In this document: piece after piece, positions 1 to 37,344 of the stretch | Layout: the number at the start of each line of letters is the position of its first letter | Numbering within the stretch: position 1 is the stretch's first letter | From: a virus | Lineage: Duplodnaviria > Heunggongvirae > Uroviricota > Caudoviricetes | IMG/VR virus record: IMGVR_UViG_2778261692_000005 | Strand: one strand, 5' to 3' | Length of the DNA stretch: 37,344 nt | Position numbers and translations under genes: made by a program | Notes under the pieces: generated by a model | Told to the model about the DNA's origin: nothing | What the model saw: the letters and a program-made list of their open reading frames with translations, nothing else | Database searches by the model: none

Positions 1-549
1 ATGCAATTTAATATCCCTACGTTGCTTACACTGTTCCGTGTCATCCTTATCCCATTCTTTGTATTGGTCTTTTATCTGCCTGTCACCTGGTCGCCGTTTG
101 CCGCCGCGCTCATTTTCTGCGTCGCGGCGGTGACTGACTGGTTCGATGGTTTTCTGGCACGCCGCTGGAACCAGAGTACCCGGTTTGGTGCTTTCCTTGA
201 CCCTGTGGCAGATAAAGTTCTCGTGGCTATCGCCATGGTGCTGGTAACCGAGCATTATCACAGCTGGTGGGTGACATTACCGGCGGCAACGATGATCGCC
301 CGTGAAATTATTATTTCTGCGCTACGCGAATGGATGGCGGAGTTGGGTAAACGCAGTAGCGTGGCCGTCTCCTGGATTGGGAAAGTGAAAACCACTGCCC
401 AGATGGTGGCGTTGGCATGGCTGCTGTGGCGTCCGAACATTTGGGTTGAGTACGCCGGTATTGCACTTTTCTTTGTGGCTGCGGTACTGACTCTGTGGTC
501 AATGTTGCAATATTTGAGCGCTGCGCGTGCAGATTTGCTTGATCAGTGA
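1..549 (+). CDS. pgsA: CDP-diacylglycerol--glycerol-3-phosphate 3-phosphatidyltransferase
   Basis: 182-aa ORF whose translation I recognise as full-length enterobacterial PgsA; followed by the gly-cys-leu tRNA cluster as in E. coli. Confidence 0.93.
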
Positions 550-599
550 TCGTTTCGGCGTAATTTTCAGCAAACGATCAAAAGTGGTGAAAAATATCG

Positions 600-627
600 T
601 TGACTCATCGCGCCAGGTAAGTAGAAT
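600..627 (+). promoter_or_regulatory. sigma70 promoter of the tRNA operon (TTGACT-16 bp-TAGAAT) with A/T-rich upstream region and GC-rich discriminator
   Basis: Near-consensus -35/-10 hexamers about 70 bp upstream of the first tRNA; GC-rich stretch after the -10 is typical of stringently controlled stable-RNA promoters. Confidence 0.5.
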
Positions 628-700
628 GCAACGCATCGAACGGCGGCACTGATTGCCAGACGATAATAAAATCAAGTGATTAACTGATTGCTTGATGAAT

Positions 701-776
<76 letters not shown>

Positions 777-830
777 GTTTAAAAGACATCGGCGTCAAGC
801 GGATGTCTGGCTGAAAGGCCTGAAGAATTT

Positions 831-904
831 GGCGCGTTAACAAAGCGGTTATGTAGCGGATTGCAAATCCGTCTAGTCCGGTTCGACTCCGGAACGCGCC
901 TCCA
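831..904 (+). tRNA. cysT: tRNA-Cys (anticodon GCA)
   Basis: 74-nt sequence GGCGCGTTAACAAAGCGG...TCCA, anticodon loop TTGCAAA, T-arm GGTTCGACTCC. Confidence 0.93.
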
Positions 905-916
905 CTTTCTTCCCGA

Positions 917-1003
917 GCCCGGATGGTGGAATCGGTAGACACAAGGGATTTAAAATCCCTCGGCGTTCGCGCTGTGCGGGTTCAAGTCCCGCTCCGGGTA
1001 CCA
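917..1003 (+). tRNA. leuZ: tRNA-Leu (anticodon TAA), long variable arm
   Basis: 87-nt sequence GCCCGGATGGTGGAATCGGTAGACACAAGGGATTTAAAATCCC...GGGTACCA; class II tRNA with extra arm. Confidence 0.93.
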
Positions 1004-1045
1004 TGGGAAAGATAAGAATAAAATCAAAGCAATAAGCAGTGTCGT

Positions 1046-1072
1046 GAAACCACCTTCGGGTGGTTTTTTTGT
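1046..1072 (+). terminator. rho-independent terminator of the tRNA operon
   Basis: GC stem AACCACC-TTCG-GGTGGTT followed by a T7 run. Confidence 0.7.
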
Positions 1073-1207
1073 ATTTGTATTTTGTTAAATGGCGGTAAAG
1101 TGGCGATGGTGTGGCGATATGCAGAAATAATAATAGTACACGTCTGTTTAAACTCTAAGGGTGAAGCAAAACTCTCTTGCAACTCATCTGCATTTCGCAT
1201 ATTGAAC

Positions 1208-1310
1208 TAGGGCCTTGGTTAAACCAAAGTTTTTTCGGGGATCTTCCCACTCAACTTCATTTTTCCTCCTACCATCCACCAAAAGGTGTCTGCGCTACTC
1301 TATCTTTTTT
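1208..1310 (+). repeat. copy A of a diverged ~105-bp direct repeat (copy B at 2211-2323)
   Basis: TAGGGCCTTGGTTAAACCAAAGTTTTTTCGGGG...CCATCCACCAAAAGG...CTATCTTTTTT aligns by eye at roughly 75-85% identity with 2211-2323; both copies end in a T-run. Confidence 0.5.
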
Positions 1311-1543
1311 AATCTGACAACATCCTGAGAAAAAGACAAATTCGTTAGATTTACTGTCTTTCTGCTGCCTCGAATGCTGATGTCTGCAGCACTGATAATA
1401 ACTCTATCTCTTTGATATAGATCTTTTTTTTGATGAATTGCACGGCATATTATCGTGATGGCACCTTCTTGTTAAAGGTGTTGTACTCCTCATCTCGATT
1501 TTATGATGTGGGCTATGATTGGTTAGTAATAGAGTGTATCGGT

Positions 1544-1825
1544 ATGCGATGTGGTTTATTAATGGCAATCTGCCTTTGTTTGGTATCTTTTAGTGGGTAT
1601 GCAGCAACAGGAAAGTCAGATGCTCAGATCAAGAAAGAAATAATTAAAGAATCCATTGAATCTTATCCAGGCAATTGTGCGTGTCCGTATAATCATGCAA
1701 GGAATGGTAGTAGATGTGGTGGACGCAGTGCATATAGCCGTACTGGAGGGTATGACGTGGTATGTTATGAAAGTGATGTTACCGATGAAATGATCCGGCA
1801 ATGGAAGCAGGAGAATGCTGAGTAA
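1544..1825 (+). CDS. small secreted cysteine-rich protein of unknown function
   Basis: Internal start MRCGLLMAICLCLVSFSGYAA gives a typical Sec signal peptide; mature part has C-x-C-P-Y-N...C-G-G-R-S-A-Y...C-Y motifs; region looks AT-rich. Start uncertain (track ORF begins at 1430). Confidence 0.45.
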   Translation: MRCGLLMAICLCLVSFSGYAATGKSDAQIKKEIIKESIESYPGNCACPYNHARNGSRCGGRSAYSRTGGYDVVCYESDVTDEMIRQWKQENAE

Positions 1826-1892
1826 TCTCTTTTAACTGATTTGTTGTGCGAGCATTATGTGCAGTTAACGGCTCACTAGCTAGTGAGAGTTC

Positions 1893-1935
1893 CAAAAAGA
1901 AACCCCGCAGTTTTTACGCTGCGGGGTTGTTATTC
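1893..1935. terminator. bidirectional rho-independent terminator
   Basis: Stem CCCCGCAG/CTGCGGGG flanked by an A-run upstream and T-rich run downstream; sits between convergent genes 1544-1825 (+) and hok-like 2015-2155 (-). Confidence 0.6.
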
Positions 1936-2014
1936 ATGCCTATGAGATAGGGTGCCTTATCGGCCTTACCCTAGCAACCGATTGACGGGGAGTTGCCTCC
2001 CCGCCGCGGTTTCC

Positions 2015-2155
2015 TTACTGCTTACACTGTAAGAACGCCGCAAACTCCGCTCCCCAGAAGCTCATCCGTATTTCACACAGCGAACCGTGCAGCATCCAGA
2101 TGATGAGGATTACCGTCACGCAGAACGTGATGGCCGTAAGCGATTTTTGCGACAT
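2015..2155 (-). CDS. Hok/Gef-family type I toxin homologue (46 aa)
   Basis: Unlisted small ORF MSQKSLTAITFCVTVILIIWMLHGSLCEIRMSFWGAEFAAFLQCKQ: N-terminal TM helix then SLCEIR and E-x-AAF motifs matching Hok (…[22 protein letters not shown]); RBS AAGGAG 8 nt upstream of ATG. Confidence 0.6.
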   Translation of the reverse strand: MSQKSLTAITFCVTVILIIWMLHGSLCEIRMSFWGAEFAAFLQCKQ

Positions 2156-2210
2156 AGCGCTTGCTCCTTTGTTGGAGAGGCGCTAACCTATCACTTGCTA
2201 GGTTGACGGG

Positions 2211-2323
2211 TTAGGGCCTCGGTTAAACAGAAATGTTTTCCGGGGCCTTTCCACATCCGGCCTTCGGGTATTCCCTCCGACCATCAGCCGAAAGGCACCC
2301 GCACGTAATCTATCGCTTTTTTG
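2211..2323 (+). repeat. copy B of the ~105-bp diverged direct repeat; lies in the hok-like leader/upstream region and may encode an antisense RNA
   Basis: Aligns with 1208-1310; ends in CTATCGCTTTTTTG; positioned opposite the hok-like 5' region. Confidence 0.45.
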
Positions 2324-2344
2324 TTACTCCGGCAATTCTGCCTG

Positions 2345-2605
2345 TTAATTCTGAGGTAAAGGCAAACTCATCTGATTGTTTCCCCTGTGTGAAGCTGGCA
2401 GCTCATGCCACGGGATACCTTCTGATGAGTGAACGCCGGAGGCGTGTTTCGATGTGAATTTATGGAAAGCTTCCAGTGTTGAGAAGCATACGCCGCATTC
2501 CAGGTTGTTACACTGGTAATACTTTTGCCGCACGGTGTTTGAATCATTTTCCGGACGACTGGTGCGGATACGGGCAGATGCGCCACAAAGCGGACAACGG
2601 AACAT
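2345..2605 (-). CDS. ogr: Ogr/Delta-family zinc-finger late-gene transcription activator
   Basis: MFRCPLCGASARIRTSR...YYQCNNLEC matches the P2 Ogr start MFHCPLC... and its Cys4 spacing; RBS AGGGAGG 5 nt upstream. Confidence 0.85.
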   Translation of the reverse strand: MFRCPLCGASARIRTSRPENDSNTVRQKYYQCNNLECGVCFSTLEAFHKFTSKHASGVHSSEGIPWHELPASHRGNNQMSLPLPQN

Positions 2606-2647
2606 AGCGACCTCCCTTAACGTGGTGCTGCCGCTATTCTAAGTTGC

Positions 2648-3757
2648 TCACTCTGTTTCCGCTATCCATTCCGGGATTTTTGCCTCAAGCTCAAGCTGCG
2701 TGGTAAAGCCGCTGTTATCAATGGTGTGCTCGGCTTTTGCAATAATCCAGTCCTGATTATCAATCTCGCTTTTAAATCCTGTTACCGTGCCATGCATTTC
2801 GGGGTAGAGTTCTGCGCGTCCACGTGCCAGCGTGATGGAGAATGATGCGGCTCCGCGTTGTAGCTGCTGCCACTTTGCCGCCGCTGCGCGTCTTGCTGCC
2901 TGCTCGTTCTGATAAGTCTTGCGTAACACAAACACATTGCCTTCTGCGCCTTCCATATAATCACCTTCACGGCTGCTGCTTTTCTCCTTTTTGGGTTTTG
3001 GCGGTTTGCGGCGTTTCACGCTGACTTTTTTCTTTTTCCCGTAATTAAGATCAAGCCAGTAGGCGCGTACCCCCGTATACGCCTCGCGGTCAGCAATGCG
3101 GAACTGATGGCGATCGCCGCTGCTGCGTGTAATGGCGAACGAGGGCAACGGCTGGCCCTGTGCGTTCACGCCACCACCTGGCATGATGAATAACAGATTG
3201 CCGCTTTTTACCGTGGTGATTGCGCCCAGCATTTCCGCCATGCGCGTAAGGAAGGACATGTCACTTTCTTCGGTCTGGTCGGCGTGGTCGATTTCGATAT
3301 CCATCAGCATTTCGCTGATTTGCGGTTTCAGACCGTACCGATGAGCGATGGCGGATACCACTCGCTCAACGGTCACATCATGCCAGGACACCTCACGTTT
3401 AACGTTAAATTCATCCCGAAAATCTGCGCTTCTGGCTGAAACCGTCAGCCTGTCCGGCGGTCCTTCGTGAGCGATTTCATCAACAATGTAAGTGCCTTTT
3501 TCTGTCAGCGGTTCGCCTTTCCAGCCAATGAGAACCGTCAGGCGCGCGCCCCGTGGCGGTAGCTGCAACTGACCATCCGCATCATCCAGCGTGATGGTGA
3601 GCTGGTCCGCTTCAAATCCCCGGTTGTCGGTCAGTGACAGGCTCATTAGGCGCTCTGCCACGCCGGACAGTGTTTCCCCCTCCGCGAGAATATCAAAATC
3701 CGGCATTTTCACGGGGTCTGTGCTCTGACTGAGCAATTGCATGGTGGTGTCGGTCAT
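2648..3757 (-). CDS. D: tail protein D (late control gene D family)
   Basis: Start placed at MTDTTMQLLSQS (RBS GGAGGGAG upstream) rather than the track ORF start; translation recognised as the gpD family. Confidence 0.88.
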   Translation of the reverse strand: MTDTTMQLLSQSTDPVKMPDFDILAEGETLSGVAERLMSLSLTDNRGFEADQLTITLDDADGQLQLPPRGARLTVLIGWKGEPLTEKGTYIVDEIAHEGPPDRLTVSARSADFRDEFNVKREVSWHDVTVERVVSAIAHRYGLKPQISEMLMDIEIDHADQTEESDMSFLTRMAEMLGAITTVKSGNLLFIMPGGGVNAQGQPLPSFAITRSSGDRHQFRIADREAYTGVRAYWLDLNYGKKKKVSVKRRKPPKPKKEKSSSREGDYMEGAEGNVFVLRKTYQNEQAARRAAAAKWQQLQRGAASFSITLARGRAELYPEMHGTVTGFKSEIDNQDWIIAKAEHTIDNSGFTTQLELEAKIPEWIAETE

Positions 3758-3914
3758 CTGCTCCCTCCCTGTGTGGCATGGTCGCATGTGCGTGCGGAGG
3801 GGGTTACTGCTTTTTGTTGTCGCCGTGGCGGGAGAACGGCGCAGGGGTGAGATTACGCGCGTGGTGGGTGATGATTGTTGCCGAATCATTTAACGGATAC
3901 AAGGGGCTGAAGCT
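3758..3914. promoter_or_regulatory. divergent late promoter region between D (-) and FI (+)
   Basis: 157-bp intergenic region between divergently transcribed late operons; no Ogr TGT-N12-ACA site confidently identified. Confidence 0.35.
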
Positions 3915-5099
3915 ATGAGTGAAACTCGTTTTCATGGTGCCCGTGTTACGGAAAATACCGACCTGGTAACAGCGATTAACGATGTTGATTCCAGCGTTAT
4001 CGGTATCGTGGCAACGGCGGATGATGCGGACGCGAAGTTGTTCCCGCTGAACAAGCCCACACTGCTGACCCGCGTCAATGACGTGCTGGGAAAATGCGGA
4101 ACAACGGGGACGCTTTATCGTGCGCTTAAGGCCATCGCAGACCAGGTGAGCACAAAGGTGATCGTCGTTCGCGTGGCTGAACACAAAGAAGAAGACGAAA
4201 AGACGCAGGATCAACTGGTTATCGGTGGTTCTGAGGATGACGGCAGCTATACGGGGATGTATGCGCTGCTTGTTGCAGAGCAGGATGAAAGCATCGGATA
4301 CCGTCCGCGTATTCTGGCCGCGCCGGAGCTGGACACGGAGGCGGTGACAAAATCCCTGTGCGTGATTGCGGGTAAACTGCGCGCATTTGTGTATGCCTCA
4401 TGTCACGGCTGTAACACGATGGCTGAAGCGATTACCTACCGCCAGAAATTCAACGAACGTGAAGTGATGCTCTTATGGCCGGACTTCATCGCCTACAACC
4501 CGAAAAGTGGCGAAAACGAAACGTTCCCCGCGCCTGCTTATGCGTGCGGCCTTCGTGCGTACATTGACCATGAGCAGGGCTGGCACAAATCGCTGTCCAA
4601 CGTTCCGGTTAAAAATGTGCTGGGGATGTCGAGGCATGTGTTCTGGTCGTTGCAGGCCGAAGACAGCGATGCCAACAGCCTCAACAACAAAGAAATCACG
4701 ACCATTATTCGTCGCAACGGGTTCCGCTTCTGGGGCAACCGCACACCGGAAACGAACGCCTACATTTTTGAGGTGTATACCCGAACCGCACAGGTGCTGG
4801 CTGATTCAATTGCGGAAGCGCAGTTTGAAACCATCGACAGTCCACTGACGCCTGCGAACGTGAAGGATGTTATCAGTGCCATCAGGGCAAAACTGGATTC
4901 ACTGGTGACTGCCGGGAAACTGATTGGCGCGGAGTGCTGGTATGACGTGGTGGATAACAGCACCACGGATTTACGTCAGGGGCGTGTGCGTATTCGCTAC
5001 AAATATACGCCTGTTCCCCCGCTGGAAGACATGGAGCTTTACCAGACGTTTACTGATGAATACTTTGAACCCGCATTTGCGGTGCTGGGAGGTGCCTGA
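3915..5099 (+). CDS. FI: contractile tail sheath protein
   Basis: 394 aa; N-terminus MSETRFHGARVTE...FPLNKPTLLTRVND parallels P2 FI (…HGVQV…FPLNKPVLIT); RBS AAGGGG. Confidence 0.9.
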   Translation: MSETRFHGARVTENTDLVTAINDVDSSVIGIVATADDADAKLFPLNKPTLLTRVNDVLGKCGTTGTLYRALKAIADQVSTKVIVVRVAEHKEEDEKTQDQLVIGGSEDDGSYTGMYALLVAEQDESIGYRPRILAAPELDTEAVTKSLCVIAGKLRAFVYASCHGCNTMAEAITYRQKFNEREVMLLWPDFIAYNPKSGENETFPAPAYACGLRAYIDHEQGWHKSLSNVPVKNVLGMSRHVFWSLQAEDSDANSLNNKEITTIIRRNGFRFWGNRTPETNAYIFEVYTRTAQVLADSIAEAQFETIDSPLTPANVKDVISAIRAKLDSLVTAGKLIGAECWYDVVDNSTTDLRQGRVRIRYKYTPVPPLEDMELYQTFTDEYFEPAFAVLGGA

Positions 5100-5611
5100 T
5101 GGCTGTGCCAAAACATCTTCGCTTTTTTACGCTGTTTGTGGATGGTGAAAACGAAGTGGGTAAGGTGACGTCCGTCACTCTGCCTAAGCTGACGCGCAAA
5201 ACCGACAGCTACCGGGGTGGCGGCATGATGGGGGCGGTAAGTATTGATCTCGGTCTGGACGACTCCGCGCTTGATGCGAGCTTTGTCATGGGGGGCGCAG
5301 TTCGTGAGCTGTTCCTTAAGTATGGCGGCACGATTGACGGCACGCTGCTGCGTTTTGCGGGTGAATACTACACCGATGCAGAAAGCGACCTGTATGAAGT
5401 CGAAATGCGCGGACGCGTGACGGAAATTGATATGGGGGAAGCCAAACAGGGCGAAGCCACATCACACACTTACGCCATTAAAAACACCTACTACAAGCTG
5501 AGTGTTAACGATCGTCCGTTGTGGGAGATTGACCTGCTGAACTTCATTTACCGGAAGGACGGCAAGGACATTGTGCCCGATCGCATCCGTTCCGCGCTTG
5601 GGCTTGGCTGA
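5099..5611 (+). CDS. FII: tail tube protein
   Basis: 170 aa, start overlaps FI stop (TGATG); recognised as the P2 FII tail tube family. Confidence 0.88.
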   Translation: MAVPKHLRFFTLFVDGENEVGKVTSVTLPKLTRKTDSYRGGGMMGAVSIDLGLDDSALDASFVMGGAVRELFLKYGGTIDGTLLRFAGEYYTDAESDLYEVEMRGRVTEIDMGEAKQGEATSHTYAIKNTYYKLSVNDRPLWEIDLLNFIYRKDGKDIVPDRIRSALGLG

Positions 5612-5665
5612 TAAGTAATATGCAGGCGGCGCAGTGCGTCGCCTCTGACTGAAAGGAGTTTCCTG

Positions 5666-6031
5666 ATGAAAGAGACGAAAAACATCGATACCGAAAACAC
5701 GGTAGTTGCTGACACTGTGAAAGAAACCAGTGAGCGTGGCGTAAAACTTACCCAACCAATTGAGCGAGGCGGCGAAAAAATCACGTATGTGGAGATCACC
5801 GGGGCTATTGAGCAGGCTGGATCTCTGCGAGATTTGTCGCTGTCTGATGTGCTGAATCTGAAAGCGGAATCCATGTTTACGCTGCTGTCACGCGTGACAT
5901 CACCGCGACTGGATGAAGTGACGATCAAAAAAATGGCATCCCGTGACTTTATTCAGTTATGTGTGGTTGCCGTAAATTTTTTGAGCGGTGCGGACTCTGG
6001 CGGGAAGAACGAACAGGCGACGGAAGCCTGA
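5666..6031 (+). CDS. E: tail assembly chaperone E
   Basis: 121 aa, RBS AAAGGAG; position between tube and tape measure; contains slippery TTTTTTG near the 3' end. Confidence 0.8.
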   Translation: MKETKNIDTENTVVADTVKETSERGVKLTQPIERGGEKITYVEITGAIEQAGSLRDLSLSDVLNLKAESMFTLLSRVTSPRLDEVTIKKMASRDFIQLCVVAVNFLSGADSGGKNEQATEA

Positions 6032-6195
6032 TCACGGTTGTGTGCTTTGAGCACATAGAAGACTTTGTGGCAGATATTGCCGTTATTTTTAACTGGTCGC
6101 CCGCCGAAATCTTCATGATGACGCCCGGCGAAGTGGTTAGCTGGCGTGAGCGGGCGGCACTTCGCAGCGGGAATGCAGACAATGAAGACTCTTGA
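5666..6195 (+). CDS. tail assembly chaperone E+E' fusion made by programmed -1 frameshift at TTTTTTG (about 5977-5983)
   Basis: The -1 frame ORF 5959-6195 overlaps the E 3' end and continues past the E stop; heptamer T TTT TTG is in the correct phase for a -1 slip. Confidence 0.6.
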
Positions 6196-8989
6196 TATCC
6201 GGGTCGCTTTCAGCGCCGTTGACAGGCTGACCCGGCCTGCCGAAAACGCCCGCCGCCTGATGGGGCAGTTTGGTGACTCCATCCAGCGAACGCAGGGGGC
6301 GATCAAAAATCTCGAGCGTCAGGCGCGTTCATTTGAGCGCGCCCGCGACGCTGTCAGTAAAGCGGATGCGGGTATCGTGAAAGCACGACGCCAGCTTAAC
6401 GCCCTTAATCAGTTACAACGCACGGGTACAGTGCTCAGCGAAAAACAACAAAAGCTGATGCAGCAGTTAAGCACCCGGCTTGAACGCCTGAATGAATCGC
6501 GCACGCGGGAAATTCAGAAAATGCGGGAGCTTGGCGGAGAGCTGAAACGCCACGGCATTTCCCTGACAGGCAGCGATAACACCATCCAGCAGGCCATCAG
6601 ACGCACCGAACAGTACAACAACCAGCTTGAACGCGAACGGCAGGCGCTTGCGCGTGTAACGCGGGCGCGTGAGCGGTATTCGCGCGCGCAGGAAACAGCG
6701 GGAAAACTGAAAACAGGTGGTGCACTGGCAATTGGTGCGGCAGCGGCGGGCGGCTATGCTGCCGGGCGTTTTTTGCAGCCTGCGATCGGGTTCGGCAAAG
6801 AGATGTCCCGCGTTCAGGCACTGACGCGAATCGACCAGAACAGCCCGCAGTTTAAGGCGCTGCGTGAGCAGGCGTTAAAACTTGGCTCTGAAACGCAGTT
6901 CACCGCAGGCGATGCCGCCAGTGGACAGGCATTTCTTGCAATGGCTGGCTTCACTCCGCAGGCCATTCAGGCTGCGCTTCCCGGCGTGCTGAGCATGGCA
7001 ACGGCTGGCGGTATGGATCTCGGCGAGACGGCAGATATTGGCTCAAATATCCTGACGCAGTTCGGCCTTTCTGCTGACCAGATGGACCGGGTCGGTGACA
7101 CACTCACCGCAGCGTTTACCCGTACCAACACTGACCTTCGCGCACTGGGCGAAACCATGAAATATGCAGGTCCGGTGGCGGGTAAGCTGGGAATATCGCT
7201 GGAGCAGGCCGCAGCGATGGCGGGCGTGCTGGCGAATATGGGCATCAGAGGGAGTGATGCCGGGACGGCAATGCGTGCCAGCCTGGCTCGTCTGGCATCA
7301 CCGCCAAAGGCGGCGGCAGAAGCTCTGAAAGAGCTGGGCGTGTCCGTCTCGGATGCCAGGGGCAAAATGCGCCCGATGGAAGATCTGCTGGCTGACCTTT
7401 ATAAAGCTACCCGCAAATACGGGGAAGTTGACCGGGTATCCTTCTTTAAGGACATCGCCGGGGAAGAGGCTTTCACATCGTTTATGGCACTCGTTGATGC
7501 GGCGGGTGACGGTTCCTTACCCAAACTGAGAAAAGAACTTGAGGGCGCACGCGGTGAGGCTGAACGCACGGCAAAGGTTATGGCCGACAACCTTGATGGC
7601 GACCTGAAAAATCTCGACAGCGCATGGGAAGGTCTTCGTATTCGCATCAGTGATCTGGTTGACGGTCCGCTGCGTTCTGTCACGCAGTGGCTAACACGGG
7701 TGGTCTCAAAGGTGACGGTACTGGCGCAGGCCCATCCTGTACTGACGCGCCAGCTACTGATTGCAGGCGGTGCGCTGCTGGCAGTGACTGCAACCGTAGG
7801 CTCGTTGTCGCTTGCTCTTGGTGTGCTTGCTGGCCCGCTGGCAAAACTGCGTCTTGGTTTTTCCCTCCTGACCGGATCAATGAATGCTGTCAGGCTCCTG
7901 CCAGCACTATGGGGAATGGTGACGGGTTCCGTTTCTTTGCTGGGAGGTGCTATCGGGGCGCTGTTCAGTCCGGTTGGTCTTATCGTGGCTGCGCTTGCCG
8001 GAGCTGCCATTCTTATCTGGAAATATTGGGATCCCATCAGGGCATTTTTTGCCGGGGTGTTCAGCGGAATTATGGAAAGGCTGACCCCGTTGCGCGAAAC
8101 CTTTGAACGGTTTGGTCCTGTTTTTGACGCAATCGGAAGCGGGATCAGCCAGGTGTTTAACTGGTTTAAATCGCTGCTGTCACCGATGGAGTCCAGCAAG
8201 GAAACGCTGGATAAATGTACCAGTGCTGGCGAGATATTCGGTAACGTTCTTGGCGGTGCGTTACAGCTTGTTCTGACACCTGCAAAAATGCTGCTGGATA
8301 CGCTGGCGTGGATACTTGAAAAACTTGGCGTCCTTCCGGATGAAGCGGAAAGGGCGCGCAAGAAAATCGAAGACGCACAGCGTGCGGCCATTCTTCAGGA
8401 CAAGGTTGCCTTGCTTCAGGGGGACCTGGCGAAAATCAATCCGCCGAAGCCTGTGGAAAATGGCAATGGCACCGGAGGTGATAAACCCAAAGACAACAAA
8501 CCGCTCACAGACAGCAATACCGGTACACTACGCAGACTCAGCAAAATTGCTGATAACACAGGTAAGCTGGTTGATGAGACGAAAAAACGCATTGGCCCCG
8601 GCGATATTGTCTTTAAGAACCTGCCCCGCGCACTTGCTGTTCGTGGGGAGTGGCAGGAGCGGAAGATTGCGCAGGTCAGTAAGCCTGCCCCCGCAATTAA
8701 TATTACACCCGTGGTCCCGGCTCCGCTGCCTCCGGCGCTGGTCCCTGTTGTTGCGGCCAGCTCCCGCCCGGTGGCGGAGGCTATACGATCTCCAGTGGCA
8801 TCAGTTCCTGTAACTTCCCGTAACCGGGAGCCTGTTGCCTCCGGATTTGGTGGTGAAATTCATGTTCATCTGCATAACGTTGTTACGCAGAATCCCCGCG
8901 AACTGGCGAAACTGGTCGGTGAAATGGTCAGGGCAGAAATGGAACGGCGCGCCCGTGCCGGGCGTGGCAGTTTTTACGATAAAGATTGA
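6182..8989 (+). CDS. T: tail tape measure protein
   Basis: About 940 aa, coiled-coil N-terminal half, Gly/Ala-rich TM-like central segments, located after E/E'. Start uncertain (GTG 6146, ATG 6173 or ATG 6182). Confidence 0.85.
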   Translation: MKTLDIRVAFSAVDRLTRPAENARRLMGQFGDSIQRTQGAIKNLERQARSFERARDAVSKADAGIVKARRQLNALNQLQRTGTVLSEKQQKLMQQLSTRLERLNESRTREIQKMRELGGELKRHGISLTGSDNTIQQAIRRTEQYNNQLERERQALARVTRARERYSRAQETAGKLKTGGALAIGAAAAGGYAAGRFLQPAIGFGKEMSRVQALTRIDQNSPQFKALREQALKLGSETQFTAGDAASGQAFLAMAGFTPQAIQAALPGVLSMATAGGMDLGETADIGSNILTQFGLSADQMDRVGDTLTAAFTRTNTDLRALGETMKYAGPVAGKLGISLEQAAAMAGVLANMGIRGSDAGTAMRASLARLASPPKAAAEALKELGVSVSDARGKMRPMEDLLADLYKATRKYGEVDRVSFFKDIAGEEAFTSFMALVDAAGDGSLPKLRKELEGARGEAERTAKVMADNLDGDLKNLDSAWEGLRIRISDLVDGPLRSVTQWLTRVVSKVTVLAQAHPVLTRQLLIAGGALLAVTATVGSLSLALGVLAGPLAKLRLGFSLLTGSMNAVRLLPALWGMVTGSVSLLGGAIGALFSPVGLIVAALAGAAILIWKYWDPIRAFFAGVFSGIMERLTPLRETFERFGPVFDAIGSGISQVFNWFKSLLSPMESSKETLDKCTSAGEIFGNVLGGALQLVLTPAKMLLDTLAWILEKLGVLPDEAERARKKIEDAQRAAILQDKVALLQGDLAKINPPKPVENGNGTGGDKPKDNKPLTDSNTGTLRRLSKIADNTGKLVDETKKRIGPGDIVFKNLPRALAVRGEWQERKIAQVSKPAPAINITPVVPAPLPPALVPVVAASSRPVAEAIRSPVASVPVTSRNREPVASGFGGEIHVHLHNVVTQNPRELAKLVGEMVRAEMERRARAGRGSFYDKD

Positions 8990-9001
8990 GGAGTCATGGC
9001 C

Positions 9002-9490
9002 ATGATGATGATCTACGGCATGTTTGTTTTTGAGCTGCGCACGCTGCCGCATCAGCAGTTACAGCAAAACAAAAGCTGGCGGCATGTGAAAAATGAACGT
9101 GTTAACCGTTCAGCAAGCTGGCAGTATATCGGTGCAGGTGATGATCGCATCGTGCTTTCCGGCGTGCTTTATCCTGAAATTACAGGTGGCGAAGTGTCGC
9201 TTTCGTTGCTGACCACGCAGGCATATACAGGACGCCCCTGGCCTCTGATTGATGGTGTCGGGCAGATTTACGGCATGTATGTACTGACTGAAACGAATAC
9301 GACCCGTTCCGAGTTTGATCGCTACGGTAAGGCGAAAAAGATAGAATTTTCACTGACTCTTGAACGCTGTGATGAGGATTTGCGGGAGCGCCTGCAATCC
9401 TCATCGTTCAGTGATATGCTGTCCGGCTTCAAAGATAAGGTCACATCATCCCTTAACAGCGCGGCCAGCTCCGTTAAAGGGCTGTTTTGA
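9002..9490 (+). CDS. U: tail protein U
   Basis: Start at third ATG (MMMIYGMFVFELRT, RBS GAGGAG 8 nt upstream) matches the P2 gpU N-terminus MMMVLGMFVF. Confidence 0.85.
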   Translation: MMMIYGMFVFELRTLPHQQLQQNKSWRHVKNERVNRSASWQYIGAGDDRIVLSGVLYPEITGGEVSLSLLTTQAYTGRPWPLIDGVGQIYGMYVLTETNTTRSEFDRYGKAKKIEFSLTLERCDEDLRERLQSSSFSDMLSGFKDKVTSSLNSAASSVKGLF

Positions 9491-9498
9491 TTAACGCA

Positions 9499-9535
9499 AA
9501 ACCGCTAATGGTCAGATTAGCGGTTTTTATTTTCC
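9499..9535 (+). terminator. rho-independent terminator after U, overlapping the invertase 3' end
   Basis: Stem AAACCGCTAAT/ATTAGCGGTTT followed by TTTATTTT. Confidence 0.5.
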
Positions 9536-10116
9536 TGAGTCTGCCTGGTTGTTTCTTCAGCCTGTATATCGCCTACAGGGTGATAACGATAAATCGTCGA
9601 TACACCGATATCGTAAATAATTGCCAACTGTTTCCTGCTGTAGCCATTTTCGATCAACCTCGCTATTTGCTCATGTTGTTCTTTTGTCAACTTCGGGCGA
9701 CGTCCGCCAATGCGTCCCTGTTCGCGTGCAGCTGCCAGTCCAGCCAGGGTTCTCTCAACAATTAATTCACGTTCCATTTCGGCTAAAGCTCCCATGACGT
9801 GAAAAAAGAAACGCCCCATGGGTGTTGATGTGTCAATGCTGTCCGTCAGACTACGGAAATTAACACCTTTTTCCCGCAATTCCTCAATAAGCGTGATCAG
9901 GTGTTTCATACTCCTGCCCAGCCTGTCCAGCTTCCAGACAACCAGCGTATCTCCTTCTGATAGCGTTCTGAGCAGTTTTTTCAATCCCGGTCTGGCTGAT
10001 TTCGTTCCGCTGATTTTATCTTCAAAAATCAGTTCACATCCTGCGCACTCCAGCGCGTTACGCTGCAATTCCGTGTTCTGGTCATTTGTTGACACGCGTA
10101 CATAGCCAATAAGCAT
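9517..10116 (-). CDS. serine recombinase, DNA invertase of the Pin/Gin/Cin/Hin family
   Basis: MLIGYVRVSTNDQNT...LVVWKLDRLGRSMKHL...C-terminal HTH; near-identical in pattern to e14 Pin / Mu Gin; RBS GGGGGA 5 nt upstream of the chosen ATG. Confidence 0.9.
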   Translation of the reverse strand: MLIGYVRVSTNDQNTELQRNALECAGCELIFEDKISGTKSARPGLKKLLRTLSEGDTLVVWKLDRLGRSMKHLITLIEELREKGVNFRSLTDSIDTSTPMGRFFFHVMGALAEMERELIVERTLAGLAAAREQGRIGGRRPKLTKEQHEQIARLIENGYSRKQLAIIYDIGVSTIYRYHPVGDIQAEETTRQTQENKNR

Positions 10117-10171
10117 GAGCATCCCCCTGAATAAAAACCGGGGATGATGCCAGTTAGCCGTAATCTCTGCA

Positions 10172-10197
10172 TTTTCTTAAACGTTGGTTTGGGAGAA
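10172..10197. promoter_or_regulatory. left 26-bp crossover site of the invertible segment (hix/gix-like)
   Basis: TTTTCTTAAACG-TT-GGTTTGGGAGAA; its reverse complement shares TTCTCCCAAACCAA with the right site; half-site pattern resembles hix. Confidence 0.65.
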
Positions 10198-10650
10198 GGC
10201 TCTGCATTACCGGTTGGTGTGCCTGTTCCGTGGCCTTCAGCCACACCACCGACAGGCTGGCTGAAATGCAATGGTGCGGCTTTTTCTGCTGAACAATACC
10301 CGGAACTGGCAAAGGCTTATCCGACAAATAAATTGCCTGATTTACGCGGCGAATTCATTCGTGGCTGGGATGACGGGCGCGGAATTGATACCGGACGTGA
10401 GATGCTTTCATATCAGGAAGGCACTATCGTATCCGGGTTTGATGATAATGATACCGGAGATATCAGTTCACTCAGCTCTACACAATACGGATTTGGTGAC
10501 ACTTTAACCTCTAATCAATGGGCGTCCATAAGTGGCAAAAAGTGGATATTTGATGCATCCAACAAAGGTGCACAAAAATATGACTGGTGGGCTTATGTTT
10601 CAGCTCGCCCGCGCAATATTGCATTTAATTACATCGTGAGGGCCGCCTGA
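10185..10650 (+). CDS. silent alternative tail-fibre C-terminal cassette (H'); expressed only after inversion fuses it to the constant part of H
   Basis: Frame continuous through the crossover site (…NVGLGEGSALPVGVPVPW…); phage tail-collar-type motif PxGWLxCNG…YPxL…LPDLRG. Confidence 0.6.
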
Positions 10651-11252
10651 TGAATAAAGCTGTATTAAATAACGAACTCATTGCCATAAAAGCGGGAGAT
10701 ATTACCGTTTATAATTATGATGGTGAAACGAGGGAATATATTTCCACATCAACCGAATATCTTGCTGTCGGCGTCAGTATCCCGGCATGTTCTTGTCTGG
10801 GGGCACCTGGTACACATAAAACTGGTTATGCAATCTGCCGCTCTGTGGATTTAAATTCATGGGAATATGTACCAGACCATCGCGGTGAAATCGTCTATAG
10901 CACCGAAACGGGAGATGCCAAAGAAATCACATCTCCGGGTGATTACCCTGAAAATACAACCACTATCGCCCCGTTAACGCCATACGATAAATGGGATGGT
11001 GAGAAATGGGTGACGGATACCGAGGCACAGCATAGCGCCGCAGTAGAAGCGGCAGAAGCACAGCGCCAGTCGCTGATTGATGCTGCAATGGCTTCCATTA
11101 GTCTGATTCAGCTGAAATTACAGGCCGGGCGGAAACTGACGCAGGCAGAAACAACCCGGCTTAACGCTGTGCTGGATTACATTGACGCGGTGACGGCAAC
11201 AGATACGAGCACCGCGCCGGATATCAATTGGCCTGCTCCCCCGGAGGCGTAG
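10650..11252 (+). CDS. alternative tail-fibre assembly protein (Tfa')
   Basis: 200 aa, start overlaps the H' stop (TGATG); convergent with the active tfa. Confidence 0.65.
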   Translation: MNKAVLNNELIAIKAGDITVYNYDGETREYISTSTEYLAVGVSIPACSCLGAPGTHKTGYAICRSVDLNSWEYVPDHRGEIVYSTETGDAKEITSPGDYPENTTTIAPLTPYDKWDGEKWVTDTEAQHSAAVEAAEAQRQSLIDAAMASISLIQLKLQAGRKLTQAETTRLNAVLDYIDAVTATDTSTAPDINWPAPPEA

Positions 11253-11640
11253 GCCAGACGGGATTTGATGTATCAACGCGCATCAGCAAGACCCGGTATT
11301 TTTTCCATTCAGATAACGCGGCGGTTTCTTCTGCCGTCGCGATTTCCGCATCAAAAGCATCCTGTCTCCAGACTATTTCCTTATCAGCCATAGAACGCAA
11401 TACCGTTCTTTTCTGTTCAGCCTGAATAATCTGTTGTTCAGCGGAGAGTGGCGGGATATCAATCCACGCAGGATTACCATTTTTATCAGCCCCCAGCGTT
11501 TTGCCTTGTGGCGCTACGCCTGTGTAAATTGCCATTGTTTCATCATCAACATCAACGCCATTTTCAGGCCATGAACCGGCGCTGATATATACCTCTTTTA
11601 GTGCTTCCGGATAGAAAGAGCCTTTATAAAATTTATTCAT
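11224..11640 (-). CDS. tail-fibre assembly protein (gpG/Tfa family), currently expressed orientation
   Basis: Start at MNKFYKG immediately after the H stop; C-terminal region typical of the Tfa family. Confidence 0.75.
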   Translation of the reverse strand: MNKFYKGSFYPEALKEVYISAGSWPENGVDVDDETMAIYTGVAPQGKTLGADKNGNPAWIDIPPLSAEQQIIQAEQKRTVLRSMADKEIVWRQDAFDAEIATAEETAALSEWKKYRVLLMRVDTSNPVWPTPPGEQAN

Positions 11641-11642
11641 TC

Positions 11643-13244
11643 TTAATACCCCAGCGCGATAAAACAACAATCTTCGGTGCCCTTTCCGGATGGCGACCAG
11701 TTCTGGATACTGATATGCGTTCTGCTGGCAATACGCACATTCATCGCGGCATTGTAGCCAGATGTTCCACGGTTTCCGGTCGCAAACAAACCTGCATAGG
11801 GAAAAGCAAATGGTAAGGCATATCCAGCATCAACTCCCTTTTGTGTTGCCACCGTTCCCCACTGCAACATAAGTTTCACCGGGTTTCCTGTCGTCGCAAT
11901 GCATGGAATGTAGATGTAGCCATTACCTGACATCATTGACCTGAAGCTGTCTAAATCCAGTAACTTCGAGGCATTATCTGCTCCAACATCTCGTGTTGCG
12001 GCGGTCCCTAACTGGAGCGCATTTCGGAAGGCTGATACATCAGAAATATCAGCTCCATTAGCCGATTTCTGCATAGCTCCGGAGGCTTTATTTATCGTTT
12101 CTCCCAAACCAAGGTAATCAAGAACGCCCTGAGTGCTGGTTTTACCAAGAATGGCACGTCCAACACTTGTCAACGCGGTTAACGCGGCACGATCTGCCCC
12201 TGTAAAATATGGGAGTTTATCTGCTGATGTAGCAAGCTCCGCCAGCGCCGTCAGGGTGGCATCCTTCGGTTGCTTACCCGCAAGCGCGTTAGTCATGGTG
12301 GTCGCAAAATTCGGGTCATTGCCCAGCGCCGCAGCCAGTTCGTTCAGCGTGTTCAGTGCATCAGGTGACGAATCTACAAGTGCGGCAATCGCGGCCATAA
12401 CGAAAGCCGTGCTTGCGATCTGGGTACTATTAGTCCCCTGTGGCGCTGTTGGTGTTGTTGGCCTTCCGGTCAGTGCCGGGTTGTTTAATGGTGCTTTCTT
12501 GTTCGTTTCATCCATTACCGCCTTAACAGCTTTTGGTGTCGCTGCCAGCGTTTCAGACGTGCTGTTCGTGGCGCTACTGAGCTGAACAATCCCTTTTTGT
12601 GTAGTGGTGGCGTTCTGGGCGGTATATTTCCCGTTAGCCAGGTCATATGCAGCCTTAACCGCTTTCGGTGTTGCGGCCAGTGTTTCTGATTCACTGTTAA
12701 TTGCACTGCTTAACTGAGTAAAACCTTTTGCGGTCAGCGAGGCGTCCGGGTGACGTCGTGACTGTTCGTGCTCTGATATTTTATCATCCACATATTTGCG
12801 GGTTGCCAGAACCACTGACGGGTCGATTTTCAGCGTGATGGCTTCGGTGTTCGTGACAACCAGAATCATGCGGATAGTCTGGGTGCGTCCACTGCCTTCC
12901 TGTAACTGCGGTTTGTACGTTTCCGGGCAGTTTGCCACCGCAATGAGTACACCTTCATCATCATAAAGACCAATCTCACGGATCCAGAATCCTCCCTCGT
13001 TTTCAGGGATGATTTGCTCCGCAATAATCTGGCTCTGATTGTTAGGGTCAACACTCAGAAGATTCAGCGGTGCAATGCGTTTCTGGTTAATCAGTTTTGT
13101 TTGTGCAGGGTCTGGTGTTGGTAACACACCATTTGCATCACCAACGGCCATTTGCGTCAGATTCAGCTTACTGCCGAGCATCGTCGCGTTAGCCAGTCGT
13201 GCCGCGCCCTGATTAGTCAGAATGGCGTAGTATTTCACTGTCAT
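11643..13244 (-). CDS. H: tail fibre protein H (constant N-terminal part plus currently fused variable C-terminus)
   Basis: 533 aa; long stretches match P2 gpH (…DDKISEHEQSRRHPDASLTAKGFTQLSSA…TSETLAATPKAVK…ALVDSSPDALNTLNELAAALGNDPNF…). Confidence 0.9.
   Translation of the reverse strand: MTVKYYAILTNQGAARLANATMLGSKLNLTQMAVGDANGVLPTPDPAQTKLINQKRIAPLNLLSVDPNNQSQIIAEQIIPENEGGFWIREIGLYDDEGVLIAVANCPETYKPQLQEGSGRTQTIRMILVVTNTEAITLKIDPSVVLATRKYVDDKISEHEQSRRHPDASLTAKGFTQLSSAINSESETLAATPKAVKAAYDLANGKYTAQNATTTQKGIVQLSSATNSTSETLAATPKAVKAVMDETNKKAPLNNPALTGRPTTPTAPQGTNSTQIASTAFVMAAIAALVDSSPDALNTLNELAAALGNDPNFATTMTNALAGKQPKDATLTALAELATSADKLPYFTGADRAALTALTSVGRAILGKTSTQGVLDYLGLGETINKASGAMQKSANGADISDVSAFRNALQLGTAATRDVGADNASKLLDLDSFRSMMSGNGYIYIPCIATTGNPVKLMLQWGTVATQKGVDAGYALPFAFPYAGLFATGNRGTSGYNAAMNVRIASRTHISIQNWSPSGKGTEDCCFIALGY
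12099..12124. promoter_or_regulatory. right 26-bp crossover site of the invertible segment, inside gene H
   Basis: TTCTCCCAAACC-AA-GGTAATCAAGAA, inverted relative to the left site. Confidence 0.65.
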
Positions 13245-13849
13245 GCGTTTACTCTCAGATTATCAATTAAATGAATGGCCGGGGCAGGAAAATAATCCCC
13301 TTCGACAATAATGGACTCCGGGGTGTAGGGATAAACCGTCAGGGCATCGCCGTGATAGCATCCCGTACCAACGAAAATCTTTCCGTTCACACTCAGGCTG
13401 ATCGCCAGCCCCGTCAGATGGCGACTTACTGGTTTTGCATCCGCAATAAGGCGCTCAAGTTCCTGATACATTTCATCGGTGATGCCCTGATCAAGTACTC
13501 CGACAACAATGCGAAATGTTCCTGGCTCCTCGTTGAGTTGCCACCACTCCTTTACTTCAATCAGGTAGCCGAGAGGCTCCACGGCTCTTCGCAGTGCGCT
13601 GATGGTCCCTTTGTGTCGGTGTATCAGCCATGCATCACGAATCACCTGTCGCTTTGTCTCTTCCGGCCAGTTGCGATCCCAGCGGTCAACGGAAAACGCC
13701 CAGGCGAGATAAGGCAGCAGATGCACCGGGCAGGTGTCCGGCGACCACAGCGTGTTGAGGTCTACCGGAATGTCTGTAATGCGTGTTCCGACGGCTTCGG
13801 CACAACGCATGAAATTGCTGGCTGATGGCGGTAACAGTGAATTACTCAT
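13241..13849 (-). CDS. I: baseplate protein I
   Basis: Start at MSNSLLPP; …WSPDTCPVHLLPYLAWAFSVDRWD… matches the P2 gpI motif. Confidence 0.85.
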   Translation of the reverse strand: MSNSLLPPSASNFMRCAEAVGTRITDIPVDLNTLWSPDTCPVHLLPYLAWAFSVDRWDRNWPEETKRQVIRDAWLIHRHKGTISALRRAVEPLGYLIEVKEWWQLNEEPGTFRIVVGVLDQGITDEMYQELERLIADAKPVSRHLTGLAISLSVNGKIFVGTGCYHGDALTVYPYTPESIIVEGDYFPAPAIHLIDNLRVNA

Positions 13850-14738
13850 TACGCCCACCTTCGCTGATGGTGAATGACTCACAACGCGCCGCCTGTATGT
13901 CGCTGATGGCCATATTCTGTGTGGGTTCGATTATTTCCACGCGTTGCACGCCGTGTACATGAAGTGCGGCAGCAATGGCGGACAACGCCACGTCCTGACC
14001 GATAAGCCCCTGTTCAGCCAGCCACTTCCTGAATGACGATTCCGCCGCGGCCAGAATAGGTTCGGATTCCGGACCGGGGTAAAAGTACAGTTTTGCATTC
14101 AGCCGCCATGTCACGATGCTGGCGCTCTGTACGGTCAGGCGGTCGGCCACCGGGCGGGTATCCTCTGCATTCAGAACGGCGCGAACGGTATTAAGCAACG
14201 CCTCCGTTGCTGTGCCGTCGCCTTCAGTGGACAGGATGGAAACCGTCACATTTGCCGGAGACGGACTGATAGCCCGCGCATCACGCACCAGACCGCTGGC
14301 GCTGCGGGCAAAATACTCGTATGCACCTGACGGGCCAGCAACACTCAGGCCGTCGTACGCCCGTTGCGCCCGCAGTCTCAGCGAGGTGTCGCTTTCCATC
14401 ACCGCGTCGGTGGTATCCGTTGCCGGAGTGATAACCAGGCGCTTTGTGTTCATATTGCCTGCGAGGTTGTCCAGGTCTGTCCCGGCGCTGTGGCTTAACA
14501 TGCAGGCGCGTGCACCCTCATTGACCCGCTGGCGTAACAGCATTTCACGAAACGACATGGTTTGAGCGATAACGTTAAGGGGTTCCGATTCCAGCTCCAG
14601 CGCGGCGGAGACGGCTTCACGCTGTTCGGCAGGATAGGACGCAATCATCATGGCCTTTGTGTCAGCCAGAATTGCCTCAAAGTCAGGCTCCGCGATGATG
14701 GCGGGTTCCGGTAACTGTGAAAGGTCAACGGCGGGCAT
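13842..14738 (-). CDS. J: baseplate assembly protein J
   Basis: 298 aa recognised as the gpJ family; overlaps neighbours in operon fashion. Confidence 0.88.
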   Translation of the reverse strand: MPAVDLSQLPEPAIIAEPDFEAILADTKAMMIASYPAEQREAVSAALELESEPLNVIAQTMSFREMLLRQRVNEGARACMLSHSAGTDLDNLAGNMNTKRLVITPATDTTDAVMESDTSLRLRAQRAYDGLSVAGPSGAYEYFARSASGLVRDARAISPSPANVTVSILSTEGDGTATEALLNTVRAVLNAEDTRPVADRLTVQSASIVTWRLNAKLYFYPGPESEPILAAAESSFRKWLAEQGLIGQDVALSAIAAALHVHGVQRVEIIEPTQNMAISDIQAARCESFTISEGGRNE

Positions 14739-14741
14739 GAT

Positions 14742-15092
14742 TTACTCCCTCAGCGTGATGGTTAATTCAACATTCTGCATGGTCTGCATGACAGTGCCCG
14801 ACAGCGTCACCCCGGCGCGGCCTCCCGCTTTCCAGACAACGTCGATGGCATCCAGGGCAATGCGGGGTTCCCATCGTGTCAGCGCAATCACGGCAGCACT
14901 CATGCATTGCAGACGCGTGGTGTTATTCATGGGTTCGTCAATCAAATCAGGCACAAGGCTGCCATATTCCCGTCGCATAACCCGGCTTGCCAGCGGGGTG
15001 GTCAGGATGTCCCTGACTGACTGTTTCAGGTGCTCCATATCGTTCAGGTTTCCCGTTCCGTCCGGGTTCATTCCTGTGTAGCGGGTTGTCAC
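14742..15092 (-). CDS. W: baseplate wedge protein W (GPW/gp25 family)
   Basis: 116 aa, characteristic size and sequence of gpW. Confidence 0.85.
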   Translation of the reverse strand: MTTRYTGMNPDGTGNLNDMEHLKQSVRDILTTPLASRVMRREYGSLVPDLIDEPMNNTTRLQCMSAAVIALTRWEPRIALDAIDVVWKAGGRAGVTLSGTVMQTMQNVELTITLRE

Positions 15093-15670
15093 TGCGGGCC
15101 TCCTGTCGAATCGCTGCCACCTTTCACGCCACCGTGTTTATGCGTATGCACGGTAATGCCGTTTGAGGTGAAATTGCCGCCGCTGTGCGTGATATTGCCG
15201 CTCATCTTTCCCCCTTTTGTGACGTCAAGCGTCGCCGTTCTCAGAAGGTCTGTGCATTCCACGACGGGCGTGTCCAGTGTCACGCTGACGGATGCCTGTA
15301 AAGTGGCCGTTTTCATGCCGCTGGCGCTCAGTGCGCCTGCGTCCGCGTCGTAGCGGAACACCGCGCCGTCCGGCGCGCTGATCACGATTTCTTTCAGGCT
15401 TTTGCCGGGGGCCGGATTGGCATCACTCCACAGGCTGCCAATTATCATGGCGGTTTCCGGGTTGCCGCCAATGCAGGCAATTACCACCTGTTCGCCTGGT
15501 GATGGCGGCAGCCACACATTGAAGGCTCCCGCGCGCGTGGTGTTCCAGCGCAGCCAGCCTGTTTCCAGTTCGCCGCTGCGAACGCGCACGCGCCAGGACT
15601 TCTCATCAACTTCAGAGATGATCCCGGTGCGGATGATATTGCTCAGCAGTCGCATGAGTTCTGCGCTCAC
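15089..15670 (-). CDS. V: baseplate spike/assembly protein V
   Basis: 193 aa, OB-fold N-terminus and Gly-rich C-terminal tip typical of gpV. Confidence 0.85.
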   Translation of the reverse strand: MSAELMRLLSNIIRTGIISEVDEKSWRVRVRSGELETGWLRWNTTRAGAFNVWLPPSPGEQVVIACIGGNPETAMIIGSLWSDANPAPGKSLKEIVISAPDGAVFRYDADAGALSASGMKTATLQASVSVTLDTPVVECTDLLRTATLDVTKGGKMSGNITHSGGNFTSNGITVHTHKHGGVKGGSDSTGGPQ

Positions 15671-16311
15671 CGTACAGCCTCCGCAATCCGGCCCAGCACC
15701 GTGTTATAAATCAGGCGTTCATCTGCCTGGCTGATACCCAGCAGCTCACGTACCGGGTAATCGGTGAAAATGCCCGGCGCAACCTGATCGCGCTCACCGA
15801 ACTGATGAACGCGTGCAATACGTGCGGCCACGCCGCTGTAACCCACCGTCACACCGGAAGCATCTGCACGGGCTTTCAGGTAGCGGGCGGTGCGCAGTTT
15901 TACGAACATGGGGACGCGCTTTGTGCTGTCCTGGTTGATGCGCCGGGTGCGTATTTCCAGAAAGCGGTCGATGTCATCCCGGTAAAACGTGCGGATGCTG
16001 TTTTTATCCTCATCCCACCCGGTGATGGTTCGCCCGTATTTCCCCGTGTCGTGATGCCAGTTTTTCAGCGTGCGTGCTTCGTTATTCCAGATAAAGCGAA
16101 TGCGCTCCTGTATCCTGGTTACGCGGCGTCTGCGTGGTGTCCATGCAGTCCCGTCCGGCGCTTTCTGTGACCGGATACGTGCCTGCTGGGCGCGACGTAA
16201 ATCCTGTGCCAGCTTTCTGGCGATGTTATTGATGGCCTGCTGATTCAGGCTGTCGCGGATAGCCTCAAAGGTTTCATCCACGCGGGTGAATGCCTTATCC
16301 ATCGCTTTCAC
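15667..16311 (-). CDS. S: virion morphogenesis / tail completion protein (gpS-like)
   Basis: 214 aa basic protein at the S position between R and V. Confidence 0.65.
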   Translation of the reverse strand: MKAMDKAFTRVDETFEAIRDSLNQQAINNIARKLAQDLRRAQQARIRSQKAPDGTAWTPRRRRVTRIQERIRFIWNNEARTLKNWHHDTGKYGRTITGWDEDKNSIRTFYRDDIDRFLEIRTRRINQDSTKRVPMFVKLRTARYLKARADASGVTVGYSGVAARIARVHQFGERDQVAPGIFTDYPVRELLGISQADERLIYNTVLGRIAEAVR

Positions 16312-16762
16312 CCCACGTCACATCCTGGAATACATGCGACCAGTCGCCTTCGGAAGAGGGCAGACGGGGTTTTGGCTCCGGCAGGTGTTCTGCCTGCGGT
16401 GTCCCCTGACTGCTGCGCGTGATGCGAACGCGTTCCCGCAGAGGGAGCGTAAACAGGAGATCGGCGCTGTCATCGTCATTGATAACGGCGGAGAATTTGA
16501 TGTCCTGATTACGCTCCGGATTGAGCAACAATTGCGGCTGATTTTCGGATAACCACGCCAGTAGCGGCAGCGTGAGGTCGTCCAGCTCCCCGGCGTAATC
16601 CATGACAAACATCACCATCTGATAGCGGTAAACAAACGAGGGCGTTTCTCCGGTCGTTTCAATGTTGCCGCTCTCCACGAAAATGGTGAATTTTTCCGGG
16701 TTGGCCTGACACCATCGGCATGAACGGGTCATGGCTTCACGCAGGGAATCAGTTTTCAGCAT
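16295..16762 (-). CDS. R: tail completion protein (gpR-like)
   Basis: 155 aa (same length as P2 gpR), RBS GAGGA; located after the lysis cassette. Confidence 0.7.
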   Translation of the reverse strand: MLKTDSLREAMTRSCRWCQANPEKFTIFVESGNIETTGETPSFVYRYQMVMFVMDYAGELDDLTLPLLAWLSENQPQLLLNPERNQDIKFSAVINDDDSADLLFTLPLRERVRITRSSQGTPQAEHLPEPKPRLPSSEGDWSHVFQDVTWGESDG

Positions 16763-17039
16763 GGTTGTTGTCCTCGTTGTTCAGTCGTTGCAGCCTGCGC
16801 TGTTCCAGTAATTCAATGGCCCGTTTATCCGCGTTACAGGTTTCCAGTGCATCCAGAAGGCGGTCGCCCCATATACCGAGATTTCCCCATGTGGGAGGGT
16901 CAGGGAAGGGGGGCGGCGTTACCGGAATGGTCAGCGTCTGCGGTATAAGCCGGACTGACGGCGCTGGCAGTGGCGCGTTCTGCGTGCCTGCGCAGCCTGT
17001 CAGTAAAACGAGCGTCAGGCAAAGCGTGGGCGCATTCAT
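16749..17039 (-). CDS. o-spanin (Rz1/LysC-like outer-membrane lipoprotein)
   Basis: MNAPTLCLTLVLLTGC lipobox signal peptide, Pro-rich mature region, embedded out of frame in the 3' part of the i-spanin gene. Confidence 0.6.
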   Translation of the reverse strand: MNAPTLCLTLVLLTGCAGTQNAPLPAPSVRLIPQTLTIPVTPPPFPDPPTWGNLGIWGDRLLDALETCNADKRAIELLEQRRLQRLNNEDNNHAEN

Positions 17040-17307
17040 CTTTTGCAATATCGTTGCGTAGCTGTTCACGTCTTACCTCTCCGTCCTGATTGCGTTGCTG
17101 ATTTTCCACGCGGAGTTGCGCCAGCACCTGCTGCATATCCTGTACCCCGGCGCTGATGATATTCAGGGTGTCGGCGGTACTTTTCAGGGTGCTGGCCTGC
17201 GCTTCGTTTCTGGCGTTCTCCCGGCCCAGCGACCACGACAGACGCATGGATGTTCCCCATCCGGCAATCAGAAGGAAAGCGACGCCAAGCGTGGGCCAGA
17301 GCTTCAT
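16900..17307 (-). CDS. i-spanin (Rz/LysB-like)
   Basis: Internal start MKLWPTLGVAFLLIAGWG (N-terminal TM helix) overlapping the endolysin stop (ATGA); coiled-coil periplasmic domain. Confidence 0.65.
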   Translation of the reverse strand: MKLWPTLGVAFLLIAGWGTSMRLSWSLGRENARNEAQASTLKSTADTLNIISAGVQDMQQVLAQLRVENQQRNQDGEVRREQLRNDIAKDECAHALPDARFTDRLRRHAERATASAVSPAYTADADHSGNAAPLP

Positions 17308-17696
17308 GCCGGATAGGCTCCGTGTGGTAACTGAAAATGCGGTCCGTCTTTCAGGGTCTTCCAGTCGCCGCCCCATTCCACCGGAATATTCAGCTCCCGG
17401 CTGGCCTGTCTGAATGCTGCTGCGATTTTTTCGTACAGCGGCCATTCCCATGACACCTGGCTGCCGACATAAGCCACAACATCCACGGCATGCCCCGTAA
17501 GGTGGCGGCTGTTCATGGTCTGGCTCTTACCTGTGGCCACAAGTTGCTTCTGGCGGTAACGGCTGCGCAACCCTTCGGTGATACCAAAATCCACTTCCGA
17601 GATTTCCAGTGCCCGTCGGGTCACTTTCACCAGATCAGGATTTACGCCCTGCAAATTCTTTTCGCTCCGGCTGCTGAATTTAAATGTGTTGCTCAT
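17304..17696 (-). CDS. endolysin, peptidase M15 family (L-alanyl-D-glutamate / D-Ala-D-Ala peptidase type)
   Basis: 130 aa with H-x-x-G-x-A-V-D and WGGDW motifs typical of M15 zinc peptidase endolysins; RBS AAGGAG; start overlaps holin stop. Confidence 0.8.
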   Translation of the reverse strand: MSNTFKFSSRSEKNLQGVNPDLVKVTRRALEISEVDFGITEGLRSRYRQKQLVATGKSQTMNSRHLTGHAVDVVAYVGSQVSWEWPLYEKIAAAFRQASRELNIPVEWGGDWKTLKDGPHFQLPHGAYPA

Positions 17697-18016
17697 TCGT
17701 CCTTCTCCTTCACCCTGCGATTAAAGGCCGCAATAACCTTGTCGCGTGCTTTCTCTGCGCCCATAAAACCGATTGATGCGCCGATAAACGTCACGGCATC
17801 TTCAGGAAACCCGAAGAAGCGCAACGACCCGGCCACGGCCATGGCAAGAACGCCGCACGCCAGCGATCCCGTTACGGTCTGAACCAGTGTTCGTCCGTCA
17901 TAAAGACTCATCAGCGCGGAAATGCTGACTGCCGCGCCTACTGCATACACCGTTGGCAGGTGGTCAAAGAGCCACGCAATAACCTGCTCTGTGATCCCTG
18001 TTTGAATGGTGCTCAC
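17693..18016 (-). CDS. holin (probable GTG start)
   Basis: About 107 aa from GTG with RBS GGGGGAG; two or three TM segments and charged C-terminus (RRVKEKDE); directly upstream of the endolysin. Confidence 0.55.
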   Translation of the reverse strand: MSTIQTGITEQVIAWLFDHLPTVYAVGAAVSISALMSLYDGRTLVQTVTGSLACGVLAMAVAGSLRFFGFPEDAVTFIGASIGFMGAEKARDKVIAAFNRRVKEKDE

Positions 18017-18018
18017 TG

Positions 18019-18219
18019 CTACTCCCCCCACAACTGAATCATTTCTCGTTTCTTCTTCTCCGGCTCCGGCATCTCCACGTCCTGCCCGGCGTCCAGAAAT
18101 ACCTGCTGACAGAGTCCGGGGTTGGCATCCAGCACCTTTTCGGTGACGCCCTGCGTCGTGCCGTAGTACCGGAAACAGAGCGAATCCACGGTGTCGCCTT
18201 CCAGTGCCTTCACTTTCAT
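18019..18219 (-). CDS. X: tail protein X
   Basis: MKVKALEGDTVDSLCFRYYG… matches P2 gpX (MKTFALQGDTLDAICVRYYG…). Confidence 0.82.
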   Translation of the reverse strand: MKVKALEGDTVDSLCFRYYGTTQGVTEKVLDANPGLCQQVFLDAGQDVEMPEPEKKKREMIQLWGE

Positions 18220-18713
18220 CAGCACAGCTCCGCAAAGATTCGCGGGCGGCGCAGAATGTCAGAGATGGCCCAGCTCACATCGCGCCACAAATCCGATGTC
18301 TGTATATCCAGTGCGTCCGCGCGGCGGTCGCCCTTATCCGTTGTGTCCGCATCGCGGTAACGCTCCAGAATCAGGGCGCGTGTGGCGGTATAAACGGCAT
18401 TGCGCCAGTGCCAGAGATTGACGCTTTCTCCGTTAATTACGGGTGCCGGAACATCGGCCAGCGTCTGATGGCCAGCCGCCTGTTGTTCCTGCTGCCACGC
18501 TTCCAGCTCGCGGGTAACGTGTGCCACGGCCCCGGTGGCGGTATGCAGCAGGCGGGAGGTGGTCACACGGCCCGGCAGTCGTATCGCCAGACGCAGCTCA
18601 CGCAGCACAATATCCGGCCAGAATGCGCCCGCTGAAATACGGGTATCACCATCATCGGTATCGGTGATGTCGTCCTCTGCGGGTCCGGGGTTGGTTCTGG
18701 CAACCATACTCAT
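18219..18713 (-). CDS. L: head completion/stabilisation protein L
   Basis: About 164 aa from ATG with RBS AGGAG; recognised as the gpL family. Confidence 0.8.
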   Translation of the reverse strand: MSMVARTNPGPAEDDITDTDDGDTRISAGAFWPDIVLRELRLAIRLPGRVTTSRLLHTATGAVAHVTRELEAWQQEQQAAGHQTLADVPAPVINGESVNLWHWRNAVYTATRALILERYRDADTTDKGDRRADALDIQTSDLWRDVSWAISDILRRPRIFAELC

Positions 18714-18814
18714 GGGGTTCACTCCTGAAAAAATCGGGCGGTGGGTGCACGGTGTAAACGGTCACGGAGTCAAACCGGAACACCGCGCACGCCGCCCGCT
18801 GACGGGGTCAGTCG

Positions 18815-19615
18815 TTAACCGCGCTTCGCCTTCTGCGTCGCGGTGGTTTTTCGTGTTGCAGGCTTCCGCGTTGTCTTTTTACTTTTGCTGCTTTCGTCCT
18901 GCGCCTGCTGTGCGCTGTCGTCTTCTGGTTCGGTTGCGGAATCGGCTTTTTTCAGGGCGCGGGAAAGGGTTGCAATCTCGCGTTTCACACCTGCGTTCGG
19001 GTTCAGGTGCATTGCTTCACGCAGCAGCTTCAGTGACAGGGCCATGCTGTCCGCATCGCTCAGGCCACGGCGGGCAAAGGCGCACGCCTTGCATAATTTG
19101 GCGCGCACTTCGTCCGGCATGTCCTGGTCGGTGACAATCTCCCGGAGGGTGTCCAGTGGTTCGATAAAGGCGGACAAATCCGCGTCGGCATCCGTCCCGG
19201 CCTGCGTCAGTACCGGATTACAGATTTCTTCGGTCAGTACCGTGGCAGCAGTACGGCCAAAGTTATCCGGCATGATGAGGTTGTGACGGACCGCATACGC
19301 GCCGATACGCAGCGCAAGCGGAAGATCGCCACAGTCAATCGCCCACACCATCAGCGTGGCAATCACTTCGTCCTGCTGCCCGCCGTCAGCCTCCAGCGTT
19401 CCCTCAATCCAGCCGGAAAAGTCCGGCAACAACTCTTTTTTGATGGCGGCTTTCGCGCTTCTGGCCTGTACGCCCTTAAGCCGGGCCTGTGCCAGACGCA
19501 GACGATACAGCACCTCTTCATGCGCGGTACGCGCGGCATGGTCCACGCCTTCATTCGCCCGGCCTGCGCGCTGTGCCATCACGTTCTGCCAGTGTTGCTG
19601 TGCAGGGGTAATCAT
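18815..19615 (-). CDS. M: terminase endonuclease (small) subunit M
   Basis: 266 aa; …DMPDEVRAKL…GVKKEIE… matches P2 gpM; basic C-terminal tail. Confidence 0.85.
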   Translation of the reverse strand: MITPAQQHWQNVMAQRAGRANEGVDHAARTAHEEVLYRLRLAQARLKGVQARSAKAAIKKELLPDFSGWIEGTLEADGGQQDEVIATLMVWAIDCGDLPLALRIGAYAVRHNLIMPDNFGRTAATVLTEEICNPVLTQAGTDADADLSAFIEPLDTLREIVTDQDMPDEVRAKLCKACAFARRGLSDADSMALSLKLLREAMHLNPNAGVKREIATLSRALKKADSATEPEDDSAQQAQDESSKSKKTTRKPATRKTTATQKAKRG

Positions 19616-19660
19616 TTTTTCTCTCCGTTACAGGCGGGCATGATGCCCGCCGTGAGTTGA

Positions 19661-20713
19661 TTAGCTGTCGGCGAACTTCAGGCCAGTGACCATCGCGCAC
19701 TTGCCATAGTCTTCAACGACATAAGCGTCATTGATGGACTGGTAGGTGGCGATGCGGTTGTATTCCGGTTCGTCTTTCATCAGACGACGCATTGAACCTT
19801 TCTGCCAGTAAATCGACAGGTTGTTGAACGAGGTGATCAGCATCGTTGAATCCGGGAAGAACGGCGCAAGGAACACGCCCAGCCCGCCAATGGTGCGCGA
19901 TGACAGAATGAGCTGCCCGGCGAGTAATTCCGCATTGGGATTCTGGCCGCTGATGCTGTTCAGCACGGGCAGACGCAGCGAGTTAAACAGGTTGCGCCCC
20001 ATAATCACCACGAGGTCGTCAGCTTCCTTGTGCCATTCATCCAGCAGGGATGAGCGCGCGTCCTGTACCAGTGCATCAGCGTTCGCATACTTACCCGCGT
20101 GCGCCACGGTGTTGTCCATGTTACGGGAGGTCAGCGTCACGTCATTCATAACGCGTTCGCTGGCGTCGGTTCTGATGTGCTCCAGCCAGCCCACGTTAAC
20201 GTCCTGAAGCAACTTGTTGGTGCTGAAGTTAGACTCATCCGCGTGAGACGTGCCGTTGAAACCGATCATGATGCGGTCAAGTGCCACCTGTCGGGCAATC
20301 TGTGCGCTGATGCGGGACTGAAAATCAGGGTGTGCCGCCCAGGCATCAAGCTGCGGATATGAAATAAACGTGTCGTAGTTCACCTGTTCGCACTGGTATT
20401 TGCGGTTTTTCAGATCAACCACGTTATTCGGGTTACGGCGTTTTGTGCCGTCATAACTGGTATTCGTGCGCGCAATCGGCCCGGTGGTATCCAGGAGGAT
20501 TTTTTCGCCTTTCTGGTCGGTCACGCCGATCACGTTAATTCTTTTTGTAAATTCGGTGCTTTCCTTTGAGGCGTTTTCAAAACGCTGCTGTACCGAGGGT
20601 TCCACGGTAAATCGCGATACCAGTGCGGAAACCGGGATATTGTTAAGCGACGCCTGCTGCGCCATATAGCAACCCAGCTTGTTGCGGGTAATATCTGACA
20701 TCACCAGATTCAT
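19661..20713 (-). CDS. N: major capsid protein N
   Basis: 350 aa; FTVEPSV…GEKI…YECDQ-like…LSIY… pattern of P2 gpN; RBS AAGGAG. Confidence 0.9.
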   Translation of the reverse strand: MNLVMSDITRNKLGCYMAQQASLNNIPVSALVSRFTVEPSVQQRFENASKESTEFTKRINVIGVTDQKGEKILLDTTGPIARTNTSYDGTKRRNPNNVVDLKNRKYQCEQVNYDTFISYPQLDAWAAHPDFQSRISAQIARQVALDRIMIGFNGTSHADESNFSTNKLLQDVNVGWLEHIRTDASERVMNDVTLTSRNMDNTVAHAGKYANADALVQDARSSLLDEWHKEADDLVVIMGRNLFNSLRLPVLNSISGQNPNAELLAGQLILSSRTIGGLGVFLAPFFPDSTMLITSFNNLSIYWQKGSMRRLMKDEPEYNRIATYQSINDAYVVEDYGKCAMVTGLKFADS

Positions 20714-20736
20714 AAAAAATTTGCTCCTTTGTCTTA

Positions 20737-21573
20737 TCAGAAGTCAGCCAGCTGGTCGGAGGCTGCGCCCGTTGCGGTGAACCGGTTCTGCGGATCGCCG
20801 TCCTGCGTGCGCAGTTTTTCCTTCAGTGCTGCCAGCTCTGTGGTCAGTGAAGTGATTTTCTGGCTGTCCTGCTGATGGCGGGTTTCCAGTGCATTAAAAC
20901 GGTCGATAATGTCGGCCTGTGACGTTGCGACGCCTTCCACCGCTTCCTGAATGCGGGAGAAACTGGCGTCATCCGCTTTGCGGCCACGACCAATAATCCC
21001 CATTACGCGGTTAAACCACTGGGTGCCTTCTTCCTGGCGTTGTTCTGCCATTTCGATGATTTCAGACTCGATGGCTTCGGAGATAAGCGGTGCTTCACCC
21101 TGGACACTGTTGAACGTCATCACCGCCTGACGTTGCTGTGCCGTGAATTTCAGGCGCTCAGTGCCCAGGCTTGCCGGGGTGTCGGTCATCGCCAGCCCGA
21201 CCAGATAGGCGCGCCCGTTAACGGAGAACTGCGGGTGCAGTTCGATACTGGAATAGATTTTCTTGCCGTCAGCGACAAGCTGCTTCATGCGCTCGGTCGG
21301 TTCGATTTCTGCATACAGCGCAGTACGTCCGGCCAGTGGGCCTTCCGTAATATCTTCCGTACTCAGCGCGGTGACATCGCCCATTGCGGAAAATTCGCTT
21401 GACGGGCATGGCGAGAGATAGTGCTCAACGTTCACGCGGGCAGCGTAAACATCCGGGTTGAAGTTCTCGGCGGCTTCACGCAGATGTACCGGACTGATTT
21501 CGCGGCCATCAACAGTTGATCCGGAGACAGCCACGCGAAACTTTTTGCGGGATGTCTTTTTTTCATTAGCCAT
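20737..21573 (-). CDS. O: capsid scaffolding protein O
   Basis: Start at MANEKKTSRKKFRVAVSG (RBS AGAGGGG); recognised as the gpO scaffold/protease family. Confidence 0.85.
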   Translation of the reverse strand: MANEKKTSRKKFRVAVSGSTVDGREISPVHLREAAENFNPDVYAARVNVEHYLSPCPSSEFSAMGDVTALSTEDITEGPLAGRTALYAEIEPTERMKQLVADGKKIYSSIELHPQFSVNGRAYLVGLAMTDTPASLGTERLKFTAQQRQAVMTFNSVQGEAPLISEAIESEIIEMAEQRQEEGTQWFNRVMGIIGRGRKADDASFSRIQEAVEGVATSQADIIDRFNALETRHQQDSQKITSLTTELAALKEKLRTQDGDPQNRFTATGAASDQLADF

Positions 21574-21727
21574 AGTTTTTGCCCCTCTGACTGGTTCTTC
21601 AGTCATGATGGCAAAGCGTAACAGGCTGATACAAAGGGCTTTTGTTGTAAGAAAACGGCCAGAACAGGGGGTTAAGGAGAACGGTTTCGCGCGCGGGTAA
21701 TCTTCCTGTAATTACTCAGGGGGAGCA
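21574..21727. promoter_or_regulatory. divergent late promoter region between O (-) and P (+)
   Basis: 154-bp intergenic region between divergently transcribed packaging and capsid operons, as in P2. Confidence 0.4.
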
Positions 21728-23479
21728 ATGATTCAGGACGCTTTTGTGCGCCAGCGTGCGCGGCAACTTTACTGGCAGGGTTATCCGCCCGCAGAAATAT
21801 CACGTCTGATGGGAATAAACCCGAACACGATTTATGCGTGGAAAAAACGCGACCAGTGGGATGAAACGCCACCCGTGCAGCGTGTCACGCAGTCCATTGA
21901 TGCGCGCCTCATCCAGCTTACTGAAAAACAGAATAAAACAGGCGGTGACTTTAAGGAAATAGACCTGCTGACCCGGCAGCTTAAAAAGCTGCATGATGGC
22001 CAGCCGGATGTGATGGCCGCAGGAAAGAAAGGCCGGGCGAAAAAACTCAAAAATCATTTCACGCCGGAACAGATTGCCGCACTGCGGGAAAAAATCATCA
22101 GCAGGCTGGAGTGGCATCAGCGGGGCTGGTTTGACTCCCTGACCCTTTGCAGGGAAGCCGGGATACGCAACAGGATGATCCTGAAATCCCGACAGATTGG
22201 GGCGACATGGTATTTTGCGCAGGAAGCACTGCTGATGGCGCTGCGTGACGATGTGGCGCAGCCTTACCAGCGTAACCAGATTTTTTTGTCTGCGTCGCGT
22301 CGTCAGGCGTTCCAGTTTAAAAGCATTATTCAGAAGGCCGCGGCTGAAGTTGATGTGGAGCTGAAAGGGGGCGATAAAATCATCCTCTCCAACGGCGCAG
22401 AGCTGCATTTTCTCGGCACTTCTGCTGCGTCGGCACAGTCCTATACGGGCAATTTTTATTTTGATGAATTTTTCTGGGTCAGTCGCTTTGCTGAACTGCG
22501 CAAGGTGGCTGGCGCTATGGCAACCCTCAGCGGACTGCGGCGCACCTACTTCTCCACGCCATCCACCGAAACGCACGAGGCATACGCCTACTGGAACGGC
22601 GACCGCTGGAACGAGAAAAAGGCCTCGCATAAACGCCAGCGTTTTTCTGTGGACTGGAAAACGCTGCATAACGGACTTATCTGCCCTGACCGGACATGGC
22701 GGCAGATTGTCACGCTGGAAGATGTGGTTAATCACGGCTGGAAACACACCGATATTGACGAAATCCGTGATGAAAACACCGAAGACGAGTTCCTCAATCT
22801 CTACATGTGTGAGTTTGTCCGCGAAGGGGAATCGGCATTTAACCTGAATATCCTGATTGGCTGCGGCGTTGACGGATACGACGACTGGAAAGACTGGAAA
22901 CCTTTTGCTCCCCGCCCGATGGGAAATCGTCCGGTATGGATTGGGTATGACGCAAACGGCAGCAGTGGCAACGGCGACAGCGGCGCTGTGTCCGTGGTGG
23001 TTCCTCCGGCTGTTCCTGGTGGCCGTTTTCGAACGGTGGAGACGCGACGCGTTCAGGGGCTGGAGTTTGAAGAACAGGCCAGAGTCATTGAAGAGTTCAC
23101 GTGTCGCTACAACGTGGAACACATCGGTATTGATGTGACGGGCGGGAACGGGGAGGCTGTTTATCAGATAGTGAAACGGTTTTTCCCTGCTGCTATTCCG
23201 TACACCTTCACGCTGTCATCAAAACGGTCGCTGGTACTGAAAATGCTGCAAATAATGCGTGCCGGACGGTGGGAATACGATCGCGCCGAACGCGAACTGG
23301 TCGCGGCCTTTAACGCCGTGCGTAAAGTGAAAACACCGGGCGGCTTTATCACTTACGAAACGGACCGCGCGAGGGGGATCAGCCACGGCGACCTTGCGTG
23401 GGCGACCATGCTTGCTGTCATTAACGAACCAATTGGCGGCGAAGGAGAAAACGAGCGTTTCACGGTTATGGAGTTCTGA
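21728..23479 (+). CDS. P: terminase ATPase (large) subunit P
   Basis: 583 aa recognised as the P2 gpP large terminase family. Confidence 0.9.
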   Translation: MIQDAFVRQRARQLYWQGYPPAEISRLMGINPNTIYAWKKRDQWDETPPVQRVTQSIDARLIQLTEKQNKTGGDFKEIDLLTRQLKKLHDGQPDVMAAGKKGRAKKLKNHFTPEQIAALREKIISRLEWHQRGWFDSLTLCREAGIRNRMILKSRQIGATWYFAQEALLMALRDDVAQPYQRNQIFLSASRRQAFQFKSIIQKAAAEVDVELKGGDKIILSNGAELHFLGTSAASAQSYTGNFYFDEFFWVSRFAELRKVAGAMATLSGLRRTYFSTPSTETHEAYAYWNGDRWNEKKASHKRQRFSVDWKTLHNGLICPDRTWRQIVTLEDVVNHGWKHTDIDEIRDENTEDEFLNLYMCEFVREGESAFNLNILIGCGVDGYDDWKDWKPFAPRPMGNRPVWIGYDANGSSGNGDSGAVSVVVPPAVPGGRFRTVETRRVQGLEFEEQARVIEEFTCRYNVEHIGIDVTGGNGEAVYQIVKRFFPAAIPYTFTLSSKRSLVLKMLQIMRAGRWEYDRAERELVAAFNAVRKVKTPGGFITYETDRARGISHGDLAWATMLAVINEPIGGEGENERFTVMEF

Positions 23480-24525
23480 TGAGCAGAAAAAATAAAAAAG
23501 TGCGCATGAGTTCACGCATTGATCTCGCTGATGCGCTCAGGAAAGAATCATCGCTCAGTGCATTCACATTTGATGGTCCTTATCGCCTGACCGGGCATGA
23601 CCTGCTGGACAATATGTACTGTGCTGATAACGGGCGGTGGTATGAAACCCCGGTGGACTGGTACGGTCTGGCGAGAGCTGCCCGGCAAACGTCCTGGCAT
23701 CAGTCTGCGCTTTACTTTAAGCGCAATGTATTACTCGGTTGCTACATCCCGCACCCGCTGCTTTCCCGGCAGGATTTCTCGGCGCTGGCGCTGGACTGGT
23801 TTGTGTTCGGTAACGCATTCCTTGAGCTTCGAAGCAATATGCTCGGCGAACCGCTTAAATTACGGCACGCACTGGCGAAATACATGCGACGCGGAAGCGA
23901 TCTTGAATCATGGTGGTATGTGCAGGATGGCAAGGACGCGTTCCAGTTTCACCCTGGCAAAGTGTGCCACCTGATGAATCCGGATATTAACCAGGAAATC
24001 TACGGCATGCCGGAATATCTCGGCGCATTACTCTCGGCCAGCCTGTCTCATTCGGCGGACATGTTCAGAAAACTGTATTACGACAACGGATCCCACGCCG
24101 GGTGCATCATCTACATCGGTGCAGCACAGGTAAACCGCGAAAGCATGGACTCCCTGAAAGAAACGTTACAGGGTGCACGTGGTGGTGGTGCGTTTAAAAA
24201 CGTGCTCATTCATGCGCCCAACGGGGGCAAAGAGGGGGTGCAAATTTTGCCGTTCCAGCAGATCACCGCAAAAGATGAGTTCATGAATGTTAAGGCGGCA
24301 TCCCGTGATGATGTGCTGGCTGCGCACCGCGTTCCGCCGCAACTGATGGGGGCGATGCCGGGCGAAAAAAGTGCGTTTGGTGATGTGGAGAAGGCCGCGC
24401 GGGTTTACGCAATTAACGAGCTGATGCCCGTCATGGAGGCTATGAAGCACATCAATGACTGGCTTGGCGAAGAGGTGATCCGTTTTAACTCTTATGCTCT
24501 TCTTGATGAAAAAACAGCCCCGTGA
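23479..24525 (+). CDS. Q: portal protein Q
   Basis: 348 aa, start overlaps P stop (TGATG); recognised as the gpQ portal family. Confidence 0.9.
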   Translation: MSRKNKKVRMSSRIDLADALRKESSLSAFTFDGPYRLTGHDLLDNMYCADNGRWYETPVDWYGLARAARQTSWHQSALYFKRNVLLGCYIPHPLLSRQDFSALALDWFVFGNAFLELRSNMLGEPLKLRHALAKYMRRGSDLESWWYVQDGKDAFQFHPGKVCHLMNPDINQEIYGMPEYLGALLSASLSHSADMFRKLYYDNGSHAGCIIYIGAAQVNRESMDSLKETLQGARGGGAFKNVLIHAPNGGKEGVQILPFQQITAKDEFMNVKAASRDDVLAAHRVPPQLMGAMPGEKSAFGDVEKAARVYAINELMPVMEAMKHINDWLGEEVIRFNSYALLDEKTAP

Positions 24526-24541
24526 TGGGGCTGTCCTTTTT
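24511..24541. terminator. bidirectional rho-independent terminator shared by Q (+) and orf174 (-)
   Basis: Stem CAGCCCC/GGGGCTG flanked by A-run and T-run. Confidence 0.55.
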
Positions 24542-25064
24542 ACCAGAGTTGAACCATTTTCTGGGTGCCGTCAGGCTTGAGATTATCAATTTCAGAGAGA
24601 ACGTAATATTGAATGGCTTCACAAACGGTGGTGTAGGGTGAATTACCTTCTTTAAGTGGCACGATATTATTATTAACGCGAACCTGTATTTCATCGTTAT
24701 ACATTGCGATCGAAACAGGAGTGTGCACGAACGCGACTTCGCCAGGTGTGTCGTCAACCACCGTTTCAATACTAAAAGTCAGTTTTCGCTCATCATTGCT
24801 GCCTCGTGCTTTGGGGGTAGCGGCAGGGATCTGGGATAAAGGCATTCTGCGAAATCCTTCGGCTGCTTCCAGTCCACATGAAACGTAATGCTGGCGATTA
24901 CCGTCGCTATCTGTCCAGGTCTGTGATGGCAGCTCCAGCGAGATTTCATAAGCATCAACAATGCCCTGGGCAAGGCGTACAAGCGGGGTCAGATCTTCAT
25001 TGCGGCGAAAGCTCTCCTTTACCTGCTCCCGTTTTTCTCTTAACTGCTTGTAATTAATGACCAT
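24540..25064 (-). CDS. hypothetical cargo protein (174 aa), no family recognised
   Basis: Start at MVINYKQLREK with RBS GGAGG 7 nt upstream; AT-rich codon usage by eye; convergent with Q. Confidence 0.6.
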   Translation of the reverse strand: MVINYKQLREKREQVKESFRRNEDLTPLVRLAQGIVDAYEISLELPSQTWTDSDGNRQHYVSCGLEAAEGFRRMPLSQIPAATPKARGSNDERKLTFSIETVVDDTPGEVAFVHTPVSIAMYNDEIQVRVNNNIVPLKEGNSPYTTVCEAIQYYVLSEIDNLKPDGTQKMVQLW

Positions 25065-25103
25065 AAGACAGCCTCCATTGATTTCTTTGCTCGTATTTTG
25101 CAC

Positions 25104-25650
25104 TTATGAAGTATGGTCGGCAAGGTGCCGTATCGCTGACGCGCTTCGCTTGTCTGCTGCTTCGCCGGGGCATAAAAAATTTATGCCCCGACTCTCCAGC
25201 TCCTGTATCAATCAGATAATTTCACGACGCCTTCCAGCTTATTGTCATCATCGACGGTCAGGCTCTTACGCAATCCCGCCGTGCTGACTGCATGTTCTCG
25301 TCGCCTCAGTGCGATTTTGACGGCCTTATCAGTCACCCCATCAAATCAAAAGCCCTCACGTATTTTTCACGCTCAGCGTGAGAAAGACAGCCATTCCGTT
25401 GTGTCGCTGCGACATCGTTCAGGGAATGCTGTTTACCCCCTGAAACGCGGGCTGTTCCCCCGTCACCTGCGCGCAGAAAAAGCGCGTTTTTTTGTGCGCG
25501 CACGGATCCTTGACGGATCCAGCCGCCATGCGGGCCGGAAGGGTAAAAAGTCGTTCAAAAAAATTGTGCAAATTTGTGCACTTTTGTGCAAACAAAAAGC
25601 GCCCCTGAGGCGCTTTAGTGTTTTATAGGTTGTGTATATTGGCTGGGTCC
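25104..25650. other. ~550-bp non-coding region; candidate cos/packaging or regulatory region
   Basis: No credible ORF; contains hairpin GGGGCATAAA/TTTATGCCCC (25167-25189), palindromic decamers CTGCGCGCAG and GTGCGCGCAC (about 25467-25503), tandem CGGATCC (25503-25520) and three TGTGCA motifs at exact 10-bp spacing (25565-25590). Confidence 0.4.
25590..25616 (-). terminator. rho-independent terminator of the minus-strand cargo operon
   Basis: Stem AGCGCC/GGCGCT followed on the minus strand by TTTTTGTTTG, directly after the orf87 stop. Confidence 0.6.
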
Positions 25651-25914
25651 TTATCCTGCTGTGCTTTCAACTGATGAGGGGAACAAAATCTTTTCATCAA
25701 ACCCTGCATTCATATCATGGACAGCAACACACCAATCCATTGACGAACGATTATCAAGAGCCTCCATGATTTCATCCATGCGGCGTAGGTCATACAGGTA
25801 AATGTTTTTATCGCCAATGGTGTAAAAACCAATTTTTCTCGGTGACGGGCAGCGATCAAGAACGTTCTGTAATTCGCTCAACCATGCCTGTTCCTTTTTT
25901 GTCAAAGTTGCCAT
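25651..25914 (-). CDS. hypothetical protein (87 aa), last gene of the parM operon
   Basis: RBS AAGGAG overlapping the upstream gene's last codons; starts MATLTKKEQ; no family recognised. Confidence 0.55.
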   Translation of the reverse strand: MATLTKKEQAWLSELQNVLDRCPSPRKIGFYTIGDKNIYLYDLRRMDEIMEALDNRSSMDWCVAVHDMNAGFDEKILFPSSVESTAG

Positions 25915-25915
25915 A

Positions 25916-26407
25916 TCACTCTCCTTTGATGCGAATGCCAGTGGTACTCATTCTCCTGATTTCCCAGAGCACACGAGGAACACCACCGTCTCCGACCGGA
26001 TCGCGTTTACTCCGCAGGGCGACGCTTGATTCCGCCCAGCTTTTTCTTGGAGGAAGCTCTTTCACACGAACAAAACCAGCTGCGCGGAGAGATGCTCCTG
26101 ATTCATCTGCCCGGGTGTACGTAATACAACGTTGATAACCCATAGCCTTTGCTGCCCGCCAGACAGCACCATAAAGCGCGCTGTTAGCGTTGCGTTCTCC
26201 TGTGGTACATGTGCGATTTACTTCAAGCGTTAATCCATCGTCCAAATGTCGTGCAACAGGTCGACCGGCTGTCGCCACACCTATCAATTCTCCGGCATCA
26301 TTTCTCAGACCAATGCTGAATTTATGCCCCACCGGGGGTTTATTGTGTCGGTGATGTCTGGATATAAATGCCTTCGCAACACGAAGAGTAACCGGTGAAA
26401 TTTGCAT
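25916..26407 (-). CDS. hypothetical protein (about 163 aa); weak GNAT-like pattern at most
   Basis: Start taken at MQISPVTLRV (2 nt after upstream stop); C-terminus ends …GIRIKGE like the preceding gene; no family confidently recognised. Confidence 0.55.
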   Translation of the reverse strand: MQISPVTLRVAKAFISRHHRHNKPPVGHKFSIGLRNDAGELIGVATAGRPVARHLDDGLTLEVNRTCTTGERNANSALYGAVWRAAKAMGYQRCITYTRADESGASLRAAGFVRVKELPPRKSWAESSVALRSKRDPVGDGGVPRVLWEIRRMSTTGIRIKGE

Positions 26408-26409
26408 TC

Positions 26410-26841
26410 TCACTCGCCTTTGATGCCAATGTTTACAGCCTGGCAAGCCTCTTTGAGCACCCAGTCAACAGCGTCTTTCCATGCTCCGGTTTCGGCTGGC
26501 GGATTCTCACTCTTTACCAGTTCATAGAAACGCACTGCGTTTACCAGTCCTCTTGGTACTGCTGGCGCTGGCGGCTCTCGATACATAGGGATAACACGTC
26601 GCGGGTCCGCGTATTTATCTGGCGGACACTGAAATATCTCACCGAAACCATACTGCTTGACATCACGCAGTTCCTCATCATCAGTCCATGCAACAGGTTT
26701 CGCTTCCAGCGATGTGAGTGCGATTTTCAGTGCGATTAACATATTGTGATCGTTTTCATCAAGGCCAAACGGGATGTCTTCACGACACGATTCAAGGTCT
26801 GCAATTTTGCGTTGTAACCATTTTTTGGGGATAGTTGCCAT
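26410..26841 (-). CDS. hypothetical protein (143 aa)
   Basis: RBS AGGAGAGGAG 5 nt upstream; starts MATIPKKW; ends …NIGIKGE; no family recognised. Confidence 0.55.
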   Translation of the reverse strand: MATIPKKWLQRKIADLESCREDIPFGLDENDHNMLIALKIALTSLEAKPVAWTDDEELRDVKQYGFGEIFQCPPDKYADPRRVIPMYREPPAPAVPRGLVNAVRFYELVKSENPPAETGAWKDAVDWVLKEACQAVNIGIKGE

Positions 26842-26860
26842 AGATGCTCCTCTCCTGTTT

Positions 26861-27175
26861 TCACTCTGGGAAAAATGACTGAATGTTCTTTCTTATCTCG
26901 CTAGTGCTGTGATTGCTTCCGGTGGCAGGTGCGCTGGCATATTTACTCTGAATATTATTCTTGGCTGGCGCAGCTCCTTCTTCCGGCCATTCGGCCAACC
27001 AATAGGCAAATGCAGGATCGCGTTTTATGAGTGCCAGCCCGGCCAGAAAGGCCGCGCGTTGCGCGCGGCTGCGTTCAGAGGCTGGCAGGCTGTCGAGGTA
27101 ATTACACGCCTCCCGTTCACTATTGACGGCGACTGGCTTCAGATAGAAACTTATCCGTCTGGTTGGTGTCGTCAT
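26861..27175 (-). CDS. parR: ParR-like partition adaptor / centromere-binding RHH protein
   Basis: Start at MTTPTRRISFYLKPVAVN…LDSLPASERSRAQRAAFLAGLALIKRDP matches the N-terminal RHH region of plasmid R1 ParR (IAFKLNPDVN…LDSIPQGERSRLNRAALTAGLALYRQDP). Confidence 0.75.
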   Translation of the reverse strand: MTTPTRRISFYLKPVAVNSEREACNYLDSLPASERSRAQRAAFLAGLALIKRDPAFAYWLAEWPEEGAAPAKNNIQSKYASAPATGSNHSTSEIRKNIQSFFPE

Positions 27176-27179
27176 TGGT

Positions 27180-28139
27180 TTACTCCTTGTCCATTGCGTA
27201 CAGCCCATTAACCAGAGCAAACTGTGGCACCCCGTCCGCGATGAAAGTCGCATTAACTCCGCAGGCTTCGCGGATAGCGGGTGCCACAATCTCCGCCCCA
27301 CCACCGACAACCATCACCCGCCCGTAACCCGAAAAACCCGCCAGCGCGCGGATCACGCGTTGTTTCAGTGTTTCTTCCTTTTCACGAATAACCGCCATCA
27401 GGCTGGCGTAATGCGCGTCATTGTGGATGTGCTGGCGCAGCCAGGCTTCATCATGGCGATGTTCGATAATGGTATTGGCGATGTGGTGACTGGTGCGCAT
27501 ACCGTTAGTGGCCATCACCGACAGTACGGCATCGGCCATCAGAGAAACGCCTACGTGTGGATCGCAAAACACCTGGCTGATACCTGCCAGTTGCCCCTGA
27601 ACCTTTGCCACATCCAGCGTGGTTCCGCCCAAATCCACAATCAGCAGGGATTCAAACGGACTCATGTCAGCCAGTGCCTTAAAGCCAGCCGGAATGGATT
27701 CAGGCATAACCCGTACGTTACGGATAGTGAATGCTTCGCCGTTCTGGTACTCCACCGGGCGCATAACGTTCGCTTTTTTGCGGTTGATGTTGGTCATGTC
27801 CGGCTGTGCGTTTGTGTCGAAATACTCGCTCAGTGGCAGGGTGACAACCACATCCACCTCCTGTGGCGTGATGCCTGATTTGACCAGCGCGTGATGAATG
27901 GCAATGACATTCACATCGCTGTACTGGTATTGCGTGTCGGTCGTCTGGACAAAGCGATCGCTGACCGGATCAAAACCATAGCGCACGCCATCAAGCATGT
28001 AGTTTGCGGGCTGCGTGCCACCGAACGGCGCAGACCATTCCGACTTGAAGCTGTTCGGGCTGATGGCGTTGCGGCGTTCGCCGTTCTCAGTCCATGCCAG
28101 CTTGATGTTGGTGGAGCCGTCATCGATACAAATTTTCAT
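27180..28139 (-). CDS. parM: ParM/StbA-like actin-family segregation ATPase
   Basis: MKICIDDGSTNIKLAW…ISPNSF…YSDVNV…VMPESIPAGF…LLIVDLGGTTLDV…GVSL…FSGY…VGGGAE…LVNG aligns along its length with R1 ParM; RBS AAGGAA. Confidence 0.85.
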   Translation of the reverse strand: MKICIDDGSTNIKLAWTENGERRNAISPNSFKSEWSAPFGGTQPANYMLDGVRYGFDPVSDRFVQTTDTQYQYSDVNVIAIHHALVKSGITPQEVDVVVTLPLSEYFDTNAQPDMTNINRKKANVMRPVEYQNGEAFTIRNVRVMPESIPAGFKALADMSPFESLLIVDLGGTTLDVAKVQGQLAGISQVFCDPHVGVSLMADAVLSVMATNGMRTSHHIANTIIEHRHDEAWLRQHIHNDAHYASLMAVIREKEETLKQRVIRALAGFSGYGRVMVVGGGAEIVAPAIREACGVNATFIADGVPQFALVNGLYAMDKE

Positions 28140-28168
28140 GTCGCTTTTCCTTATGTTGATTAATTAAT

Positions 28169-28281
28169 CGTTTACGGGATTCTGAAATCCCGTTTTTGCC
28201 TGTTTTATGCGCGCTTCATATATCGCGGCGCGTTTTTTGCTCATTTACGGGATTTGTGAATCCCGTTTCTGTCTGTTTTTT
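28169..28281. repeat. two ~38-bp direct repeats each containing the hairpin ACGGGATT-N5-AATCCCGT; candidate parC-like centromere/operator
   Basis: Copy 1 (28169-28206) lies between gene A and parM over the likely parM promoter; copy 2 (28242-28281) lies inside the last codons of gene A. Confidence 0.4.
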
Positions 28282-31056
28282 GTTTCCACTGGTCAGGCCA
28301 CCCCGCAGCAGGTCTGCTTTGCGGCGGGCGCGTTCAGTGGTTTCACTGATTCTCTGTGCGTGCTCTGCGTCGCGGATGGCGCGCAGCATGTCAGAAAGCA
28401 CGGTAACGGGTGTTTTCATGGTGTTCTGGTCCTGCTGAAGTGTGGATGCCAGGCGTGCGGCGGCTTCGGGGTCTGATGCCCCCAGCTGTTCCAGATAGCT
28501 GGCGACCGGGTTATGGCGGATCTCCGTGCTGCTTACGCCGTGGTTACGGCTCAGGCGCTGCCAGAGCTGCGTGATCCGGCTGTCCGGGCGGGTATCCGGT
28601 TTGCGTACAATTTCAAATCCCTGCGGTGCAATGATGCTGCCGTCAACGTACAGACTGCCGCCCCGTAACAGGTGCTGCATCTGCTGTTCACCAATATGCA
28701 GGCCGAGAGATTCAGCAGACTCCCGCCATTCTTTAGCGAGTAATTCGTGGTTATCAGGCAAAGGCCGCTGCTGTTTGCGGCTCTGTGTCCAGCTCTGCAT
28801 TTCATCACTGCTGTTTTTTGCCTGTTTGTCACGAAGCGAACGCATCAGCGCCCGGCGTTCGTGCCGTTTCAGTGAGCGCATCCATTCGTTCACTTCAACG
28901 CCGTCAGGGAGCTGCGGCCACGGTGCTGGCCGTTCTTCCGGCTGTTCTGTCCCGTTGTTGTCCGTTTCCTGTACACGGGGACAGTTATTGCCACGAGTCC
29001 AAGGGGCGGCAGGGCCGCCCTGAAGGTCAAAACCATTTTCGTGGGCGCTGCCTTCCTGTTCCGGTTTACGTCTTACCAGCTTCCAGTTATCCGGGTGCGT
29101 GCACACACGGGAGGATTCCCCGATGAGTGGTGACCAGATCCCGTAAATCTGTACACTCTGTTCGCCGTAATCGTTCAGCTCATCGGCGAGGTCGTAGGCG
29201 GTGCGAATCAGGTAGTCTTTGCGTGGAACAAGTACGCCGCCCTGTTTCTCTATGTAGGTGGCAAAACATCCGGCATCAGCGGCAGCGAGTACCGCATCCA
29301 TTGCGTCATCCTTCAGCCGTTGCGGGCCTTCCGGGTTGCGTGCCATCTGGCTGGCAAGGCGGCGGAGTTCACGCCACACCTGACGGGAGGGGATGCCAAA
29401 GAACTGGAACTGGCGGACCCGGTGAAGGCGTGCCCAACCGATGGCGCGCTCCACGCTCTCGGCCATTGATTTTCCGGTTTCGTGGTCAACGCGTGGTTTG
29501 CCCGTTTTCGGGTCGATGCCATCCACGGCGCGGCTGTCCAGGTTTTTCCCGATGTAGGTCGCGATATAGCTGGTTGGTGTGCCTTTTGAGCCGTCGACAT
29601 ACTCCACTTTAAAGCGCGGAGTAATATCATTGCCCAGCTCGTGGCGGTCTTCCTGAATGGCAATATCGCGGGTGATGGCCACGATGCTGTCGATTTCTTC
29701 CGGATGAGCAAAGACCATCATATGCCAGTGCACGGTGCCGTCATGGTGAGGCTCCACCGTGCGGATGCCATACCAGCGCAGGCCGTCGCGGTTCAGTTTT
29801 TTGCGGACCGCCGCAAAAAACGTGTTAACCAGGTAATCGCTGGAGTCGCGCATGGTGGCCCCGTTCCATTTGGGGTTCGGATGACCGTTCTCCGTTGTTG
29901 CGTGGTATTTTGACGGGCAGGTGACAGTCAGAAACACCGCTCTGTCGCCACGGGCTTTGGCCAGAAGTTCCAGTCCCTTCATGGTGGCCATCATTTCTGC
30001 CTTACGGTGAACCGGGTTACTTACTCCCGCGTAATACACTGTCTCGAGATCAATCGTGAACCCGTCTTCGTTTTCCAGCATGAAACTTTTCAGGAAATCG
30101 CGTGTTTTCTCGCGCTGTGCGCGAAACTCGCTTAACGCGTCCTGGCTCAGATAGGGCGATGTTTTTCTGGAAACCAGACAGGCGGCGCGGAGTTGTTCTT
30201 CTCTCCACTCGCAACGTAACAGCCACAGTTTGCGTTTCCACCATTCCGCACAGGTCAGGCGAAGGATTGCGCCCGGCAGCAGCTCCGTGTCCGGTTCGTT
30301 CCTCCGGTCTTTATCTGTTGTCAGTGCGTCATAATGTGGAGGCATGATGTGCAGGTGTAACGCCATGCGGGCCAGCATCTGATACGCCTTCAGCGTTACA
30401 TCCATGGTCAGTTCGCCATCGGTCGCGCCAAAGCCATCGCAGAGTTTTTCGAAGGTGCTGCTGAACATCGCCGCCGTCATGGTGGCCAGCGTCTGTATCT
30501 GGTGTTTGTTGAGCTGCGGCAGGTAAAGCAAATCGTCCAGGCGTTCGCGTCCGGCAAGGGAGCGATAACCCGGTGTCAGCCAGCGTCCGTCAGTGCGATC
30601 CAGACGTTCGAATATTTTGCGCAGGGTTCCGCGTGCATAGCGTTCCGCCTGCCAGCTCTTTTTGCCTTTCCGGCGATCAGCTTCCTGTTTTTTGCGCAGG
30701 AAGGAGAGGTGGCGACTCAGAGGTTCTCGCAGATAAACGGGAAGCGCCTTCAGTGTGGCAAAGGCACGGGCTACCGGGTCTTGTTCTGTTGCCCGGCGCT
30801 TACTGATGATGCTCTGTGCCAGCTTTTCACGCTGTCCGGCTTCCTCAAGGGATGCCATGAGTTTTTTACCCACGGTGGATTGTGCGAAAAAGGCTTCCTC
30901 CTTCGCTTCCTGTTCTTCCAGAGCCTTTTTGTCTGCCTCAAGGTAGTAACGGATGGCGCGTTGCAGGTCGGTTTCAGTTTCCTGCCTGTGCTCCGTAAAT
31001 CTGGCTGGATCAATGGCTGGCCGTGGTTCATTCCAGCTCCATGCAAACTCACTCAT
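28216..31056 (-). CDS. A: replication initiation endonuclease A (rolling-circle initiator)
   Basis: About 946 aa from ATG overlapping the upstream stop (ATGA); recognised as the P2/186 gpA family. Confidence 0.88.
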   Translation of the reverse strand: MSEFAWSWNEPRPAIDPARFTEHRQETETDLQRAIRYYLEADKKALEEQEAKEEAFFAQSTVGKKLMASLEEAGQREKLAQSIISKRRATEQDPVARAFATLKALPVYLREPLSRHLSFLRKKQEADRRKGKKSWQAERYARGTLRKIFERLDRTDGRWLTPGYRSLAGRERLDDLLYLPQLNKHQIQTLATMTAAMFSSTFEKLCDGFGATDGELTMDVTLKAYQMLARMALHLHIMPPHYDALTTDKDRRNEPDTELLPGAILRLTCAEWWKRKLWLLRCEWREEQLRAACLVSRKTSPYLSQDALSEFRAQREKTRDFLKSFMLENEDGFTIDLETVYYAGVSNPVHRKAEMMATMKGLELLAKARGDRAVFLTVTCPSKYHATTENGHPNPKWNGATMRDSSDYLVNTFFAAVRKKLNRDGLRWYGIRTVEPHHDGTVHWHMMVFAHPEEIDSIVAITRDIAIQEDRHELGNDITPRFKVEYVDGSKGTPTSYIATYIGKNLDSRAVDGIDPKTGKPRVDHETGKSMAESVERAIGWARLHRVRQFQFFGIPSRQVWRELRRLASQMARNPEGPQRLKDDAMDAVLAAADAGCFATYIEKQGGVLVPRKDYLIRTAYDLADELNDYGEQSVQIYGIWSPLIGESSRVCTHPDNWKLVRRKPEQEGSAHENGFDLQGGPAAPWTRGNNCPRVQETDNNGTEQPEERPAPWPQLPDGVEVNEWMRSLKRHERRALMRSLRDKQAKNSSDEMQSWTQSRKQQRPLPDNHELLAKEWRESAESLGLHIGEQQMQHLLRGGSLYVDGSIIAPQGFEIVRKPDTRPDSRITQLWQRLSRNHGVSSTEIRHNPVASYLEQLGASDPEAAARLASTLQQDQNTMKTPVTVLSDMLRAIRDAEHAQRISETTERARRKADLLRGGLTSGNKKQTETGFTNPVNEQKTRRDI

Positions 31057-31442
31057 GGCTGGTATCCCGTCACGCGCAGCCACTCCTGCGAGAAGAGGGT
31101 GGAAAGGCGGTTAAATTCAGCGGTGTATTCACTCAGCGAGGCACACCCGCCAGCAGTGCGATGCGCCAGCATTGCCGCAAATACGGAGGCCGGGGAGTCG
31201 TAATACGCCAGTAGTGATTCGCCGTGTGGTGTCAGGCAGTGCAACGCCAGCCCGTGTGGTGTGAAGTCCACGCGGTAGCAGTCGTCTACTGTGAAATAAA
31301 GGGTGTCTGCATTCTCTGGTTTTGTGGTACGTGCTCTGTTGTCACGACCACGGATGTAGAGATCAAATAATCCCTGAAGAACGGGAGCCAGACGGGTGTC
31401 CTGTGTGCGCACCCATCTTGTGAAGTCATGAGCGTCAATCAT
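31053..31442 (-). CDS. hypothetical early-operon protein (129 aa)
   Basis: Translationally coupled to A; RBS AAAGAGA. Confidence 0.6.
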   Translation of the reverse strand: MIDAHDFTRWVRTQDTRLAPVLQGLFDLYIRGRDNRARTTKPENADTLYFTVDDCYRVDFTPHGLALHCLTPHGESLLAYYDSPASVFAAMLAHRTAGGCASLSEYTAEFNRLSTLFSQEWLRVTGYQP

Positions 31443-31514
31443 GCTGCAATTCTCTTTACTACAGATGTGCGAAGGCCTCCCGCCGCAAGGTGCAGGAAAG
31501 GCCCGGAACAGGAA

Positions 31515-31745
31515 TTAATGGAGTTTGTTTTGCTGCTGGATGAGCTGTTGAAGCTCGTGCAGATCATCCGCCAGATAGCTGAAAACAGAGGCGGAATAAA
31601 TGTTTGATAGTGCGTGGCTGCGCTCATGCAGCATATTGATGTGCATGATTTGCGCGACGCGTGATGCGCGGGAAAGTCTGCGGTTGATTTCAGTCTGGAT
31701 GTGACGACGCGCAGCGTATGCGCGCTGTTGTTTGCGGTTTGCCAT
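31515..31745 (-). CDS. hypothetical small basic protein (76 aa)
   Basis: RBS AAGAGG 7 nt upstream; Arg/Gln-rich helical composition. Confidence 0.5.
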   Translation of the reverse strand: MANRKQQRAYAARRHIQTEINRRLSRASRVAQIMHINMLHERSHALSNIYSASVFSYLADDLHELQQLIQQQNKLH

Positions 31746-32067
31746 GGTGTGGCCTCTTTGCTCGGTGATAGAAATAGCTCACCATCCAGAGTTGAGAATC
31801 TCGGGGTGGCGAGACGTACAGGGTTCTCAACACCGGAGAGCAAAGAATCCGGCCCGACCGAAGTCGGCCCCGTACGCCCCGCCATAATTCTGACGCGAAA
31901 AAGACGTGGCAATACAGTACGCACAAAAAAACCGCTGGCGCGGTTATGCGCTTTGCTCTGTATCGGGTTGAGAATCCCGGCACCCGTTTTATGAGGTGCA
32001 GCGGAAATGTAACCTGACCGATTGCGGCATGGCAAGCGGTTTTTTTGTGTGTGCATGTTCTGGTTTC
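31746..32067. other. ~320-bp non-coding stretch inside the early operon with GTTGAGAA inverted repeats and terminator-like hairpins
   Basis: Only low-complexity ORFs overlap; GTTGAGAA/TTCTCAAC inverted pair around 31790-31830, third copy around 31965; hairpin ACCGC-N4-GCGGT with A7/T7 flank around 31925-31945. Confidence 0.4.
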
Positions 32068-32367
32068 TTACTGGTTCAGAAAAAAATCAAAAACCTTGTC
32101 AATGCGTTGCAGCAGCTCTTGCTGCATTGCTTCCGGCGTTTCCGGTTCGCCTGGTGCCCCCAGCGTTGCGCAGAAATCAGCGATTTCATGATGGAGCGTC
32201 AGGCGAATGGCAGGAGCCGTGGTTTTGGCGTGCTCCAGCTGATCCAGCAGTGCCAGCACAGCAGACGGCGAGAGCATTGCGCGAAATGCCAGTAATTTTT
32301 GAGGAGTTGCCATTCGTTGCAGGGCAAATGCCAGTTCGCGTAGCTTCTGGTGGTTGATGGTGCTCAT
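32068..32367 (-). CDS. hypothetical early protein (99 aa)
   Basis: ORF in the early operon; start overlaps the upstream gene's stop. Confidence 0.55.
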   Translation of the reverse strand: MSTINHQKLRELAFALQRMATPQKLLAFRAMLSPSAVLALLDQLEHAKTTAPAIRLTLHHEIADFCATLGAPGEPETPEAMQQELLQRIDKVFDFFLNQ

Positions 32368-32630
32368 GTTCTGGCTTCCTTCAGTAGCTGGTTAAACATG
32401 TGAGTAAGTGGATTGCTACACCCGAACGGCATCGGGTTTACGTGGTAAGAAGCCTGGCCTCCAGTTTTGCGAGCGCGACCACCTGTGCTGCGGTTTGTTC
32501 TGATGACTAAGCCGCCGCGCCAAAGTCGGCGTAACTCAGCATTAATAGCTGTGGTTGGGGTGTTCAGTGCTGCGGCGATTTCTCCGCCGCTACAACCCGG
32601 ATGTGTAGTGATGTAGTCCAGAATGGTCAT
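32364..32630 (-). CDS. hypothetical early protein (88 aa), possible winged-helix DNA binding
   Basis: 4-nt overlap with neighbours; composition suggests a small DNA-binding domain. Confidence 0.5.
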   Translation of the reverse strand: MTILDYITTHPGCSGGEIAAALNTPTTAINAELRRLWRGGLVIRTNRSTGGRARKTGGQASYHVNPMPFGCSNPLTHMFNQLLKEART

Positions 32631-32830
32631 TTGCGTGGCTCCTGTACCTGTCGGATAAGATTCACCCGCGCCACGTTGGTGGCGCAGAAGTAAGTGCCGT
32701 CAGTGAGGTAGATGTGGTGTGCATCCTTTTCCGAACGATGTTTGTCGATAGTGGTAATCAGGCGTTCGTCGACCTCGTATTCGCGCCCTCTGGAGGTAAA
32801 GCGAATGACGGGAAAATGCTTAATTGCCAT
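32627..32830 (-). CDS. hypothetical early protein (67 aa)
   Basis: Compact ORF coupled to downstream gene. Confidence 0.5.
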   Translation of the reverse strand: MAIKHFPVIRFTSRGREYEVDERLITTIDKHRSEKDAHHIYLTDGTYFCATNVARVNLIRQVQEPRK

Positions 32831-32853
32831 TGCGCCCCCTTTGTCCAGTAACC

Positions 32854-33270
32854 CTATGCGTTAAATACGGCACGTTGCGCGTCATCAATGAATACAGCTT
32901 GAGATCGTTCTATCAGGCGGAGATTTGTCAGAAGCTCTGACTCTTTTGTGTGGTAAGGCGTTATCAGGTATTTGCCGTGCAGTTCGGCAATAATGGTGTA
33001 TTGCGTCATTATTGCCGAACCAAGAATGTAAATGCGGCGTCCAATGCTGGACGGATTCATGGCTGCAACTGTTGACTGTGTTTTAAGAGTGTCGATTTCT
33101 TTGCTCTGTTCCTCAATAATTTTGGCTGCTTCAGAGGTGGCTATTGCGATGGTCAGTGCGTAAAGCGCTGCCATATGTTGATTATCTTTCTGGGCTGCCC
33201 TGGACAGCTTGTCTTGCTCTGCTGACACCATTTTTAATGTATTGATAATATTTTTTTCTTTTGCGTTCAT
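32854..33270 (-). CDS. hypothetical early protein (138 aa)
   Basis: RBS GGAG 6 nt upstream; AT-rich. Confidence 0.55.
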   Translation of the reverse strand: MNAKEKNIINTLKMVSAEQDKLSRAAQKDNQHMAALYALTIAIATSEAAKIIEEQSKEIDTLKTQSTVAAMNPSSIGRRIYILGSAIMTQYTIIAELHGKYLITPYHTKESELLTNLRLIERSQAVFIDDAQRAVFNA

Positions 33271-33362
33271 TTTATATCTCCGTTATTTGCGTGTGCGAAT
33301 ACCTCCGCGAATGCGGATAGTTTTCAGGTTTTCGGGTTTAATCTGGTGTTTTGTTTAAGCTG

Positions 33363-33476
33363 TTATTTGTCAGTGAAAAAGCGTTCAATCTTTTTTACTG
33401 AATGAATAATTCGCATAATCCCAATGGCGCAGGCCACCGAAATAATCAGAACAAGCCATGAGATAAATATACTCAT
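33363..33476 (-). CDS. small hydrophobic peptide (37 aa), unlisted ORF
   Basis: MSIFISWLVLIISVACAIGIMRIIHSVKKIERFFTDK; ATG overlaps the upstream gene's stop as ATGA; single TM helix plus basic tail. Confidence 0.35.
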   Translation of the reverse strand: MSIFISWLVLIISVACAIGIMRIIHSVKKIERFFTDK

Positions 33477-33715
33477 GCGATATTCCCCAGCTTATACGGT
33501 TCAATGTGTTCCCCGCATTCTGCGGCACAGATCAGCTCGGAAAGTTCGTTCAGTGCATCCAGATCATCAGTGTAAAAAGCAACGTCATACAAACTCCGGA
33601 TTGCCCTAGTCAATGAGTCACGGGCTGCATGTTCAGCATGAGCGCCTGATGCACTTAAGCGAAAATAAAATCGTTCAAGTGCTTTGTTAATGAGAGTTTT
33701 ATATTCTTTGCCCAT
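33473..33715 (-). CDS. hypothetical early protein (80 aa)
   Basis: RBS AAAGGG 7 nt upstream. Confidence 0.55.
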   Translation of the reverse strand: MGKEYKTLINKALERFYFRLSASGAHAEHAARDSLTRAIRSLYDVAFYTDDLDALNELSELICAAECGEHIEPYKLGNIA

Positions 33716-33726
33716 CGCAACGCCCT

Positions 33727-34005
33727 TTAATCTGCTTTCTGAATTTCAGCTTCTGAATCCATACAAATAATTTCGATATAGGGTTCATCGCCATTAACCT
33801 GACGTGCCTTTTCAGCTTCGCTAATGATTTCTCGTACGGTCTGGTACGGAAGCTCCACAGTCAGGCGCGTACCGTTCAGATAAACGTAAGTAGCTGCGTT
33901 TTTTTCGGATGGAACAACTCCGTCAATGGCTGATGCGCGTAATAACAGTTCACCGCGAAAATCAATAAAACGGATAAATACACCTTGTGCATGCTCTTTG
34001 GTCAT
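33727..34005 (-). CDS. hypothetical early protein (about 92 aa)
   Basis: Internal start MTKEHAQGVF chosen because the longer track ORF would overlap the upstream gene. Confidence 0.45.
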   Translation of the reverse strand: MTKEHAQGVFIRFIDFRGELLLRASAIDGVVPSEKNAATYVYLNGTRLTVELPYQTVREIISEAEKARQVNGDEPYIEIICMDSEAEIQKAD

Positions 34006-34015
34006 AAAGCACCTG

Positions 34016-34366
34016 TTATAAATCAGCCTGTTTAATAAAACTTTGCCCGCGAAGCAGACGATCAACCGTGCGAAGTGCTTCGTATAATGTGAAATCCTGC
34101 CCGAAGTGATTGTCGCCGCAGTTCAATGCAAAAATGCGGTTTCCGGTAAACGGATTGCGTGGGCATTTGTGGACCACGATTCCAGCTTTCTCAATCAGCC
34201 AGGCATGCTCGCCGATTTGTTTTACAGCGTGGCCATCCGGTGTTGCGTGCGTCTCGTTCAGGTTATAGCGACTGTTACTACGTGATGCACTGGTAGCGAC
34301 GTGGTGTACATGGCGTTCTACGCCATTACGAAATTTGGAGTATGGATTATTAGCGTTTTTTTTCAT
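34016..34366 (-). CDS. hypothetical early protein (116 aa)
   Basis: ORF in the early operon; weak RBS. Confidence 0.5.
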   Translation of the reverse strand: MKKNANNPYSKFRNGVERHVHHVATSASRSNSRYNLNETHATPDGHAVKQIGEHAWLIEKAGIVVHKCPRNPFTGNRIFALNCGDNHFGQDFTLYEALRTVDRLLRGQSFIKQADL

Positions 34367-34387
34367 GATGGTGCTCTGTTCATTGTT

Positions 34388-34591
34388 TTAGCTGTTAGCC
34401 AAAGCGTCTTTTAACATCGCCACAAGGTTTACTTCAGGCTTTTCCATTTTGGCGCGTTTGGGGCGGATAATAATTCGACCGTCAGCCAACATCTTTTTGC
34501 ATGTATTAAGAGGGATACCTGTTATCTCTGCATATTTCTGCAGGGATACATAGGGGGCATTCACATTGATATTGATGGTTATACCTGACAT
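34388..34591 (-). CDS. cox: Cox/Apl-like HTH excisionase-regulator
   Basis: …YVSLQKYAEITGIPLNTCKKMLADGRI… parallels the P2 Cox HTH region (…YQEFAKLIGKSTGAVRRMIDKGKLP…); RBS AGGAGG. Confidence 0.65.
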   Translation of the reverse strand: MSGITININVNAPYVSLQKYAEITGIPLNTCKKMLADGRIIIRPKRAKMEKPEVNLVAMLKDALANS

Positions 34592-34607
34592 CCCACTAGC
34601 CTCCTGA

Positions 34608-34814
34608 TCAGGAAGATTTGTTTTGTTCTTTCTGGGTTAGCTCTAGGCCGCGAAGGAAGATCATGCGCGCCATGTTAGAGGATGAGCGTTGTTCTTTAGC
34701 TGCCATTTCATCAATGACGGCTCGCTCCTCGAGGGACAGCCGAAGTGCCAGTCTTGGACCTGTGGCGGTGTTACGCGGAATGCGTGATCTGGTATCGTGA
34801 AGAACTTGTTTCAT
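34608..34814 (-). CDS. ribbon-helix-helix (Arc/CopG-like) regulator, first gene of the early operon
   Basis: …RLALRLSLEERAVIDEMAAKEQRSSSNMARMIFLRGL… has the beta-strand/helix/helix pattern of RHH proteins; no SD (possibly leaderless). Confidence 0.5.
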   Translation of the reverse strand: MKQVLHDTRSRIPRNTATGPRLALRLSLEERAVIDEMAAKEQRSSSNMARMIFLRGLELTQKEQNKSS

Positions 34815-34889
34815 AGTGGTATATTGTGATCATCTAATAGCTCGTGAAATCATTTTGGTATCAAAAAAGATACCTGTCAAGGTTTTTGT
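34815..34889. promoter_or_regulatory. divergent immunity-region promoters/operators between the early operon (-) and repressor (+)
   Basis: 75-bp AT-rich region with perfect inverted repeat GGTATC-N6-GATACC (about 34848-34865) and TGATCA palindrome. Confidence 0.45.
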
Positions 34890-35294
34890 ATGAAAAATGA
34901 TATTGGTCAGCGGTTGCGTGAGGAAAGGGAAAGATTGGGACTTAGTCAAGTTGCCATGAGCGACATTGGTGGAGTCAAAAAGCTAACTCAGCTTAGATAT
35001 GAGAAAGGAGATAGCTTTCCTGATGCTGCGTATTTGGCAGCGCTGTCTCGTTTTGGCCTTGATGTTCAGTATGTTGTGTTGGGAATTCACTCACCTGAAA
35101 CTTATAACGATGATGAGCAGGAGTTGATTACTCGCTTTCGAGCAGCTTCGTTAGATGTGAAAAATGCGGTGATTGGGGCTTTAAAAGGTGCGATCAGTGA
35201 AAAGGAAACTCAGCCATCAGGACGTGAGTTAAATATTTCTGGTGGTAATAACCGTATCGCTGGTCGTGACTATAACGAAACTAAGGGTAGGTGA
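34890..35294 (+). CDS. XRE-family HTH immunity repressor (C/CI-like)
   Basis: …IGQRLREERERLGLSQVAMSDIGGVKKLTQLRYEKGDSFPDAAYLAALSRFGLDVQYVVLG… is a classic HTH_XRE; transcribed divergently from the early operon and followed by int. Confidence 0.8.
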   Translation: MKNDIGQRLREERERLGLSQVAMSDIGGVKKLTQLRYEKGDSFPDAAYLAALSRFGLDVQYVVLGIHSPETYNDDEQELITRFRAASLDVKNAVIGALKGAISEKETQPSGRELNISGGNNRIAGRDYNETKGR

Positions 35295-35309
35295 TAGTAG
35301 GGAGGTGAC

Positions 35310-35960
35310 ATGGCCGTCAACTCAAACGGTTCAAACAATCGCGTTGCTGGGCGTGATTTTCACGAAAAGAATATTCAGATAGAGCGATATGATGGTTCTC
35401 ATACCGTCAATATCGCAATCCCTTCGAATAATGATGATGACGATCGCCCTTTGCTTAAGGCTCAGCGTAAGGAGCTAAATAGCTTGGTTGCTGCTATTGC
35501 AGAAGCTAGCAATACTGAAGCGTTTATTATTTGGCAAAAAGTACATGCGGAGATTGGTGTAGCTGGTATTGATGATATGACAGTAAATCAATATAAAACA
35601 GCGGAGAGTTTTCTGCATGCAATGCTTGAGCGATGTAAAGATCATGATGCCTGTAAGGCTCTTGTAAGTTTATTACTACGTAACAGTGAAGACTGTGGAC
35701 TTCGACAAAAACTTCTGCGGTATTGCCATATCAATTTCGGTACAGGACGTTTAAACGATCTTACTCGTTCTCAGTTACAGTCTGCATTGTCGTGGTTAGA
35801 GCAACAATCGGCATCAAGCCACACAGAGAGTTCGACCTTACCAGAAGTCCGACTACGTGCTTCAGAATTAATCCGACTTTATCCAAAAGAAATAATATTC
35901 TTTATCTGCGTAGGGGTTTTGGTAGGCGGTGTCATTTCTAGGGCGTTTTTTAATTTGTAA
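35310..35960 (+). CDS. membrane-anchored cargo protein (216 aa) of unknown function in the lysogeny operon
   Basis: RBS GGGAGG; C-terminal TM helix IIFFICVGVLVGGVISRAFF; N-terminus repeats the repressor C-terminal motif; AT-rich. Confidence 0.65.
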   Translation: MAVNSNGSNNRVAGRDFHEKNIQIERYDGSHTVNIAIPSNNDDDDRPLLKAQRKELNSLVAAIAEASNTEAFIIWQKVHAEIGVAGIDDMTVNQYKTAESFLHAMLERCKDHDACKALVSLLLRNSEDCGLRQKLLRYCHINFGTGRLNDLTRSQLQSALSWLEQQSASSHTESSTLPEVRLRASELIRLYPKEIIFFICVGVLVGGVISRAFFNL

Positions 35961-35989
35961 TCTTACTTGAGCTAAATTGAGGTAATGAT

Positions 35990-36337
35990 ATGAAAGTAAA
36001 AAAGGTTCAACTATTAGTTACTTTTTTATCTATGTTTTCTTTTTCCGCCGTCGCAATGCCTTTTAAAACTATTGAACGTGAGAGTTTCAATGGGGTATGG
36101 CCATTTAATACTGATGAGGTTCAATTACAGTGTCTTGATGGTAATCCTTATGTGATGAATTTTGACGATAATAAGTTATATGCACTTACAGGTTTGGCTC
36201 GAATAAAAGGTAAAACATTTGGTGCGTTACCGTTAGATAACAATAATCCATTTTGGCTAGATAATGATGCCGCCCCAGGGTTAAAAAAGAGTCTGGGGGA
36301 TGTCACTAAGGCTGCATTTGATTTATGTGATAAGTAA
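35990..36337 (+). CDS. secreted/periplasmic cargo protein (115 aa) with signal peptide and two Cys
   Basis: MKVKKVQLLVTFLSMFSFSAVA signal peptide; mature domain with C…C pair; tentatively DUF2511-like from memory. Confidence 0.6.
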   Translation: MKVKKVQLLVTFLSMFSFSAVAMPFKTIERESFNGVWPFNTDEVQLQCLDGNPYVMNFDDNKLYALTGLARIKGKTFGALPLDNNNPFWLDNDAAPGLKKSLGDVTKAAFDLCDK

Positions 36338-36342
36338 CTAAA

Positions 36343-37344
36343 ATGTCGGTTCGTAAGATTCCATCAGGTAAATGGCTTTGCGAATGTTATCCCTACGGGG
36401 CATCGGGAAAACGCATTCGTAAACAGTTTGCGACAAAAAGTGAGGCGCTCTCTTATGAGCGCCGTTTAATGAATAGTAGAGTTGGAGACGAGTTTCAAGA
36501 TGGTTCTGGTCCTCGTCTTTCTGAGTTGATTGCTCGTTGGTTTGAGATGTACGGTAAAACCTTGTCCTCTGGTGCAGAGCGCAAAGTCAAACTTGAGGCG
36601 ATTTGTTCCAGGCTGGGAGATCCATTTGCTTCTCAGTTTGACAAAAATATGTTTGCTACTTATCGGGAAAGAAGGCTATCAGGAGAATGGAATCCCAAGG
36701 GGAAGAAAAAACTTAGTGAAGCAACCGTTAATCGCGAGCAGTCATATCTACATGCTGTTTTTGCCGAACTGAAGCGCCTTGGGGAGTGGTCTGGTGAAAA
36801 CCCCCTGACTGGTATTCGCAAGTTTCGTGAGGAAGAAAAGGAACTGGCGTTTCTGTATGTAGATGAGATTGAACGCCTTCTGATTGCGTGTGATGAGTCA
36901 CGGAATAAAGATTTGGGGGTTGTTGTCCGTATTGGGCTTGCGACGGGTGCTCGGTGGAGTGAAGCAGAAGGATTAAAGCAATCTCAAGTACTGCCCGGTC
37001 GAATCACATTTGTTAAAACTAAAGGAAAGAAGAACCGCACTGTACCGATTTCACCTCAATTGCAGGCTATGCTTCCTAAAAAACGAGGAGCGCTATTTTC
37101 ACCATGTTATGAGGCTTTTGACGCTGCAATTAAGAGAGCGAAGATCGAGCTTCCTGATGGGCAATTAACTCATGTGCTACGTCACACGTTTGCCAGTCAT
37201 TTTATGATGCGGGGCGGAAATATTCTTGTGTTGCAAAAAATACTGGGGCATAGCGATATAAAAATGACTATGCGTTATGCGCATTTTGCTCCAGGTCATT
37301 TAGAGGCTGCTGTTGAATTGAACCCTTTTGACAATAGAGGGTAA
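36343..37344 (+). CDS. int: tyrosine integrase, P2 Int family
   Basis: 333 aa; …GKRIRKQF.TKSEA…, …LATGARWSEAEGL…, …VTFVKTKGKKNRTVPIS…, …HVLRHTFASHFMMRGG…LGH…MRYAHFAP…LNP match P2 Int including catalytic R…H-x-x-R…Y region. Confidence 0.9.
   Translation: MSVRKIPSGKWLCECYPYGASGKRIRKQFATKSEALSYERRLMNSRVGDEFQDGSGPRLSELIARWFEMYGKTLSSGAERKVKLEAICSRLGDPFASQFDKNMFATYRERRLSGEWNPKGKKKLSEATVNREQSYLHAVFAELKRLGEWSGENPLTGIRKFREEEKELAFLYVDEIERLLIACDESRNKDLGVVVRIGLATGARWSEAEGLKQSQVLPGRITFVKTKGKKNRTVPISPQLQAMLPKKRGALFSPCYEAFDAAIKRAKIELPDGQLTHVLRHTFASHFMMRGGNILVLQKILGHSDIKMTMRYAHFAPGHLEAAVELNPFDNRG

What the first reader, a model, noticed from the sequence alone, without database searches (positions are those of the whole stretch)
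1208..2323. Diverged ~105-bp direct repeat flanking the leuZ-proximal cargo (copies at 1208-1310 and 2211-2323)
The two copies share TAGGGCCT(T/C)GGTTAAAC…GTTTT(T/C)CGGGG…CC(T/G)ACCATC(C/A)(A/G)CC(A/G)AAAGG…CTATC…TTTTTT at roughly 75-85% identity by eye and both end in a T-run. Copy A has a plausible -35/-10 just upstream. They bracket the small secreted-protein gene and the hok-like gene. Possible explanations are two paralogous small RNAs (for example Sok-like, one orphaned), a remnant of an earlier P2-like prophage end at the same site, or att-arm homology.
Basis: seen in the sequence. Interest (0 to 1): 0.5.

Follow-up and report, generated by a model that had tools for sequence, protein, structure and literature searches.

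The report
Dead hok/sok copy beside live one
The two repeat copies are matching pieces of two toxin-antitoxin (hok/sok) loci carried by a P2-like prophage in the leuZ tRNA gene: one locus looks intact and the other is a gutted, decaying relic, which is an ordinary outcome for this well-known gene family.

Summary
The repeat is real. Windows 1208-1310 and 2212-2323 align at 77% identity over aligned bases, with a local score of 55 against 16.5 ± 2.2 for shuffles (z = 17.7).

Copy B is not a separate element. [quoted passage not shown] It also covers the 3' hairpin of the antisense Sok RNA on the plus strand.

Copy A is the same part of a second, dead hok/sok locus. A profile of 53 related loci also detects the C-terminal half of a hok reading frame directly to its left (1143-1207; the O157-type allele still reads GSLCEIR).

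Relic A carries these lesions:
- a 127-nt internal deletion that removed hok codons 1-24, the sok promoter and the Sok 5' end
- no 3' UTR
- a frameshift in the coding remnant
- a hok promoter spacer of 12 nt instead of 17
- a broken Sok hairpin

It diverges about 16% between prophage lineages, against 0-1% for the live hok gene.

Both copies lie inside the prophage, whose att repeat is 949-1074. The T-runs are promoter-spacer A-runs read from the other strand, not terminators. Ordinary; low interest.

The parts
949..1074 (+). attL repeat: the 3' half of leuZ plus its terminator (hairpin 1046-1067). Phage DNA starts at about 1075.
   Evidence: An identical 126-bp copy follows the int gene in strain CEA601S. 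Prophage-free genomes match only up to window 1072-1074. tRNA-Leu lies at 917-1003 and the terminator is.
1143..1207 (-). Relic of the hok_A coding sequence, C-terminal half only. It is frameshifted by a 4-nt deletion and its stop codon is lost.
   Evidence: nhmmer with the B-family profile gives hmm 135-203 and E = 0.0025 in the window allele, and E about 1e-8 at 22-23 bits in the O157-type alleles. The minus-strand translation reads SICEMQMS..FASPLEFKQ in the window and GSLCEIR in L002/L007/L008, against Hok_B HGSLCEIRMSFWGAEFAAFLQCKQ.
1208..1320 (-). Copy A: relic of the hok_A mRNA leader and hok promoter. The plus strand of 1209-1246 holds the remnant of the Sok_A terminator hairpin.
   Evidence: nhmmer gives E = 5e-10 over hmm 331-446. 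Identity to copy B is 77%. The spacer between rc-TAGAGT (1297-1302) and rc-TTGTCA (1315-1320) is 12 nt, against 17 nt in B. Fold z-scores are -0.1 to -0.6 on both strands. Rfam does not detect it.
1544..1825 (+). A 93-aa cysteine-rich ORF with a signal-peptide-like N-terminus, lying between the two hok loci. It is cargo and not part of the repeat.
   Evidence: ORF list. RefSeq annotates it as a hypothetical protein. It diverges 3% between lineages with the reading frame kept. It has no Pfam family. Homologs occur in Aeromonas, Kosakonia and Pseudomonas with no hok nearby.
1901..1928 (.). Bidirectional intrinsic terminator that ends the 93-aa ORF transcript (+) and the hok_B mRNA (-).
   Evidence: Terminator scan, both strands. 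It forms the terminal hairpin in the hok mRNA fold.
1893..2300 (-). Predicted full-length hok_B mRNA, about 408 nt. The 5' tac element (2286-2300) pairs with the 3' fbi element (about 1948-1964).
   Evidence: Rfam RF01794 covers model positions 1-157 at 2145-2300 minus, with 47.3 bits and E = 4e-9. The MFE fold is -181.9 kcal/mol with z = -7.2 and closes the molecule by pairing the 5' and 3' ends. The +1 position is inferred from the Rfam alignment.
2015..2155 (-). hok_B toxin gene, 46 aa.
   Evidence: Pfam HOK_GEF scores 30.1 bits against a cutoff of 22. RefSeq names it 'Hok/Gef family protein' WP_000078920.1. It diverges 0-0.7% between lineages.
2161..2255 (+). Predicted sok_B gene: -35 TTGCTC (2161-2166), -10 TAACCT (2184-2189), and the RNA from about 2196 to 2255 with a terminator hairpin at 2213-2249.
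   Evidence: The position is homologous to the R1 sok promoter via the Rfam alignment (the R1 layout is from my own knowledge). The hexamers are 96-100% conserved in 53 loci. The hairpin folds at -24 kcal/mol with z = -3.2. The transcript ends are inferred.
2211..2323 (-). It spans the Sok hairpin, hok_B leader positions +1 to about +89, and the hok -10 element with part of the promoter spacer.
2307..2335 (-). Predicted hok_B promoter: -35 TTGCCG (rc of 2330-2335), a 17-nt A-rich spacer that reads as the plus-strand T-run, and -10 TAGATT (rc of 2307-2312).
   Evidence: Read directly from the sequence. The hexamers are 91-98% conserved in 53 loci. Function is inferred, and the element is below the threshold of the consensus scan.
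2345..2605 (-). ogr, the P2-type late-gene activator and the first core phage gene after the cargo.
   Evidence: Pfam Ogr_Delta scores 52.4 bits. RefSeq annotation.

Best explanation
The window holds pgsA-glyW-cysT-leuZ followed by a P2-like prophage integrated in leuZ. [quoted passage not shown]

Module B (1893-2335) appears complete. On the minus strand it has a hok promoter, a structured leader, the 46-aa Hok membrane toxin, a 3' fbi element that pairs with the 5' end, and a terminator. On the plus strand, inside the leader, it has a sok promoter and a roughly 60-nt antisense Sok RNA. By analogy with R1 hok/sok and Sp5 hokW/sokW, unstable Sok blocks translation of the stable hok mRNA, and loss of Sok lets Hok damage the membrane. 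This mechanism is inferred and was not tested here. Copy B of the finding is simply the leader and promoter end of this module.

Module A (1143-1320) is a pseudogene of the same kind. One ancestral 127-nt deletion joined the middle of the hok coding sequence to the middle of the sok gene. It removed the toxin's transmembrane half, its ribosome-binding site, the sok promoter and the Sok 5' recognition end. The 3' UTR is also gone, the coding remnant is frameshifted, the hok promoter spacer is 5 nt too short and the Sok hairpin no longer pairs. Copy A is what survives of that leader.

The repeat therefore reflects common descent of two paralogous loci, not a recombination site or a pair of active sRNAs. 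Module A most likely has no function and is drifting.
For: Shown by the tools:
1. The A/B similarity is far above chance.
2. Copy B lies in a hok leader. Rfam sok/hok-leader model RF01794 matches 2145-2300 minus at E = 4e-9, directly upstream of a Pfam-positive Hok ORF that RefSeq annotates as Hok/Gef.
3. The predicted full-length hok_B mRNA folds with 5'-3' end pairing and z = -7.2. The Sok hairpin has z = -3.2. Promoter hexamers, tac and the hairpin are 91-100% conserved in 53 distinct loci.
4. The hok coding relic abuts copy A in colinear order and orientation, hmm 134-205 followed by hmm 331-446. The junction, the 4-nt deletion and the 5-nt spacer deletion are the same in all five allele groups. 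The GSLCEIR peptide survives in O157-type alleles.
5. Signs of decay in A: no Rfam hit at E <= 10; fold z of -0.1 to -0.6 against -1.6 to -2.4 for B; 16-18% divergence with indels between lineages, against 0-0.7% for the hok_B coding sequence and 3% for the ORF.
6. Both modules lie inside the prophage, since the att repeat is 949-1074.
7. Related phages place a single intact hok/sok directly between att and ogr (phages P88, Chuche and P884B11 at 94-95%).

From the literature:
- Degenerate chromosomal hok/sok copies are already described (PMC4147584, section 2.4.1).
- The related hokW-sokW locus is an experimentally shown type I toxin-antitoxin system (PMC8621323).
Against: - The relic, with identical lesions, has persisted in three allele groups that differ by up to 16% and occurs in 652 of 5426 E. 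coli genomes. That is long survival for useless DNA in a phage genome and leaves room for a residual role.
- Divergence comparisons between segments are confounded by recombination mosaicism. The hok_B 3' UTR also differs by 15-20%.
- In the window's own allele, the hok coding relic alone is only weakly significant: pairwise score 20, reached by 212 of 5000 shuffles, and profile E = 0.0025. The strong support comes from the other alleles.
- Module B scores below Rfam's gathering threshold (47.3 against 59).
- The window's B allele has no canonical mok frame reading into hok, so its activity is assumed rather than shown.
- No expression data were available.
Confidence: 0.85

Rival explanations
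1. Copy A encodes an active orphan Sok-like antisense or decoy sRNA on the plus strand. It would be driven by the TTGCAA-N17-TATTGA hexamers at 1177-1205 and would modulate hok_B or hok loci of incoming phages or plasmids (anti-addiction).
For: The window allele has promoter-like hexamers just upstream of copy A. Copy A keeps the left arm of the Sok hairpin and a U-run (1209-1236). The relic is retained in many genomes.
Against: - The original sok promoter and the first roughly 16 nt of Sok, the single-stranded recognition end, fall within the 127-nt deletion.
- The hairpin's right arm is mutated, and the fold is no better than shuffles (-10.1 kcal/mol, z = -0.3, against -24 kcal/mol and z = -3.2 for Sok_B).
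- The -35 reads CTGCA[A/G] in nearly all other alleles, and the -10 region also varies.
- The hexamers fail the consensus scan.
- Identity to the hok_B target is only about 75% with indels.
- Single-base indels occur between alleles.
Confidence: 0.05
2. The relic has been co-opted as a cis element for neighbouring phage functions. It could be part of the upstream regulatory region of the 93-aa ORF, or a spacer or insulator next to the attP P' arm.
For: It lies between the putative Int arm-type sites (GTGGCGAT motifs at 1095-1118) and the ORF. It always co-occurs with the att arm, including in degraded prophages.
Against: - It is the fastest-evolving segment of the region and carries indels.
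- The scan finds no promoter or terminator signal in it.
- In two strains an IS element lies inside or just beyond it, although those prophages are already degraded.
- About 230 nt separate it from the ORF start.
Confidence: 0.06
3. The two copies are recombination or boundary repeats: att-arm homology, the target duplication of an inserted cassette, or members of a dispersed intergenic repeat family such as REP or ERIC.
For: They are direct repeats in the same orientation and bracket two small genes next to an att site.
Against: - The true att repeat is 949-1074 and is unrelated to the copies.
- Copy B is internal to the hok transcription unit.
- B-type sequences occur once per hok/sok locus in many phages that lack copy A.
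- A-type sequence occurs at a single place per genome.
- There is no Rfam hit or third copy in the window.
- 23-30% divergence with indels is incompatible with a recent duplication made by insertion.
Confidence: 0.02

Closest known systems
hok/sok loci of isolated P2-like phages (Escherichia phages P88, Chuche, Xuanwuvirus P884B11, 500465-2; annotated 'MokW-like host killing')
   Same: Module B is 94-95% identical over about 400-450 nt and sits in the same place, between the att site and ogr.
   Different: Those phages carry a single locus abutting the att region. None has relic A or the 93-aa ORF, since query positions 1-817 find no match.
hokW-sokW of Stx2 prophage Sp5 (E. coli O157:H7 Sakai), an experimentally shown type I toxin-antitoxin system (PMC8621323)
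   Same: The hok locus of Stx2-converting phages is 84% identical to module B over about 375 nt, and its Hok protein is clearly homologous (MSQKSL...HGSLCE..WGAEFAAFLQCKQ). By homology, the expected mechanism is the same: Sok antisense control dependent on RNase III and Hfq.
   Different: The phage type is lambdoid rather than P2-like and the genomic position differs. I did not confirm that the Stx-phage locus I compared is identical to the published hokW. The paper gives 51 aa for HokW, while the annotation here gives 46 aa.
hok/sok (parB) of plasmid R1, the archetype behind Rfam RF01794 and Pfam PF01848
   Same: Module B shares the leader architecture (RF01794 full-length alignment), long-range tac-fbi pairing, a sok promoter inside the leader opposite hok, and the Hok LCE motif.
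   Different: The Rfam score is below the gathering threshold. The window's allele has no mok frame overlapping hok: the leader ORFs from AUG+45 and GUG+47 stop at +110 and +103, whereas hok starts at +146.
Degenerate chromosomal hok/sok loci of E. coli. PMC4147584 notes 'sequence insertions or sequence degeneration'. From my own knowledge, Pedersen & Gerdes 1999 described K-12 hok loci inactivated by IS elements or rearrangements.
   Same: Relic A is a hok/sok locus that can no longer make toxin or antitoxin.
   Different: Here the inactivation is an internal deletion plus truncation, not an IS insertion. The relic sits inside an otherwise intact phage, in tandem with a live paralogue.

Membership tests
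hok/sok type I TA: module B (1893-2335) | Small hydrophobic Hok/Gef toxin ORF | tested here: met
   Pfam PF01848 scores 30.1 bits against a cutoff of 22. RefSeq annotates it as a Hok/Gef family protein.
hok/sok type I TA: module B (1893-2335) | Structured 5' leader matching the hok/sok RNA model (Rfam RF01794) | tested here: inconclusive
   There is a full-length match to model positions 1-157 at E = 4e-9, but 47.3 bits is below the gathering score of 59.
hok/sok type I TA: module B (1893-2335) | Long-range pairing of the mRNA 5' end (tac) with a 3' element (fbi), followed by a terminator | tested here: met
   The MFE and centroid folds of 1893-2300 (minus) pair GGGUGCCUUUCGGCU with GGCCGAUAAGGCACCC, with z = -7.2. 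The terminator is at 1901-1928. The tac element is 99% conserved in 53 loci.
hok/sok type I TA: module B (1893-2335) | Cis-encoded antisense Sok RNA with its own promoter inside the leader and a terminator hairpin | tested here: inconclusive
   The TTGCTC-N17-TAACCT hexamers lie at the position homologous to the R1 sok promoter and are 96-100% conserved. The hairpin at 2213-2249 has z = -3.2. No transcript data were available, and the hairpin pairs do not vary, so there is no covariation evidence.
hok/sok type I TA: module B (1893-2335) | mok leader ORF overlapping hok and covered by Sok (translational coupling) | tested here: not met
   In the window's allele the ORFs starting at AUG+45 and GUG+47 end at +110 and +103, before the hok AUG at +146. 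The frame that reads into hok has no ATG, GTG or TTG start. In roughly a third of the related alleles the GUG ORF does read into hok.
hok/sok type I TA: module B (1893-2335) | Toxicity of Hok and neutralisation by Sok | not testable with these tools
   This needs expression assays. It has been shown only for relatives (PMC8621323; bioRxiv 10.1101/2025.08.07.668861).
hok/sok type I TA: relic A (1143-1320) | Intact Hok ORF | tested here: not met
   Only the C-terminal half is recognisable. It is frameshifted and has no start codon, SD or transmembrane half.
hok/sok type I TA: relic A (1143-1320) | Leader recognised by RF01794 and folding better than chance | tested here: not met
   No RF01794 hit at E <= 10 in a 241-nt search. 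Fold z = -0.6 on the minus strand and -0.1 on the plus strand. Homology shows only through the B-family profile (E = 5e-10).
hok/sok type I TA: relic A (1143-1320) | Sok gene with a promoter, a 5' recognition end and a hairpin | tested here: not met
   The promoter and 5' end lie in the deleted 127 nt. The hairpin remnant has z = -0.3.
Dispersed intergenic repeats (REP/ERIC) | Many dispersed copies per genome, and a palindromic unit | tested here: not met
   The copy A type occurs at one place per genome in 652 genomes. The window has no further copy and no Rfam family hit.
Phage att-site arms | The sequence is shared between the two prophage ends | tested here: not met
   The repeat shared by the two ends is 949-1074 only. 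Neither copy recurs beyond int.

The most novel reading that the evidence does not exclude
The gutted hok/sok relic is kept because it still does something. It might be a short hairpin-plus-U-run RNA or a DNA element that tunes the neighbouring live hok/sok or the 93-aa secreted-protein gene, making it an exapted toxin-antitoxin fossil conserved across leuZ-type P2-like prophages.
Probability: 0.06. Interest if true: 0.35.

Novelty: new member of a known kind. Interest (0 to 1): 0.15.

Why it matters
It matters little beyond annotation.

- It explains an unannotated 180-nt stretch next to leuZ in about 12% of complete E. coli genomes, including O157:H7, as a hok/sok pseudogene.
- It shows that the leuZ-type P2-like phages once carried two hok/sok modules in tandem.
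- It warns against calling the stretch an sRNA gene or a terminator on the basis of its T-run and chance promoter-like hexamers.

The more useful by-product is the hypervariable patch in the Sok 5' end of the live module family. That patch may bear on how near-identical hok/sok loci on competing prophages avoid cross-neutralisation.

Tried and rejected
- **Rfam at gathering thresholds.** Nothing in 1000-2400 apart from the tRNAs. Only the relaxed search exposed the hok leader, and copy A stays invisible to Rfam.
- **att repeat inside the window.** None found, because the window ends at the int stop codon. This was solved with the full genome of strain CEA601S.
- **Blastn 'distant' search with relic A in 5426 E. 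coli genomes.** It found only the leuZ locus itself and no more intact relative.
- **Search for an intact ancestor of module A through homologs of the 93-aa ORF in other species.** This returned seven loci in Aeromonas, Kosakonia and Pseudomonas, none with hok/sok nearby.
- **Comparison of relic A with the Stx-phage hok type.** It is as distant from that type (71%) as from the P2 type, so the donor lineage remains unresolved.
- **Pairwise alignment of the window's own 1075-1207 against hok_B.** Not significant on its own (212 of 5000 shuffles). The relic call rests on the profile and on the other alleles.
- **Plus-strand ORFs across copy A.** Rejected as genes, because single-base indels between alleles break them.
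- **Literature searches for hok in P2-like prophages.** Mostly false hits on the author name 'Hokamp'.
Full report
**Setting.** The window starts with pgsA and the tRNA genes glyW, cysT and leuZ. It then runs through a P2-like prophage whose recognisable genes include ogr (2345-2605, minus; Pfam Ogr_Delta), gene D, and an integrase ending at the last base of the window. In 5425 of 5426 complete E. coli genomes the flank matches only as far as window 1072-1074, the end of the leuZ terminator. In strain CEA601S, which carries the same prophage at 99.9% identity, the 126 bp of window 949-1074 (the 3' half of leuZ plus its terminator) recur exactly just beyond the integrase gene. That segment is the att repeat. 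Everything from about 1075 onward is phage DNA, so both repeat copies lie in phage cargo between attL and ogr.

Windows 1208-1310 and 2212-2323 align with 79 matches, 24 mismatches and 9 gap columns, which is 76.7% identity over aligned bases. The local score of 55 compares with 16.5 ± 2.2 (maximum 28) in 2000 dinucleotide-preserving shuffles, giving z = 17.7. No other part of the window on either strand exceeds 23.

**What copy B is.**
- A 46-aa ORF at 2015-2155 on the minus strand passes the Pfam Hok/Gef threshold (30.1 bits against 22), and RefSeq annotates it as Hok/Gef.
- The Rfam model RF01794, which represents the hok leader strand, aligns full length to 2145-2300 on the minus strand. 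The E-value is 4e-9, but 47.3 bits is below the gathering score of 59.
- Taking 2300 as +1, the 408-nt RNA down to the bidirectional terminator at 1901-1928 folds at -181.9 kcal/mol (z = -7.2). Its 5' end GGGUGCCUUUCGGCU pairs with GGCCGAUAAGGCACCC near the 3' end. From my own knowledge of R1 hok mRNA, this is the tac-fbi closure that is typical of it.
- Upstream on the minus strand lie TTGCCG, 17 nt and TAGATT (rc of 2330-2335 and 2307-2312).
- On the plus strand, at the position homologous to the R1 sok promoter, lie TTGCTC, 17 nt and TAACCT (2161-2189). They are followed by a strong hairpin at 2213-2249 (-24 kcal/mol, z = -3.2).
- In 53 distinct related loci collected from IMG/VR these elements are 91-100% conserved.

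Copy B (2211-2323) is therefore the Sok 3' hairpin, the first roughly 89 nt of the hok leader, and the hok -10 element with its promoter spacer. Its 'T-run' is the A-rich promoter spacer read from the other strand, and no terminator-like site is found there.

**What copy A is.** A profile HMM of the 53 loci (hmm 1-480 corresponds to window 1882-2361) hits the window at two places:
- 1208-1312 matches hmm 331-446 at E = 5e-10.
- Directly abutting it, 1143-1207 matches hmm 135-203 at E = 0.0025. That part of the profile is the C-terminal half of the hok coding sequence, window 2016-2084.

In the more diverged alleles of the same locus from O157:H7, O111:H8 and strain E5, the coding relic scores 22-23 bits at E about 1e-8. 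Its minus-strand translation there reads GSLCEIR, identical to Hok_B residues 24-30. The window's allele reads SICEMQMS...FASPLEFKQ, against SLCEIRMSFWGAEFAAFLQCKQ in Hok_B.

All five allele groups share the same lesions:
- the same junction, with the equivalent of B 2085-2211 missing
- the same 4-nt deletion in the coding relic
- the same 5-nt deletion that shortens the hok promoter spacer to 12 nt

A single ancestral event therefore removed hok codons 1-24, the ribosome-binding site, the sok promoter and the first roughly 16 nt of Sok. The 3' UTR (fbi and terminator) is also absent, because the relic begins about 25 nt beyond the putative Int arm-type motifs at 1095-1118.

**Signs of decay in copy A.**
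- Rfam does not detect it, even in a 241-nt search at E <= 10.
- Neither strand folds better than shuffles, with z between -0.1 and -0.6.
- The Sok hairpin's right arm has changed from CCGGGGCC to CGGGGATC or CTGGGAT[CT], and its z is -0.3.
- Between prophage lineages the relic differs by 16-18% with indels. The comparable figures are 0-0.7% for the hok_B coding sequence, 3% for the 93-aa ORF and 6-8% for the hok_B leader.
The -35 TTGCAA reads CTGCA[A/G] in nearly all other alleles, and the pair fails the consensus scan.

**Distribution.** The relic-A region occurs in 652 of 5426 E. coli genomes, with a median of one place per genome; in every locus fetched it lies next to leuZ. The alleles fall into groups at about 99%, 93% and 85% identity. 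It persists in degraded prophages:
- O157:H7 has leuZ, relic A and the ORF, followed by IS30 and a truncated D gene.
- Strain E5 keeps only attL, relic A, the ORF, hok and ogr, followed by yecA.
- Strain F3 has an IS1 starting just beyond ~1258, where homology to copy A ends.

Related P2-like prophages and isolated phages (P88, Chuche, P884B11, 500465-2) carry one intact hok/sok, 94-95% identical to module B, directly between att and ogr. They have no relic A and no ORF. The hok locus of Stx2 phages is 84% identical to module B. The hokW-sokW locus of the Stx2 prophage Sp5 is an experimentally shown type I toxin-antitoxin system (PMC8621323). Relic A is about 71% identical to both types, so its donor lineage is unresolved. 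I found no undeleted version.

**Mechanism.** For module B I infer the standard hok/sok mechanism. A stable, folded hok mRNA is activated by 3' processing. Short-lived Sok pairs with the leader and blocks translation. Loss of Sok releases the membrane toxin (PMC4147584; PMC8621323). One defining feature is not met in this allele: no mok frame reads into hok, although it does in about a third of related alleles. Activity of module B is therefore assumed, not shown. Module A cannot make either toxin or antitoxin, and I take it to be a non-functional fossil with confidence 0.85. Its long persistence with identical lesions is the only hint of a residual role.

**Comparison with what is known, and verdict.** Degenerate hok/sok copies are documented (PMC4147584), and hok is known to be enriched in prophages (bioRxiv 10.1101/2025.08.07.668861). 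The finding is a real repeat with an ordinary explanation: an unannotated pseudogene member of a well-known family lying next to its live, already annotated paralogue. The terminator, promoter, att-arm and cassette-border readings were wrong.

Noticed in passing
window 2198-2210 (plus strand: 5' end of predicted Sok_B; minus strand: its target in the hok_B leader): This is a hypervariable patch in otherwise highly conserved loci. Pairwise diversity is 0.37, against 0.04-0.12 in the flanks. There are 11 alleles of 17-19 nt among 53 distinct P2-type hok/sok loci. Because Sok and its target are encoded on opposite strands of the same DNA, any change keeps them complementary while altering specificity. 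The pattern looks like diversification that avoids cross-neutralisation between related prophages.
   Followed up: partly
window 2194-2256 minus strand (hok_B leader +45 to +110): The window's allele has no mok frame overlapping hok. ORFs from AUG+45 (21 aa) and GUG+47 (18 aa) stop before the hok AUG at +146. In about a third of related alleles, length changes in the variable patch put the GUG ORF in frame so that it reads into hok. Translational coupling may therefore differ between alleles, or some alleles may be silent.
   Followed up: partly
window 1544-1825 (+): A 93-aa cysteine-rich ORF with a signal-peptide-like N-terminus lies between the two hok modules. It is conserved (3% divergence) and has no Pfam family. 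Homologs at 50-64% identity occur in Aeromonas, Kosakonia and Pseudomonas with no hok nearby. Its function is unknown.
   Followed up: partly
window 31802-31889 (-) and 31925-31999 (-): Rfam hits above the gathering score to C4 antisense RNA (78.5 bits) and isrK (62.8 bits) lie in the early region of the prophage. This suggests an antisense-RNA immunity system of the P1/P4 type in a P2-like phage.
   Followed up: no
window 1095-1118; L004 (strain CEA601S) just beyond the int stop codon: GTGGCGAT-type motifs are repeated on both sides of the att repeat (AAAGTGGCGATGGTGTGGCGAT on one side, AAAGTGGCGATAAAAAGTGACAAT on the other). They are probably arm-type integrase binding sites.
   Followed up: no
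L007 (strain E5, NZ_CP104521.1) 2430-4320: A minimal prophage remnant keeps only attL, relic A, the 93-aa ORF, hok/sok and ogr before the chromosomal yecA gene. The hok/sok end has outlived the rest of the phage, as expected for an addiction module.
   Followed up: no
L004 (strain CEA601S) 3300-4500; L006 (strain ECCTRSRTH03) 2864-4485; L001 (strain F3) 3255-5186: The leuZ site is a busy insertion hotspot. CEA601S has a second integrase fragment and a lambdoid prophage directly after attR. ECCTRSRTH03 has ISEc52 and a TIR-domain gene after relic A. F3 has IS1 and ISVsa5 with tet genes interrupting copy A.
   Followed up: no
window 1930-2014 (hok_B 3' UTR, including fbi): The 3' UTR of the live hok locus differs by 15-20% between lineages whose hok coding sequence is identical, and has diversity 0.21 across the family. 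The fbi core is less conserved than tac (0.86 against 0.99). I did not examine whether fbi changes are compensated.
   Followed up: no

What the first reader, a model, noticed from the sequence alone, without database searches (positions are those of the whole stretch)
2015..2345. Hok/Gef-like type I toxin next to ogr, with a candidate antisense RNA region
The 46-aa ORF (not in the six-frame track because it is under 60 aa) has the Hok architecture: N-terminal TM helix, then SLCEIR and E-x-AAF motifs, and a strong AAGGAG RBS. The 190 bp between it and ogr contains a plausible promoter on the hok strand and, on the opposite strand, a ~100-nt segment ending in a T-run that could be a Sok-like antisense RNA. 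No overlapping mok-like frame was found.
Basis: partly seen in the sequence, partly recalled or inferred. Interest (0 to 1): 0.55.

Follow-up and report, generated by a model that had tools for sequence, protein, structure and literature searches.

The report
Known prophage hok/sok toxin-antitoxin cassette
This is an ordinary, already annotated Hok/Sok-type toxin-antitoxin cassette at the end of a P2-like prophage of E. coli; its only unusual trait is that, like all its close relatives, it lacks the usual 'mok' leader reading frame.

Summary
The 46-aa ORF at 2015-2155 (-) is real and is a Hok/Gef toxin. It scores 30.1 bits on Pfam HOK_GEF (cut-off 22) and E 2.5e-23 on PHROG 251. RefSeq annotates it as WP_000078920.1, 'Hok/Gef family protein'. 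The locus occurs in 1751 of 5426 complete E. coli genomes. The exact peptide is entry 1628 of a 2025/26 Hok catalogue, in cluster 72, where a one-residue variant was toxic on overexpression.

The cassette is larger than the finding, about 1893-2335. It has a weak hok promoter, a transcript start near G2300, a 5' element that pairs with a 3' element at 1950-1965, and a terminator at 1901-1928.

The antisense RNA is misplaced in the finding. By homology to K-12 sokC and by a conserved promoter (TTGCTC-17-TAACCT, 2161-2189), Sok runs from about 2197 to about 2256 (+). It does not run 2211-2323, and the T-run at 2316-2321 lies in the hok promoter spacer.

The absence of mok is confirmed for the window and for 54 of 54 distinct relatives. 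Folding suggests a direct switch instead: 3' trimming opens the hok ribosome site and Sok binding closes it again. That step is inferred, not shown.

Novelty: already known. Interest: low.

The parts
2330..2335 (-). hok promoter -35 (TTGCCG)
   Evidence: Read from the sequence. The TTG is invariant in 10 homologues from three different genomic contexts; mean majority fraction is 0.94 in 54 unique sequences. It is weak by consensus and was not reported by the scan.
2307..2312 (-). hok promoter -10 (TAGATT), 17-nt spacer, 7 nt before the conserved transcript start
1893..2300 (-). Predicted full-length hok mRNA (about 408 nt), from G2300 to the U-tract after the terminator
   Evidence: The Rfam sok model (which is in hok-sense orientation) starts at 2300. 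GGGTGCC is invariant. The fold gives -181.9 kcal/mol, z -7.2. Across 23 homologues 89.6% of pair cells are paired against about 40% when partners are slid, and 27 pairs change on both sides. The ends have not been mapped experimentally.
2286..2300 (-). tac-like 5' element (GGGUGCCUUUCGGCU)
   Evidence: It is the most conserved segment (majority fraction 0.999). It pairs with 1950-1965 in the full-length fold and with 2266-2282 or 2242-2252 in truncated folds.
2197..2256 (+). Predicted Sok-like antisense RNA (about 55-60 nt): variable single-stranded 5' tail, then the 2213-2249 hairpin, then GGGGCCUUUCC
   Evidence: Position carried over from RefSeq sokC of K-12 through Rfam RF01794. Fold of 2197-2262: -28.8 kcal/mol, z -3.3. 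The 27 distinct variants keep the hairpin and 3' end and vary in the 5' tail. No transcript data are available.
2161..2189 (+). sok promoter: -35 TTGCTC (2161-2166), 17-nt spacer, -10 TAACCT (2184-2189). It overlaps the hok SD and start region.
   Evidence: The complement of the -10 has majority fraction 0.997 and that of the -35 has 0.978 in 54 sequences. The layout matches R1 and hokC, where the -35 overlaps the hok SD (R1 from my own knowledge). The consensus match is only 6 of 12.
2155..2185 (-). Hairpin that sequesters the hok SD (AAGGAG, 2164-2169) and AUG; -13.4 kcal/mol
   Evidence: The pairs are kept in 94.9% of cells, with wobble-compatible changes (helix 7).
2015..2155 (-). hok CDS, 46 aa
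   Evidence: Pfam HOK_GEF scores 30.1 bits against a gathering score of 22. PHROG 251 gives E 2.5e-23. RefSeq names it WP_000078920.1. dN/dS is 0.14-0.50. It is catalogue entry 1628, cluster 72.
2209..2220 (-). GAGGCCCUAACC, the homologue of the mok SD region of R1 and hokC. Here it has no start codon after it. It is proposed to pair with 2177-2189 in the trimmed mRNA.
   Evidence: No ATG, GTG or TTG lies 3-13 nt downstream in 54 of 54 sequences. The alternative helix scores -15.7 kcal/mol. Both arms are invariant, so covariation cannot test the pairing.
1984..2005 (-). G+C-rich hairpin just after the hok stop codon; a likely barrier to 3' trimming
   Evidence: 99.5% of cells are paired and 4 pairs show compensatory changes (helix 14).
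1970..1982 (-). 3' UTR segment that pairs with leader positions 99-111 (2190-2202)
   Evidence: 6 of 12 pairs change on both sides (helix 6). Removing this segment flips the predicted leader fold.
1950..1965 (-). fbi-like fold-back element, complementary to the mRNA 5' end
   Evidence: Helix 1 is 93.8% paired, and changes on the 3' side are wobble-compatible.
1901..1928 (.). Bidirectional intrinsic terminator, shared with the convergent 93-aa ORF (1544-1825, +)
   Evidence: The terminator scan finds it on both strands. It shows compensatory changes (helix 16).
2345..2605 (-). ogr (context): late-gene activator, upstream on the same strand, with no predicted terminator before hok
   Evidence: Pfam Ogr_Delta E 5.1e-14; RefSeq annotation; no terminator predicted in between.

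Best explanation
The region 1893-2335 is a self-contained hok/sok-family type I toxin-antitoxin cassette. It is carried as cargo between ogr and the attachment end of a P2-like (P88/Xuanwuvirus-type) prophage of E. coli.

Shown or strongly supported:
- The minus strand encodes a 46-aa Hok/Gef membrane toxin.
- Its roughly 408-nt mRNA has the family's architecture: an invariant 5' element that pairs with a 3' fold-back element, a sequestered ribosome-binding site, a stable hairpin after the stop codon, and a terminator.
- The leader is homologous to the hokC/sokC leader of K-12.

Inferred by homology:
- A roughly 55-60-nt Sok-like RNA is made from the plus strand, from about 2197 to about 2256, from a conserved promoter that overlaps the hok SD.
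- It pairs with the hok leader, starting from its variable 5' tail, and leads to repression and RNase III cleavage.

Inferred from folding only:
- This clade has no mok, so hok translation is controlled directly.
- The full-length mRNA is locked.
- 3' trimming to about 1976-1983 lets the 5' element capture 2242-2252. GAGGCCCUAACC (2209-2220) can then pair with the anti-SD arm (2177-2189), which opens the hok ribosome site.
- Sok binding to 2197-2256 breaks that helix and the site closes again.

Likely roles, by analogy and untested here: stabilising the prophage by killing cells that lose it, and/or helping lysis on induction, as shown for hokW-sokW.
For: Toxin identity: Pfam 30.1 bits against a cut-off of 22; PHROG 251 E 2.5e-23. 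The conserved Hok residues C12, T14, L26, C27, E28 and E37 align with C16, T18, L30, C31, E32 and E41 of the family logo.

Prior knowledge: RefSeq annotates it in every genome inspected. The exact peptide is in the published catalogue, and two cluster-72 members were among 45 tested constructs, of which only three named others were non-toxic.

Leader homology: Rfam RF01794 E 4.4e-9 at 2145-2300 (-). The same model hits K-12 hokC at 118 bits on the hok strand, where sokC is annotated opposite.

Structure: z -7.2. Covariation is above all 500 shuffles and far above the slid controls.

Sok: its promoter and hairpin are conserved while its 5' tail varies.

Selection: dN/dS is 0.14-0.50.

Switch: the energy to open the ribosome site is 14.1 kcal/mol full-length, 8.1 trimmed, and 14.1 trimmed with the Sok target blocked. 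The means are 13.2, 8.7 and 13.7 in 22 homologues. Blocking other 60-nt stretches gives 7.1-9.8.
Against: There are no transcript, processing or toxicity data for this exact locus.

The Rfam hit is below the gathering score (47.3 against 59). NCBIfam HokA and Hok-family scores are below their cut-offs.

Both promoters match the consensus poorly (8 of 12 and 6 of 12), and the scan reported none.

The arms of the proposed switch helix are invariant, so covariation cannot test it. On the isolated leader segment the closed state is 8.4 kcal/mol more stable. Per-base unpaired probabilities of the SD barely change.

The homologues are closely related, so 22 of 22 does not amount to 22 independent tests.

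In R1, mok translation up to the hok SD is mandatory (PMC9841398). A mok-less relative might therefore be poorly expressed.
Confidence: 0.85

Rival explanations
1. The antitoxin is the reader's long antisense RNA (about 113 nt, 2211-2323, +) that ends at the T-run 2316-2321 and covers the whole 5' part of the hok leader and its promoter.
For: A run of six T exists at 2316-2321. The A/T run is partly conserved (three invariant A). The Sok hairpin is followed by only UUU, a poor terminator tail, so some read-through is conceivable.
Against: No terminator-like site was found there. No G+C-rich hairpin abuts the T-run, and the folds are not better than shuffles (z -1.7 and -1.9). The annotated sokC of K-12 ends at the homologous position of about 2256. 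No promoter is conserved at about 2175-2205 that would start an RNA at 2211. The conserved -10 places the start near 2197.
Confidence: 0.06
2. The locus is a silent relic. Having lost mok, hok is never translated, and the cassette persists only by hitch-hiking on prophages.
For: No mok start is present in any of 54 relatives. The hok SD lies in a -13.4 kcal/mol hairpin in all predicted forms. R1 requires mok translation. Several K-12 hok loci are known to be inactivated, for example hokA by IS150.
Against: The ORF is intact in all 54 unique copies. dN/dS is 0.14-0.50. Third codon positions are the most variable. The RNA elements (tac, fbi, sok promoter) are near-invariant across P2-like, lambdoid/Stx and chromosomal contexts. 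Cluster-72 peptides are toxic when expressed.
Confidence: 0.08
3. A non-homologous leader ORF does the job of mok by unfolding the hok SD hairpin when a ribosome terminates nearby. Candidates are the ORF starting at AUG 2256 (21 aa here), whose GAAGG is freed when the 5' element refolds, and the GUG 2194 mini-ORF.
For: GAAGGCC-N-GAUGUGG is almost invariant. The predicted accessibility of that AUG rises after removal of the fbi element. Its start abuts the Sok target. In 5 of 54 relatives this AUG-45 ORF reads past the hok start (in further relatives an ORF from AUG 17 or GUG 47 does), and the GUG mini-ORF ends 14 nt before the SD in most.
Against: The end of the AUG-45 ORF scatters from -99 to +136 relative to the hok AUG, because leader indels shift the frame. 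In the EDL933, RM10042 and Stx-phage copies it ends after 8-15 codons. The GUG is GUA in several relatives. The invariance is equally explained by the Sok 3' end and RNA pairing.
Confidence: 0.12

Closest known systems
Cluster 72 of the Hok catalogue of Escalera-Maurer et al. (bioRxiv 10.1101/2025.08.07.668861); RefSeq WP_000078920.1 'Hok/Gef family protein'; PHROG 251 'MokW-like host killing'
   Same: The peptide is identical (catalogue entry 1628). Variant 72_1621 differs by V15A, and the Stx-phage variant 72_1589 is 76% identical. Both were cloned for the toxicity assay and are not among the three non-toxic constructs.
   Different: Nothing at the protein level. The catalogue did not analyse Mok, Sok or mRNA structure, which is what this report adds.
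hok/mok/sok (parB) of plasmid R1
   Same: A Hok-family toxin with the conserved C, T, LCE and E residues. The 5'-3' fold-back lock, activation by 3' trimming, an antisense RNA with a single-stranded 5' tail plus hairpin, and a sok -35 overlapping the hok SD are also shared (architecture from PMC9841398; here).
   Different: Only 28% peptide identity and 46 aa against 52. There is no mok: no start codon follows the conserved GAGG, and an in-frame TAG sits inside the sok -10. The location is a prophage, not a plasmid.
hokC (gef)/mokC/sokC of E. coli K-12
   Same: Leader homology is detectable with the same Rfam model, and the positions of the transcript start, sokT hairpin, GAGG and hok AUG correspond.
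   Different: mokC is an in-frame N-terminal extension starting 8 nt after GAGG; it is absent here. The peptides are 22% identical. The Rfam score is 47 bits here against 118 for hokC.
hokW-sokW of Stx2 prophage Sp5 (Takada et al. 2021, PMC8621323)
   Same: It is a prophage-borne hok/sok shown to be a type I TA. The antitoxin partly needs RNase III and Hfq, and the system aids lysis and phage release after mitomycin C. It is a functional precedent.
   Different: HokW is a 51-aa HokD-like peptide (MKQQKAM...; catalogue entry 35_712) and not this clade. Stx phages also carry a separate cluster-72 copy that is 84% identical in DNA to this locus.
HokA (NCBIfam NF007290)
   Same: It is the best named NCBIfam match (35.8 bits) and shares the ...ELAAFLACK-type C-terminus.
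   Different: The score is far below the equivalog cut-off of 89, and identity is 43%. The K-12 hokA leader is disrupted by IS150, so it could not be compared.

Membership tests
Hok/Gef toxin family (Pfam PF01848) | The peptide matches the HOK_GEF profile above the gathering score | tested here: met
   30.1 bits against 22, E 3.7e-07, residues 7-44 on profile positions 5-42 of 42.
Hok/Gef toxin family (Pfam PF01848) | Small peptide (about 46-55 aa) with an N-terminal hydrophobic helix and the conserved C, T, LCE and E residues | tested here: met
   46 aa with hydropathy up to 2.7 over residues 5-22. C12, T14, L26, C27, E28 and E37 align with the positions conserved in more than 80% of 1264 Hok peptides.
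Hok/Gef toxin family (Pfam PF01848) | Toxic to the cell when expressed | not testable with these tools
   Indirect only. The one-residue variant 72_1621 and variant 72_1589 were in the 45-construct assay, and the three non-toxic constructs were others.
hok/sok type I TA locus (R1 paradigm) | hok mRNA leader homologous to known hok leaders (Rfam RF01794) | tested here: inconclusive
   E 4.4e-9, full-length match 1-157, but 47.3 bits is below the gathering score of 59. Relatives score 31-50 bits and hokC scores 118.
hok/sok type I TA locus (R1 paradigm) | The 5' end (tac) pairs with a 3' fold-back element (fbi) in the full-length mRNA, with an alternative local partner after 3' trimming | tested here: met
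   It is predicted in the MFE fold. 93.8% of cells are paired in 23 homologues, with wobble-compatible changes (helix 1). This is computational evidence only.
hok/sok type I TA locus (R1 paradigm) | A cis-encoded antisense Sok RNA with its own promoter opposite the leader | tested here: inconclusive
   The promoter elements and hairpin are conserved, the 5' tail varies, and the position is homologous to annotated sokC. No expression data are available, and the promoter matches the consensus at 6 of 12.
hok/sok type I TA locus (R1 paradigm) | A mok reading frame that starts in the Sok target and is translated up to or over the hok SD | tested here: not met
   No start codon lies 3-13 nt after the conserved GAGG in 54 of 54 sequences. 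An in-frame TAG at 2183-2185 is invariant. The leader ORFs are not conserved in frame or end point.
HokA equivalog (NCBIfam NF007290) | Score above the equivalog cut-off | tested here: not met
   35.8 bits against 89.
HokW (Sp5/933W) sensu stricto | 51-aa HokD-like peptide MKQQKAM... | tested here: not met
   It is a different peptide and cluster. 'MokW-like' in the phage records is the PHROG family name.

The most novel reading that the evidence does not exclude
The whole prophage-associated Hok clade to which this locus belongs has dispensed with mok. The clade comprises cluster 72 and its neighbours and is present in about a third of complete E. coli genomes. It regulates hok directly. The sequence that serves as the mok Shine-Dalgarno in R1 and hokC has been re-used as an 'anti-anti-SD' that opens the hok ribosome site after 3' trimming, and Sok represses by breaking that helix rather than by blocking mok translation.
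Probability: 0.3. Interest if true: 0.35.

Novelty: already known. Interest (0 to 1): 0.15.

Why it matters
It matters little as a discovery. The gene is annotated in RefSeq, falls in a PHROG family, and is listed in a recent Hok catalogue whose authors showed that members of its cluster are toxic.

The useful output is a corrected map of the cassette: the transcript start, the Sok position, the fold-back element and the terminator. A second point is that this very common prophage-borne clade has no mok in any copy examined. If the clade is functional, as purifying selection suggests, then mok-coupled translation is not a universal feature of hok/sok. Annotation pipelines that label these peptides 'MokW-like' are then misleading.

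The predicted direct RNA switch is cheap to test.

Tried and rejected
- Consensus promoter scan of 1800-2700: it found no sites, because both promoters are below its 9-of-12 threshold.
- Search for any conserved mok-like ORF: the leader ORFs at AUG 2284, AUG 2256 and GUG 2194 were examined in 10 and then 54 homologues. Their frames and ends scatter, so they were rejected as a conserved mok.
- Per-base unpaired probabilities of the hok SD: these barely change between mRNA forms. Only the energy to open the whole site discriminates between the forms.
- Comparison with the K-12 hokA leader: impossible, because IS150 interrupts it.
- Search for attachment-site direct repeats of at least 18 nt in the window: none was convincing.
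- Literature searches for hok together with P2-like or ogr: nothing specific was found.
- The catalogue's main text does not discuss cluster 72.
- The genome-contig scan returned hits labelled Planococcaceae, Vagococcus and Xanthomonas, 74-100% identical in peptide to the E. coli Hok. I take these as probable contamination and not as evidence of wider distribution.
- Structure prediction and the large protein searches were not used. The family assignment was already unambiguous.

Full report
**Where the window comes from.** The 801 bases around the finding are 100% identical to E. coli strain CEA601S (NZ_CP166713.1). They are 95-97% identical to P2-like phages such as Chuche, P88 and Xuanwuvirus P884B11. 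The annotated stretch that corresponds to the whole window is a complete P2-like prophage. It runs from an integrase at one end to D, ogr and hok at the other, and is integrated beside the tRNA Gly-Cys-Leu cluster downstream of pgsA.

**The observation.**
- The ORF at 2015..2155 (-) is there as described: 46 aa, an ATG start, and AAGGAG 8 nt upstream.
- SLCEIR occupies residues 25-30 and EFAAF residues 37-41. The N-terminal half is strongly hydrophobic.
- ogr is 2345..2605 (-), with Pfam Ogr_Delta E 5.1e-14.
- The T-run is at 2316-2321.

**Identity of the ORF.**
- Pfam HOK_GEF matches above its gathering score, 30.1 bits against 22.
- PHROG 251, 'MokW-like host killing', matches at E 2.5e-23 over the full length.
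- The NCBIfam HokA and Hok-family models match only below their cut-offs.
- The residues conserved in more than 80% of known Hok peptides are all present.
- RefSeq annotates this exact protein (WP_000078920.1) as 'Hok/Gef family protein'. Phage records call it 'MokW-like host killing protein'.
- A sensitive DNA search finds the cassette in 1751 of 5426 complete E. coli genomes, with up to 9 places per genome.
- The exact peptide is entry 1628 in the supplementary alignment of the Hok catalogue of Escalera-Maurer et al..
- Its 60%-identity cluster (72) contributed two constructs to their toxicity assay: 72_1621, which differs by V15A, and 72_1589. Of 45 constructs, only three others were non-toxic.

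So the toxin is already known, annotated, and in effect experimentally validated at the cluster level.

**Not HokW.** This is not HokW in the strict sense. HokW of prophage Sp5 is a 51-aa HokD-like peptide. Stx phages carry a copy of the present clade in addition, 84% identical in DNA.

**Anatomy of the cassette.** Positions on the mRNA are written as p, where the window coordinate is 2301 - p.

The Rfam family called 'sok' (RF01794) hits 2145-2300 on the minus strand (E 4.4e-9, 47.3 bits, below the gathering score of 59). To learn what that model represents, I ran it on K-12 hokC. It hits the hokC/mokC strand, from the transcript start to the hokC AUG, at 118 bits, while RefSeq's sokC lies on the opposite strand inside that span. 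The hit therefore says that the window's leader is homologous to a hok leader. It also allows the sokC ends to be carried over, to about 2200-2256 on the plus strand.

I aligned 10, then 54 unique, then 23 selected homologues. They come from three kinds of context: beside ogr in P2-like prophages, after lom or J in lambdoid and Stx phages, and beside ykgM/rpmE2 in O157 and other chromosomes. The cassette boundaries and element conservation are as follows.
- **hok promoter:** TTGCCG-17-TAGATT (2335-2307). The TTG and the TA..T are conserved.
- **Transcript start:** GGGTGCC at 2300. The first 15 nt are the most conserved segment of all, with majority fraction 0.999.
- **sok promoter:** the complement of its -10 (AGGTTA) scores 0.997 and that of its -35 scores 0.978.
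- **Most variable leader patch:** p87-104, majority fraction 0.80. This is the target of the 5' tail of Sok.

The predicted Sok has 27 distinct variants in this sample. All share a 13-17-nt variable tail, a strong hairpin that comes in two apical 'alleles', and the 3' end GGGGCCUUUCCACAU. This is the expected pattern for a recognition tail that differs between co-resident copies, although relaxed constraint would give the same pattern.

**mRNA structure.** The full-length mRNA (p1-408) folds at -181.9 kcal/mol (z -7.2). p1-15 pairs with p336-351, which corresponds to 1965-1950 and is the fold-back element. On 23 homologues the structure has 89.6% of cells paired, against 37-44% when partners are slid by 1-3 columns. 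There are 27 pairs with changes on both sides, and 0 of 500 shuffles reach that number. The structure was derived from the window sequence, so the percentage paired is biased towards it.

Compensatory changes concentrate in three places:
- the long-range helix p99-111 with p319-331;
- the hairpin after the stop codon (p296-317);
- the terminator.

The terminator at 1901-1928 is bidirectional and also serves the convergent 93-aa ORF.

**The antisense proposal.**
- Its proposed 3' end rests on the T-run. That run has no adjoining G+C-rich hairpin, was not called by the terminator scan, and lies in a segment that folds no better than shuffles.
- On the hok strand that run is the A-tract of the hok promoter spacer.

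I therefore place Sok at about 2197 to about 2256. The start near G2197 is set by the invariant TAACCT and the conserved ACTTG after it. No transcript data exist to settle either end.

**mok.**
- In R1 and hokC, mok starts 7-8 nt after a conserved GAGG (the R1 sequence is from my own knowledge, and its requirement for mok is from PMC9841398). Here GAGG is conserved, but no ATG, GTG or TTG follows within 3-13 nt in any of 54 unique sequences.
- In the hok frame, an invariant TAG sits nine codons upstream. It is part of the sok -10.
- Other leader ORFs start at AUG p17, AUG p45 and GUG p107. Single-base indels shift their frames, and the end of the p45 ORF scatters from -99 to +136 relative to the hok AUG.

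This defining feature of the R1 paradigm is not met.

The cassette nevertheless looks functional. The ORF is intact in every copy, dN/dS is 0.14-0.50 in 27 pairs, and third codon positions vary most.

**How it may work without mok (inference).** In every predicted form the hok SD and AUG sit in a local hairpin (p116-146, -13.4 kcal/mol). The MFE fold changes when the 3' end is trimmed past p325:
- the 5' element pairs with p49-59;
- GAGGCCCUAACC (p81-92) pairs with p113-124, which is the 5' arm of the SD hairpin;
- the SD is left in weak pairs.

This arrangement mirrors the tac/ucb and SD-mok/dcb pairings described for truncated R1 mRNA. The difference is that here the 'dcb' doubles as the hok anti-SD.

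The energy needed to open p130-150 is as follows.

| mRNA form | Window | Mean of 22 homologues |
|---|---|---|
| Full-length | 14.1 kcal/mol | 13.2 kcal/mol |
| Trimmed | 8.1 kcal/mol | 8.7 kcal/mol |
| Trimmed, Sok target p45-104 blocked | 14.1 kcal/mol | 13.7 kcal/mol |

The drop on trimming holds in 22 of 22 homologues, and the re-closing holds in 21 of 22. Blocking other 60-nt stretches gives 7.1-9.8.

Caveats:
- the homologues are related, so they are not independent tests;
- both arms of the switch helix are invariant, so covariation is silent on it;
- on the isolated leader, the closed state is 8.4 kcal/mol more stable;
- the site of 3' processing is assumed.

I rate this switch as plausible and untested.

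**Biological role (inference).** By analogy, the role is post-segregational stabilisation of the prophage and/or help with lysis on induction. The second was shown for hokW-sokW of Sp5, where mitomycin C lowers SokW and raises HokW. No terminator is predicted between ogr and hok. Read-through from ogr could therefore feed hok-sense RNA, which is testable.

**Verdict.**
It is wrong on the extent and terminator of the antisense RNA, and it misses the 3' UTR elements.
- The object is already known.
- The only mildly new point is that a very common prophage-borne Hok clade lacks mok throughout. The recent catalogue explicitly left this open.

Noticed in passing
window 1544-1825 (+): A 93-aa ORF lies between hok and the tRNA cluster, convergent with hok and sharing its terminator. 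It has a signal-peptide or lipoprotein-like N-terminus and a Cys-rich body. It matches PHROG 27544 (unknown function, E 1.5e-59) and, weakly, 'membrane associated protein' morons. RefSeq calls it hypothetical. It is probably a second cargo gene at this prophage end.
   Followed up: partly
window 31802-31889 (-) and 31925-31999 (-): Rfam finds a C4 antisense RNA (78.5 bits) and isrK (62.8 bits) above their gathering scores. They lie side by side in the prophage's early/immunity region. This is a P1/P7-type c4 immunity RNA module inside a P2-like prophage.
   Followed up: no
window about 26340-27615 (L099 9730-11005): The prophage carries ParM-like and 'plasmid partitioning/stability' genes directly after its replication endonuclease gene. 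This hints at a plasmid-like segregation function in an integrating P2-like phage.
   Followed up: no
window 2648-3889 (-): The mechanical ORF for tail gene D is 413 aa. RefSeq annotates only 266 aa plus an adjacent 'incomplete' pseudogene fragment, whereas phage Chuche has 369 aa. The start of D is uncertain, or the 5' part is rearranged. The FI-FII-E-T-U tail block is transcribed divergently from D and ogr, unlike in P2.
   Followed up: no
L013, L014, L017 (genome contigs): Hok peptides 74-100% identical to this E. coli Hok turn up on contigs labelled Planococcaceae MAG, Vagococcus sp. and Xanthomonas pisi; L013 and L017 are short contigs (4211 and 857 nt), L014 is 226 kb. These are most likely contamination or mis-binning of enterobacterial DNA.
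   Followed up: no
L009, L010 (E. coli G8, EDL933): A diverged copy of the same cassette, 73-74% identical in DNA, sits next to the ykgM/rpmE2 paralogue (type B L31) outside any obvious prophage gene. The clade therefore also has chromosomal copies.
   Followed up: partly
Rfam RF01794 'sok': The Rfam family named 'sok antitoxin' is modelled on the hok-sense strand. It spans the whole hok leader from the transcript start to the hok AUG, as shown on K-12 hokC, where sokC is annotated on the other strand. Strand calls from this model therefore point to the toxin mRNA and not to the antitoxin.
   Followed up: yes
L018 (Salmonella enterica subsp. diarizonae): The most distant copy (70% peptide identity) has an 18-nt deletion in the leader that removes the local partner of the 5' element (p10-27). 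It lies next to the STnc540 and STnc320 sRNA matches.
   Followed up: no

Follow-up and report, generated by a model that had tools for sequence, protein, structure and literature searches.

The window, the whole 37,344-nucleotide stretch analysed here (IMG/VR record IMGVR_UViG_2778261692_000005), carries a prophage integrated beside pgsA-glyW-cysT-leuZ. A pin-like DNA invertase gene is located at 9517..10116 on the minus strand and encodes a protein of 199 aa with Pfam Resolvase (residues 5-137, E 1e-51) and HTH_7 (residues 140-182) domains. The open reading frame itself spans 9517-10122 on the minus strand, with an upstream in-frame ATG at 10122, two codons earlier, that would extend the protein to 201 aa. 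The second ATG at 10116 is the likely start, giving the 199 aa annotated in relatives. The protein shares 83% identity with PinE of e14 and 73% with Mu Gin, and the PDB structures of Gin, 4m6f and 3uj3, match it with E values of about 1e-92. Alignment to Gin and PinE revealed that the nucleophilic Ser9 is retained (VRVS(9)T). Invertases are told apart from resolvases by the positions at which they contact Fis and the enhancer; in Hin these are K47, R/K48, K/R51, Q151, R154 and L155 (PMC3798978). All six, read from alignments, are kept in the window's protein (K46, K47, R50, Q150, R153 and L154 in Gin numbering). By its sequence, the protein is a serine invertase of the Pin/Gin family, as the initial annotation of this DNA had proposed. 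It has the small size, the N-terminal catalytic domain and the C-terminal helix-turn-helix of that family.

The invertase gene lies beside a set of tail-fibre genes. The tail-fibre gene H (11643-13244, minus strand) encodes 533 aa with a Phage_tail_fib N-terminus, fibre repeats and a Gp53-like_C domain. Its constant N-terminal part (12113..13244, minus strand, about 377 aa) contains the Pfam Phage_tail_fib N-terminus and Phage_fiber_2 repeats, and is 97.9% identical to that of an O157 relative in a nucleotide alignment. The variable C-terminal part, now in the expressed position, occupies 11643..12110 on the minus strand and has Gp53-like_C at residues 458-533 of H. On the plus strand, a silent alternative C-terminal cassette at 10144..10650 matches Pfam Collar (E 2e-16), so that the two tips differ in fold by Pfam. 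Each tip has its own chaperone gene of the Caudo_TAP family inside the segment, as had been claimed: tfa' (10650..11252, plus strand) for the silent cassette and tfa (11224..11640, minus strand, E 1e-31) for the currently expressed tip. The two chaperone genes are convergent and overlap tail to tail by 29 bp. Compared with StfE of e14, the silent cassette matches over its first ~85 aa and its last 12 aa and is divergent in its centre (~70 residues), and tfa' is 88% identical to TfaE. The Collar cassette showed no similarity to Mu S'. The alternative cassette had been described as promoterless; a plus-strand scan upstream of it found no sigma-70-like promoter above shuffle expectation, which agrees with that description but is weak evidence for it.

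The initial annotation had also placed inverted 26-bp sites at 10172-10197 and 12099-12124, and both are present there. Site 1, proximal to the invertase gene (10172..10197), reads TTTTCTTAAACG-TT-GGTTTGGGAGAA with its crossover dinucleotide at 10184-10185. Site 2, distal and within H (12099..12124), reads TTCTCCCAAACC-AA-GGTAATCAAGAA with its crossover dinucleotide at 12111-12112. The reverse complement of site 2 is TTCTTGATTACC-TT-GGTTTGGGAGAA, an inverted copy of site 1, and the core dinucleotide is TT in both when they are compared in inverted orientation. The two have 14 exact nucleotides in common, or 17 nucleotides at 94%. The crossover points are 1,927 bp apart, in agreement with the proposed ~1.9-kb invertible segment, and the stretch between the two sites is 1,901 bp. 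Site 1 is identical to the proximal pix of e14 at 25/26 positions and site 2 to the distal pix at 21/26; both align more loosely with Mu gix. The sites had been described as hix-like, and they do align with known sites; pix-type is the better name for them. Both had also been said to fall on LGLGE codons, which holds for site 2, encoding (Y)LGLGE, but not for site 1, which encodes (N)VGLGE. Site 1 is unchanged in the relatives O157:H7, TOE17, ES4 and 2017.15.02CC.

Both arms lie within similar coding sequence, and an exact inverted repeat of at least 14 nt arose in 3/300 shuffles of the 3.9-kb region. With a frequency of about 1%, the repeat could be due to chance or to the GLGE codons on both sides, and the recombinase could be a resolvase with no link to the fibre genes. 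The e14 pix match, however, spans the full 26 bp, including the halves that the two sites do not share. In a scan of the whole window with a half-site matrix (PWM) drawn mostly from sites of other loci, the two sites were the top hits by a wide margin (31.7 bits for site 1, 24.8 bits for site 2 and 6.1 bits for the next best). In relatives, described below, real inversions also have their breakpoints at these sites, and an origin in chance or coding similarity is effectively refuted. Additional sites, which would allow multiple inversions as at the three-site EPEC locus, were sought by matching 14-mers with at most 2 mismatches and by the whole-window PWM scan, and only these two were credible. 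Inversion of the FI-U tail block by the invertase was also considered and rejected; no pix-like site was found there, and inverted repeats at the ends of the block are 9 nt at most.

Since site 2 lies inside H at the Y-L-G-L-G-E codons, inversion would swap the gp53-like tip for the Collar-domain tip. Inverting the segment in silico joined the silent cassette, from 10186 onward, to H and yielded an in-frame alternative fibre, H', of 532 aa, compared to 533 aa at present. The last 152 codons, specifying the gp53-like tip, were exchanged for 151 codons of the Collar-domain tip. This bears out the proposal that one site lies within the expressed H gene and that an alternative C-terminal cassette for it lies on the other strand.

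Inversion at these sites was observed in relatives. The same prophage is present in the O157:H7 strains BB24-1 and FRIK2455. Its flanks are 100% identical between the two, and its 1,917-bp interior is inverted between them at 99.9% identity, the exchange of sequence occurring inside sites identical to those of the window. The initial annotation had expected both orientations to be detectable, and in this pair both occur. The gp53-like alleles of the pair differ from the window's and the sites are the same, and the pair stood in for a like-for-like flip. Similarity between the window and the O157 prophage resumes at site 2, at window position 12096. In E. coli 2017.15.02CC, the start of the window's expressed cassette (ACGATAAATAAAGCC) adjoins the invertase gene, which is the silent position. 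Among complete E. coli genomes, both junction types are common, the invertase|Collar junction occurring in 919 genomes and the H-constant|Collar junction in 107, counts that are not a fair ratio of orientations since the former junction is also common to e14-like elements. The 5,426 complete E. coli genomes held no exact copy of the window's module in either orientation and no like-for-like flip of its exact cassette pair. The best coverage of the module among them was 88% in the window's orientation (at least 80% in 2 genomes) and 76% in the flipped orientation (at least 80% in none). One relative at the same attachment site is without the whole invertase module, indicating that this phage lineage can do without the switch.

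At the homologous locus of EPEC E2348/69, phase variation in culture was demonstrated by deep sequencing and PCR at 1891695-1893703 (PMC4272514), and these coordinates fall within the locus homologous to the window's module. The inverted repeats of E2348/69 extend to about 215 bp (PMC4272514). Repeats of this length are sufficient for homologous recombination, so that RecA acting on inverted repeats could cause the inversion and the adjacent recombinase could have another role. In the window and in O157:H7, however, the repeat common to both arms is only 14-17 bp, a length at which RecA would not recombine them efficiently. These repeats are, moreover, canonical 26-bp pix sites with a core dinucleotide in common, and the recombinase is 83% identical to a known invertase, PinE. 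We therefore regard a RecA-driven inversion as highly improbable.

A different concern is that the module, though its sequence is intact, has lost the ability to invert in this strain, which would leave the orientation in the window fixed. Possible causes include an unexpressed invertase, excessive weakness of site 2 or a defect of the prophage. The window, being a single sequence, presents only one orientation. The outer half of site 2 (GGTAATCAAGAA) matches the half-site consensus weakly, with just 6.2 bits. The related loci of E2348/69 are skewed about 90:10, compared to about 50:50 for e14 (PMC4272514), suggesting slow flipping, and some relatives have a fragmented H gene. In the window, in contrast, all five ORFs of the module are intact with full-length domain matches, and the invertase retains its catalytic and regulatory residues. 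The sites are identical to those inverted in O157:H7 and nearly identical to those of EPEC, and the weak outer half of site 2 is itself identical in relatives that do invert. Loss of inversion in this strain is thus improbable, though less so than a role for RecA, and this copy of the switch is probably active.

Enhancers of this invertase family carry two Fis sites, about 48 bp apart, within the 5' end of that gene; the nearer recombination site is ~100 bp away. A candidate recombinational enhancer was sought through synonymous-site conservation. Across 30 distinct Pin/Gin-like genes, synonymous variation was lowest at exactly two places, codons 9-12 and 24-27. These correspond to patches at about 10081-10095 and 10032-10047 in the 5' end of the invertase gene (10032..10095). 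The patches are 45-49 bp apart, and about 96 bp separate the proximal one from the site 1 centre, compared to about 100 bp from hixL to the proximal Fis site in hin. The second patch, GCGCAGGATGTGAAC, agrees poorly with the Fis consensus and is no obvious Fis site. The position of the two conserved patches, at the place expected for an enhancer, suggests that they are a candidate enhancer.

Collectively, these results very probably describe a site-specific inversion switch of the Pin type, with two states, in an E. coli prophage that is P2-like and apparently complete. At the level of sequence, the anatomy of the switch and its family membership are established, and inversion at the same sites has been demonstrated, both naturally and experimentally, in relatives whose invertases are 95-97% identical at the amino acid level. 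Homology with Hin and Gin predicts that dimers of the invertase bind the two inverted 26-bp pix sites, which would be assembled on supercoiled DNA with a Fis-bound enhancer in the 5' end of the invertase gene. Ser9 would cleave both sites at the central TT/AA dinucleotide, and one 180-degree rotation of the subunits followed by religation would invert the 1,927-bp segment. Inversion would move the matching chaperone gene into the late operon along with the new tip. Inversion is predicted to depend on Fis, and the two tips may well confer different host ranges. A more elaborate proposal is that the divergent Collar centre and the gp53-like tip specify a so far uncharacterised receptor pair and that the weak half of site 2 slows flipping, so that populations from single colonies stay skewed at ~90:10. 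The sequence of the site would then set a bet-hedging ratio of ~90:10 as in the EPEC relatives, not the ~50:50 of e14. We consider this unlikely, and both elements, the uncharacterised receptor pair and the site-set ratio, would only refine a system that is already known.

The orientation of the segment sets the fibre tip, and so probably the host range, of any induced phage particles. The segment also gives rise to apparent assembly differences in E. coli genomes and to "phage tail protein" annotations that are fragmented there. A reading of the raw sequence was able to recognise such a switch, as is confirmed here. The practical consequences are modest and no new question is opened, and the system is already known: its family, its sites and the behaviour of near-identical loci have been described before.

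The e14 P-segment/PinE system of E. coli K-12 (Plasterk and van de Putte 1985, as cited in PMC4272514) resembles the window in its invertase (83% identity), its sites (25/26 and 21/26) and TfaE (88% to tfa'). In both, the site lies about 67-68 bp from the invertase start and the tfa genes overlap tail to tail by 29 bp, and the Collar-type cassette is common over its first ~85 aa. In contrast, e14 is a defective lambdoid remnant whereas the P2-like prophage of the window appears complete. The second cassette of the window specifies a gp53-like tip with a chaperone unrelated to TfaP, and the two distal sites disagree in their outer halves. The P2-like prophages of EPEC E2348/69 have the same backbone, in the order tape measure, gpU, invertase, cassettes, H, I, J. 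Their invertase is identical to the window's at 190/199 residues and their distal site, TTCTTGATTACCTTGGTTTGGGGGAA, is one base off the window's, but the cassette alleles differ. Three sites and four variants are present at the E2348/69 locus at 1.89 Mb (Goldberg et al. 2014, PMC4272514); the window has two of each.

More distantly, Mu Gin, P1 Cin and Salmonella Hin belong to the same invertase family, with 26-bp sites, a 2-bp core and conserved residues for Fis/enhancer contact. The Mu G and P1 C segments, like that of the window, join a constant fibre N-terminus to alternative C-termini, each with its own chaperone. Mu differs in having gix rather than pix sites and a 3-kb invertible segment, and the fibre proteins of the window are unrelated to Mu S'. 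Salmonella Hin inverts a promoter, whereas the segment in the window is coding. Escherichia phage pro483 (Peduovirus) has the same order of H, tfa, tfa', Collar cassette and invertase, and the N-terminus of its H is nearly identical to the window's. After the pro483 invertase gene come FI..U..D, which run in the same direction; the window has its FI-U block reversed, so that gpU abuts the invertase.

The initial annotation had described a serine invertase adjoining two inverted 26-bp sites, and both elements were found. The invertase ORF (9517-10122, minus strand) matches Pfam Resolvase (E 1e-51) and HTH_7, and its second ATG at 10116 gives a 199-aa protein that agrees with the annotation in relatives. 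This protein is 83% identical to PinE of e14 and 73% identical to Gin of phage Mu, matches solved Gin structures with an E of about 1e-92, and has the catalytic Ser9. The Fis/enhancer contacts of Hin, which are specific to invertases relative to resolvases, are K47, R/K48, K/R51, Q151, R154 and L155 (PMC3798978). All six positions are kept in the window invertase (K46, K47, R50, Q150, R153 and L154). A terminator-like hairpin with a T-run is located on the invertase strand between site 1 and the invertase start (10136-10155, minus). Its sequence (TGGCATCATCC..GG TTTT) is partly conserved 5' of pin/gin genes at other loci, and it could either shield the invertase gene from late read-through or form part of the promoter region of that gene.

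Site 1 (10172-10197), proximal to the invertase, reads TTTTCTTAAACG TT GGTTTGGGAGAA, and site 2 (12099-12124), inside the tail-fibre gene H, is inverted relative to it and has the reverse complement TTCTTGATTACC TT GGTTTGGGAGAA. The sites have 14 exact nt in common, or 17 nt at 94% (repeat I3). Of 300 shuffles of the region, 3 produced an exact inverted repeat of such length, and a search allowing up to 2 mismatches found no further copy of the shared 14-mer in the window. A half-site weight matrix, built mostly from the sites of other loci, was scanned over the 37 kb; the two sites scored 31.7 and 24.8 bits and the next-best position 6.1. For comparison, authentic sites were extracted from the K-12 e14 and Mu records. 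The proximal site was identical to the invertase-proximal e14 pix at 25/26 positions and the distal site to the other e14 pix at 21/26, showing that they do align with known sites, while Mu gix was a looser match. The proximal site is 68 bp upstream of the invertase start in the window and at the same distance in e14, and a TTCTCCCAAACCAACGTTTA-type site occupies the same place in related loci from many Enterobacterales. The LGLGE stretch proposed for both sites is present at site 2 (Y-L-G-L-G-E), whereas site 1 encodes N-V-G-L-G-E.

H (11643-13244, minus) encodes a 533-aa protein with a P2-type fibre N-terminus, fibre repeats and a gp53-like C-terminal domain, and is followed by a Caudo_TAP chaperone gene (11224-11640, minus). 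On the opposite strand, Pfam identified a Collar-domain cassette ORF (10144-10650) and a second Caudo_TAP gene (10650-11252), consistent with the earlier proposal of an expressed H and an alternative C-terminal cassette, each with its own tfa. The silent cassette was also proposed to be promoterless, and a promoter scan, which is weak evidence, found no sigma-70-like promoter 5' of it. When 10184-12112 was inverted in silico, H was fused in frame at codon ~380 to the Collar cassette, producing a protein of 532 aa. The two tips probably confer different receptor specificities. The convergent tfa genes overlap tail to tail by 29 bp (11224-11252), as do tfaP/tfaE of e14, and both strands of the overlap code for the conserved C-terminal W-P-x-P-P motif (TGGCCT…AGGCCA). 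H is intact in the window; RefSeq gives it as fragments or pseudogenes in several relatives whose gp53-like cassette occupies the expressed position (L001, O157:H7 BB24-1, 3825-5330; the relatives L003 and L008), and as one 1,635-bp CDS in the flipped FRIK2455.

Since only one orientation is visible in the window, relatives were examined for flipping. The prophage is shared by O157:H7 strains BB24-1 and FRIK2455, in which its flanks are 100% identical and a 1,917-bp interior is inverted at 99.9% identity. Their sites are identical to those of the window, and the sequences 3' of the shared TTGGTTTGGGAGAA are swapped. Among complete E. coli genomes, each of the two junction types occurs commonly, and strain 2017.15.02CC carries the cassette expressed in the window (…GAA ACG ATA AAT AAA GCC…) next to the invertase, which is the silent position. 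Sequencing and PCR by Goldberg et al. (2014; PMC4272514) showed that the two orientations coexist within single-colony cultures of EPEC E2348/69, and coordinates in their Table S1 (NC_011601.1 1891695-1893703 and 1892127-1893703) lie within the homologue of the window locus. That homologue has three sites and an invertase identical to the window's at 190 of 199 residues. The initial annotation had allowed that only one orientation might ever be detected; both are seen in the O157:H7 pair and in EPEC E2348/69. The P2-like EPEC loci were at about 90:10 in single-colony cultures compared to about 51:49 for e14 (PMC4272514 Table S1). With identical inner half-sites, inversion should proceed equally well in either direction, so the skew may stem from slow flipping and not from a biased equilibrium. 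The weak outer half-site TTCTTGATTACC of site 2 is also present in the EPEC locus (1.89 Mb).

In an alignment of 30 distinct Pin/Gin-like genes (window, Mu, e14 and related loci), codon choice at conserved amino acids was free almost throughout the gene. Codons 9-12 (TCA ACA AAT GAC) and 24-27 (..GCA GGA TGT) were near-fixed and were the top two windows in an unbiased sliding scan. These patches are 45-49 bp apart, the nearer about 96 bp from the site 1 centre; the Hin enhancer comprises two Fis sites and, in the native configuration, is placed about 100 bp from hixL. This indirect evidence points to a candidate cis-acting enhancer within the coding sequence, located where one would be expected. 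By homology with Hin and Gin, invertase dimers would bind both pix sites and form an invertasome with the Fis-bound enhancer on supercoiled DNA, Ser9 would cut at the central TT/AA, and the subunits would rotate 180 degrees before religation. The window copy, if active in this way, would exchange the last ~150 H codons along with the cognate chaperone gene.

The flanking DNA (pgsA, tRNA-Gly, -Cys, -Leu) matches E. coli at 99.8% identity, and the P2-like prophage is apparently complete, from ogr and D through integrase. A Hok/Gef-family toxin gene (2015-2155, placed by alignment to L091, NZ_CM176498.1, and annotated in relatives) and an ogr/Delta-like zinc-finger gene (2345-2605) are at its left end, beside the tRNA-Leu attachment region. 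Similarity to the O157 relative breaks off and restarts exactly at cassette boundaries, such as 12096, showing that the recombination sites double as mosaic module borders. The prophage in L091 (9002-13462, versus window 8996-13244) has the same backbone and attachment site (after pgsA-glyW-cysT-leuZ) without the invertase module; gpU is followed by an LbetaH-domain gene, one tfa gene and an 885-aa fibre. The switch is thus an exchangeable module within the phage lineage. The cargo region between the portal gene and a parM-like gene (24540-27030) also differs from the O157 relative. Its ORFs had no Pfam match, apart from a weak, sub-threshold match of a 176-aa ORF (25916-26446, minus) to the Mom DNA-modification family (E 1e-4; 22.4 bits, below the 27.1 cut-off).

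Compared with the P2/pro483 gene order, the FI-FII-E-E'-T-U tail block (3915-9490, plus) is inverted; pro483 has H, tfa, the cassettes, the invertase, FI..U and D all in the same direction. The gpU stop (9490) therefore converges with the invertase stop (9517) on a hairpin (9498-9527), and D (2648-3889, minus) diverges from FI. The E. coli relatives compared all have this arrangement, and the block ends carry neither a pix-like site nor an inverted repeat longer than 9 nt. Only the window's particular pair of cassette alleles did not occur together in any of the complete genomes searched. The interpretation in the initial annotation is right, and the finding is genuine and unremarkable. It is known from earlier publications, which cover this type of system (e14 P, Mu G, P1 C), the site type and also how this prophage lineage behaves.

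Follow-up and report, generated by a model that had tools for sequence, protein, structure and literature searches.

The window analysed here (the whole 37,344-nt stretch of viral DNA) contains on its minus strand the gene for a P2-type replication endonuclease (gene A, 28216-31083; Pfam Phage_GPA, 5e-131; annotated as a replication endonuclease by PGAP), followed by two partition-type genes in the same orientation. These are parM (27180-28139), encoding an actin-like segregation ATPase of 319 aa, and parR (26861-27175, with its ATG at 27175 and its stop at 26861), encoding a predicted ribbon-helix-helix centromere-binding adaptor of 104 aa. Gene A ends at 28216, 76 nt before the parM ATG, so the pair does lie immediately downstream of gene A as originally predicted, and parR directly follows parM after a gap of 4 nt. 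Two 42-nt direct repeats upstream of parM (28168-28209 and 28241-28282) are candidate parC sites. Downstream of parR, outside the cassette, the minus strand carries variable cargo genes (orf143, an XF1762/Mom-like protein, and orf87; 25596-26841). The setting in an int-bearing P2-like prophage is likewise confirmed: an integrase gene is present at 36343-37344, where it is cut by the window end, and the prophage is integrated beside pgsA and tRNA-Gly/Cys/Leu.

The original prediction of an actin-type parMR cassette is borne out by Pfam profile matches for both proteins. ParM matches StbA_N (2.9e-82) and the ParM C-terminal domain (1.3e-68), both far over the cut-offs, and its residues 2-316 match R1 ParM (PDB 1mwk) with an E value of 9e-93. 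It is 47% identical to R1-type ParM across 318 residues, and the nucleotide-binding motifs IDDGSTNIKL, DLGGTTLD, and VVGGGAE are intact and align with identical motifs in R1. The gene belongs to PHROG 691 ("partition protein"); both genes are already named in RefSeq and PHROGs, and the cassette is not new as annotation. Among 70 haplotypes, parM diversity is 0.006, 0.004, and 0.053 at the first, second, and third codon positions, respectively, indicating strong purifying selection.

ParR matches Pfam Plasmid_stab_B (3.8e-25, cut-off 25 bits) and consists of an N-terminal DNA-binding domain (residues 1-64), a hypervariable linker (65-95), and a conserved C-terminal tail. Both proteins had been described as aligning with their R1 counterparts along their length; this holds for ParM, but in ParR the 43% identity to R1 ParR is limited to residues 1-63, and the match to pB171 ParR (2jd3; E 0.005) is also an N-terminal alignment. 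The segment RRISFYLKP is invariant in 22 ParR homologues, in which the linker is variable, and the tail motif (I/M)KxNIQxFFPE is kept across genera in homologues that are 50 to 98% identical overall. An AlphaFold model of the monomer predicts helices at residues 20-29, 32-52, and 54-61, disorder from 62 to 89, and a helical tail (90-101). A Foldseek search with this monomer (mean pLDDT 66) returned no match under E = 2.7, an uninformative result, since ParR is an obligate dimer. In the Serratia/Enterobacter subclade both the ParR recognition strand (NRKISFYL) and the repeats are different, suggesting that the two co-vary.

The two direct repeats upstream of parM are 81% identical and 73 bp apart; their number agrees with the original prediction, and their length is 42 nt rather than about 38. 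Each includes a perfect 20-bp palindrome, ACGGGATT-N4-AATCCCGT, with TCAG as the spacer in the proximal repeat (28168-28209, candidate parC site 2; palindrome at 28174-28193) and CACA in the distal repeat (28241-28282, candidate parC site 1; palindrome at 28247-28266). The hairpin had been given a 5-nt spacer, a pattern with no match here. The N4 pattern occurs at exactly these two sites in the 37 kb, and none of 100 shuffles had two. The proximal palindrome is intergenic, with its centre 44 nt 5' of the parM ATG, and the distal palindrome lies within the 3' end of gene A at codons -17 to -11, in agreement with the earlier placement of one repeat in the last gene A codons. In the 70 haplotypes, the GGGAT and ATCCC cores of the proximal palindrome are nearly invariant and the loop is variable; also nearly invariant is the parM leader (28140-28167, minus strand), which contains TTAATTAATCAAC and the Shine-Dalgarno sequence AAGGA. 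The motif TTAATCAA precedes parM in loci of three genera (E. coli, Plesiomonas, and Hafnia) and could be part of a weak promoter (as a -10 element) or a translation signal. One natural variant (L144) has a single hybrid palindrome. Two palindromes would hold no more than about four ParR dimers, which makes the candidate centromere small beside the ten iterons of R1.

The palindromes follow parMR in comparisons among prophages. Both are missing from P88-type prophages without parMR (L171 and L173), and both are kept in prophages with a different upstream gene (L172 and L049). Homology to the latter begins at 28280, at the start of repeat 1, and homology to prophages without parMR stops at 28319 or 28332. 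These boundaries support the assignment of the palindromes to the parMR cassette, as its putative cis site, rather than to gene A, and make the distal repeat a candidate left edge of a mobile cassette. The possibility that the palindromes serve gene A as an origin or nick site was rejected, since gene A alleles without parMR have no such palindromes. The absence of the cassette from some otherwise similar P88-type prophages means that it is dispensable.

The closest relatives of this ParM, at 63, 62, 58, and 54% identity, are from Plesiomonas, Hafnia, Serratia, and Enterobacter, and all four are encoded in P2-like prophages between gene A and the portal gene. In a neighbour-joining tree, the ParM proteins of P2-like prophages are separate from those of plasmids. 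Loci from three genera each have exactly two GGG-N10-CCC sites, at -44/-117, -51/-123, and -47/-120 from the parM ATG, with the position of the proximal site matched in the Plesiomonas and Hafnia prophages; the chance of at least two such sites in 200 bp is 0.0002 to 0.0016 per locus. P2-like prophages from five or more genera share the arrangement behind gene A, and their ParM proteins form a clade of their own, which suggests that the phage life cycle has a conserved use for the cassette and that its presence is no recent accident.

Terminator scans found no sense-strand terminator between the co-directional gene A and parM, and the first strong one (25596-25616) ends the cargo region. A parM promoter had been thought to overlap the proximal repeat, a proposal that neither scan of the sequence upstream of parM sustains: no sigma-70 consensus was found, and the best score in the position weight matrix (PWM) scan was 3.1, which was matched by 83% of shuffles, compared with 10.3 for the R1 parC control. 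A promoter picked by eye (TTCAGA-16-ATTAAT) was discarded, as its PWM score of 1.65 is under the chance level. A weak or activator-dependent promoter could still be present. Upstream of gene A there are promoter-like sites associated with isrK/C4 RNAs, which might provide some transcription in lysogens. The cargo varies between relatives and parMR is constant, which argues against the suggestion that ParMR forms part of the downstream cargo operon.

Of 5426 complete E. coli genomes, about 1370 have the cassette, located in P88/Xuanwuvirus prophages; its carriers include O104:H4, O157:H7, O111, O145, and ST131 strains. Nearly all of its places in these complete genomes are chromosomal (1530 of 1532), and some genomes have up to three copies. 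A ParM-based scan of genome contigs yielded only three loci at 98% identity or more, one of them labelled Vagococcus. The one circular record found is PLSDB entry NZ_CP148288.1, a complete P88-type genome of 34,461 bp that has parMR and also encodes a Hok/Gef toxin. In the E. coli genomes, all 311 places with that integrase type are chromosomal. The PGAP annotation of an identical prophage includes no plasmid-type replication initiator, only the P2-type gene A endonuclease. An episomal, phage-plasmid-like phase had been proposed; these counts do not support it as the norm, and the best remaining reading of that idea is that the cassette acts while the genome is briefly a free circle.

On balance, we think it somewhat probable that the locus is a functional type II ParMRC cassette, which P88-type P2-like temperate phages carry as a fixed accessory module and which acts on the free circular genome. 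ParR dimers would use their N-terminal ribbon-helix-helix domains to bind both 20-bp palindromes; these candidate sites have a GGG-N10-CCC core and lie 73 bp, or about seven helical turns, apart. The conserved C-terminal tail of ParR would then catch the ends of ATP-driven ParM filaments, and filament growth between two ParR-bound DNA copies would push the copies apart. Because the prophage is almost always integrated, the cassette can matter only when the genome is a free circle, and it would thus be active after infection or excision, during gene A-driven replication. Its 3' position within the transcription unit of gene A, together with the lack of a detectable promoter of its own, suggests that parMR is produced along with the replication protein. 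Replicating circles may in this way be distributed within the cell and to both daughters. The literature searched contained no functional study of P88-type ParMR. The benefit of segregation in a lytic cycle of less than 1 h is not obvious. More tentatively, P2-like integrating phages across the Enterobacterales may possess a long-standing ParMRC lineage of their own that serves as a viral cytoskeleton in the free-circle phase, either organising replicating monomeric circles for efficient lytic growth or, ahead of integration or lysis, sustaining a dividing carrier state that stays hidden.

Other explanations place the function of the pair elsewhere. In a true phage-plasmid lifestyle, P88-type phages would persist for many generations as low-copy plasmid prophages kept by ParMRC, as might be surmised from the circular PLSDB genome with its parMR and Hok/Gef toxin genes and from the related StbA/StbB pair of the known plasmid prophage D6. 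We regard this as improbable given the almost exclusively chromosomal places of the cassette, the integration of the prophage of this window next to tRNA-Leu, and the P2 gene A endonuclease as the only replication initiator annotated in the identical prophage; spontaneous induction could equally yield a circular contig. The filaments could instead serve only to position replicating circles, moving or anchoring them to a favourable site and raising the efficiency of replication or packaging, as proposed for AlpAC, with no role in inheritance. The location of the cassette directly behind a replication gene, conserved across five genera, is compatible with this idea, which we rate as unlikely. 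The sequence fits positioning and segregation alike. Against a positioning role alone, the ParM described here is a close member of the R1 family (47% identity), and R1 ParM pushes copies apart. AlpAC mutants lose phage copy number two-fold, and the authors of that work oppose a segregation role, but AlpC belongs to a different actin-like family and its operon has the reverse gene order (PMC4446434).

The palindromes themselves could be explained without a centromere, as plus-strand terminators that shield gene A from antisense cargo transcription and/or as RNA hairpins that stabilise the A-parM message. Both were flagged as plus-strand terminator-like (8-bp stem, 4-nt loop, T-rich tail), the predicted RNA hairpins have energies of -10 to -13 kcal/mol with z-scores of -2 to -3.6, and cargo genes converge on parR in some relatives. 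However, the stems of the two sites are identical at 16 of 16 positions and the loops differ, which is the pattern expected for a protein-binding site, and the sites track parMR, not cargo orientation. Across genera only GGG and CCC are conserved, in a fixed register, and stem pairing is largely lost in Plesiomonas. The variants 28193 A/G, 28176 C/T, and 28260 T/C unpair the stem on either strand and are uncompensated, and a conserved RNA hairpin was rejected as the main explanation because stem variants among the 70 haplotypes are uncompensated and favour neither strand; an Rfam search of the cassette region and the whole window also gave no match at the repeats. A purely non-centromeric role therefore seems highly improbable to us, and a terminator function could coexist with ParR binding to the palindromes. 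We give slightly less credence still to interference or regulation, in which ParR and ParM would disturb related phages or incoming plasmids with the same centromere, so that partition incompatibility serves as exclusion, or ParR would only regulate read-through from gene A into the cargo. The cassette does adjoin a variable region, bounded by gene A and the portal gene, in which relatives carry different cargo; in P2 this slot holds the exclusion genes old and tin. Multiple copies per genome (up to three) would also suit such a role. On the other side, PADLOC matched no defence family among six proteins (ParM, ParR, and the four downstream), parMR stays constant as the cargo varies, and a pure regulator would have no need of the entire ParM ATPase and the predicted ParM-binding tail of ParR, which are under strong purifying selection.

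If the viral-cytoskeleton reading is true, one of the commonest E. coli prophage families would have a life-cycle step that has so far gone unrecognised. The cassette is present in about a quarter of complete E. coli genomes. The puzzle is that the cassette is under strong purifying selection, yet an integrating host phage should need no plasmid partition system. The cassette is small (1.4 kb, with two 20-bp sites) and belongs to an inducible type of E. coli phage (P88 can be induced; PMC5285337), which makes it a tractable system for studying the roles of actin-like filaments in integrating viruses and elements, and it offers a candidate minimal natural ParMRC centromere for comparison with the R1 paradigm.

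Among known systems, the cassette resembles ParMRC of plasmids R1 and R100 (StbA/StbB/parC), the ParM of which works by a well-known pushing-apart mechanism. ParM is 47% identical over the full length with intact nucleotide-binding motifs, ParR has its N-terminal ribbon-helix-helix domain in common with R1 ParR (43% identity over 63 residues), as well as a C-terminal tail that is basic/hydrophobic and has a KKN motif, and the gene order parC-parM-parR is the same. The core of the R1 iteron, AACCC, resembles each palindrome arm, and A-CCC is found in both site cores. The architecture of the site differs, however: R1 parC has two blocks of five 11-bp direct iterons around a strong promoter, whereas the P88 type has only two 20-bp palindromes, one of them inside the last codons of the replication gene, and lacks a detectable promoter. 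The host replicon of R1 is a plasmid, and that of the P88-type cassette is an integrating P2-like phage.

A precedent for a partition system acting on the free form of an integrating element is SrpMRC, the ParM-type system of the normally integrated SXT/R391 elements, which stabilises the excised circular form and is expressed only when the functions for excision and replication are (PMC4489591). As in the P88 type, its motor gene is preceded by a small number of repeats, both direct and inverted, but R1 ParM is only a distant relative of SrpM, and no ParR domain can be recognised in SrpR (PMC4489591). The P88-type system, in contrast, is known from sequence, its proteins are both clear members of the R1 family, and its host is a phage, not a conjugative element. 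A looser analogy may be drawn with AlpAC of CGP3, a 187-kb cryptic prophage in a Gram-positive host, in both of which respects it is unlike the P88 type; the likeness is that an integrated prophage encodes an actin-like protein and a DNA-binding adaptor. In this system of Corynebacterium glutamicum (AlpAC/alpS), which is induced early and works on excised circular phage DNA, the adaptor of the actin-like filament protein binds to repeats that precede the operon (PMC4446434, PMC5539076). It differs in its actin-like family and in having the adaptor gene first, and its authors favour membrane positioning over segregation (PMC4446434). The P1-like phage-plasmid D6 has a StbA/StbB pair in which ParM is 48% and ParR 30% identical to the proteins described here, and its own annotation reads "similar to phage P88 StbA protein". 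The D6 prophage persists as a plasmid, with multiple AT-rich direct repeats ahead of the pair, whereas the P88 type integrates and its ParM belongs to a separate clade confined to P2-like prophages.

The window is an integrated prophage: its left end carries pgsA and tRNA-Gly/Cys/Leu, followed closely inward by ogr and gpD, and a tyrosine integrase is encoded at its right end. On the minus strand, gene A, encoding a P2-type replication endonuclease (Pfam Phage_GPA, 5e-131), ends at 28216 and is followed after 76 nt by parM (28139-27180, 319 aa); parR (27175-26861, minus strand, 104 aa) starts 4 bases past parM. The original prediction that an integrating prophage holds a ParMR cassette together with repeats belonging to it was right apart from minor details. 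ParM matches two ParM Pfam domains (2.9e-82 and 1.3e-68), aligns at residues 2-316 with ParM of plasmid R1 (PDB 1mwk, E 9e-93), and is 47% identical to R1-type ParM, with all three nucleotide-binding motifs the same. ParR matches Pfam Plasmid_stab_B (3.8e-25) and, in its N-terminal ribbon-helix-helix domain, pB171 ParR (2jd3). Resemblance to the R1 pair along its length holds for ParM but not for ParR, where R1 ParR aligns only over residues 1-63 (43% identity); the R1 ParR sequence used for this comparison occurs unchanged (100% identity), adjoining parM, in over 1000 plasmids.

Two direct repeats of 42 nt (28168-28209 and 28241-28282; about 38 bp had been predicted) lie upstream of parM, 81% identical and 73 bp apart. 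Each contains one perfect 20-bp palindrome, ACGGGATT-N4-AATCCCGT (28174-28193 and 28247-28266), a pattern with exactly two sites in 37 kb; none of 100 shuffles had two. The predicted hairpins are present, with a spacer of N4 rather than N5, a miscounted pattern with no match in the window. The distal palindrome spans gene A codons -17 to -11, in agreement with the placement of one repeat in its last codons. Among 70 distinct haplotypes from IMG/VR loci, the E. coli GGGAT/ATCCC palindrome cores are nearly invariant, and the loops and outer positions vary, uncompensated on either strand. Both hairpins resemble plus-strand terminators, but the pattern of variation is more in keeping with protein binding at the site than with an RNA hairpin or a terminator.

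Natural variants delimit the cassette. The E. coli prophages L171 and L173 have the P88-type gene A without parMR; their homology to the window ends at 28319 and 28332, ahead of repeat 1, and neither palindrome was found anywhere in those loci, an absence that rules out the palindromes as a gene A origin. Loci L172 and L049 have another gene upstream of parM yet keep both palindromes, and their homology to the window begins within the first bases of repeat 1, at 28280. These four variants define a mobile unit of 28282-26861, with the repeats as its cis element, nearly identical to the predicted span of 26861-28281. Of 80 IMG/VR loci that share this C-terminal end of gene A, parM is present in 77 and the remaining three are truncated contigs. 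Because some prophages do without it, the cassette is dispensable, and a single hybrid palindrome is all that one variant has. That variant, L144 (IMGVR_UViG_2657245439_000011, 4380-4500), carries a 73-bp deletion between the direct repeats that leaves the hybrid (ACGGGATTTAAAAATCCTGT) upstream of an intact parM. In some relatives, gene A and parM are separated by an extra ORF of ~150-167 aa (L172, 4100-4565; L049, ~3680-3990; the Hafnia locus L175, 4453-4956), which in L172 starts with paired CxxC motifs. Its last 20 codons (KQTETGFTNPVNEQKTRRDI) are shared by L172 and L049 and hold the distal palindrome, which is thus always inside the end of whichever ORF precedes parM.

The centromere site parC of R1-type systems consists of two blocks of 11-bp iterons flanking a strong promoter, whereas the P88-type region has two palindromes. 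A promoter PWM scan scored the R1 promoter at 10.3 and the P88 upstream region at a maximum of 3.1, equalled by 83% of shuffles, and a consensus promoter scan upstream of parM found none; the proposed parM promoter overlapping a repeat was not borne out. The scan also showed no sense-strand terminator separating parM from gene A; a strong one first appears at 25616-25596, past three cargo genes. Because no promoter was detected and no terminator intervenes, we infer from the sequence that parMR is probably transcribed by read-through from the gene A unit. Candidate promoters feeding this unit are an early-promoter-like site (34880-34852) and sites by the isrK/C4 RNAs (~32035 and 31912). A TTAATCAA motif and a Shine-Dalgarno sequence just before parM are kept in three genera; the motif may serve either as a weak promoter or as a signal for translation. 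The C4 antisense RNA (31802-31889, Rfam 78.5 bits) and isrK RNA (31925-31999, 62.8 bits), both on the minus strand, are located in the early region, immediately preceding gene A and the gene of a 'derepression protein'. This locus is a P1/P7-style antisense immunity module within a P2-like phage, and its promoters and terminator (31945-31930) bear on transcription of gene A and parMR.

Diversity at codon positions 1/2/3 of parM is 0.006/0.004/0.053 across the 70 haplotypes, indicating strong purifying selection. ParR is much more variable than ParM (50-98% identity among Escherichia homologues), with an invariant DNA-binding strand (RRISFYLKP), a conserved N-terminal domain and C-terminal tail, (I/M)KxNIQxFFPE, and a hypervariable, indel-rich linker at residues 65-95. 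The AlphaFold monomer has helices at 20-29, 32-52 and 54-61, disorder at 62-89 and a C-terminal helix at 90-101. ParR is thereby predicted to have the canonical layout of DNA-binding domain, flexible linker and putative ParM-capturing tail, which, with the tail conserved, argues that contact with ParM is retained. Linker diversity (26897-26983) is 0.27/0.32/0.35 at codon positions 1/2/3, ~6x the synonymous diversity of neighbouring parM, with indels present. Megablast homology to other P88-type phages breaks within parR (27123, 27030 and ~26982), so that the variable cargo region effectively starts within parR.

A search of 5.8 billion proteins revealed a gap in ParM identity below 91%, the next homologues being from Plesiomonas (63%), Hafnia (62%), Serratia (57-58%) and Enterobacter (54%). 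All of the 54-63% relatives looked up have the same place in P2-like prophages, with a Phage_GPA gene A on one side and the portal gene on the other, and are followed by a Plasmid_stab_B ParR and then variable cargo; relatives at 52% identity or less occur in plasmid-like or ICE contexts. In a rough neighbour-joining tree without bootstrap, P2-like prophage ParMs cluster apart from R1-type and IncFII/IncL/M plasmid ParMs. The shared slot and separate group suggest that the association with P2-like phages is old. Exactly two GGG-N10-CCC sites occur in the 200 bp upstream of parM in Escherichia (-44/-117 from the ATG), Plesiomonas (-51/-123) and Hafnia (-47/-120), spaced 72-73 bp apart; the chance of at least two is 0.0002-0.0016 per locus. 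These genera share the ParR strand TRR(I/V)SFYL. Serratia and Enterobacter have NRKISFYL and a single long inverted repeat with arms GGGAAC...ATAGAAAAAT, suggesting that site design shifts with ParR subclade.

As annotated genes, parM and parR are already known, and the system is therefore of a known type rather than new. PHROGs families exist for both proteins, and within the phage collection the region is confined to P2-like phages of the P88/Xuanwuvirus type, whose annotation names the products ParM and partition protein; the phage D6 annotation mentions similarity to 'phage P88 StbA'. Our literature search found no paper testing or discussing ParMR function in P88-type phages. Of 5426 complete E. 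coli genomes, 1179 contain the 1.7-kb region at ≥80% coverage and 1369 show any match. Phage-derived parMRC is also carried on the 228-kb conjugative KPC plasmid pC-Ec2-KPC (IncC; NZ_MK439959.1, 14600-37800), where IS26 copies flank a rearranged P88-type prophage that contains gene A and parMR. A Gram-positive assembly (NZ_JBQPOM010000071.1, labelled Vagococcus sp. WN89Y) encodes a ParM with 98% identity to that of the E. coli phage, most likely on contaminating Enterobacterales DNA.

A stable phage-plasmid state, to which ParMR had been taken to point, is not supported by the distribution in E. coli genomes, with 1530 chromosomal and 2 plasmid placements and at most three copies per genome, although there is one circular 34.5-kb record that comprises an entire P88-type phage with parMR. 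This complete genome (NZ_CP148288.1, 1-34461; 'plasmid' pZ1323PEC0009-2) may be an episome or an induced replicative form; it also has a Hok/Gef toxin gene and a Com/methyltransferase pair beside ogr. The alternative that ParMR belongs to the downstream cargo operon is contradicted by relatives in which cargo varies while parMR is constant, and a defence role for ParMR found no support in a PADLOC search. The cargo after parR includes an XF1762-family/Mom-like DNA-modification protein (25916-26407, minus strand; NCBIfam 1.3e-60; PHROG 1384 'Mom-like' 1.8e-41; Pfam Mom 1e-4, below cut-off), flanked by two uncharacterised phage proteins (26410-26841 and 25651-25914; PHROG 660 and 1714), and may be an anti-restriction DNA-modification module.

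For mechanism and ALTERNATIVES, the best reading is a functional ParMRC machine whose minimal centromere has two sites; it would work on the phage genome in its free circular form while gene A is replicating it. Apparently undescribed are the limits of the cassette, the candidate centromere of two palindromes, the lack of an internal promoter and a ParMRC lineage specific to P2-like phages in at least five genera; together they set a clear testable question. AlpAC of prophage CGP3 is a looser parallel to the P88-type ParMRC (PMC4446434). The closest is the SrpMRC system of SXT/R391 elements: it is made solely alongside the excision functions and stabilises the circular form after excision (PMC4489591).

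Follow-up and report, generated by a model that had tools for sequence, protein, structure and literature searches.

In the fungal HET-S/NWD2 system and in the bacterial BASS pairs of Bell-domain and NLR proteins, one protein ends with a short motif with which the other begins, and the genes of the two are adjacent, collinear and closely spaced. To our knowledge, amyloid signalling of this kind has so far been linked to cell-death pathways of the NLR type in filamentous organisms. A second group of relevant systems comprises the phage anti-repressors P22 Ant, 186 Tum, RS1 RstC and VP882 Qtip, which bind or aggregate non-cleavable repressors; those we know of are soluble and off in the lysogen. 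Phage anti-repressors are treated further in PMC10432266, and the composition of bacterial BASS motifs, along with their length of about 25 residues, by Dyrka et al. (bioRxiv 10.1101/2020.01.06.895854). Flk (also RflH or ‘Fluke’) of Salmonella and Escherichia coli acts on the flagellar export switch, and its interaction with the cytoplasmic domain of FlhA was tested (PMC13344023). As regards the genes that accompany phage regulators, a hotspot for accessory genes between cI and int was described in K139-like, P2-related Vibrio phages (Rousset et al. 2022, PMC9122126), while YebY is part of the copper-linked yobA-yebZ-yebY operon of E. coli (PDB 7N0J; PMC8689200).

The locus considered here lies in a 37,344-nucleotide stretch of Caudoviricetes DNA from a P2-like E. 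coli prophage (IMG/VR record IMGVR_UViG_2778261692_000005), the whole of which we call the window. Sequence comparison indicates that its immunity repressor and the 216-aa product of the adjoining gene constitute a conserved immunity cassette of two genes, in which the 216-aa protein appears to be an obligate partner of this type of repressor. The features of the locus are:

34857..34874, no strand assigned: candidate operator, the perfect palindrome GGTATC-N6-GATACC, read from the sequence
34890..35294, plus strand: immunity repressor, 134 aa (Pfam HTH_31/HTH_3; PHROG transcriptional repressor families)
35229..35279, plus strand: C-terminal motif of the repressor, LNISGGNNRIAGRDYNE, residues 114-130 (alignment; homologues)
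35292..35309, plus strand: junction of the repressor and 216-aa genes, TGA TAG TAG followed by GGGAGG, read from the sequence
35310..35960, plus strand: motif-matched partner, 216 aa (phrog_5825, 4e-103; NCBIfam Flk, 8.6e-16; AlphaFold2)
35316..35366, plus strand: N-terminal motif of the partner, VNSNGSNNRVAGRDFHE, residues 3-19 (alignment to the repressor tail)
35883..35951, plus strand: tail-anchor transmembrane helix of the partner, residues 192-214 (hydrophobic C-terminus; helix in the AlphaFold2 model)
35990..36337, plus strand: cargo gene for a 115-aa secreted DUF2511 protein (Pfam DUF2511, phrog_2950, YebY match)
36343..37344, plus strand: tyrosine integrase, the last gene of the operon (Pfam Int_N and Phage_integrase)

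The four open reading frames listed agree with the original prediction, which had read the 216-aa and 115-aa genes together as two-gene cargo inserted in the lysogeny operon between repressor and integrase. Comparison confirms that P2 itself has no gene between C and int, and the placing of both genes within the operon is supported by the failure to find any terminator-like site on the plus strand from the repressor to int. Both genes had also been called AT-rich, which is true of the 115-aa gene (35.3% GC) but not of the 216-aa gene which, at 41.3%, is close to its neighbours (43.7% for the repressor and 45.0% for int).

The repressor occupies the position of P2 C, divergent from Arc-like and Cox-like genes. 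In the AlphaFold2 model its XRE-type HTH (residues 5-64) is followed by two more helices (74-105) and a disordered tail (105-134). The palindrome sits in the 75-bp gap between the divergent Arc-like and repressor genes, where a promoter-like site on the minus strand overlaps it; it is found at an identical offset in all close relatives and is missing from phages of other immunity types. At the other end of the gene, the three consecutive in-frame stops rule out a read-through or frameshift fusion of the repressor with the 216-aa protein, the two genes being in the same frame here, although their relative frames vary at other loci. The Shine-Dalgarno sequence GGGAGG lies 4 nt before the ATG of the 216-aa gene.

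The peptide that was proposed to be shared by the end of the repressor and the beginning of the next protein proves to be real. The two segments align with a BLOSUM62 local score of 62, compared with 29.0±4.8 for shuffled sequences (n=2000), none of which reached 62. When all six-frame ORFs of the 37-kb window are considered, the best non-self match of the repressor tail is the N-terminus of its neighbour, the next best scoring only 31. A compositional artefact, a concern raised along with the original prediction, is ruled out by these shuffles, by the window-wide scan and by the cognate permutation tests described below. At the DNA level, the direct repeat of roughly 70% identity that had been noted by eye is confined to a core of 25 identities in 34 nucleotides (74%); across the 17 aligned codons identity is 59%, and six of the ten identical residues are specified by differing codons, so that the likeness is one of proteins. 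Both copies of the motif lie in segments predicted to be disordered, with pLDDT below 50 for the repressor copy in the AlphaFold2 monomer. The repressor then ends in a short basic stretch, TKGR, while in the partner there follows a degenerate second motif unit, IQIERYDGSHTVNIAI, which is plainer in relatives (for example ..AGRDFHE..IGRDVLNITIP). A third motif-bearing protein, such as a separate inducer, was found neither in the window nor in B3.

In the AlphaFold2 model the first 43 residues of the partner are disordered, residues 47-174 form the helical Flk_N domain, and the tail anchor occupies residues 192-214 at the C-terminus. The claim that it has a single C-terminal membrane anchor is borne out by the predicted helix and by the fact that, in most relatives, the protein stops directly past it. 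From this single hydrophobic helix we infer a tail-anchored protein, the bulk of which would be cytoplasmic. The Flk_N assignment (Pfam PF27202) is precomputed for a 98%-identical protein (P0001) and for all listed homologues. The Flk_N region is weakly matched by PHROG families of Ant-type anti-repressors, and in one member of the family an Flk_N-like region is fused to a Rha domain.

The C-terminal motif is kept in homologues of the repressor, whose tails nearly always finish in a basic cluster (KK, KKNK, RRRKTK or GKKRK). In the relatives examined, both P2-like and Mu-like, a motif-bearing membrane protein, whether of Flk_N type or other, comes next after the repressor with few exceptions; the few loci that have no matching partner include L169. 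Motif pairs are present in P2-like prophages of Enterobacterales and in Mu-like phages, including B3, BcepMu and KS10. In each of the P2-like relatives surveyed (from Klebsiella, Rosenbergiella, Mixta, Izhakiella, Enterobacter, Erwinia, Hafnia and Arsenophonus) the repressor ends in ..G.GNR[VI]AGRD[FY]NE.K and an Flk_N gene opening with the motif comes next. The homologous repressors of Mu-like phages have other tails and the downstream N-terminus is altered in step, as in the tail/N-terminus pairs FNGDISGQFAGNQIIN / FNGTAQGQFSSRDIIN, GQIAGGNIY / EQIAGRDIY and QQFNGPVGTVTSGDVVN / QQFHDRVHQVAAGDIKN; matched pairs are also seen in B3 ORF18/20, BcepMu gp17/18 and KS10 gp13/12. Among 5,426 complete E. 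coli genomes, 511 carry the cassette, most of them being O157:H7 and other Shiga-toxin-producing strains, and it is found in hundreds of IMG/VR contigs. About 180 pairs were gathered for the present comparison, searches of IMG/VR and GTDB matching more than 500 stretches, while a profile search for homologous proteins listed close relatives that other searches had also given.

The matching of tails to their own N-termini was assessed by permutation. With 15 motif classes, which are partly non-independent, the cognate score is 627 compared with 385±36 for permuted pairings; with 25 classes, again partly non-independent, it is 938 compared with 584±43, and in each case none of 20,000 permutations scored as high. 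Within the NRxAGRD class, with phylogeny uncontrolled, co-variation at the level of individual positions is weak (11 matches where 7.1 are expected, p about 0.06), the F/Y position giving 18 against 12.6 expected (p about 0.01). The aligned motif codons are 57% identical in nucleotides, and of the 159 identical residues 88 (55%) are specified by different codons. This shows selection to be acting on the peptides, as the earlier suggestion that both copies are maintained had supposed, and recent gene conversion not to be the cause of the similarity; a DNA direct repeat under gene conversion, or a recombination joint, is excluded by the same figures. The motifs, of about 17-21 residues, are enriched in N (3.65x), G (2.4x) and V (1.4x), slightly so in I (1.2x) and Q (1.14x), and depleted in L (0.11x), K (0.32x) and P (0.32x).

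In most pairs the repressor and partner genes are spaced by -4 to +34 nt, with an ATGA overlap in 34 of the pairs, an arrangement that fits coupled translation of proteins acting together. The bodies of the partners vary, being composed of Flk_N plus a tail anchor, of two transmembrane segments, or of a coiled coil, a transmembrane segment and a small Cys-containing periplasmic domain. Across all of these the motif is invariably N-terminal and on the cytoplasmic side, which favours contact of motif with motif over a binding pocket in the body of the partner. KS10 gp12 has no obvious transmembrane segment, so membrane anchoring is not universal. Taken at the level of sequence, the matched pairs of P2-like and Mu-like phages suggest a previously undescribed link between lysogeny control and the membrane. 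No relevant account of the pair, of anti-repressors anchored in the membrane or of prophage amyloid motifs emerged from a search of the literature.

The idea of a two-gene cargo holds for the 115-aa gene only. The 216-aa gene, or one for another motif-bearing membrane protein, goes with this type of repressor, and the N-terminus of its product co-varies with the repressor tail, so it belongs with the repressor rather than with the cargo. The 115-aa gene, on the other hand, is by comparison of relatives swappable periplasmic cargo, separate from the cassette: between the conserved partner and int genes, the latter serving as the anchor at the far side of the slot, relatives have a DUF2511 gene, DUF8087, a BRCT/WYL-like protein of 288 aa, a membrane protein of 242-244 aa, a 73-aa ORF or nothing, and these contents are unrelated to one another. 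Secretion of the 115-aa protein, as claimed, is supported by a predicted signal peptide (residues 1-22, MKVKKVQLLVTFLSMFSFSAVA/MP, read from the sequence) and by its membership of the DUF2511 family (PF10709; 28.4 bits against a gathering cut-off of 21), which relates it to periplasmic YebY. The YebY structure matches it at E=0.0027, with both Cys residues (Cys48 and Cys113) aligned. PADLOC found no defence family among all the cassette and slot proteins, save for weak WYL-type matches of the Klebsiella 288-aa protein, and so recognised no anti-phage gene in the DUF2511 protein that fills the slot here. To distinguish the regulatory cassette from the true cargo slot before int matters when prophages are mined for defence genes. 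The role in superinfection exclusion or abortive infection that had been suggested for the two genes would leave the matched motif unexplained.

How might the matched motifs work? The reading we prefer, tentatively, is that the membrane-anchored partner binds the repressor tail by homotypic β-pairing, thereby tying the availability of the repressor to the membrane. Here physical binding, β-pairing and regulatory outcome are all things that we infer. The two copies of the motif would recognise each other in register, like the rungs of a small β-solenoid or an amyloid-like stack, and through this contact the tail-anchored partner would capture or titrate the repressor at the inner membrane. The availability of the repressor, and hence the maintenance of lysogeny or its induction, would then be set by the state of the partner, which would in effect be a membrane-tethered anti-repressor or sensor. 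Since one operon makes both proteins in the lysogen, simple sequestration would defeat repression unless the partner were limiting or gated.

Other readings of the same data have to be weighed against this one. The two peptides might not touch each other at all, both instead mimicking a site bound by a third party, such as a host protease or adaptor (for example ClpXP, Lon or FtsH), so that the membrane protein would be a decoy or competitor setting the half-life of the repressor. In a comparable way, lambda CIII shields CII from FtsH, and the C-terminal tail of the Mu repressor governs its degradation by ClpXP. Both copies are terminal and predicted to be disordered, as a degron would be, nearly all repressor tails close with a basic cluster, and the cassette is indeed present in Mu-like phages, yet a host receptor should favour one motif per host whereas the motif classes differ among phages of related hosts while matching within each phage; on balance we consider this explanation unlikely. 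It seems more doubtful still that the genes form a toxin-antitoxin-like or abortive-infection pair, in which the free membrane protein would be harmful and neutralised by the disordered tail of the repressor, loss of the repressor upon induction or attack by another phage freeing a membrane-active effector. The order and spacing are those of type II systems, with a DNA-binding protein having a disordered C-terminal tail first and a 4-nt overlap at many loci, the partners are small membrane proteins, and the holin and endolysin genes of Mu-like phages come immediately downstream of the pair. Against this, searches with Pfam, NCBIfam and PADLOC matched no family of toxins, holins or defence proteins, the helical Flk_N body is soluble and has a non-toxic host relative in Flk, and the tails of antitoxins are normally unlike any segment of the toxin, which leaves the matched motif unexplained.

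There are two further explanations. Were both genes simply independent conversion or exclusion cargo, the shared peptide would be a functionless leftover of a duplication or recombination joint. That accessory genes are known to occupy the stretch from repressor to int in P2-related Vibrio phages (PMC9122126), and that the third gene, of 115 aa, is variable, accord with this idea, which is nevertheless very improbable given that the 216-aa family is fixed beside this type of repressor in two unrelated groups of phages, and that the motif is kept in both genes, and co-varies within pairs, where synonymous sites are near saturation. Least probable is that the 216-aa protein is a phage copy of Flk that alters the flagellar type III secretion switch of the host, a lysogenic conversion of motility that could, for instance, block flagellotropic phages. 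The Flk_N domain and tail-anchored topology are common to both, but the match to the Flk equivalog (NF007987/PRK10715; 58.1 bits, E=8.6e-16) covers residues 37-166 only and does not approach the curated cut-off of 353 bits, and host Flk proteins are of 300-490 aa, lack the motif and begin with a different N-terminus (MQPxSGP...), which is absent from the 216-aa protein. Moreover, the motif pairing recurs with partners that have no Flk_N.

Homotypic pairing of repressor tail and partner may also be put in a stronger form, which we regard as unlikely: that a prion-like templating switch controls lysogeny in temperate phages of Proteobacteria. A signal from the membrane or envelope would cluster or expose the N-terminal motif of the sensor and so nucleate an in-register β-stack, which would recruit the matching repressor tail and remove the repressor from DNA; the motif, being specific to a lineage, would serve as a private code and block cross-talk among co-resident phages. 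If this were true, amyloid signalling would be extended to gene regulation in phages of unicellular hosts, including a prophage of E. coli O157:H7. Should the motifs pair at all, they would constitute a new link between a transcription factor and the membrane, might be the first signalling pair with matched motifs to lie outside NLR systems, and could find use as orthogonal tags for interaction. The cassette is a concrete and testable candidate for the off-switch of the small repressors, lacking an autocleavage domain, of P2-like and Mu-like phages. Its 17-residue handle and conserved partner gene are open to deletion, swapping and transplanting, and its presence in the long-sequenced laboratory phages B3, BcepMu and KS10 means that experiments can begin at once.

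When the locus is compared with known systems, the DUF2511 gene occupies a variable slot between regulator and int, like the hotspot of the K139-like phages, but here the slot lies beyond the partner gene rather than directly after the repressor, and the window holds no known defence gene. Its product shares with YebY a Pfam family, small size, secretion and both Cys residues; the relationship is, however, distant and the phage-borne gene has no CopC/CopD-like neighbours. With type II toxin-antitoxin operons the likeness is one of architecture only, a DNA-binding protein with a disordered C-terminal tail preceding a coupled second gene; no toxin can be recognised, the leading gene encodes a phage immunity repressor, and sequence mimicry is foreign to such systems. 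Flk similarly combines an Flk_N helical domain with a C-terminal tail anchor, but the phage protein is about half as long, has another N-terminus, is encoded in the lysogeny operon and is always paired with a repressor. As with the anti-repressors, a small phage protein is set against a small XRE-type repressor without an autocleavage domain; unlike them, the 216-aa protein is co-transcribed with the repressor, membrane-anchored and bears a copy of the repressor tail.

The amyloid-signalling pairs share with the cassette the placing of a C-terminal and an N-terminal motif across adjacent, collinear, close genes, and a motif that is family-specific yet matched within each pair. Their motifs are β-prone, rich in G, N, Q, V and I and poor in K, P and L; those described here are rich in N, G, V and I and poor in L, K and P, with Q hardly raised, and shorter, at about 17 residues as opposed to about 25. 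In those pairs the C-terminal motif belongs to a membrane-targeting effector of Bell/HeLo type and the N-terminal one to an NLR (NACHT/NB-ARC plus repeats). Neither is involved here, the XRE repressor and the small tail-anchored protein with its Flk_N domain taking their places, and the hosts are not filamentous bacteria but unicellular Proteobacteria and their phages. By analogy, then, the gene architecture of the cassette resembles that of amyloid-signalling pairs, while the partner proteins differ.

The window is a P2-like prophage (Peduoviridae, Xuanwuvirus). Escherichia phage 520873 matches the region 34800-36400 at 97.7% identity, and 511 of 5,426 complete E. coli genomes contain the region 35200-36400, nearly always at 99% identity or more; many of these are O157:H7 and other Shiga-toxin-producing E. 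coli. In the RefSeq entry of phage 520873 (NC_049344, our locus L001) the genes for the 216-aa partner and the DUF2511 protein are unannotated (4510-5535), int is split into two CDS and the partner matches as three pieces, which suggests frameshifts or sequencing errors.

Lysogeny region of the window (coordinates, strand, feature)
34388-34591, minus: Cox-like gene
34608-34814, minus: Arc-like gene
34890-35294, plus: XRE-type repressor gene
35310-35960, plus: 216-aa ORF (the partner)
35990-36337, plus: 115-aa ORF
36343-37344, plus: int

As stated in the original prediction, C and int are adjacent in P2, with no genes between them. No terminator-like site was found on the plus strand between repressor and int, which is consistent with a single operon. 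The minus-strand early operon (34388-34814) starts with two small regulators, a 68-aa Arc-like ribbon-helix-helix protein and a 67-aa Cox-like protein, whereas that of P2 has Cox alone. A perfect palindrome, GGTATC-AAAAAA-GATACC (34857-34874), lies 16 nt 5' of the repressor start codon and overlaps a promoter-like site on the minus strand. Its presence in all close relatives and absence from phages with other repressor tails make it the probable operator of this immunity type.

Residues 114-130 of the repressor (LNISGGNNRIAGRDYNE) align with residues 3-19 of the partner (VNSNGSNNRVAGRDFHE). The claim that the repressor C-terminus and the following N-terminus have a peptide in common holds: the alignment scores 62, against 29.0±4.8 in 2000 shuffles, and as no shuffle reached 62 the similarity is not a compositional artefact. 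When the repressor tail is compared with every six-frame ORF of the 37-kb window, itself aside, the partner N-terminus scores highest (62, next 31), and the motif was not found elsewhere in the window. The DNA repeat of about 70% identity, noted by eye, is seen in the motif core (25/34 identical) but not over the 17 aligned codons, where identity is 59% and six of ten identical residues are encoded by different codons. The two genes share a reading frame in the window, but three consecutive stops (TGA TAG TAG) lie between them, and elsewhere the pair is found in different frames, which rules out a read-through fusion.

P2-like prophages of Klebsiella, other E. coli, Rosenbergiella, Mixta, Izhakiella, Enterobacter, Erwinia, Hafnia and Arsenophonus were compared. 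In each, the repressor ends in ..SG.GNR[VI]AGRD[FY]NE.K and is followed, some 10-35 nt downstream, by a Flk_N gene starting with the same motif. The slot between the partner gene and int is variable; its gene lies at 35990-36337 in the window and at 5647-6513, 5840-6097, 4653-5387 and 4713-5441 in the related loci L002, L008, L015 and L020, respectively.

Contents of the slot before int
DUF2511: window (35990-36337) and Rosenbergiella
DUF8087: other E. coli
288-aa protein with BRCT domain and weak WYL-type matches: Klebsiella, Enterobacter soli
242-244-aa membrane protein: Mixta, Hafnia
73-aa ORF: among the relatives compared
Nothing: Arsenophonus

What had been read as a two-gene cargo is therefore one regulatory partner and one true cargo gene. 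The cargo reading stands for the 115-aa DUF2511 gene, which is ordinary variable cargo, but not for the 216-aa protein, which follows the repressor in all the P2-like prophages compared and is its regulatory partner. This division agrees with GC content, the partner (41.3%) being near the repressor (43.7%) and int (45.0%), and the DUF2511 gene at 35.3%. A variable slot between lysogeny regulator and int is known from K139-like P2-related Vibrio phages (PMC9122126). The 115-aa protein has a signal peptide, matches DUF2511 at 28.4 bits (cut-off 21) and phrog_2950, and is distantly akin to periplasmic YebY (PDB 7N0J, E=0.0027), with both cysteines aligned. A PADLOC search assigned neither it nor the 216-aa protein to a defence family. 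In two degrading endosymbiont genomes both halves of the pair are decaying together: in Symbiopectobacterium (L019) the repressor tail has no RD residues (..AGNNFHE) and the partner is frameshifted, and in an Arsenophonus endosymbiont (L022) the partner is truncated.

The pairing extends beyond P2-like phages. Repressor homologues about 50-65% identical in the HTH domain have quite different G/N/Q-rich tails with a basic cluster at the end. Three are found in Mu-like transposable prophages, where the next gene again encodes a Flk_N tail-anchored protein, with an N-terminus that has altered in step with the tail of the repressor.

Repressor tails and partner N-termini in Mu-like prophages
Pectobacterium: tail FNGDISGQFAGNQIIN, partner FNGTAQGQFSSRDIIN
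Gilliamella: tail GQIAGGNIY, partner EQIAGRDIY
Pseudomonas: tail QQFNGPVGTVTSGDVVN, partner QQFHDRVHQVAAGDIKN

Two IMG/VR scans with repressor alignments gave at least 160 more loci; matching each repressor with the next ORF yielded 178 pairs among the matches listed, with gene gaps mostly of -4 to +34 nt and a 4-nt overlap in 34 pairs. Partner bodies are of three types: some have Flk_N and a tail anchor, some are 2-TM proteins (about 150 to 195 aa), and some, of 260-340 aa, combine a coiled coil, one TM segment and a small Cys-containing periplasmic domain. In all three the motif lies at the predicted cytoplasmic N-terminus. Well-known sequenced phages with the pair are B3 (ORF18/ORF20; L109, 1944-2947), BcepMu (gp17/gp18; L110, 1950-3145) and KS10 (gp13/gp12; L111, 2001-3059). 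B3 ORF20 belongs to the NRxAGRDF motif class, like the E. coli prophage, but its 2-TM body is quite different. In KS10 gp12 no TM segment is obvious; the paper on the KS10 genome gives no significant match for it and is silent on the shared peptide. In four Mu-like phages (L023, L025, L027 and L112) the pair lies just upstream of holin, endolysin and spanin genes on the same strand, separated from them by one to a few small genes, several encoding lipoproteins or membrane proteins. There are exceptions, such as L169, where the gene after a repressor with a typical tail (SFHGPVGQAAQGDIKN...) encodes a signal-peptide protein that lacks the motif, and L168, with two repressor genes in tandem. The likeness originally noticed is real and more general than was visible from the window alone: repressor and motif-matched membrane partner form a new and widespread immunity cassette.

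Pairs were clustered into classes, and cognate tail/N-terminus scores compared with 20,000 permuted pairings.

Cognate versus permuted pairings
15 classes: cognate sum 627; permuted 385±36; 0/20,000 reach 627; cognate first in 7/15
25 classes: cognate sum 938; permuted 584±43; 0/20,000 reach 938; cognate first in 8/25

The cognate is among the top three in 17 of the 25 classes, although that set includes four loci that are pseudogenes or mis-pairs. The classes of these tests are not wholly independent of one another. Within the NRxAGRD class, position-level co-variation is weak. In 18 pairs, with 307 aligned motif codons, the nucleotides are 57% identical, and 88/159 identical residues are encoded by different codons. 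The suggestion that synonymous differences point to maintenance of both copies is thereby borne out, and codon comparison indicates that selection acts on the motif peptides. Recent duplication or gene conversion is ruled out as the source of the likeness, since the motif codons are close to synonymous saturation. In the motif segments N (3.65x), G (2.4x), V and I are over-represented, and L (0.11x), K, P and M under-represented. Many partners have at least two consecutive motif-like units, for example ..AGRDFHE..IGRDVLNITIP, and BcepMu gp18 has three to four.

In the predicted model the repressor has an HTH of five helices (residues 5-64) and two more helices (74-105), and pLDDT is below 50 in its tail (105-134). 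Almost all repressor tails close with a basic cluster directly after the motif (KK, KKNK, RRRKTK, GKKRK; proteins P0126-P0229), TKGR in the window (35280-35291), which might serve as a protease tag or make contact with membrane lipids or DNA.

It is quite possible, though we put it tentatively, that homotypic β-pairing joins the membrane partner to the repressor tail, so that the repressor is captured or titrated at the inner membrane. Two like disordered terminal peptides would either take equivalent positions in a repeating in-register structure or be rivals for one site. Partner bodies vary under a constant motif logic, and the folded domain of the repressor is far better conserved than the motif. 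Neither would be expected of a co-evolving pocket in one body or the other, and both speak for direct motif-to-motif pairing. It is unlikely that the two peptides share a third-party site, for instance a protease degron for which the partner is a decoy, as the motifs are lineage-specific yet matched within each pair. Were the partner to capture the repressor through its tail, control of lysogeny would depend on the state of a membrane protein, and the periplasmic domains of some partner variants suggest a signal that can originate outside the cytoplasm.

A toxin-antitoxin-like or abortive-infection pair would also suit the operon architecture, but is improbable, as it lacks a recognisable toxin and would not account for the mimicry; still less probable is an independent cargo gene bearing a relic repeat. 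Least credible of all is a partner that mimics Flk and acts on flagellar export. With just 134 clusters at 50% identity in 1.8 billion representatives, the Flk_N family is small, and it splits into phage-type proteins with variable N-terminal motifs and host Flk proteins (P0303-P0373; about 29 of the 134 family representatives), a separate subgroup of 300-490 aa with a different N-terminus (MQPxSGP...) and no motif. Host Flk may derive from the phage Flk_N family, or the reverse. In one protein, P0368, a Flk_N-like region comes after a phage Rha regulatory domain.

In our literature search no repressor was described as having a motif-matched membrane partner. Known anti-repressors are soluble and silent in the lysogen, unlike the present pair, which differs also from type II toxin-antitoxin systems with their recognisable toxin. 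In the amyloid-signalling gene pairs, fungal HET-S/NWD2 and bacterial BASS, an effector C-terminal motif matches the N-terminus of the NLR encoded next to it by a collinear gene a short distance away; the motif is rich in G/N/Q/V/I and poor in K/P/L (bioRxiv 10.1101/2020.01.06.895854). The repressor-partner pair may or may not work like these; it is not a member of their family, since it lacks the defining Bell/HeLo effector and NLR and its motif is shorter. Nevertheless, the amyloid-signalling pair is the nearest known architecture, sharing with ours the gene-pair rule and most of the composition bias.
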